This document shows positions 1 to 28,484 of a DNA stretch of 28,484 bases, in pieces. Under the pieces are notes generated by a model, which ran no database searches, had not been told where the DNA came from, and worked only from the letters and a program-made list of their open reading frames with translations. The DNA comes from an uncultured Bacilli bacterium (lineage in GTDB: Bacteria; Bacillota_I; Bacilli_A; RF39; UBA660). The stretch covers positions 1 through 28,484 of the forward strand of contig CANQQV010000017.1 of the NCBI GenBank assembly GCA_947626095.1, written 5' to 3'. How positions within the stretch are numbered: the stretch's first letter is position 1; the number at the start of each line of letters is the position of its first letter. Both the position numbers and the translations under genes were made by a program.

Positions 1-18
1 AAATTAAGAAATAACTAA
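1..18 (+). CDS. 3' end (KLRNN*) of an upstream gene, probably a paralogue of the 31-1314 surface protein; partial at window edge
   Basis: Frame 1 reads AAA TTA AGA AAT AAC TAA, identical to the last codons of the 31-1314 ORF (1297-1314). Confidence 0.7.
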   Translation, partial: KLRNN

Positions 19-19
19 T
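1..19 (+). repeat. 19-bp exact direct repeat AAATTAAGAAATAACTAAT, copy 1 (copy 2 at 1297-1315); may extend left of the window
   Basis: Direct comparison of 1-19 with 1297-1315. Confidence 0.9.
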
Positions 20-30
20 TATTGATTTAA

Positions 31-1314
31 GAAAACGAAGTATGTGCAATATTACTATCAGTAGTTACTGTTAGTGCTGAAAGTACTGTAGACAGCCCTA
101 GTAGATGTTCTAATAATTCTTTATATATAGATCATGGCAATGGAACATACACTTGTGGTAATAATGTCACTAACGCATTAAAATCATTAGAAGAAAATGA
201 AACTGGTGAATTAGTTCTTTTAAAAGATATGGTTTTAGGTGGACCTGTAACTATTACTAAGGATATTACTATTAATTTAAATAGTCATAAACTTACACCA
301 ACTACATGGAATAATGGTGCTGGTAATGTTACAGTTAAAGGTGCTAATGTAACAATCAAAAATGGTACTATTGATTTAACATCAGGTGTTGGTCAATTAG
401 CAGTAGATTCAAGCGAAAAAGCTTCTACTTTAACAATTGCTAATGATGTTAAGGTTAATGCTACATTTAGTAGTGTTCCTGCTATTATAGTTAACGATGC
501 AACAAATACAACTGTTGTTAATGTTAATGGAACATGGACTGTTCAAAATGAAATTGTTAGTTGTCCTAATGGCAAAGACGAAAACCTAACAGTTAACTTA
601 AACGCTAATGTTAAAGCTACTAATTTACAAAATACTAGTTATTTAGTAGCAGTAGATGCTGGTGCTTCAACTGTTAATGTTTTAGGTGGAACTTATGAAT
701 CTAATAAATCAGTATTCGAAGTTAAAAATGGAACATTAAATGTTAAAGGTGGTAACTTAATAGCTAATGGTGGACATGCTATTGTTGTAACAAAACCAGA
801 TGCAGAACATACTACAACATTAAATATCTCAAGTGGTACTATTACTGCAAAAGCAACAGAAAGTTACAGCGTATACTTTGGTAGTGGAACAGGTGAAGAA
901 ACTGGTACTTATAGTATTACTGGCGGAACATTCACTTCTGGAAAAGACAAAGACCAAAAACAATTACCAGCAATTAAAATTGCATCACAAACATTCTTAG
1001 CAAACCATGCTAAAATGATAAGTGGTGGATCATTTACTGGTTCAATTGTTGGAGATGTTCAAACTAATGCTAAAACAGATACTTGGACAAGAGCTGCCGC
1101 TGCAACAGCAATTTTAGTTGGAAATGCAACAACTACAACTGAAAATGGTATAGTAACAGTAAATCCATCAAAAGCAGAAGATAATAAGAAACCAGCTGCT
1201 AAGCCAGAAGAACAAGCTCCAAACACATATGATGCAGGTCTTGTATATATGGGATTAGCATTAAGTGCAATCGGTGCAAGTGTTGTTTCTGTTAGAAAAT
1301 TAAGAAATAACTAA
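31..1314 (+). pseudogene. 5'-truncated (start-less) cell-surface protein cassette: signal-peptide remnant, Gly/Thr/Asn-rich beta-solenoid-like repeats, sortase-like C-terminal anchor
   Basis: Frame is open from 31 (after TAA 28-30), but the first ATG is at 229 with no RBS. 43-78 encode CAILLSVVTVSA (h/c region, VSA|E cleavage site). Repeats VNVLGGTY/LNVKGGNL/LNISSGTI/YSITGGTF/MISGGSF. C-terminus is APNTYD + hydrophobic helix + RKLR. Confidence 0.75.
54..75. other. Imperfect inverted repeat ACTA-T-CAGTA-GT-TACTG-T-TAGT, candidate recombination crossover site
   Basis: 9 of 10 arm positions pair around a central GT; function is inferred. Confidence 0.4.
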
Positions 1315-1315
1315 T
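1297..1315 (+). repeat. 19-bp direct repeat, copy 2
   Basis: Identical to 1-19. Confidence 0.9.
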
Positions 1316-1331
1316 ATAATATTTCTTTTTT
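1302..1331 (+). terminator. Weak intrinsic terminator after the surface-protein cassette
   Basis: AAGAAATA / TATTTCTT stem with a 10-nt loop and T tail. Confidence 0.4.
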
Positions 1332-1405
1332 ATCTCTCTAAAGTCCCATTTTTATGCTTATATATATTGTTTTATGATATAATTTTTATATGGGAGGTTA
1401 TAAAA

Positions 1406-2845
1406 ATGAAGAAGAAAAGTGACAAGATAATAATCATTAGCATAGCAATTTTGTTTATGGTTGTTTTATCTTGGTTTATTTCTTGTGGATACTATAAAGG
1501 AGGAGTCTTTTCTGACGAGGGTATCATAAGATTAGGAATATATGATATTTTATATAATATTTATGTTACATTTACTAATCAAGCTGTTATGATGAGTGTA
1601 GCTTATATATTAACTATTGGTGGTTGTTATGGTGTTTTAAGTAAAACAAAAGCATATCGTAAATTAGTAGATAAAACAGCTGCTCTAATTAAAGGTAAAG
1701 AAGCTATAGCTATGTTAGTAATAACTTTACTAATGGGTATATATACTTCAATATCTAGTCAAATATTAGCATTATTCTGTGTCATTCCATTTATTGTTTC
1801 TGTATTCTTGAGAAATGGATGCAAAAAACTAACAGCTATTAGTGCAGCCTTTGGTGGTATATTTATTGGTACGATAGGTCTTACTGTTGGTACCTATGGT
1901 ATGGAAAGTATTAATAGTCTTCTAGATACATTACCATCAAAAGTTTCTATGTTATTACCATTAAGAATAGGTATTTTTGCTGCTGCATATATCTTATTTA
2001 ACTTATTTGCTATTATATATATGAATAAGTATAAAAGATCAGCTAATGGTGGGAAATATGATATCTTTTGTCCAGAAGAATTAGATGAAAGTAAATTAAC
2101 TAAAAGGAAAAAAATTAAATTATGGCCATATATAGTACTATCTATAATTGCCATTATAATAACTATGTTGGCTTATATAGATTGGAAAACAAGTTTTAAT
2201 ATTACATTCTTTACTGAATTACATAATAAATTTATAACATTCGCTACAGTTGATAATATTCCAATCTTATCTTCTTTATTAGGTCAATCTATTGATGGTT
2301 TTGGTGAACAAGCAGAATTAATATTCGCTATTTTCGTTTTCGTGATATTAACGATTATCTTTGCTATAACTAGTAAGATGTCCATAGACGAATTTATTAA
2401 AAATTTTGGTTCAGGTTTAAAAAATATTGGTAAGGTCGCCTTTATTTATGGTTTATGCTATGTCCTAGTTATCCTATTAGGTACATGTCCATGGCCAATT
2501 ACTTTTATTAATGCCTTATTTGGTAAAGGAACATTTAATATTTTCGCTTTAACCTTTATTGCAATGATAGCGTATGTCTTCTGTATTGATTTTCCAACCT
2601 TTGGTAATGCTTTCAGCCAATACTTAATTGTAACTTATATGGATGATTTAGCTTCAGCTACCCTTATTTGGCATTTAGGAGCTGCTATAGCTGCTGTCTT
2701 TGTTCCTACAAGTTTCATATTATTAATGGCTTTAACTTATGCAGACATACCATATGTTAAATGGCTACAATATATTTGGAAATTCGTTTTATCATTAATT
2801 ATTGTAGTATTCATTATACTTGCTTTAGCAATATTAGTTAAATAA
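1406..2845 (+). CDS. YfcC/DcuC-like multi-pass membrane transporter (C4-dicarboxylate / arginine-ornithine antiporter superfamily)
   Basis: About 12 hydrophobic segments; ILTIGGCYGVLSKT and C-terminal PTSFILLMALTYADIPYVKWLQYIWK resemble YfcC; GGAGG RBS supports ATG 1406; TGATATAAT extended -10 at 1375-1383. Confidence 0.7.
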   Translation: MKKKSDKIIIISIAILFMVVLSWFISCGYYKGGVFSDEGIIRLGIYDILYNIYVTFTNQAVMMSVAYILTIGGCYGVLSKTKAYRKLVDKTAALIKGKEAIAMLVITLLMGIYTSISSQILALFCVIPFIVSVFLRNGCKKLTAISAAFGGIFIGTIGLTVGTYGMESINSLLDTLPSKVSMLLPLRIGIFAAAYILFNLFAIIYMNKYKRSANGGKYDIFCPEELDESKLTKRKKIKLWPYIVLSIIAIIITMLAYIDWKTSFNITFFTELHNKFITFATVDNIPILSSLLGQSIDGFGEQAELIFAIFVFVILTIIFAITSKMSIDEFIKNFGSGLKNIGKVAFIYGLCYVLVILLGTCPWPITFINALFGKGTFNIFALTFIAMIAYVFCIDFPTFGNAFSQYLIVTYMDDLASATLIWHLGAAIAAVFVPTSFILLMALTYADIPYVKWLQYIWKFVLSLIIVVFIILALAILVK

Positions 2846-2852
2846 TTATTTT

Positions 2853-2878
2853 AAAGAAGTTTTATACTTCTTTTTTTT
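2853..2878 (+). terminator. Intrinsic terminator
   Basis: AAAGAAGT-TTTAT-ACTTCTTT plus T tract. Confidence 0.8.
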
Positions 2879-2911
2879 ATTTCTTTGCATATAATTTATT
2901 AGGTGACAAAA

Positions 2912-3256
2912 ATGAAAGAACTATTCGCATTAGCTGAAACAGAAATGATTACTTTAAAACAACCGTATGTTGGTACAGAACACTTATTTCTTGCTTATTT
3001 AAATAAATATCCTACTAAATTACTATCATATAACGATTTTAAAAAATATGTTATTGAATTAACTGGCGTATCATATAAAGCAAGTTCATATATTATATAT
3101 ACGCCTCTATTAAGACAAATAAAAAATAATAATAAAACAATAAAAGAAAGTATTTTAGATATCTTAAGTAATGATGATAGTATTACTTATAATATTCTTT
3201 TAAGTAAAAATATCGATATTGAAGCATTATATAATGAAATAAATACTAATAGTTAG
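2912..3256 (+). CDS. Stand-alone Clp N-terminal (Clp repeat) domain protein
   Basis: LAETEMITLKQPYVGTEHLFLAYL matches the ClpC/ClpA N-domain repeat; no AAA+ domain; AGGTG RBS before ATG 2912. Confidence 0.75.
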   Translation: MKELFALAETEMITLKQPYVGTEHLFLAYLNKYPTKLLSYNDFKKYVIELTGVSYKASSYIIYTPLLRQIKNNNKTIKESILDILSNDDSITYNILLSKNIDIEALYNEINTNS

Positions 3257-3265
3257 TATTTTTTT
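3241..3265 (+). terminator. Intrinsic terminator overlapping the stop codon
   Basis: AAATACTAA-TAG-TTAGTATTT plus T tract. Confidence 0.65.
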
Positions 3266-3321
3266 ATTTACTTAAATGTGTTAAAATAAAAGCACTAATA
3301 TTAATGAAAGGTGGAAATGTT

Positions 3322-4632
3322 ATGAAGATTTATAATACTTTAACAGATAAGGTAGAAGAATTTGTACCTATTAAAGAAGGTCAGGTTACCATGTATGTCT
3401 GTGGACCAACTGTTTATAACTATGTTCATATTGGTAACATGCGTCCTGTAATGACTTTTGATATGGTATTTAACTACTTCAAGTATTTAGGTTATCATGT
3501 TACTTATGCTTCTAATTTTACTGATGTTAATCCTAAAATAATTACTGCTGCTAAAGAATTAGGTATTACTGAAAGAGAAGTGGCTGATAAATTTATTAAA
3601 GCTTACTTAAATGATTTGGAGTCTTATAACTGTTCCACTATTGATTATCGCCCTCGTGTTATAGAACATATGGACCATATTTTTGCTTTTATTACTAAGT
3701 TAATTGAAAAAGATATGGCATATGTCGTTGATGGTGATGTTTATTTTAGAGTAAATAAAATAAAAGATTATGGTATTTTATCTAATCAAGATATTGATGA
3801 ACTAATCTCAGGTGCACGTGTTGAAGTTGATGAGAAAAAAGAAAGCCCATTAGATTTCGCACTATGGCGTAAGACAACCGAAGGTGAACAATTCGATTCA
3901 CCTTGGGGTAAAGGTATCCCAGGATGGCATACTGAATGTGTTGTTATGATAAATAGTTTATTTGGAGACAAAATAGATATTCATGGTGGTGGAGTTGATT
4001 TGAAATTTCCACATCATGAAAATGAAATAGCTCAAAGTATGGCACTAAATAATAATCATCTTGCTAATTACTGGATGCATAATGGTCATATTAATTTAGA
4101 TGGCGAAAAGATGAGTAAATCACTAGGTAACTTTATTCTAGCTAAAGACTTTATTAAAGAACATAGTGCTAATGCCATTAAAATAGCTTTATTTAAAACT
4201 CATTATCGTTTGCCTTTAAACTTTACTGATGACTTATTTAATGAAGCTAATGTCATTGATAAGAAAATCTCTGATGTTTTAAAGCAAGCTAATCTAAAGA
4301 TTCAAACTGAAAATATTGAAGTTGGTAAAATAACTAAAGATGAAAAGATAAATGAAATAATGGATTATGATTTTAATACACCTAATCTTATTACTTATCT
4401 AACTGACTTAGTTAAAGAATTAAATAATGCTTTAAGAAATAACGGTGATGTATCATCAGCATATGATAAAATAAATCTAATAAACCATATCTTAGGTTTA
4501 AAATATGAATTACCAAAATTTAGTGCTGAAGATATTAAACTATATAATGAGTGGAATCAATATCGTCAAAATAAAGATTTCGCTAATGCTGACAAATTAA
4601 GAGCCGAATTAGTAGCAAAAAATATTATTTAG
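3322..4632 (+). CDS. cysS: Cysteine--tRNA ligase
   Basis: MYVCGPTVY, HIGN, DFALW, PGWHTEC, DIHGGGVDLKFPHHENE, KMSKS; AAAGGTGG RBS favours ATG 3322. Confidence 0.97.
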   Translation: MKIYNTLTDKVEEFVPIKEGQVTMYVCGPTVYNYVHIGNMRPVMTFDMVFNYFKYLGYHVTYASNFTDVNPKIITAAKELGITEREVADKFIKAYLNDLESYNCSTIDYRPRVIEHMDHIFAFITKLIEKDMAYVVDGDVYFRVNKIKDYGILSNQDIDELISGARVEVDEKKESPLDFALWRKTTEGEQFDSPWGKGIPGWHTECVVMINSLFGDKIDIHGGGVDLKFPHHENEIAQSMALNNNHLANYWMHNGHINLDGEKMSKSLGNFILAKDFIKEHSANAIKIALFKTHYRLPLNFTDDLFNEANVIDKKISDVLKQANLKIQTENIEVGKITKDEKINEIMDYDFNTPNLITYLTDLVKELNNALRNNGDVSSAYDKINLINHILGLKYELPKFSAEDIKLYNEWNQYRQNKDFANADKLRAELVAKNII

Positions 4633-4642
4633 AGGTGTATAA

Positions 4643-5311
4643 ATGGATAATATAATTTTATTTTTATTAGCATTGGTTCTTCCAATAATTGCTAGTATCA
4701 ACATTAATATGACTTATAGTAAATATAAAAAAGTCAAAAATGGTAAGCAATTAACTGGTTTTGATGTTGCTCGTAAGATTCTTGATGAAAATGGGTTAAG
4801 TAATATGTATATTGTTGAAGTTAAAGGTAATTTAACTGATCATTATGATCCTAAACAAAAAGTTGTCAGACTATCATCAGAGATTTTCCATGGTGATACC
4901 GTAGCTGCTGCTGCCGTTGCTGCTCATGAATGTGGTCATGCTATTCAGGATAAAGAAGGCTATGCATGGATGAAGTTTAGATCAGCTCTGTATCCAATTG
5001 TTAATTTTGGTACATCAATTGCTTATATCTTATTCTTCATTAGTATCTTCTTACAACTATTTGATATGTTACTACTTGGTGTTGCTATTATCATTTTTGG
5101 TTTAATATTCCAAATAGTAACTTTACCAGTAGAATTCAATGCTAGTAGTCGTGCATTAGAATTACTAAAAAAATACAATTTAGTTACTGAAAGCGAACGT
5201 GCCGGTAGTAAAAAAGTTTTAACCGCTGCTGCTTTGACTTATGTTGCTGCTGTTTTATCTTCATTATTAGATTTAATAAGATTATTAAATGCATATAATG
5301 ATCGTAACTAG
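4643..5311 (+). CDS. Membrane zinc metallopeptidase, YugP-like (Zn_peptidase_2)
   Basis: LTDHYDP, AAHECGHAIQD (HEXXH), TLPVEFNASSRA, LTAAALTYVAA. Confidence 0.92.
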   Translation: MDNIILFLLALVLPIIASININMTYSKYKKVKNGKQLTGFDVARKILDENGLSNMYIVEVKGNLTDHYDPKQKVVRLSSEIFHGDTVAAAAVAAHECGHAIQDKEGYAWMKFRSALYPIVNFGTSIAYILFFISIFLQLFDMLLLGVAIIIFGLIFQIVTLPVEFNASSRALELLKKYNLVTESERAGSKKVLTAAALTYVAAVLSSLLDLIRLLNAYNDRN

Positions 5312-5319
5312 GTTATTGT

Positions 5320-5350
5320 AAAGATAAATATGCGTATATTTATCTTTTTT
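5320..5350 (+). terminator. Intrinsic terminator
   Basis: AAAGATAAATAT-GCGT-ATATTTATCTTT plus T tract. Confidence 0.85.
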
Positions 5351-5397
5351 CTTTAAATGATATATTTAGATGATATAATTATTTTAGAGGTGCTAGT

Positions 5398-6360
5398 ATG
5401 AATGTTATAAATAAAAAATCCCATGAACAAACACCTAATTATTTCTATGGTGTTGATGTCAATAATAAGGAAGCTGTCCGTGAAGAATATGAACGTTTAA
5501 GAAAAAAACATCGTAATATTACAATATTTGCGATTATTGTTTTAGGTTGTTTAAGCTTTGTATTAGGTGACTTCCTACGTGTAACTAAACTTGGTGGTAA
5601 ACCAATCTTTGCAACTAGTAAAAAAGTTGAAAGAGGTACTTTATTTAGTGGGTTAGGCTATAAAGTATTATATTGTAATAATGGTCAAAGATATGTTGGC
5701 TCTGTATTATATAAGTCATGTGAAGAGTTTGATGAAAATACTTTCGCTAATGTCTTATATGAAAAATTAGTTAATTATTCAGCTGATAATAAAACTTTAA
5801 ATCGTAGTAAATTAAAAGATTTTACTGTTATTGATGTCATGTTTGATGAAGAAAATGAAGAAGAAGGTTCAGATTACCTAGCCACTATTTCATTCTCTTG
5901 TAATGGTAATAATAGTAGTTGCTTTAAAACAGCTAAAGAATATAATGATCCATATAATATTAAACTATATGTTAGATTTAATAAGTTTAATGAAATATAT
6001 GATGTTGTACCATTTAAAGAATCAGGTGCTTACTATAATGAACTAGTAGAACAATATACTCCAAAAGTTCAAGAATATTTAAGAAATAATAACTTACTAG
6101 TTGCTGATAACTTACACCATTTTACTATTAAACTTCTTGAAAATCATGGTAAATATAAATTTAGAGGCGAAACATATGCCGATAGTTATTTAATTCAAAT
6201 AGATTATAACTGTCTAGATAACACTAATACATGTGTTACTCCAGCTGGTAATGAAGACTTTGAAGGTGATTATAGTAATCTATCCTTCTATATGGCTATG
6301 TTCTTAGATGCTGAAGATAACGTTTCTTTAATGGGTCCTAAAGAATATTTCGATTTATAA
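5398..6360 (+). CDS. Hypothetical single-pass membrane protein with a duplicated Cys-containing extracellular domain
   Basis: One TM segment (ITIFAIIVLGCLSFVLG); two similar YL-x-x-I-x-[FY]-x-C-x6-C units; GAGGTG RBS; TGATATAAT at 5371-5379. Confidence 0.8.
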   Translation: MNVINKKSHEQTPNYFYGVDVNNKEAVREEYERLRKKHRNITIFAIIVLGCLSFVLGDFLRVTKLGGKPIFATSKKVERGTLFSGLGYKVLYCNNGQRYVGSVLYKSCEEFDENTFANVLYEKLVNYSADNKTLNRSKLKDFTVIDVMFDEENEEEGSDYLATISFSCNGNNSSCFKTAKEYNDPYNIKLYVRFNKFNEIYDVVPFKESGAYYNELVEQYTPKVQEYLRNNNLLVADNLHHFTIKLLENHGKYKFRGETYADSYLIQIDYNCLDNTNTCVTPAGNEDFEGDYSNLSFYMAMFLDAEDNVSLMGPKEYFDL

Positions 6361-6383
6361 TAGTTACAGAAAGGAATAATCTC

Positions 6384-7625
6384 ATGAAATTTGTTGATAA
6401 CTTAACTAAAAAAGAATATATGTCTTTCTTTAATAAATTTCCTTATAGTCATTTTTTACAATCTTACGCTTGGGGTGAAGCCATCAAAGATACACGTGGC
6501 AAAACACCATGCTATGTCGGTTTAAAAAATGATAAAAATGAACTTGTTGCTGCGGCTTTACTCCTTAAGAAAAGTATGCCTTTTGGTTTATGTTATTACT
6601 ACTGCTCACGTGGTTATCTAATTGATTTTAAAGATACAGCCTTAGTTAAAACATTTACTGAAGAAATGAAAAAATATTTAAAAAGAACGAATGGAATTTA
6701 CGTTAAAATAAATCCCGAAATAATGTATCAAGAAATTGATAAGGATGGCAACCCAGTTCCTAATGGTAAAAGTAATATAGATATTTTTAATAATTTAATA
6801 AGTTTAGGTTACAAACATAAAGGTTTTGTTAAATTATATGAAAACAATGAACCAAGATATACCTTTAGAAGATATTTTGAACAATATGATAGTATGGAAG
6901 ACATTGAAAAAAGTATCTTTAAAACATTTATGCAAACAGTTCATCGTAGTTACTCTTATAATTTAAAAATTAACTTTGATAGTGATGTTAAAAATTTCTT
7001 TGAATTAAACAAATCTAACGCTGCTAAAGACAATTTTGTTCAATACTCTGATGAATTCTATCAAGCACTATATAAATATGGCAAAGAAGATGGTAATCTC
7101 TTAGTATTTGATGTTACTGTTAATGGTAAAAAGTTATACAAGGATACTAAAGAAGCTTTAGATAAAATTAATGATGATTTTAAAAACAATTTAATTACGA
7201 AAAAACAAAAACCTGATGCATTAGATAAAAAAACTCGTTTAGAAAAAGAACTTACCATGTTTGAACCATACAAAGAAAAAGGAGATATGGTTATCTGTTC
7301 TCTAATAAATGGTATTGCCAATAATCAAATGTGGACAATGTATATAGGAAATAACAAACTAGGGGAAGATTTATTTGCTGTTAATCGAATATATTATGAA
7401 ACAATTAAATATTGTTTTGAACATAAGTATCGTTTCTTAGATTTATATGGCACTGTAGGTGATCCAAATACTAAATATAAGAATTTAGGTGGCTTGCATG
7501 CCTATAAAAAGAAATATGGTGATACATTTATCGAATTTATTGGTGAATTTGATTTAGTCAACAAACCTCTTTGGTATGCTATCCTACCATTTCTTTTAAA
7601 AATATATCGTACTATTAAAAAATAG
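6384..7625 (+). CDS. FemABX/MurM-family peptidoglycan bridge aminoacyltransferase
   Basis: HFLQSYAWG, YYCSRG, coiled-coil insert, LDLYGTVG, GLHAYKKKYG..EFIGEFD. Confidence 0.92.
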   Translation: MKFVDNLTKKEYMSFFNKFPYSHFLQSYAWGEAIKDTRGKTPCYVGLKNDKNELVAAALLLKKSMPFGLCYYYCSRGYLIDFKDTALVKTFTEEMKKYLKRTNGIYVKINPEIMYQEIDKDGNPVPNGKSNIDIFNNLISLGYKHKGFVKLYENNEPRYTFRRYFEQYDSMEDIEKSIFKTFMQTVHRSYSYNLKINFDSDVKNFFELNKSNAAKDNFVQYSDEFYQALYKYGKEDGNLLVFDVTVNGKKLYKDTKEALDKINDDFKNNLITKKQKPDALDKKTRLEKELTMFEPYKEKGDMVICSLINGIANNQMWTMYIGNNKLGEDLFAVNRIYYETIKYCFEHKYRFLDLYGTVGDPNTKYKNLGGLHAYKKKYGDTFIEFIGEFDLVNKPLWYAILPFLLKIYRTIKK

Positions 7626-7638
7626 AACAGGTGATAAT

Positions 7639-8865
7639 ATGAAATTTTGCGAACTTAATGATATCGAATTTATGTCTTTTGTTAACTCTCGACCTGAAAA
7701 GAATTTTTTTCAAACAACAATGATGAAGGAAAAAATCGAAAAAGATGGCCTTAAAGTCTATTTAGTTGGGGTTAAAAAAAATAAACAAGTAATTGCTGCT
7801 TCTTTAATTGCTGAAACTGGCCATACTTTTATGGGTAAGAAAACCTATGAAGCCTATAAAGGTTTTATCTTAGATTATCATGATGAAGAATTAGTAAAAT
7901 ACATGACTGAACAAGTAAGTCAATTCTTAAAAGAAAAAAATGCCCTAAGATTAATTATCGATCCATACATACCTAATGTATCTCGTGATACAGATGCTAA
8001 CATTATTGAAGGTGTTGATAATCGTGAAGTTGTTAACAATCTAAAACAACTTGGTTATAAAGAGAACCCATATGGTGCCCAAGTAAAATGGTGCTATTGT
8101 CTAGATATTGATGGTAAAACGCCTGATGAGTTATTTAAAGAGTTTAAAAGCAATACTAGAAACTATATCAATCGTACTATATCTAAATACCAACTAGAAA
8201 TTAAAACTTTAAAAAAATCTGAACTAAATGAATTTAAACAAGTAACTAGTGATACTTGTGAAAGAAGAGAATTCGCTGATAAAACACTTAAATACTATGA
8301 AGAAATGTATGATTGTTTTAAAGACGATGTAACCTTTAAAATTTGTTCTTTAAATTGTGACACATATATTAAGGTTTTAGAAGAAGAAAATAAAGTATTT
8401 GAAGATAAAATAACTAATTTATCTGATGCTTCATCAAATAAAAAGAAAAAAGAAGAAATGAAGAAAAATCTTGATGCTAATCTAAAGAAAATTGAAGAAA
8501 CGAAAAAGCTCAAGAAAGAAAAAGGTAATATTATTCCTTTATCAGCTGCAATGTTCATGCTATACGGAGATGAAATAGTATATTTATTTAGTGGCTCATA
8601 TGCTGAATATATGAACTTCTGTGGTCAATATCGCTTACAATGGGAAATTATTAAATATGCTGCAGAACATCAATTTCAAAGATATAATTTCTACGGTATT
8701 AAAGATGTTTTTGATAAAAATGGTAAAGACTATGGTGTATATGAATTCAAAAAAGGTTTTGGTGGTTATGTCTTAGAATTGGTTGGATCTTTTGAATTAA
8801 GTCTAAGCCCTCAAGATAAAATCTATCATACCTTAAGAAAAATAAAGAGGTTAGTAAAAAGATAA
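7639..8865 (+). CDS. FemABX/MurN-family peptidoglycan bridge aminoacyltransferase
   Basis: NFFQT, EIVYLFSGS, LQWEIIKYA, YNFYGI, YGVYEFKKGFGGYV. Confidence 0.92.
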   Translation: MKFCELNDIEFMSFVNSRPEKNFFQTTMMKEKIEKDGLKVYLVGVKKNKQVIAASLIAETGHTFMGKKTYEAYKGFILDYHDEELVKYMTEQVSQFLKEKNALRLIIDPYIPNVSRDTDANIIEGVDNREVVNNLKQLGYKENPYGAQVKWCYCLDIDGKTPDELFKEFKSNTRNYINRTISKYQLEIKTLKKSELNEFKQVTSDTCERREFADKTLKYYEEMYDCFKDDVTFKICSLNCDTYIKVLEEENKVFEDKITNLSDASSNKKKKEEMKKNLDANLKKIEETKKLKKEKGNIIPLSAAMFMLYGDEIVYLFSGSYAEYMNFCGQYRLQWEIIKYAAEHQFQRYNFYGIKDVFDKNGKDYGVYEFKKGFGGYVLELVGSFELSLSPQDKIYHTLRKIKRLVKR

Positions 8866-9356
8866 TGCACATAACACATCCATTAGATCCTATCTATAAT
8901 AGCGAATCTAAAGTATTAATCTTAGGAACAATGCCTTCTGTAAAATCACGAGAAGTATCCTTTTATTATGGTCATCCTCAAAATAGATTTTGGCAAGTTT
9001 TATCTATAGTTTTTAACGAACAGATTGAGGATAACAAAGAAGCTAAAACAAATTTTTTATTAAATCATAATATCGCTTTATATGATGTCCTAAAAAGTTG
9101 TGATATCAAAGATTCTAGTGATAGTTCAATAAAAAATCCTGTTCCTAATAACTTTTCTAAAATCCTTCGTGATTCGCAAATTAAAACAGTATTTACAACT
9201 GGTAAAAAAGCTTATGATTTATACAATAAATATTGCTATCCAAAGACTAATATCAAAGCTATTCTTCTTCCTAGTCCCTCACCAGCAAATTGTAAATTTA
9301 CCATCGATGAATTATCCACATACTATAAAATTATAAAAGAAATTATTAACAATTAA
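8865..9356 (+). CDS. DNA-deoxyinosine glycosylase (UDG superfamily, family 6)
   Basis: LILGTMPSVKS, FYYGHPQNRFW, SSDSSI, LPSPSPAN; TAATG coupling to the upstream gene. Confidence 0.9.
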   Translation: MHITHPLDPIYNSESKVLILGTMPSVKSREVSFYYGHPQNRFWQVLSIVFNEQIEDNKEAKTNFLLNHNIALYDVLKSCDIKDSSDSSIKNPVPNNFSKILRDSQIKTVFTTGKKAYDLYNKYCYPKTNIKAILLPSPSPANCKFTIDELSTYYKIIKEIINN

Positions 9357-9380
9357 TCAGATTTAATAATCTGATTTTTT
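9355..9380 (+). terminator. Intrinsic terminator
   Basis: AATCAGATT-TAAT-AATCTGATT plus T tract. Confidence 0.8.
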
Positions 9381-9456
9381 ATTGTAATTAACATAATCGT
9401 TATTGAAGCAAGTTTAGTTATTTAGTATAATTAAAAATAGTAGGGAAGTGCAAATA

Positions 9457-9867
9457 ATGAGTTCTGATAATATTAACACAAAAGATAATTTAATCAAAAA
9501 GATTCATATCTATAAGGATAATTTTACTAAAGAACAATTAGATGAATATGAAAATACCATTTTTACTAACAAAGTATCTCGTAAAAAAAGAGCTGAATTA
9601 GAATTAGCTCGTTTAAAAATCGAATTAAGTAACCTAGAATCAGTTGATCCTTCTGCATATGAAGAGTATTTAAATTTATGTAAATTGCTTCAAGTTGCCA
9701 GCTTTGACCCTAGTGTTATCGATGAAATATATTCCCGTTTAGTTAAACTTCAATTAACTAATAATTTAAGTATTCGTTTATATTCAGCTATTTCTAAACT
9801 TTATGACGAATTAACTACTAGTAGTACTTTAACTAAAGCTCCCGAAACAGAAAAGAGGGCGAGATAA
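9457..9867 (+). CDS. Hypothetical alpha-helical protein; first gene of five-gene operon
   Basis: AGGGAAG RBS favours ATG 9457; TATAAT at 9426-9431; TAATG overlap with the next gene. Confidence 0.75.
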   Translation: MSSDNINTKDNLIKKIHIYKDNFTKEQLDEYENTIFTNKVSRKKRAELELARLKIELSNLESVDPSAYEEYLNLCKLLQVASFDPSVIDEIYSRLVKLQLTNNLSIRLYSAISKLYDELTTSSTLTKAPETEKRAR

Positions 9868-11492
9868 TGGATTCACCTAATAATGTAATGATTAATTTTA
9901 TTGCTAAACTAAATGAATATATTAGCACACTCGAAAGAAAAGCAACCGAAACTGAAAATGTATATAATGCCCATAATTATTTAATGAGTAATTATAATCA
10001 AGGAGCTAGTGCTTATGAAAGAATTTCTTCAATACCATTAGATAAAGTAATGGAAATATTATATACTTTCGAGTCAAACCCAATATATACTAAAACAGAA
10101 ATTGAAAATGCTCTTAAATTTTGTCGTATTTGTGAAACAACTCCATCATATAAAGAATTTGAAAGATACAAAGAATTAAATGGTATATTAGAAAATATAA
10201 ATCAAATATTTACTCGCCATATTTTTAGTAATCGAAATGAAATTAATATTAATCGTGTTAAAAATGCTCAAGCTCAAGTTAAAAAATTTCGTGATTTAAG
10301 ATCATTTATTAATGGGACTATAACTGATTATAAACTCGAACCACTAGAGTCTTATTATTTTGAATATGCTAATTTAGCTGATGAAGAATGGCTTGAAGTA
10401 TATTTTAATTTAACAATGATTAACATTGAAAATTATAAACGCCAAGAAGATGAATTACGCGAAACAATAAAAGCTAAAGAAGAACAAAGAAGAGCTATTA
10501 TGGCCAAAGCCCTAGAAGACAAGATTCTAAGTTCAATACCTAAAGAAGATGCTATAGTTTTAAATCCTAATGGCGCAAATCCGTCAATTACTGAGGAACC
10601 AGAAGAAGAAATAACTGAACCAGTTGTTGAAGAAAAAGATGCTGATAATGGTCGTCCATTATCTAGTAACGAAGAAATAAGTCAACAACTAGCTATTTTA
10701 CGTGAAAAATATAAAACATATAAATACTTAGGCAAAATAACACCAACCTTGCGTGATAGTTTTGAGATAAATCTTGATTTTCAAAATATTGATCAATCAA
10801 TTGAAGGTATTAAAATTGCTTATAATACAAGCACTTATCATAAATTCTTATTCTTTTGTTTCTTCAAGAAATACGAAACTATTCTAAGAGATGTTCAAGA
10901 ATCATATACAGAAGACTTTGATGAATACGTTAAATTTATTTTAGAAGATATAAAACAAGCGTTAGATTTTATTAATCGTCTTGAACAGGAATTAGCTTTA
11001 GAAGAACAAGAATTAGCCCAAGCTAATGAAAGTGAACTTCCTCAAGTCGAAGAAGTAGAAAAACCATATAAATTAATCTTCTACAATAACAATAGTACAA
11101 CTTCAGAAATTGAAAAGAATCTTAAAAGTATGACTCCTGAAAAAATAAAAGACTTAGTTTCATTACTTTCTCGAATAGAAGAAGGACGTTTTGAAAATGT
11201 CGGAAGTCTTAATAAAAAAACAAAGACTAGTTTTAGATTATTGGTGGGTCAATACGTTTTTGTTACCTTTAGAATTTTACCAAATAATCACATTTTAGTC
11301 TTTACATCAAGTTCATTAGACGAACTAAATAATAATAGTGTTGATAATCGTTTAGCAGCTTATGACTTAAATTATGAAAAGAAAGTAAATTCTATTATTA
11401 AAGATGGAACATTAGAATATCGTAAATTAGTTAAACAAAGTGATGATATTCATGAATTAGTCTTTAGTCAAGTATTAGGAAAAGGTGTCTAA
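9867..11492 (+). CDS. Hypothetical coiled-coil protein with an acidic linker and a C-terminal RelE/Gp49-like domain
   Basis: 541 aa; E/K-rich heptads; region from 11061 (KLIFY..SEIEKNLKSM..LLSRIEEG..FRLLVG..VTFRILPNNHILVF) follows the RelE-fold pattern by eye. Confidence 0.6.
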   Translation: MDSPNNVMINFIAKLNEYISTLERKATETENVYNAHNYLMSNYNQGASAYERISSIPLDKVMEILYTFESNPIYTKTEIENALKFCRICETTPSYKEFERYKELNGILENINQIFTRHIFSNRNEININRVKNAQAQVKKFRDLRSFINGTITDYKLEPLESYYFEYANLADEEWLEVYFNLTMINIENYKRQEDELRETIKAKEEQRRAIMAKALEDKILSSIPKEDAIVLNPNGANPSITEEPEEEITEPVVEEKDADNGRPLSSNEEISQQLAILREKYKTYKYLGKITPTLRDSFEINLDFQNIDQSIEGIKIAYNTSTYHKFLFFCFFKKYETILRDVQESYTEDFDEYVKFILEDIKQALDFINRLEQELALEEQELAQANESELPQVEEVEKPYKLIFYNNNSTTSEIEKNLKSMTPEKIKDLVSLLSRIEEGRFENVGSLNKKTKTSFRLLVGQYVFVTFRILPNNHILVFTSSSLDELNNNSVDNRLAAYDLNYEKKVNSIIKDGTLEYRKLVKQSDDIHELVFSQVLGKGV

Positions 11493-11493
11493 T

Positions 11494-11691
11494 ATGGAAA
11501 ATATAAGAAGACAAGTTATTTCCTTAATATATCAAATAACTAAAGAAATCAATGAACGAAATATTGAAGTATTACCATTATGTGATAGGTTATATCTTAG
11601 TTCTGAAGAGTTTTTAGATTTAATGAATAATCCTAAAAATAACTTATCACTATATATCGAAATATTAGAGGAGGTGCGAAATGAAAGATAA
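11494..11691 (+). CDS. Small XRE/Cro-like helix-turn-helix protein
   Basis: KEINERNIEVLPLCDRLYLSSEEFLDLMNNPKNNLSLYIEILEEV has XRE helix spacing; AAAGGTG RBS before ATG 11494. Confidence 0.55.
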   Translation: MENIRRQVISLIYQITKEINERNIEVLPLCDRLYLSSEEFLDLMNNPKNNLSLYIEILEEVRNER

Positions 11692-13552
11692 TGATGCTAT
11701 CTTTTTAAAAGAAATAGTTAAATTAGTTGGTAAAAGAATTAAAGAAATAAATGCCTCAATTGCTAATTCTAACGAATGTCTTAAAAAGACCGATGAATAT
11801 GATATGTTAATTAAACATATTCGTGAAAATAATACCTGTTTTGCTTCTACTGACTTTAAAAATAGAATTTTATCAGCATTAAATAGCGTTGAATTAAAAG
11901 ATAAAACTATTTTAGATAAAACTATTAAAACCTTAGATTACATATGTACCTTAGCAGAATGTATTGAAAATGGCCTTTTTAGTCAATACAAAGAATCTGA
12001 ATTAGCTCAAATCGAAGAAATAATCAAAGCAATTGAACAAATAAAAACCATTTCTATTTCTGAAAATGATTCGTATCGCCAAATTGTTTCGAAGAAAACA
12101 ACTGAATTAAATTTATGTGAATCATTGTATGATAAATTACGTAAAGGTGATGAAGGACTATTCCACTTCCAAGGTCAAGAAATAACTTATTTACTAAGCT
12201 TATTATCTAGTAAAGATAAAGAATATCGTTGCCGTGTCTTAAATTTAATCAATTATATGGAAACTCAGATTCATGAAAATAATCTAGAATTTTTAAATGC
12301 TAATATTGAAAGTATAGAAGAACAAAAACAAATTGAAGAAATTGATGAAGAATTAATTATTTCACTATTCAATAAGTATAATTTTGATTTTTCTATCTTT
12401 ACTGAAAAACAAAAAACAATTTTAAGAACTAGATGTGATTTAAGCCATATTGAAGAGGTACTTGGTGTCTTATCAGCATATCCTGAATACGACTTTGTAA
12501 AACAGTATGGTAAAAATCATAATATTAATGAAAAAGTAAGAGCTCAAATTATTAGAAAACTATTCTTTATTATTCGTTTCGCTTCTAAAGAAACTTTAGA
12601 ATATATTATTAATGATGCAAAAACTCGTGGCGTAGGTGTTGAAACTATCTTTGGCGTTAGTGGTGTTTATAAAAAAGTATCTAAATCTAGAGAAAACCAT
12701 ACACCAGGTGGTGAACACACTGATGATGATTACGAAAGTGGTTCATATGAATATTATAAAATAAACGCTAATTTATTTGATCGTTTATCAGACGAATATA
12801 ATCAAAAACATCCTAATGCTAATATCAATTTATATCGTCAGATTCTTGAAAGATCTCCAGATGTTTTAGCTACTCCACCAGGAGTTATAACAAGAAATAT
12901 TAAATTAGCAGCTCAATATGGTATAGATTTAATTGATGAAAAACAATTCATTAAAGCTCCTACTGTTTTAACATCTCGTGGCTTTATTCATTTAGTTGAT
13001 GTCTTAATCGAAAATAGTGATAAAAAGAATAATTTCTATAATTACATATGTAGATATATGTCAGTCTTAAAAGAAGAAAAGACTATTAAAAAGATTTTAT
13101 ATAAATTATATTCTGGTTCTGCAGTATCTATCGTAAATCCTAATACTAATCAATTAATGGGAATTCGTAGTGAAGGAGAACCAATCGATTTAGAGGAAGT
13201 AGTAAGTCGTAATAACATTGAAAAATTATTTACTAATATTCCTGATAGTTTAATAACATACATTGATGAACATGAATATGAAATTGATAGTTTTATTCAA
13301 GATGACTATATTACTCGTTTAGATAATGATCCTAGTGTTGGTCAAGAAAATCATGCTTACATTATTAATGGCGTTCGTGTCTCTATATTAAAATTTAAAC
13401 GTATTTGGACCTTAATCATGTCAAGTGGTCAAGCTAATAATATCGATAAAAATGACTTATTTATGTTAGCTTTAACATATAATAGTTATTATCGTGATGT
13501 TGATTTAGAAGCTTTAAAACAATATGTTAATTCTTTAGGACTAAAGGGGTGA
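11681..13552 (+). CDS. Hypothetical large helical protein with coiled-coil N-terminus and mTERF-like helical repeats
   Basis: 623 aa; GGAGG RBS; ILERSPDVLATPPGVITRNIKLAAQYGID and FIKAPTVL resemble mTERF motifs. Confidence 0.6.
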   Translation: MKDNDAIFLKEIVKLVGKRIKEINASIANSNECLKKTDEYDMLIKHIRENNTCFASTDFKNRILSALNSVELKDKTILDKTIKTLDYICTLAECIENGLFSQYKESELAQIEEIIKAIEQIKTISISENDSYRQIVSKKTTELNLCESLYDKLRKGDEGLFHFQGQEITYLLSLLSSKDKEYRCRVLNLINYMETQIHENNLEFLNANIESIEEQKQIEEIDEELIISLFNKYNFDFSIFTEKQKTILRTRCDLSHIEEVLGVLSAYPEYDFVKQYGKNHNINEKVRAQIIRKLFFIIRFASKETLEYIINDAKTRGVGVETIFGVSGVYKKVSKSRENHTPGGEHTDDDYESGSYEYYKINANLFDRLSDEYNQKHPNANINLYRQILERSPDVLATPPGVITRNIKLAAQYGIDLIDEKQFIKAPTVLTSRGFIHLVDVLIENSDKKNNFYNYICRYMSVLKEEKTIKKILYKLYSGSAVSIVNPNTNQLMGIRSEGEPIDLEEVVSRNNIEKLFTNIPDSLITYIDEHEYEIDSFIQDDYITRLDNDPSVGQENHAYIINGVRVSILKFKRIWTLIMSSGQANNIDKNDLFMLALTYNSYYRDVDLEALKQYVNSLGLKG

Positions 13553-13556
13553 TTAG

Positions 13557-13868
13557 ATGTTTGAATTATTAGAAGGTTTTGATTTATCAAACGAAACTAT
13601 TAAAACTCTAGAAAAAATATGTTCAGATAACGAAAAAAAAGAATTAGAAAACTGTATTGACCGTTTCTATTCTTCTATTATGTATCTTAGAGAAATTGGT
13701 GTTACAAATAACACTATTGAGCAGATTATCTTAACTGATCATCATATCTTATTAGCTGGTAAAGAAAATATTCAACGAGCATTATCAAAAATATCTAATC
13801 TTAATGCTTATGTTTCTTTATTAAATAATGATATAAGTTATATGGATAATTTAAAAAATAAAAACTAA
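13557..13868 (+). CDS. Small hypothetical protein with an mTERF-like motif
   Basis: IMYLREIGVTNNTIEQIILTDHHILLAGKENIQRAL; AGGGGTG RBS. Confidence 0.6.
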   Translation: MFELLEGFDLSNETIKTLEKICSDNEKKELENCIDRFYSSIMYLREIGVTNNTIEQIILTDHHILLAGKENIQRALSKISNLNAYVSLLNNDISYMDNLKNKN

Positions 13869-13897
13869 AAAGATGATAAATTATTATCATCTTTTTT
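13867..13897. terminator. Bidirectional intrinsic terminator between the convergent operon and uvrB
   Basis: AAAAAGATGATAA-ATTA-TTATCATCTTTTT. Confidence 0.85.
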
Positions 13898-15851
13898 ATT
13901 CGCTTTTCATTTCAAATAAGATATCTCTTAATTCCATAGCTCTTTCAAAGTCTAATTGTTTAGCAGCTTCTTTCATTTCTTCTTCTATCTTAATTTGTAA
14001 TGCTTCTTTATCTTTCTTACTCATCTTAGGTTTATCTTTCGCACCATTAGTCTCCTCCACAACATTACTAACAACTTCTCTTATTTCTTTAATAATCGTC
14101 TTTGGTACAATACCATGTTCTTTATTATATTCTTCTTGTATCTTACGACGACGAGCAGTTTCCGTAATTGCTTCTTCCATCGCTTCACTAATAATATCAC
14201 CATACATAATTACATGGCCATTTTCATTTCTGGCACATCTACCAATTGTTTGAATTAAACTACGACTACTTCTTAAGAAACCTTGTTTGTCAGCATCCAT
14301 AATACATATTAAACTAACTTCCGGAATATCAATACCTTCTCTAAGTAAGTTAATACCAACAACTACGTCGTATTTACCCATTCTTAATTCTTGAATAATT
14401 TTAAGTCTTTCTAAAGTCTTAACTTCATTATGTAGATAAGCTACCTTAATACCAACATCTTTTAAGTAATTAGTTAATTCTTCAGCCATTCTAATTGTTA
14501 ATGTTGTAATTAAAACTCTTTCGTTCTTTTCTTTTCTTATATTAATTTGTTCAATAATATCATCTATCTGGCCCTCAGTAGGTTTAACTTCAATCGTTGG
14601 ATCAAGTAATCCAGTTGGTCTTATTATCTGTTCAACATATTGTTGATTAGTCTTTTCAAGCTCGTAATCACCAGGAGTTGCTGATATGTATATTGCTTGA
14701 TTTATCTTACTTTCAAACTCATCATATTTTAGTGGACGATTATCCAAAGCACTAGGTAATCTAAATCCATAATCAACCAGCGTTTGTTTACGCATTCTAT
14801 CCCCATTATACATTCCTCTAACCTGTGGTAATGTCACATGTGATTCATCAACAACTAATAAAAAATCATCAGGAAAGAAATCGATCAAACAAGATGGTGT
14901 TTCACCTTCAGCTCTTAAAGCTAAATGTCTTGAGTAGTTTTCAACTCCACTACAAAAACCTGTTTCTTTAAGCATCTCTAAATCATAATTAGTTCTTTCT
15001 TTTAATCTTTGTTCTTCAATTAACTTATTATTGTTATGTAATACTTCTAATCGATTTTTAAGTTCAGCTTCAATACGTCTTATTGCTTCTTGTAACTTAT
15101 CTGGACCAGTTACAAAGTGCGAAGCAGGGAAGATACTAATTGTTTTCTTATTGGCTATTACTACTCCTGTTAAAGGATCAAATGTTGTAATACGATCAAC
15201 TTCATCACCAAATAATTCGATCTTTATTCCATGTGATTTTTCATTAACAGGTATTATATCAATTGAATCTCCACGTACTCTAAAAGTTCCTCGATGGAAA
15301 TCCAAATCATTTCTTTCATAAGTCATATCAATTAATTTATTAATAATATCATTTCTCTTTATGGTATCGCCCACATTTAAAGTAAGCATCATTTTTTCAT
15401 ATTCTTCTTTTTCGCCAATACCATATATACAAGATACTGAAGCAACTACTATAACATCACGGTTATTAATTAAAGCACTAGTAGCACCATGTCTTAGTTC
15501 ATCTATCTCATCATTAATAGAGGCGTCTTTTTCAATATAAGTATCACTTTGTGGTACATAAGCTTCTGGTTGATAATAATCATAATAAGATACAAAGTAC
15601 TCAACATGGTTCTCAGGAAACAACTCTTTAAACTCTGCATAAAGTTGACCAGCTAAGGTCTTATTATGAGCCAAAACAAGCGTCGGTTTATTAACTTTTG
15701 CAATAACATTGGCGATCGTAAAAGTTTTACCAGTACCCGTTGCACCCAGTAAAACCTGCTCTTTCTTGCCTTCGTTGATACCTTTAACTAACTCATCAAT
15801 CGCCTTAGGTTGATCACCACTTGGTTTATATTTCGATACTAATTTAAACAT
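13896..15851 (-). CDS. uvrB: Excinuclease ABC subunit B
   Basis: GATGTGKT Walker [34 protein letters not shown]-terminal UVR domain [11 protein letters not shown]; AAGGAGG RBS places the start at 15851. Confidence 0.98.
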
Positions 15852-15885
15852 AAGTTCCTCCTTGATATGACCATAGTCAACCACC

Positions 15886-16190
15886 AAATTCGTATTTTTG
15901 CTAAAAAAATTCGTATCCAAAGTAGTAAAAAAAATAGAAAAAATTAATGGAAACGAATAGTAAACACTATTTGGCCACAAATTTACTCAATAACACTATG
16001 TGTTACATCCGAACATATTCTAACACTGAATAACACACAAAACAATAAAACTTATATAAATATTATAGCCAAATTGCTCTATTAAAAGACAAAAATTACT
16101 AAAAAAGTTTTTTTATTCACTACAAGAATTAAATATTAGATAAAACATTGCGACCAGTGGTCACGAAGTTAATAATTTACTAACACTATG
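15886..16190. repeat. Cluster of short repeats in the uvrB/16319 divergent intergenic region
   Basis: AAATTCGTAT at 15886 and 15907; TAACAC at 15991, 16021, 16031 and 16181; TAACAC-TAT-GTGTTA palindrome at 15991-16005. Confidence 0.7.
16062..16092 (-). promoter_or_regulatory. Possible sigma-A promoter for uvrB
   Basis: Minus-strand TTGTCT-N19-TATAAT; spacer is longer than ideal. Confidence 0.35.
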
Positions 16191-16318
16191 GTAAAGTCAG
16201 TTTTTGGTAAGCTATATATACTACAACTGTCAAGAATCTCTCTCTTATTTGTCTAAATGTTTAAAAACATGAAAACCTATGTTAAACTTAAATTATTAAA
16301 TATATAAGAGGTGTTTAT

Positions 16319-17056
16319 ATGAATGTTAGTCCTTTCTTTGCTGCTTTTTCCGTCATTATTTTTATGTTTATTTCAATAATAACTTTTATCGCGCCTATTT
16401 TTCTTTACTATTGTTTAATAATGGCTTTAGTTAATGGGATAAAACGAAAAAAAACTTATAATTACTTTAAACAACAAACTGTTGTTACCAATCCTCAGGA
16501 TAATATAATTGAATCTAAAAAGAACATATATATTGACGTTGATAAAAATAAATTAAAGACTTTTAATACAGATGACATTAATGCTTTAAAAGATTATTTT
16601 TATGATATATTTTATAAATTTGAAACTGCCTATAATAATTTAGACTATAATACGATGAAATTACTTACTACTAGCCAGTTATATAACAATTATCATACTG
16701 GTATAACCTTAGATTTAAAGGTCGGTAAAAAAAGAGTAATAAATGATATTCAAAGAATTAATGTTATTCTCTATGAATTAGATAGTACTCCTACTAAACA
16801 AGTAGCTTCATTAATGATTGAAGTATCATATATTAATTACACCCTAGATAGTAAAGGCTATGTTATAAGTGGTAGCAAAGATAAATCAGTGAAAGAGAAA
16901 TTTGATGTTACTTTTAGAAAAGATTTTGAAAAGAAACAACTTACTAATTGCCCAAACTGTGGCGCTCATTTAGAAGGTAGTAAATGTTCTTATTGTGGTA
17001 GTGTTATCAAGGATGTTGAATTTAAAATAAGTTCTATTAAAAGAATTATTGGTTAG
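16319..17056 (+). CDS. Membrane-anchored Tim44-like domain protein with a C-terminal zinc ribbon
   Basis: N-terminal TM; FYKFETAYNNLDYNTMKLLTTSQLYNNY resembles Tim44-like domains; CPNCGA..CSYCG; TGTTAAACT extended -10; GAGGTG RBS. Confidence 0.75.
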   Translation: MNVSPFFAAFSVIIFMFISIITFIAPIFLYYCLIMALVNGIKRKKTYNYFKQQTVVTNPQDNIIESKKNIYIDVDKNKLKTFNTDDINALKDYFYDIFYKFETAYNNLDYNTMKLLTTSQLYNNYHTGITLDLKVGKKRVINDIQRINVILYELDSTPTKQVASLMIEVSYINYTLDSKGYVISGSKDKSVKEKFDVTFRKDFEKKQLTNCPNCGAHLEGSKCSYCGSVIKDVEFKISSIKRIIG

Positions 17057-17076
17057 GTGATAAATATCACCTTTTT
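17055..17076 (+). terminator. Intrinsic terminator
   Basis: AGGTGAT-AAAT-ATCACCT plus T tract. Confidence 0.75.
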
Positions 17077-17157
17077 AATTGTTTCTCATTTACATGTATT
17101 AACTTATATGTTAATATATTCTACTAAGAAAGAAACTTAAAGAGGAGGGTATCACCA

Positions 17158-17496
17158 TTGAATTTACTATATACTAAAAGTTTCGATAATACATCTAAAA
17201 AGTTAAGAAGTCATGCCAAAGAAAAGACTAATTTAAATAATATTAAATCCATCCTTGAATCAAGTACTGATTTTAACGAATTAAAAACTAACCCTTTAAT
17301 TAAATTTTATGGCTTTGAACAACTTAGATATCAACTAAATGAATTTTATTCGTTTAACTTAGATAAAGGTGGTGGTGTTATTAGGTTAATAATTAAACCA
17401 GATGAATTAAATTATAAAAACATTTATTTAATTTTTATTAGCTATAAGCATTATGATGATTTTTCTAAAGAAAGAGTGATATATTATGATGAATAA
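17158..17496 (+). CDS. HigB/RelE-like toxin
   Basis: GFEQLRYQLNEFYSFNLDKGGGVIRLIIKP and a terminal HY match the HigB (plasmid-killer) pattern; TTG start after GGAGGG; toxin-first order. Confidence 0.7.
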   Translation: MNLLYTKSFDNTSKKLRSHAKEKTNLNNIKSILESSTDFNELKTNPLIKFYGFEQLRYQLNEFYSFNLDKGGGVIRLIIKPDELNYKNIYLIFISYKHYDDFSKERVIYYDE

Positions 17497-18511
17497 ATTT
17501 GGTAGTCAACTAGCTGAATACTTAAAATATAATAATATTAGTAATAAAGACTTTGCGGAAAGAATTAATACTACTCCTAAGAACTTAATTGATATTCTAA
17601 AAGGCAAAATAGAACTATCACAAAATATGATTTATAACATTTCCTTTGTAACTGATATTCCCGTTAGTTATATTGAAAATGTTGAAGCAAGTTTTAAAAT
17701 GGACAAAATAATCGATGAATATCTAGCTAAAGAAAATATAACAATAAAAGAGTATATAAACAAATTCAACTATAAAGAATTCTCTCATAAATATCATTGT
17801 TCTTTTACTGATGAACGCAACAGTTATAGTATTGCTAAAGGTATTTTAAAATATTTAAGAATAAGTAATCCTAATAGTTTATATAAAGATGATAATATTA
17901 TTTTTTATAAAAGTAAAAATGATAAACCAGAGTTATTAGCTTTATGGTTAGAAAGATGTTATAAAGTAGTTATTAATGAACAAGTAGGTGAATATCATAA
18001 AGATAATATTGATATCATTGTTAATAAAATAAAAGAATATGCTAAACATAATATTTTTAATCCCGAAGAACTGATTAAATTATTTAATGCAAATGGTTTA
18101 TACTTAGCTATTGAAGAAGATTTAAAAGGTTCTAAAATAAGAGGAGCTTTTAAAGTTTTAAATAATAAACCAGCTATCTATATTACTAAGAAATATCAAA
18201 GATATGCTGATATCTATTTTGCTTTACTTCATGAACTAGCTCATTGTAAGAGTGATTTTAATCGTGCTAAGAATGGTTCAATTATCAGTTTAGAAAACGA
18301 ATCTTCTACTGAAGACTATGAACTAAAAGCTGATGAAACAGCTTTCAATTGGATGGTAGAAGATAATAAATATAATAAGCTTAAAACTCAATATCGAAAT
18401 ATTGCTCACTTAGATGTTATTAAATCATTCTTTGTTTATCGCTTAGCTCATGAAGGTCTTATTAAATATTCTTCTAAAATATATCAAGATAATAATAAAA
18501 TAATTAAATAA
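17486..18511 (+). CDS. HigA-like XRE HTH antitoxin fused to an ImmA/IrrE-type metallopeptidase domain
   Basis: N-terminal HTH (ISNKDFAERINTTPKNLIDILKGK); FALLHELAH (HEXXH, 18230-18244) and ELKADETA; overlaps the toxin gene. Confidence 0.85.
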   Translation: MMNKFGSQLAEYLKYNNISNKDFAERINTTPKNLIDILKGKIELSQNMIYNISFVTDIPVSYIENVEASFKMDKIIDEYLAKENITIKEYINKFNYKEFSHKYHCSFTDERNSYSIAKGILKYLRISNPNSLYKDDNIIFYKSKNDKPELLALWLERCYKVVINEQVGEYHKDNIDIIVNKIKEYAKHNIFNPEELIKLFNANGLYLAIEEDLKGSKIRGAFKVLNNKPAIYITKKYQRYADIYFALLHELAHCKSDFNRAKNGSIISLENESSTEDYELKADETAFNWMVEDNKYNKLKTQYRNIAHLDVIKSFFVYRLAHEGLIKYSSKIYQDNNKIIK

Positions 18512-18565
18512 AATTGTATAAAAAATATTCTTTCTTCCCACAATAAAGATAAAGGAGAAAAGAAT

Positions 18566-19000
18566 ATGAAAGATAAAGAAGAAAAAGATGTCTTAGATGA
18601 GCTTAATAAAGGAGCTTGTATGGGTAGAGATGCTATCTACTTAATTTTAGATAAAGTAAATGATAAAAAACTAAGAGAAGTCTTAGAAAAGCAAGGCCAT
18701 AAATATAAAGAAATTCTAAATAAGATTAGTAAGTTATACCCTGAATATGCTAATAAAGAACCACATGAAACAAGTACTATGAATAAAGTAATGACCTGGT
18801 ATGGTATTGAAATGAAAACTATGATGGATGATAGTCCTTCTAAAATAGCTGAATTACTTTTACAAGGTACTAATATGGGTATTATTGAAGGAAGAAGATT
18901 ACTAAATAACAATAATACCGATAAAGATGTTCATAACTTATTAAAAGAATATGTTGATATGCAAGAAGATGCGGTTGAAAAACTCAAAGAATTTTTATAA
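18566..19000 (+). CDS. Small four-helix ferritin-like protein of unknown function
   Basis: Two helix pairs (ELNKGACMGRDAI / LLLQGTNMGIIEG..EEDAVEKL-like end); AAGGAG RBS. Confidence 0.6.
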   Translation: MKDKEEKDVLDELNKGACMGRDAIYLILDKVNDKKLREVLEKQGHKYKEILNKISKLYPEYANKEPHETSTMNKVMTWYGIEMKTMMDDSPSKIAELLLQGTNMGIIEGRRLLNNNNTDKDVHNLLKEYVDMQEDAVEKLKEFL

Positions 19001-19001
19001 T

Positions 19002-19025
19002 AAACTCACTCTATAGTGAGTTTTT
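19002..19025 (+). terminator. Intrinsic terminator
   Basis: AAACTCACT-CTAT-AGTGAGTTT plus T tract. Confidence 0.85.
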
Positions 19026-19064
19026 GTGTTATTATAAGAAACATATTTTAAGTAGGGGATTATT

Positions 19065-19433
19065 ATGGAAGATATTAATAAAGAATATTGGGCACATGAA
19101 TTAAAATGTGCATTAGAAAGAGAAGGAATTACTGATCCTAATTTTTACGAATTTATAAAAGGTAAAGTAAGAAGTTACAATGTTAAAGTTGAAGATTTTA
19201 ATTGGGCTGTTTTTCCTAAAATAGATGCTAATGGTGTCTTAACCGATATTCGTATGATTGTCCCAGCTGTTTATGACATGAAATCCCTTTGTGTTAATAT
19301 TCATGAATATACTCATGCTTACGAATTATATTTCTGTTTAGGTGAAGTATATGTTTGGCATGTTGAAGAGAGTGAAGCCAAAGCACGTGAAGCTGAGCAT
19401 CGCCTTTTATTACACTACAAAACTAATAATTAA
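19065..19433 (+). CDS. Small HEXXH (zincin-like) protein
   Basis: IHEYTHAYE followed by EESEAKAREAE; AGGGGA RBS. Confidence 0.6.
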   Translation: MEDINKEYWAHELKCALEREGITDPNFYEFIKGKVRSYNVKVEDFNWAVFPKIDANGVLTDIRMIVPAVYDMKSLCVNIHEYTHAYELYFCLGEVYVWHVEESEAKAREAEHRLLLHYKTNN

Positions 19434-19492
19434 AATTTGCTCTAGTAAGTAACCAATGCTATAATACATCCCTTAAGAAAAGGGTGATTTAG

Positions 19493-20902
19493 ATGTCAAA
19501 AGATGAAGTAATTATAACTGACTTATTAAATGGTAATATCCAAGTATTTAGCGAACTAGATAATTACTTTAAAGAAGTAGTTTGTGATTCTATCCGTTCT
19601 CATCCTAATCGTTTAAATATTCTAAAATCTTGTTTTAATAAAATTCAAGCCGAATATCCATATCATGCCTTTTTACTTACTTATGATCTTCCTGAATATG
19701 CTGAAGTTTGTGAAAAGATTCTTAGTGCCGATCCATATATTTTAGCTAATGAGCACTTATTTTATGAAGTCCTATCATGTAATCACTGGATAGTAAATTA
19801 TGTTGATAATAACTTAGATCAAATAGTTAAAACCAATTTTAATAATACTTTTTGTCTTTTAAAATATGCTTTTACTTATCATAAAGATTCATGGGTTAAC
19901 CACCTAATTAATCATCCAAACTTATTAATTAGAATTCATACTATGTATACAATGATTGATGATTTTCCATATCTTTTTAAAAAGTATTATCCTAATCCTA
20001 TAGCTTTATTAAAAGTAACTACTAAAGACGGTCATTCTAAATTAGTTGATGAAGCATATCTATCTAAGATAGCTGTTTTAACAATCCTTAATTTACATGA
20101 TATACCTCTATATCAAGCCTTTAAAAACTTTATTTTAGCTAATTATTCATCTAATACTTTAGCTAGTATTATTGATACTTATGTTATTGTTGAAGATGAC
20201 AAAGTTTTAAAAGAATTATTACTAGCTGACATCGATGAATTATTTAAAACATCTAAAAACTATCAATGGCAGTTATATCATCATTATCAAAAATATATAT
20301 CGCCAGAATTAGTCGCTGATTTTGAAGTTCAAATCAGTCCTTTCGCTACTTTGTTTCCTAACGAAGTAATCGAAGGAATGTCTACTCGTGGTTTACTTTC
20401 TAAATTTATTGAACTAACTCATAAATACTTAGAACTAAGTACTAAAGCTAATTGTATTACTAATGCTGGTGAAGGAACTTGTTCTTATGTTTATCGTGTC
20501 GGTGATTATATAATTAAATATTCTGATAAAAAATATTCATATGAAGAAAGTATCTGTCCAAATCTTTATTTAATAATTAAAAACTATGAAGAAATAATTA
20601 ACCGTGATTCTTACGGTCATGTAACAGGTGCTTTAGAAGTTCAAAAGTATTTATCTAAAGTTGTCTTACCAACAGAGAGTGAACTCTTAACTAAATGGCA
20701 AGAAGCTTTAAAAGACGAAGGTTATTACTTAGCTGATGATTTAGTTGGGCAAAAAGTAGGTAGTAATTGTTTCCGTTTAGATGATTATCATGATGCTGAT
20801 ACTTTAGATCCTGAAAGTCTACCTGAATGGTTTAAAAAAGATCCCGTTGTTTTAGTGGATCGTGATTTGGTCTATACTTATAAGCCTAGTTCTCAAAACT
20901 AG
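19493..20902 (+). CDS. Hypothetical protein: helical N-terminus plus C-terminal protein-kinase-like domain
   Basis: GEGTCSYVY glycine loop, YIIK lysine, DD...SNCF loop, VLVDRD; TGCTATAAT promoter at 19457-19465 and AAGGGTG RBS. Confidence 0.6.
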   Translation: MSKDEVIITDLLNGNIQVFSELDNYFKEVVCDSIRSHPNRLNILKSCFNKIQAEYPYHAFLLTYDLPEYAEVCEKILSADPYILANEHLFYEVLSCNHWIVNYVDNNLDQIVKTNFNNTFCLLKYAFTYHKDSWVNHLINHPNLLIRIHTMYTMIDDFPYLFKKYYPNPIALLKVTTKDGHSKLVDEAYLSKIAVLTILNLHDIPLYQAFKNFILANYSSNTLASIIDTYVIVEDDKVLKELLLADIDELFKTSKNYQWQLYHHYQKYISPELVADFEVQISPFATLFPNEVIEGMSTRGLLSKFIELTHKYLELSTKANCITNAGEGTCSYVYRVGDYIIKYSDKKYSYEESICPNLYLIIKNYEEIINRDSYGHVTGALEVQKYLSKVVLPTESELLTKWQEALKDEGYYLADDLVGQKVGSNCFRLDDYHDADTLDPESLPEWFKKDPVVLVDRDLVYTYKPSSQN

Positions 20903-20980
20903 ACTTTTTAATTTGTGGTATAATAGAGTGGTTCGAAGAGAAAAATCTTGATTATGATTTAAGTAGTTAAGAGGTGCAGT

Positions 20981-23900
20981 ATGAATAAGAAGTATAAAAT
21001 AGGTGTTGATATTGGTTCAACTACTGTTAAATTAGTAATAATGGATTATCAAAATAAGATAATCCATAAAGCTTATAAAAGACATTTATCTGATTCTAAA
21101 AAGACCATCATTGGTTTATTTAAAAATGCCCTAAAAAAGTTTGATAGTGATAGTAAATTTTCTTTAATCTTTACAGGTAGTGGTGCTATCTCCTTAGCCA
21201 AATACTTAAAAGTTCCTTTTATTCAAGAGGTTATTGCTTGTAAAAATGCCATCACTACTTATGCTCCAACTACTAATGTTGCTATTGAACTAGGTGGCGA
21301 AGATGCTAAGATCATTTATTTTGATCAAACTATTGAACAGCGAATGAATGGTTCTTGTGCTGGTGGTACCGGTGCTTTCTTAGATCAAATGGCTATCTTA
21401 CTTAATACGACTACATCTGGACTTAATGATTTAGCTAAAAAAGGTGACACTATCTATCCAATCGCTTCTCGTTGTGGCGTATTTGCTAAAACTGATATTC
21501 AACCTTTATTAAATGAAGGATGTAAAAAAGAAGACGTCGCTTTATCTATCATGCAAGCAGTTGTTAATCAAACTATTAGTGGTCTAGCTTGTGGTAAACC
21601 AATTAAAGGTAATGTTATCTTTCTAGGTGGACCACTAAACTATCTATCTGTTTTAAAAGAACGTTTTATTAAAACATTAAACTTAACTAAAAACGAAGTA
21701 ATCGCTCCTAAAGATGCTAATCTATTTGTCTGTATGGGTGCTTGCTTAGACAATAGTAAACGTAAATATTATTCTAAAGAAGATATCTTATCTTTACTTA
21801 AAGACTTAAAAGCTTTTAAAGAAGTAACATCTACAAGTTTAGAGCCTTTATTTAAAAATGATAAAGATTATCAAGCTTTCTTAGAAAGACATCGTAAATA
21901 TAAAGTTAAAAGAAAAGATCTAAATAAATATAAAGGCGATGCTTTCTTAGGTATTGATGCCGGTTCTACTACTGCTAAATTAGTTTTAATCGATAAAGAT
22001 GGTAACTTACTATATGAAGATTATCAAAGTAATAAAGGCACACCTGTTGATACTTTAAAAGATATGTTATGTAACTTATATCAAGTCCTAAATAAAGATA
22101 TTATTATCCGTAATGCTGGTTCTACTGGTTATGGCGAAATGCTTATTAAAACTGCTTTTAACTTAGATATATCTGAAGTTGAAACTATTTCCCACTTTGA
22201 AGCCGCTAATTACTTCTTACCAGGTGTTGAAAGTATTATCGATATTGGCGGTCAAGATATGAAATATATCAAGATTAAAGATAACTCTGTAAATAGTATT
22301 ATGCTTAATGAAGCTTGTTCATCTGGTTGTGGTTCCTTTATTGAAACTCTAGCTAAGTCATTAGGTATGGATGTTAATGACTTTGTTAATCTCGCTATTA
22401 CTTCTAAAAGCCCAATTGACTTAGGTTCTCGTTGTACCGTCTTTATGAATTCTAAAATTAAACAAACCCAAAAAGAAGGCCGTCCTTTAGCGGATATCTT
22501 TGCTGGGTTAGCATATTCCGTTATTAAAAATGCTATTACTAAAGTTATGAAAATAAGAGATATTAGTACTTTAGGTAATAAAATAGTTGTTCAAGGTGGT
22601 ACTTTCTTAAATGATGCGGTCTTAAGAGCTTTTGAAATCATAACTGGTAAAGAAGTTATAAGACCTGATATATCTGGTTTAATGGGTGCTTATGGTATTG
22701 CTTTAATTGCTTTAAATAACTACCAAGCTTATGAAGATAAAGATGTTGTTAGTTCTATTTTTACCTTAGACCAAATCAATAACTTAAAAATAAGAACTAA
22801 TCATACTAGATGCCAAGGTTGTGAAAACCATTGTGCTTTAACTATCAATATGTTTGATAAGAAAGTCTTTATCTCTGGTAACAGATGTGAAAAAGGTTCC
22901 GGTAATAATGGTAGTACTAATATGTTACCTAATATGTATGCTTGGAAATATGATCGTTTATTTAGTTATGAACCATTAGAAAATCCAGAAAGAGGAACAA
23001 TTGGTATACCCCGTGTCTTAAATATGTATGAAGACTATCCATTATGGTTTACGATTTTTACTAACTTAGGTTTTAAAGTTGTTCTTTCCGATAACTCAAG
23101 TCGTAGTTTATATGAATCAGGTATTGAATCAATGCCAAGTGAATCTGTTTGTTACCCAGCTAAATTAGTTCATGGTCATATTCTTAATCTAATTAATAAA
23201 GGTGTTAAAACTATCTTCTATCCATGTATAATGTATGAACAAGATGAATTTGCTTCTTCTGATAATCACTACAATTGTCCTATTGTTCAAAGTTATTCTG
23301 AATCTATTAAATTAAATGTCGAAGACTTAGAAAAGAATAAAATAAAATATTTAAATCCTTTCTTACCTTTAGAAGAAAATAAACTAGTTAAAAGATTTAT
23401 GGAACTACCTGAGTTTAAAGAATATCATTTTACTTTAAAAGAAGTTAAAAATGCTATTCATAAAGGATTTCTAGAACTAAGTAATTATAAAAATGAAGTC
23501 AGAGCTAAAGGTGAAGAATTTATTAAATTTGTTAATGATCATAATGAAAAAGCTATTGTCTTAGCTGGTCGTCCATATCACTTAGATAAAGAAGTTAACC
23601 ATGGTATTGATACGATGATTAATAGTTTAGGTTTAGCTGTTCTTACTGAAGACTCTATTTGTCATTTAAGTCGTATTAAATCTAAATTAAGAGTTGTTGA
23701 TCAATGGTCATACCATTCACGTGTTTATAATGCCGCTGATGTCGTAAGTCAGTATCCTAACTTAGAATTAGTCGAACTAAATTCCTTTGGTTGTGGCCTA
23801 GATGCCATTGTTACAGATCAAACCGAAGAAATCTTAAAAGCCAATAATCGTTTATATACGACGATTAAAATCGATGAAATAAATAATTTAGGTGCTGTTA

Positions 23901-25201
23901 AAATCCGTATTAGGTCATTAATCGCTTCTATGAATAAAAGACTTAATGATAATAATTATCATCCTTATTCATATACCAAAAACTATTTTAAAAAAGATCA
24001 AAAAAATAATACAATCTTATTTCCTGATATGTCACCTAATCACATGCCTATCTTTGAAAGTTTACTAAGAAGTGAAGGATATAACGCGGTATATCTAAGT
24101 AAGACAACTGATAAAACAGTTGAAACTGGTTTAAAATATGTTAATAATGATGCTTGTTATCCCGCTATTATTGTTATTGGTGAATTAATATCAGCTTTAC
24201 AAAGTGGTAAATATGATTTGGATAAAACAACGGTTATGATCACCCAAACTGGTGGTGGATGTCGTGCTACTAACTATATTGGTTTAATTAGAAAAGCTTT
24301 AAAAGATGCTGGCTTAGAAAAAGTATCAATTATCTCTTTAAATGCTTCTGGCTTAGAAAAAGAACAAGCCTTTAAATTTGGCTTATCTTTCATTAATAAA
24401 GCTGCTCAAGCTGTTGTCTATGGTGATTTACTCGCAAAACTTTTATATGCCTCTCGTCCATACGAAGTTAAAAAGGGTAGTAGTGAAAAGCTATATAACA
24501 AATGGTTAAATATCGTTTGTAAATCCATTCAAAACGGTCATATTCTTGAATACAAACGCAATATAAAAAATATCATTAAAGCCTTTAAAAACTTAGAAGT
24601 CAAAGTAACTAATAAACCTAAAGTCGGTATCGTTGGTGAAATCTTAGTTAAATATCATAATTTTGCTAATGATAACTTAGTCTTAAAATTAGAAAGTGAA
24701 GGTGCTGAAGTCTTTGCTCCTGACTTAATGGGTTTTGTTAAATACTGTGTCTATAATGGTATTGTTAAAGAAAAATTATTAAAACTAAGTAAGTTTGGTT
24801 CATTTATTCGTAAGAAGATCTTACGAATTATTGATTTATACGAAAAACCAGTTAAAAACTCTTTAAAAGATACAAGATATCGTTCTACTACTAATATTTA
24901 TAAATTAGCTAGTAATGTTGAAGGTATCATATCAACTGGTAATCAAACTGGTGAAGGTTGGTTCTTAACTGCTGAAATGGTAGAATTAATTAAAGATGGT
25001 ATTCCAAACATCGTCTGTGTCCAACCATTCGCCTGTCTACCTAACCATATCGTTGGTAAAAGTGTTATTAAAAAAATTAGATCATTATATAAAGATTCTA
25101 ATATTGTAGCCATTGACTATGACCCAGGAGCTAGTCATACCAACCAAGTTAATCGTCTTAAACTAATGCTTACAGTTGCTAAAGAAAATATTAAGAAATA
25201 A
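20981..25201 (+). CDS. Acyl-CoA dehydratase activase-related fusion protein (two BadF/BcrAD ASKHA ATPase domains plus DUF2229-type domains)
   Basis: GVDIGSTTVK, ELGGEDAK, CAGGTGAF, SRCGVF; GIDAGSTTAK, DIGGQDMK, CSSGCGSF, SRCTVF; CYPAK, SFGCGLDA, GGGCRATNY, QPFACLPNH. Confidence 0.93.
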   Translation: MNKKYKIGVDIGSTTVKLVIMDYQNKIIHKAYKRHLSDSKKTIIGLFKNALKKFDSDSKFSLIFTGSGAISLAKYLKVPFIQEVIACKNAITTYAPTTNVAIELGGEDAKIIYFDQTIEQRMNGSCAGGTGAFLDQMAILLNTTTSGLNDLAKKGDTIYPIASRCGVFAKTDIQPLLNEGCKKEDVALSIMQAVVNQTISGLACGKPIKGNVIFLGGPLNYLSVLKERFIKTLNLTKNEVIAPKDANLFVCMGACLDNSKRKYYSKEDILSLLKDLKAFKEVTSTSLEPLFKNDKDYQAFLERHRKYKVKRKDLNKYKGDAFLGIDAGSTTAKLVLIDKDGNLLYEDYQSNKGTPVDTLKDMLCNLYQVLNKDIIIRNAGSTGYGEMLIKTAFNLDISEVETISHFEAANYFLPGVESIIDIGGQDMKYIKIKDNSVNSIMLNEACSSGCGSFIETLAKSLGMDVNDFVNLAITSKSPIDLGSRCTVFMNSKIKQTQKEGRPLADIFAGLAYSVIKNAITKVMKIRDISTLGNKIVVQGGTFLNDAVLRAFEIITGKEVIRPDISGLMGAYGIALIALNNYQAYEDKDVVSSIFTLDQINNLKIRTNHTRCQGCENHCALTINMFDKKVFISGNRCEKGSGNNGSTNMLPNMYAWKYDRLFSYEPLENPERGTIGIPRVLNMYEDYPLWFTIFTNLGFKVVLSDNSSRSLYESGIESMPSESVCYPAKLVHGHILNLINKGVKTIFYPCIMYEQDEFASSDNHYNCPIVQSYSESIKLNVEDLEKNKIKYLNPFLPLEENKLVKRFMELPEFKEYHFTLKEVKNAIHKGFLELSNYKNEVRAKGEEFIKFVNDHNEKAIVLAGRPYHLDKEVNHGIDTMINSLGLAVLTEDSICHLSRIKSKLRVVDQWSYHSRVYNAADVVSQYPNLELVELNSFGCGLDAIVTDQTEEILKANNRLYTTIKIDEINNLGAVKIRIRSLIASMNKRLNDNNYHPYSYTKNYFKKDQKNNTILFPDMSPNHMPIFESLLRSEGYNAVYLSKTTDKTVETGLKYVNNDACYPAIIVIGELISALQSGKYDLDKTTVMITQTGGGCRATNYIGLIRKALKDAGLEKVSIISLNASGLEKEQAFKFGLSFINKAAQAVVYGDLLAKLLYASRPYEVKKGSSEKLYNKWLNIVCKSIQNGHILEYKRNIKNIIKAFKNLEVKVTNKPKVGIVGEILVKYHNFANDNLVLKLESEGAEVFAPDLMGFVKYCVYNGIVKEKLLKLSKFGSFIRKKILRIIDLYEKPVKNSLKDTRYRSTTNIYKLASNVEGIISTGNQTGEGWFLTAEMVELIKDGIPNIVCVQPFACLPNHIVGKSVIKKIRSLYKDSNIVAIDYDPGASHTNQVNRLKLMLTVAKENIKK

Positions 25202-25227
25202 TTAAGAAATAATTCTTAATATTTTTT
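25201..25227 (+). terminator. Intrinsic terminator
   Basis: ATTAAGAA-ATAA-TTCTTAAT plus T tract. Confidence 0.6.
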
Positions 25228-25277
25228 CTTACCCAAAATTATGTTATACTTATCATGTAATAGGGGCGAGTGATATT

Positions 25278-26900
25278 ATGCAAACAATTTATATCTTTGG
25301 TCATAAAATGCCTGATACTGATACTGTCTGTGCTAGTATTAGTTTATCTTATTTAAAAAATAAACAAGGTTTAACTACCGAACCTCGTGTTTTAGGTACG
25401 CTTAATAAAGAAACTAAATTCGTTTTAGACTATTTTCATCTACCAGAACCAGAATTCTTAAATGATGTTAAAGTTCAAGTAAGAAACATGCACTATAATA
25501 AAGAAGCCATGATTGAAGAACATGAATCTATTTATGACACATACAAAGCTATGGTCAAAGAAGAAGTAACTGGTTTTCCTTTAGTTAATAAACATAAAAA
25601 ACTAACTGGTTATGTTAACGTTAAAGAAATATCTAAATTCTTAATTGATGGTGATATAACTTATCTTAATACCTCTTATGATAATATTATTAATACTTTA
25701 AATGGTACTGCTATAACTCGTTTTGATGATGACATTGAAGGTCATATCTTAGCAGCTGCTTATAAAAGTGAAACTTTTATTAATCGTGTTCAATTAAATA
25801 AAGATAGTATTTTAATCGTTGGTGATCGTTATAAAATCTTAGAATATGCTATTAACTCTGGTATAAAACTATTAATCTGTGTTAATAGTGGTACTATATC
25901 TAACGATTTAATTAATCTTGCCAATAAAAATAAAGTTAATGTTATTAGTGTTCCTTTAGGTACATATAAATGTGCTAATATGTTAAAACTATGTAACTAC
26001 GTTAAACTACTTAATATTAATCCTCATCCAATTACCTTTAGTCCAATCGACTACCGTGATGATTTCTTAGAAACTAGTAGTAAACTAGGTCATACTAACT
26101 ATCCAGTAGTTAATAAAAAAGGTATTTGTGTTGGGATGATGCGTTTAGTTGATGCCAATAATTTTGAACGTAAACAAGTTATCCTAGTTGATCATAATCA
26201 ACAGTCTCAAAGTGTTGATGGTATTGAAGAAGCTTCTATCTTAGAAGTAATCGATCATCATAACTTAGGTACTATTGGTACATCTATACCTATTAATTTT
26301 CGTAGTATGCCAGTCGGTTGTACTTGTACAATTATTTATCAATTATATAAAGAAGCTAATATATCTATTCCACCCAATATCGCCGGTATTATGTTATCAG
26401 CTATTTTATCCGATACATTGTTATTCAAATCACCTACAACAACCGATATTGATATCGAAGTAGGTCATAAACTAGCTGAAATAGCTAAGGTCGATATTAA
26501 TGAATATGGAATGCAAATGTTTAAAGCAGCTTCTACTGTTAGTGAATTAAGTGTTTACGATATTATTCATACTGATATGAAAACATTCAAATATGACGAT
26601 TCTAACATTGCTATCAGTCAAGTAATGACATTAGACTTTGATGATATTCATGAACGAGCTGAAGATGTTATCACTGAACTTAATAATATGTGTGAATATG
26701 GAGGTTTAAAAATCGCTTTATTATTTGTAACTGATGTAATTCGTAATGGTTCATACTTATTCTATAATGAAAAAAGTAAAGACTTACTTGAAGAAGCTTA
26801 TGGTATTGATGATTTATATCAAGGATTATATTTTGATGGTGTAGTCTCTCGTAAGAAACAAATGTTACCACCATTATTAGAAAGTGAAGATAGAAGATAA
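25278..26900 (+). CDS. ppaC: Manganese-dependent inorganic pyrophosphatase (family II) with CBS/DRTGG insert
   Basis: GHKMPDTD, LVDHN, IDHH, AILSDTLLFKSPTTT, SRKKQ; central insert with IVGDR. Confidence 0.93.
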   Translation: MQTIYIFGHKMPDTDTVCASISLSYLKNKQGLTTEPRVLGTLNKETKFVLDYFHLPEPEFLNDVKVQVRNMHYNKEAMIEEHESIYDTYKAMVKEEVTGFPLVNKHKKLTGYVNVKEISKFLIDGDITYLNTSYDNIINTLNGTAITRFDDDIEGHILAAAYKSETFINRVQLNKDSILIVGDRYKILEYAINSGIKLLICVNSGTISNDLINLANKNKVNVISVPLGTYKCANMLKLCNYVKLLNINPHPITFSPIDYRDDFLETSSKLGHTNYPVVNKKGICVGMMRLVDANNFERKQVILVDHNQQSQSVDGIEEASILEVIDHHNLGTIGTSIPINFRSMPVGCTCTIIYQLYKEANISIPPNIAGIMLSAILSDTLLFKSPTTTDIDIEVGHKLAEIAKVDINEYGMQMFKAASTVSELSVYDIIHTDMKTFKYDDSNIAISQVMTLDFDDIHERAEDVITELNNMCEYGGLKIALLFVTDVIRNGSYLFYNEKSKDLLEEAYGIDDLYQGLYFDGVVSRKKQMLPPLLESEDRR

Positions 26901-26914
26901 ACTATCTTCTTTTT
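26892..26914 (+). terminator. Intrinsic terminator
   Basis: AGAAGATA-AAC-TATCTTCT plus T tract. Confidence 0.7.
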
Positions 26915-26968
26915 AAATTATAATTTATTAATTTTGTGTCTTTTGGTAAAATATAAATAGGTGATAAT

Positions 26969-27730
26969 ATGAAAGCATTAGTTACAGGTGCTAGTTCAGG
27001 TATTGGTAAAGACATGGCTATTTATTTAAGTACTTTAGGTTATGACTTAATTTTAGTTAGTCGTGATGAAAATCGTTTAAAAGAAACCGCCAGTAAAATA
27101 AAAACTAATGTTACTATTTATCCAACCGATTTATGTGGTACAGATAATTGTTATAAACTATATGATAAATTTAAAGATGAAGATATCGATTTACTCGTTA
27201 ATGGTGCTGGCTTTGGTTTATTTGGTAATACTTGGGAAACTGATTTAAATAGAGAACTAAAAATGATCGATTTAAATATTAAAGGACTCCATATCTTAAC
27301 TAAACTCTTTTTACAAGATATGGTTAAAAAAGATAAAGGTCGTATTTTAAATATTGCTTCTTCTGCTGGCTTTTTATCTGGTCCTATCTTAAATACTTAT
27401 TATGCAACTAAAAACTATGTTACAAAATGGACAATGGGTATTTATGAAGAACTACGTAAAGAAAAAAGTCATGTTCATGTAAGTTGTTTATGTCCTGGTC
27501 CAGTTAATACTAACTTTAACAAAGTAGCAGGTGGCTCATTTAATCTTAAAGGTTTAAGTAGTGAATACGTTGCTAAATATGGTATTGATAAATGTCTAAA
27601 AAATAAATTAATTATTATTCCAGGCCTTACTGTAAAATTAGGGGTTTTTATGAATCGCTTCTTACCATATAAATTATCTTTAAGAATTGTCTATCATATA
27701 CAAAATAAAAAATGTCAAAGGAATGGTTAA
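26969..27730 (+). CDS. Short-chain dehydrogenase/reductase (SDR)
   Basis: TGASSGIG, NGAG, NIASS, YYATK (YxxxK), CPGPVNT. Confidence 0.95.
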   Translation: MKALVTGASSGIGKDMAIYLSTLGYDLILVSRDENRLKETASKIKTNVTIYPTDLCGTDNCYKLYDKFKDEDIDLLVNGAGFGLFGNTWETDLNRELKMIDLNIKGLHILTKLFLQDMVKKDKGRILNIASSAGFLSGPILNTYYATKNYVTKWTMGIYEELRKEKSHVHVSCLCPGPVNTNFNKVAGGSFNLKGLSSEYVAKYGIDKCLKNKLIIIPGLTVKLGVFMNRFLPYKLSLRIVYHIQNKKCQRNG

Positions 27731-27731
27731 T

Positions 27732-28388
27732 ATGTTTGGATATATGTTAAAAAATTTACCAGCTAAATATGTTTTTGCTGGTTATAGTATTAGAAAAAGT
27801 TATACTATTTTAACTAGTGTTGTTGATGGACATGTTGTTTATGATTCATTTATGTATACTTATATTGATAATTATTTATCTTTTTATTTATTAATGGAAA
27901 ATGGTAAATATAAAAATGTTGAAACAAAAGATGAAGTTCCTTTAGCAACTGCTGAAGATTTAATAAGTAGACATATATCACGTGGTAAACCAGAAAAAAG
28001 AGAAGACTATGAAAACGTTGATAAAGATAAAATTGTTGGTGTCTTTGGTATTCGTGATATGGAAACTTTAATGAAAATAGTTGATGAAAAAGCTCAAGAA
28101 AGTGAATCAGTTGATATTAAACTTGAAGCAATGCTCGATATCAAAGCTCAATACATGGGTATGGAAATAATTGGTACAATCAATCGTTTTAATAGTTTAT
28201 TAGGCTACCCTAAAGGAATAATTACTATTCCTGCTATTAAAAATAGTTTTGATGATCCATACGAATCAGTAATAGGTGATGAAATGGATTTCTTTGATTT
28301 AGTAAGTAATAAAAATGCTGATGAAATAGTTGCTGATTTAAAAAAATTATCAGAACAACTAGACGGTATTGGTAACAAGAAAAAATAA
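27732..28388 (+). CDS. Hypothetical protein
   Basis: Open frame; AAAGGA RBS supports ATG 27732, just after the SDR stop. Confidence 0.7.
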   Translation: MFGYMLKNLPAKYVFAGYSIRKSYTILTSVVDGHVVYDSFMYTYIDNYLSFYLLMENGKYKNVETKDEVPLATAEDLISRHISRGKPEKREDYENVDKDKIVGVFGIRDMETLMKIVDEKAQESESVDIKLEAMLDIKAQYMGMEIIGTINRFNSLLGYPKGIITIPAIKNSFDDPYESVIGDEMDFFDLVSNKNADEIVADLKKLSEQLDGIGNKKK

Positions 28389-28412
28389 AGATCTATTTAA
28401 GATCTTTATTTT
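28382..28412 (+). terminator. Intrinsic terminator
   Basis: AAAATAAAGATCT-ATTTA-AGATCTTTATTTT. Confidence 0.8.
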
Positions 28413-28484
28413 CAGAGCGTTGACAAAGTCAATAGCTCTTTTCTTTTTAAAAAATATATTATATAATTTATTTGTAAGGTTGCT

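Follow-up and report, generated by a model that had tools for sequence, protein, structure and literature searches.

The DNA analysed here (the window) is a stretch of 28,484 nt, positions 1-28484 of contig C17 in the 34-contig draft genome G000, and its base 1 is the contig end. Close to that end lies a reading frame which has the body and tail of a surface protein and no start codon at its head, raising the question of whether such a gene is expressed where it stands, is a decaying duplicate or is kept as a store of sequence for use elsewhere. Its host, an uncultured gut bacterium of low GC content, belongs to the Bacilli; the nearest named records are metagenome-assembled genomes labelled 'Tenericutes'/Bacilli, Mycoplasma sp. 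CAG:956 and Ca. Coprovivens.

The start-less reading frame and its product

We found that the frame, which like all window features described below is on the plus strand, is open from position 31, directly after an in-frame TAA at 28-30, and runs to a stop at 1312-1314, reading ENEVCAILLSVVTVSA/ESTVDS at its beginning and containing 427 codons plus the stop. As stop codons are estimated to make up ~8% of codons at the base composition of the window, 427 open codons are unexpected by chance. The initial annotation had described coding sequence which begins inside a signal peptide without a start and continues uninterrupted past it, and this description holds: no in-frame ATG, GTG or TTG occurs before the ATG at 229..231, and direct reading found no GGAGG-like ribosome-binding site before 31 or before 229. 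The ATG at 229 is the start chosen by the automatic gene call (361 aa, database protein P0018). It had been suspected to be internal, and it is, because homology to paralogues crosses codon 67, which is this same ATG (alignment A2).

To the left, positions 1..18 are the 3' end of a preceding cassette, cut by the contig end, which encodes KLRNN and the stop TAA at 16-18 and equals the frame's own end at 1297-1314. The junction which follows (19..40) is the first arm of the cassette family's own terminator hairpin, fused directly to the homology box and containing the in-frame TAA mentioned above; at C12:1-100 the same tail and the same bases as window 19-40 continue into the complete hairpin and then a T run. 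The identical half-terminator/box junction occurs three times, on C17, at C6:37775- and, with 1 mismatch, at C19:5736-5660. C17:1-77 is an exact 77-mer which is present again at C6:37775-37851, so the assembly breaks within a repeat.

The cassette might be expressed in place, with translation beginning at ATG 229 or at a non-canonical codon, or arriving as read-through out of the upstream cassette. This would agree with the automatic gene call and with the upstream cassette being in the same frame as 31-1314, across two TAA codons. We nevertheless consider it very improbable, as a product begun at 229 would have a sorting tail without a signal peptide, ribosome-binding sites are absent before both possible beginnings, two stop codons separate the frames, and the 6 promoter-like sites in 1-1500 compare with 7.4 expected from shuffles, none of them being upstream of 31.

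The frame divides into a 5' homology box within the signal-peptide coding region (41..77, CAILLSVVTVSA), whose 37 nt are identical to the expression site described below, a variable body (78..1157), and a 3' homology block common to cassettes (1158..1314), defined by sequence matches within the genome. Body protein identity is 24-40% to 10 of 11 aligned family members and 82% to one (alignment A2); the protein of the whole frame is 82% identical to C19:5722-6987 over residues 4-427, and dN/dS against the closest paralogue is 0.27.

Pfam searches of the cassette protein identified no family. The AlphaFold model of the body (pLDDT 82.1) is all-beta. Foldseek ranked parallel beta-helix proteins first (the P22 tailspike, PL6 lyases and PfbA), at E values no better than 0.07, and the predicted ectodomain is mostly beta and probably a beta-helix. 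The C-terminus (1216..1311) resembles a sorting signal in its three parts: a motif, APNTYDAG (1216-1239), which is not LPXTG, a hydrophobic stretch (1240-1293) and the basic tail RKLRNN (1294-1311). Sorting-domain models in NCBIfam and Pfam did not match the cassette protein; 21 open reading frames in the genome have a comparable three-part end, with xPxT... followed by hydrophobic residues and then a basic tail. The genome also encodes a PBP1A-type transglycosylase/transpeptidase and has five sortase matches, in keeping with the walled, sortase-bearing host that had been presumed, and the surface protein is probably sortase-anchored, judging by these sequence features.

One expression site and an archive of silent copies

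The initial annotation had called for a search for start-less paralogues sharing the signal-peptide segment, and for one copy with a promoter, a ribosome-binding site and an n-region; both were found. The segment has 16 copies in the genome, and a 32-nt core (window 46-77) is identical in all 16. In 15 of these the promoter, ribosome-binding site and n-region are missing. The remaining copy, on the minus strand of C21, is the sole one with an upstream ATG and n-region, reading MKNLKLFVFAL... (n-region MKN). The best promoter match by this box is TTGACA-17-TATACT (11/12, at C21:204-176), and a ribosome-binding site is also present. Having promoter, ribosome-binding site and ATG, the C21 copy is called the expression site. 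Its 48-nt leader is single-copy in the genome, gave no credible family in an Rfam scan and had 0 matches in JGI metagenomes. Inverted repeats with 29-nt arms, 86% complementary, lie upstream of the expression site; these may be due to chance in AT-rich DNA.

The expression-site gene runs off the end of C21. From synteny, its likely 3' end is C12:1-77, comprising the tail and the terminator by hisS; C21 itself carries an Rpn-like gene and three silent cassettes besides the expression site. We also found that C21:1-77, which is the expression-site box with 40 nt of body, equals C21:3029-3105 in silent cassette B, and that the 55-mer is found nowhere else; the expressed gene would thus begin as a copy of a cassette which is also kept silent. 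It should be noted that this copy rests on the graph of a metagenome assembly, and that the same 77-mer cycle would arise if the population were mixed or if B-C-promoter had been excised as a circle. Public data for the host comprise five metagenome runs, from animal gut and two studies, in the form of k=31 contigs, and these are interrupted at the box. Mapping four of them to C21:1-9000 gave fragments of at most 931 nt and, with these k=31 contigs, no informative joint at the box. Several of the mapped 'joints' have 21-nt sides resembling repeats or other organisms, and one loose end, at place 96, runs into an unrelated gene sharing merely the first 15 nt.

The silent cassettes are spread over at least 8 loci, with eight different flanks on contigs of up to 161 kb. 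Four contigs carry more than one box-bearing copy: C19 (5), C21 (4), C6 (2) and C2 (2). A 5' box of 32-47 nt is present in every cassette and a 3' block of ~160-200 nt in most. Window 1158-1315 has at least 8 matches at 93-97% identity elsewhere in the genome, plus shorter ones, and a search with window 1201-1250 gave 14 matches. The homology to the expression site has a variable left edge, reaching 13, 5, 4, 3 and 0 nt in 8, 3, 2, 1 and 2 copies respectively, as is expected for homology-driven exchange and would be unneeded for a recombinase site.

The silent copies are maintained as intact, selected open reading frames. Fourteen stop-to-stop frames cover the 15 silent cassettes and none has an internal stop, in a genome of 28% GC; dN/dS is 0.27-0.63 at dS 0.5-0.8 (5 pairs of the 91 possible among the 14 silent frames). 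Synonymous divergence (pS) is 0-0.12 in the tail vs 0.37-0.49 in the body: the ends of the cassettes are homogenised and the bodies are not. Across 105 pairs the longest exact match between bodies had a median of 14 nt and a maximum of 53 nt, and no recent mosaicism among the silent bodies was found by such matches; without long identical tracts there is no footprint of recent exchange among them.

The same layout, with a different box, is found in a congener (G005), in which one of 9 copies has a promoter, ribosome-binding site and ATG, and 8 are silent. Its 48-nt leader is identical to that of G000, is likewise single-copy and is present in none of the 25 other genomes of the genus. The two expression sites occupy the same syntenic slot. 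A second copy of the expression-site body was sought in G005 and none was found.

These observations bear on two readings in which there would be no switching system to explain. In the first, an assembly artefact has misjoined strain variants of a single gene to unrelated flanks, as could be suspected of a metagenome assembly which is 91% complete with 7.9% contamination and in which many contigs terminate in repeats. We consider this extremely unlikely: the contig overlaps are exact 77-mers, longer than the 47-nt box, so k-mers support each silent junction from unique flank through box into body, and there remain the eight distinct flanks and the same design in an independent genome, G005. 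In the second, there is no programmed switching and the cassettes are 5'-truncated duplicates spread by illegitimate recombination, perhaps Rpn-promoted, which would at most be raw material for rare exchange. The junctions do have a scar-like appearance, with a half terminator fused to a box, truncated tails and cassettes B and C fused in frame over 827 codons, and recent exchange among the silent bodies is absent. However, frames free of internal stops at dN/dS <1, a box core identical in every copy, and a second species which repeats the one-site-plus-archive layout with a different, internally homogenised box all make this reading improbable.

Routes of exchange and the Rpn-like genes

We consider it fairly likely that 31-1314 is a silent donor cassette, part of an archive serving a single expression site for a variable, beta-rich and probably sortase-anchored surface protein, the bodies of which are swapped by gene conversion. 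Under this proposal only the C21 locus, with its promoter, conserved leader, ribosome-binding site, ATG and n-region, would be transcribed and translated. A cassette body would replace the expression-site body by homologous, non-reciprocal recombination (gene conversion), with crossovers placed in the 5' box and the 3' block, and the donor silent copy would be retained. The exposed domain would change while the signal peptide and wall anchor would stay constant. We infer that this recombination occurs, that it is non-reciprocal and driven by RecA, which is present in the genome, and that its benefit is escape from host IgA or phages.

The initial annotation had likened the locus to the silent-cassette antigenic variation of vsa, vpma and vlhA, and expected a serine or tyrosine recombinase close by. 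The likeness stands as regards start-less paralogues and a single expression site, and falls as regards switching by inversion. Searches with PF00589 and PF00239 and open reading frame maps of all arrays revealed no such recombinase near the arrays; the four tyrosine recombinases of the genome are at C12:16.7 kb, C4:129 kb, C2:159 kb and C1:160 kb, and the three serine recombinases are on C1 and C28. In addition, by orientation within contigs, all 13 copies on the four multi-copy contigs are direct repeats, the expression site and its three neighbours included. Inversion as in vsa or vpma therefore does not fit, and gene conversion as in vlhA or Borrelia hermsii vmp does.

A rival route is site-specific recombination acting on the 32-nt core, catalysed by an unlinked Xer-type recombinase or the neighbouring Rpn-like protein and proceeding by inversion or by integron-like excision and re-integration behind the promoter. 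Several of the data speak for it. The core is perfectly identical in 16 of 16 copies vs 93-97% identity in the 3' block, a pattern that suits a protein-recognised site better than a plain homology tract; its position in the 5' coding region is like that of the M. pulmonis vrs; the 77-mer cycle B-C-promoter-box-B is also expected of an excised circle; and Rpn-like genes abut five cassettes. Gene conversion is further weakened by silent bodies which share no long identical tracts, by complete paralogues elsewhere which share the N-terminus and tail, and by cassette B (C21:3114), where an ATG lies in frame two codons ahead of the box and AGAGG stands 11 nt upstream of it, a possible start in one of the 15 silent copies. 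On the other hand, site-specific recombination has no tyrosine or serine recombinase near any array, its conserved 3' block would be superfluous and the core has no clear dyad symmetry by eye. The direct repeats on all four multi-copy contigs exclude inversion there, and simple recombination between them would delete DNA. We therefore judge site-specific recombination unlikely.

The putative Rpn-family nuclease genes, directly upstream of five cassettes, are open reading frames of 283-305 aa. TIGR01784, a model of the Rpn/YhgA-like PD-(D/E)XK nucleases to which E. coli RpnA-E belong, is matched by 14 of 17 family members (best E-value 1.4e-16); among single copies, that on C19 scored 26.6 bits (cut-off 52.1) and that on C21 gave no match. 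PF04754 was not matched in a Pfam search of the Rpn-like protein. Residues D66 and E81 are invariant in all 17 Rpn-like sequences. The structure model was weak (pLDDT 63.6), and Foldseek with this model returned nothing at E ≤ 0.001, its weak rows including a few nucleases (McrC, Kpn2I and EndoMS). Profile comparison with the PDB yielded no more than a marginal alignment (E 0.027), between the C-terminus and the arm and helix-turn-helix region of a resolvase. The Rpn-like genes are not exclusive to cassettes, an idea which we rejected: they occur in 12 of 27 genomes of the genus vs 3 of 27 for the cassette family, and in six other genus genomes the homologues stand alone among housekeeping genes.

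RpnA stimulates recombination that does not need RecA, and its DNA cleavage shows little sequence specificity (PMC5350276); Rpn proteins have also been described as toxin-antitoxin phage defence (10.1101/2023.05.02.539157). No link between Rpn proteins and cassette systems was reported in the literature searched. The Rpn nucleases could conceivably be the switching engine, a programmed break or nick at or near the 32-nt box starting template-switch or gene-conversion copying into the single expression site, and we offer this as a speculative proposal with a small chance of being right. If true, bacteria would have an analogue of HO/MAT switching, and Rpn proteins would for the first time have a physiological role in varying a surface by programme, here in a walled commensal of the gut.

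Comparison with known systems and relatives

Archive-plus-expression-site variation is a textbook strategy of pathogens, including Borrelia, Neisseria, Mycoplasma, Anaplasma and trypanosomes. In Mycoplasma synoviae, whose lineage belongs to the Bacilli in the GTDB sense, vlhA pairs one expressed 5' end with many copies lacking it, as in G000. The vlhA pseudogenes, however, are clustered partial fragments which give mosaic genes for a lipoprotein of a wall-less cell, whereas the G000 cassettes are complete bodies at 8 or more loci with no long tracts shared between them. Silent genes of M. pulmonis vsa are without promoter and 5' end, and its 5' coding region holds a short conserved site. These features are shared by vsa/HvsR, vpma/Xer1, M. 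bovis vsp and G000, but the former, each within one compact locus, have an adjacent dedicated recombinase and inverted sites, neither of which was found in G000. Switching of vpma in M. agalactiae is Xer1-mediated (PMC5634654, PMC2268961).

A precedent with matching geometry is B. hermsii vmp (vlp/vsp), described in PMC3974855 and PMC6011951. It likewise has one promoter-bearing site and many silent full-length bodies, with an upstream homology overlapping the signal-peptide coding region and a longer downstream block; the former source gives ~60 nt for the upstream homology sequence, which includes part of the signal-peptide coding sequence, and 214 bp for the downstream homology sequence. 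Replacement in B. hermsii is whole-cassette and duplicative, and in G000 the 77-mer at the expression site recurs in a silent copy. The vmp genes of B. hermsii, a spirochaete pathogen, encode lipoproteins and lie near a telomere on linear plasmids, whereas the G000 system is chromosomal, lies between housekeeping genes, belongs to a walled member of the Bacilli and encodes a sortase-type protein, and its 5' homology excludes the start codon. In B. burgdorferi vlsE and N. gonorrhoeae pilE/pilS (PMC3974855, PMC3547852), the expression site has silent cassettes immediately upstream of it, like the three on C21, and change occurs by gene conversion. These two systems exchange short segments into mosaics and have no complete silent open reading frames, in contrast to the complete bodies of G000.

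Outside the genus, complete paralogues with their own ribosome-binding site and ATG share the N-terminus and tail in three genomes (G423, G194 and G010), so conserved ends alone are no proof of a cassette system. In G010 the order is relA-dtd-x-'MYQEP' gene-[4 complete paralogues with their own starts]-hisS, with the same flanks as in G000. With residues 1-40 of P0020 as query, the N-terminus was found in only three database proteins (P0020, P0021 and P0054), the bodies of which differ; from their sequences, they could be either alleles of an expression site in a third species or complete paralogues. No relatives of P0020 were found in JGI metagenomes, and a genome-contig scan with the cassette protein as query gave no relative. 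G010 with complete tandem paralogues, G005 with one site plus silent copies and G000 with a larger archive offer a series for studies of how such systems originate.

The literature searched contained no description of such a system for a wall-anchored protein of a walled Gram-positive, or for a gut commensal. Judging by its genome, this uncultured gut bacterium is probably able to swap about fifteen stored copies into a single active gene. For annotation there is a warning, in that such cassettes get called from internal ATGs, as at 229, and a testable role is raised for Rpn nucleases. If the system is real, small-genome gut Bacilli spend ~1% of a 1.6 Mb genome on varying one surface protein, which would point to strong and recurrent selection by host IgA or phages.

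Left junction of the window ORF

The source genome G000 is a draft of 1.62 Mb in 34 contigs (~28% GC, completeness 91%, contamination 7.9%), and the window lies at the start of its contig C17, positions 1-28484. Direct reading gave KLRNN-TAA at window positions 1-18, an in-frame TAA at 28-30 and then 427 open codons from position 31 to a stop at 1312-1314, with the N-terminal reading ENEVCAILLSVVTVSA/ESTVDS. ATG 229 is the earliest in-frame ATG, GTG or TTG, no GGAGG-like sequence was found before 31 or 229 by direct reading, and the alignment to paralogues extends upstream of codon 67; the initial annotation was therefore correct in describing a start-less ORF which is open from 31.

The left edge of the window is an assembly break. 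The exact 77-mer C17:1-77 recurs at C6:37775-37851, and exact 77-mers tie nearly all contig ends of the genome to another place, as would be seen for an assembly graph (k = 77) broken at repeats. An identical tail plus 22 nt on C12 leads on into a complete hairpin and its T run, ahead of hisS, so window 19-40 is the first arm of the family terminator, joined here to the repeat described below. This junction was found three times, in three arrays, and looks like a recombination scar.

Silent cassettes and a single expression site

The segment at window 41-77, which lies within the signal-peptide coding region (the box), has 16 occurrences in G000, all with the same 32-nt core (window 46-77). 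By contig, the copies lie on C2 and C6 (two each), C19 (five), C21 (four) and C8, C10, C17 and C24 (one each). Window 1201-1250 used as a query gave 14 matches in the genome; for the 3' block (window 1158-1315), identity to matches elsewhere is 93–97%. Between the two ends, aligned proteins are 24–40% identical to the window copy, except for one paralogue at 82%.

Fifteen of the 16 box copies have no start. TAA stands immediately before FALCAILL... in eight of these; KLRNN-TAA of another cassette plus 22 nt precedes three, the window copy included; two adjoin the stop codon of the upstream gene and two are joined to truncated tails. Cassette B on C21, one of the 15, has an in-frame ATG two codons ahead of the box. 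The remaining copy (C21:74-43, minus strand) reads MKNLKLFVFAL and then the box, and is the only one with ATG AAA AAT... upstream; it has a ribosome-binding site, GGGAGAGG, and the region's best match to a promoter (TTGACA-17-TATACT, 11/12, C21:204-176). In G005, another genome of the genus, a different box occurs in nine copies, one with promoter, ribosome-binding site and ATG (MKNLKLFVFALCLLTMSLVTVFA) and eight without them, one of which is decayed. Both the several start-less paralogues (15 in G000 and eight in G005) and the one copy with promoter, ribosome-binding site and n-region that the initial annotation had anticipated are thus present.

Contig C21 ends 40 nt past the expression-site box. 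C21:1-77 matches C21:3029-3105 exactly, which is where silent cassette B begins 3 kb upstream, and its 55-mer is found nowhere else, so in the original assembly the expression site is joined to a B-type body while a silent B is also present. Judged on the assembled sequence, this would be a signature of duplicative transfer, although the same graph would arise from a mixed population or from an excised circle.

G000 and G005 each have one copy of the 48-nt leader that separates promoter and start, with no difference between them, and it was not found in the remaining 25 genomes of the genus; upstream of it the promoter regions of the two have diverged. In both genomes (G000:C21:115-162 and G005:C9:115-162, minus strand) the leader encloses a mini-ORF of 7 codons (TTG...TAA), which has a GGAG of its own and lies just ahead of the main ribosome-binding site. 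The leader may be regulatory, and has no match in Rfam. The spacer between ribosome-binding site and ATG (G000:C21:112-117) differs by 1 nt among contigs of public runs: X5 lacks 1 nt at 112, X1 and X3 lack 1 nt at 113, and X2 has an A inserted behind 117. As the G005 leader is likewise 1 nt shorter in this spacer, the source of these contigs may be co-resident sister species instead of phase variation.

Several further arrangements were seen around the arrays. An in-frame fusion of cassettes B and C at G000:C21:634-3114 (minus) gives one 827-codon open frame, in which the B tail ends after ...GLALS and the next box follows; the database protein P0042, from another assembly, has a similar tail-to-box fusion. 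At G000:C6:36430-36490, an ATG and then AAAAAA lie upstream of silent cassette C6:36482; they read MKKLFKIF..., shifted to the +1 frame from that of the box, with TTGACA nearby, which looks like the decayed start of a once-complete gene. Between two silent cassettes, at G000:C2:1349-2893 (minus), lies a paralogue that is complete: it has its own start, MKKIKLFVFTICAILISVIGVNA, a TPNTYDAG tail and a signal peptide akin to the box yet distinct from it. The contig ends C8:75829-75905 and C14:1-86 carry a tandem repeat of 9-nt period, the terminal 55-mer reappearing at 9-nt offsets.

No internal stops were found in the 14 stop-to-stop frames which cover the 15 silent cassettes. Five of the 91 possible frame pairs, chosen from the closer ones, were tested for dN/dS: the variable part gave dS 0.5–0.8 and dN/dS 0.27–0.63, and the last 62 codons pS 0–0.12. 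The silent copies are thus under selection. Across 105 pairs the longest exact match between bodies was 14 nt in the median and at most 53 nt, and neither long identical tracts nor recent segmental exchange were seen among silent bodies. The low pS of the tails and the short exact matches of the bodies show that the ends are homogenised or constrained and the bodies old, a pattern which fits whole-body replacement rather than mosaic formation.

Probable mechanism of exchange and the Rpn-like neighbours

Profile searches and ORF maps of all arrays found no tyrosine or serine recombinase near them, and the nearby recombinase that the initial annotation had envisaged is thus missing beside every array. 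On each of the four multi-copy contigs the copies, 13 in total, are in direct orientation, and this holds for the expression site and its three neighbours too. How far homology to the expression site reaches on the left differs between copies (13, 5, 4, 3 or 0 nt), the 3' homology block is long and RecA is encoded in the genome. The best-supported mechanism is gene conversion, in which the cassette body would be exchanged via the 5' box and the 3' block; we hold this with moderate confidence, and with high confidence consider the window ORF to be a silent donor cassette. Site-specific recombination at the 32-nt core is a less probable alternative: the perfect identity of the core, compared with 93–97% in the 3' block, speaks for it, and the direct orientation of copies on a shared contig and the lack of a recombinase near the arrays speak against it.

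The layout in G000 matches that of the vmp system of B. hermsii, where upstream homology is described as ~60 nt, including part of the signal-peptide coding sequence (PMC3974855), downstream homology as 214 bp, and transfer to one expression site as non-reciprocal (PMC3974855, PMC6011951); G000 likewise has short 5' homology in the signal-peptide region and a longer 3' block. Of the switching like vsa, vpma or vlhA which had been proposed at first, the archive and single expression site stand, whereas vsa/vpma-type inversion does not agree with direct copies and no nearby recombinase.

Seven ORFs of 283–305 aa form one family in G000. Five end directly upstream of a silent-cassette box on the same strand (C21:4400-5266, C8:36648-37493, C24:278-1108, C19:3471-4286 and C19:1233-2111), and two have no adjoining cassette (C15:24069-24911 and C28:14683-15405). 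TIGR01784 (Rpn recombination-promoting nuclease) is matched by 14 of 17 aligned family members with a best E-value of 1.4e-16, the G000 copies scoring under the curated cut-off. D66 and E81 are invariant in the alignment; the G000 copies had no match to PF04754, and a structure search gave nothing firm. The C-terminal ~20 codons (...SGMTKEELSKRLSMPIL) are conserved even between copies 47% identical overall, and match the resolvase helix-turn-helix region marginally. Rpn-like genes also lie beside cassettes in G005, in divergent orientation, and are absent next to its expression site; six other genomes of the genus have lone Rpn-like genes among housekeeping genes. E. coli RpnA is described as promoting RecA-independent recombination and cleaving DNA with little sequence specificity (PMC5350276), and a preprint (10.1101/2023.05.02.539157) describes toxin-antitoxin phage defence by Rpn proteins too. 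Since RpnA promotes recombination and these genes lie beside cassettes, a role in cassette exchange is attractive but unproven; the plain alternative is that Rpn genes and cassettes are co-located in recombination-prone islands.

Relatives, probable surface anchoring and host

The protein family was found in three of the 27 species genomes of the genus (G000, G005 and G010). The expression site lies downstream of relA, dtd, x and the MYQEP gene (named by its N-terminus) in both G000 and G005. The same slot in G010 holds four complete paralogues with their own starts, followed by hisS and aspS, and C12 of G000 has a tail and terminator followed by hisS and aspS. By gene order, a tandem family of ordinary genes likely became one expressed gene plus an archive. 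Five of 401 family genomes had a match at E ≤ 1e-20, including G423 and G194; in such other genera complete paralogues, with their own ribosome-binding site and ATG, likewise have a common N-terminus and tail. Conserved ends are therefore a family trait, and the start-less state is the special feature of the cassettes. Compared as protein sequences alone, the database proteins P0020, P0021 and P0054 have the same 23 N-terminal residues and a common tail around three different bodies.

The window cassette had no match in Pfam or NCBIfam. Its structural model is confident (pLDDT 82.1) and almost all beta, the nearest solved folds being parallel beta-helices at E ≥ 0.07 only. At the C-terminus there is a sorting-type signal of three parts, in which APNTYDAG stands in place of LPXTG, and 21 ORFs in G000 have a similar ending of xPxT..., hydrophobic stretch and basic tail. 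Five sortase matches were found in the genome, and C24 codes for a PBP1A-type protein. Across G000, many of the predicted surface proteins have NPET[STL]D, NPxTG or GPNTG followed by a hydrophobic stretch and basic tail at their ends, with few canonical LPXTG motifs, which points to sortases of unusual specificity in the lineage.

The nearest named records for CysS were an 'uncultured Tenericutes' metagenome-assembled genome (81%) and similar Bacilli genomes, followed by Mycoplasma sp. CAG:956 (71%) and a Ca. Coprovivens genome (61%); GTDB order RF39 is given for Ca. Coprovivens (PMC8035907). The locus occurs in public runs with the labels rabbit gut and gut metagenomes. In the literature searched, which covered few subscription journals, we found no walled Gram-positive in which a wall-anchored protein is reported to have an archive with an expression site, and no report linking Rpn to such systems. 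This is a known kind of system, here in an unexpected host and cell-envelope setting.
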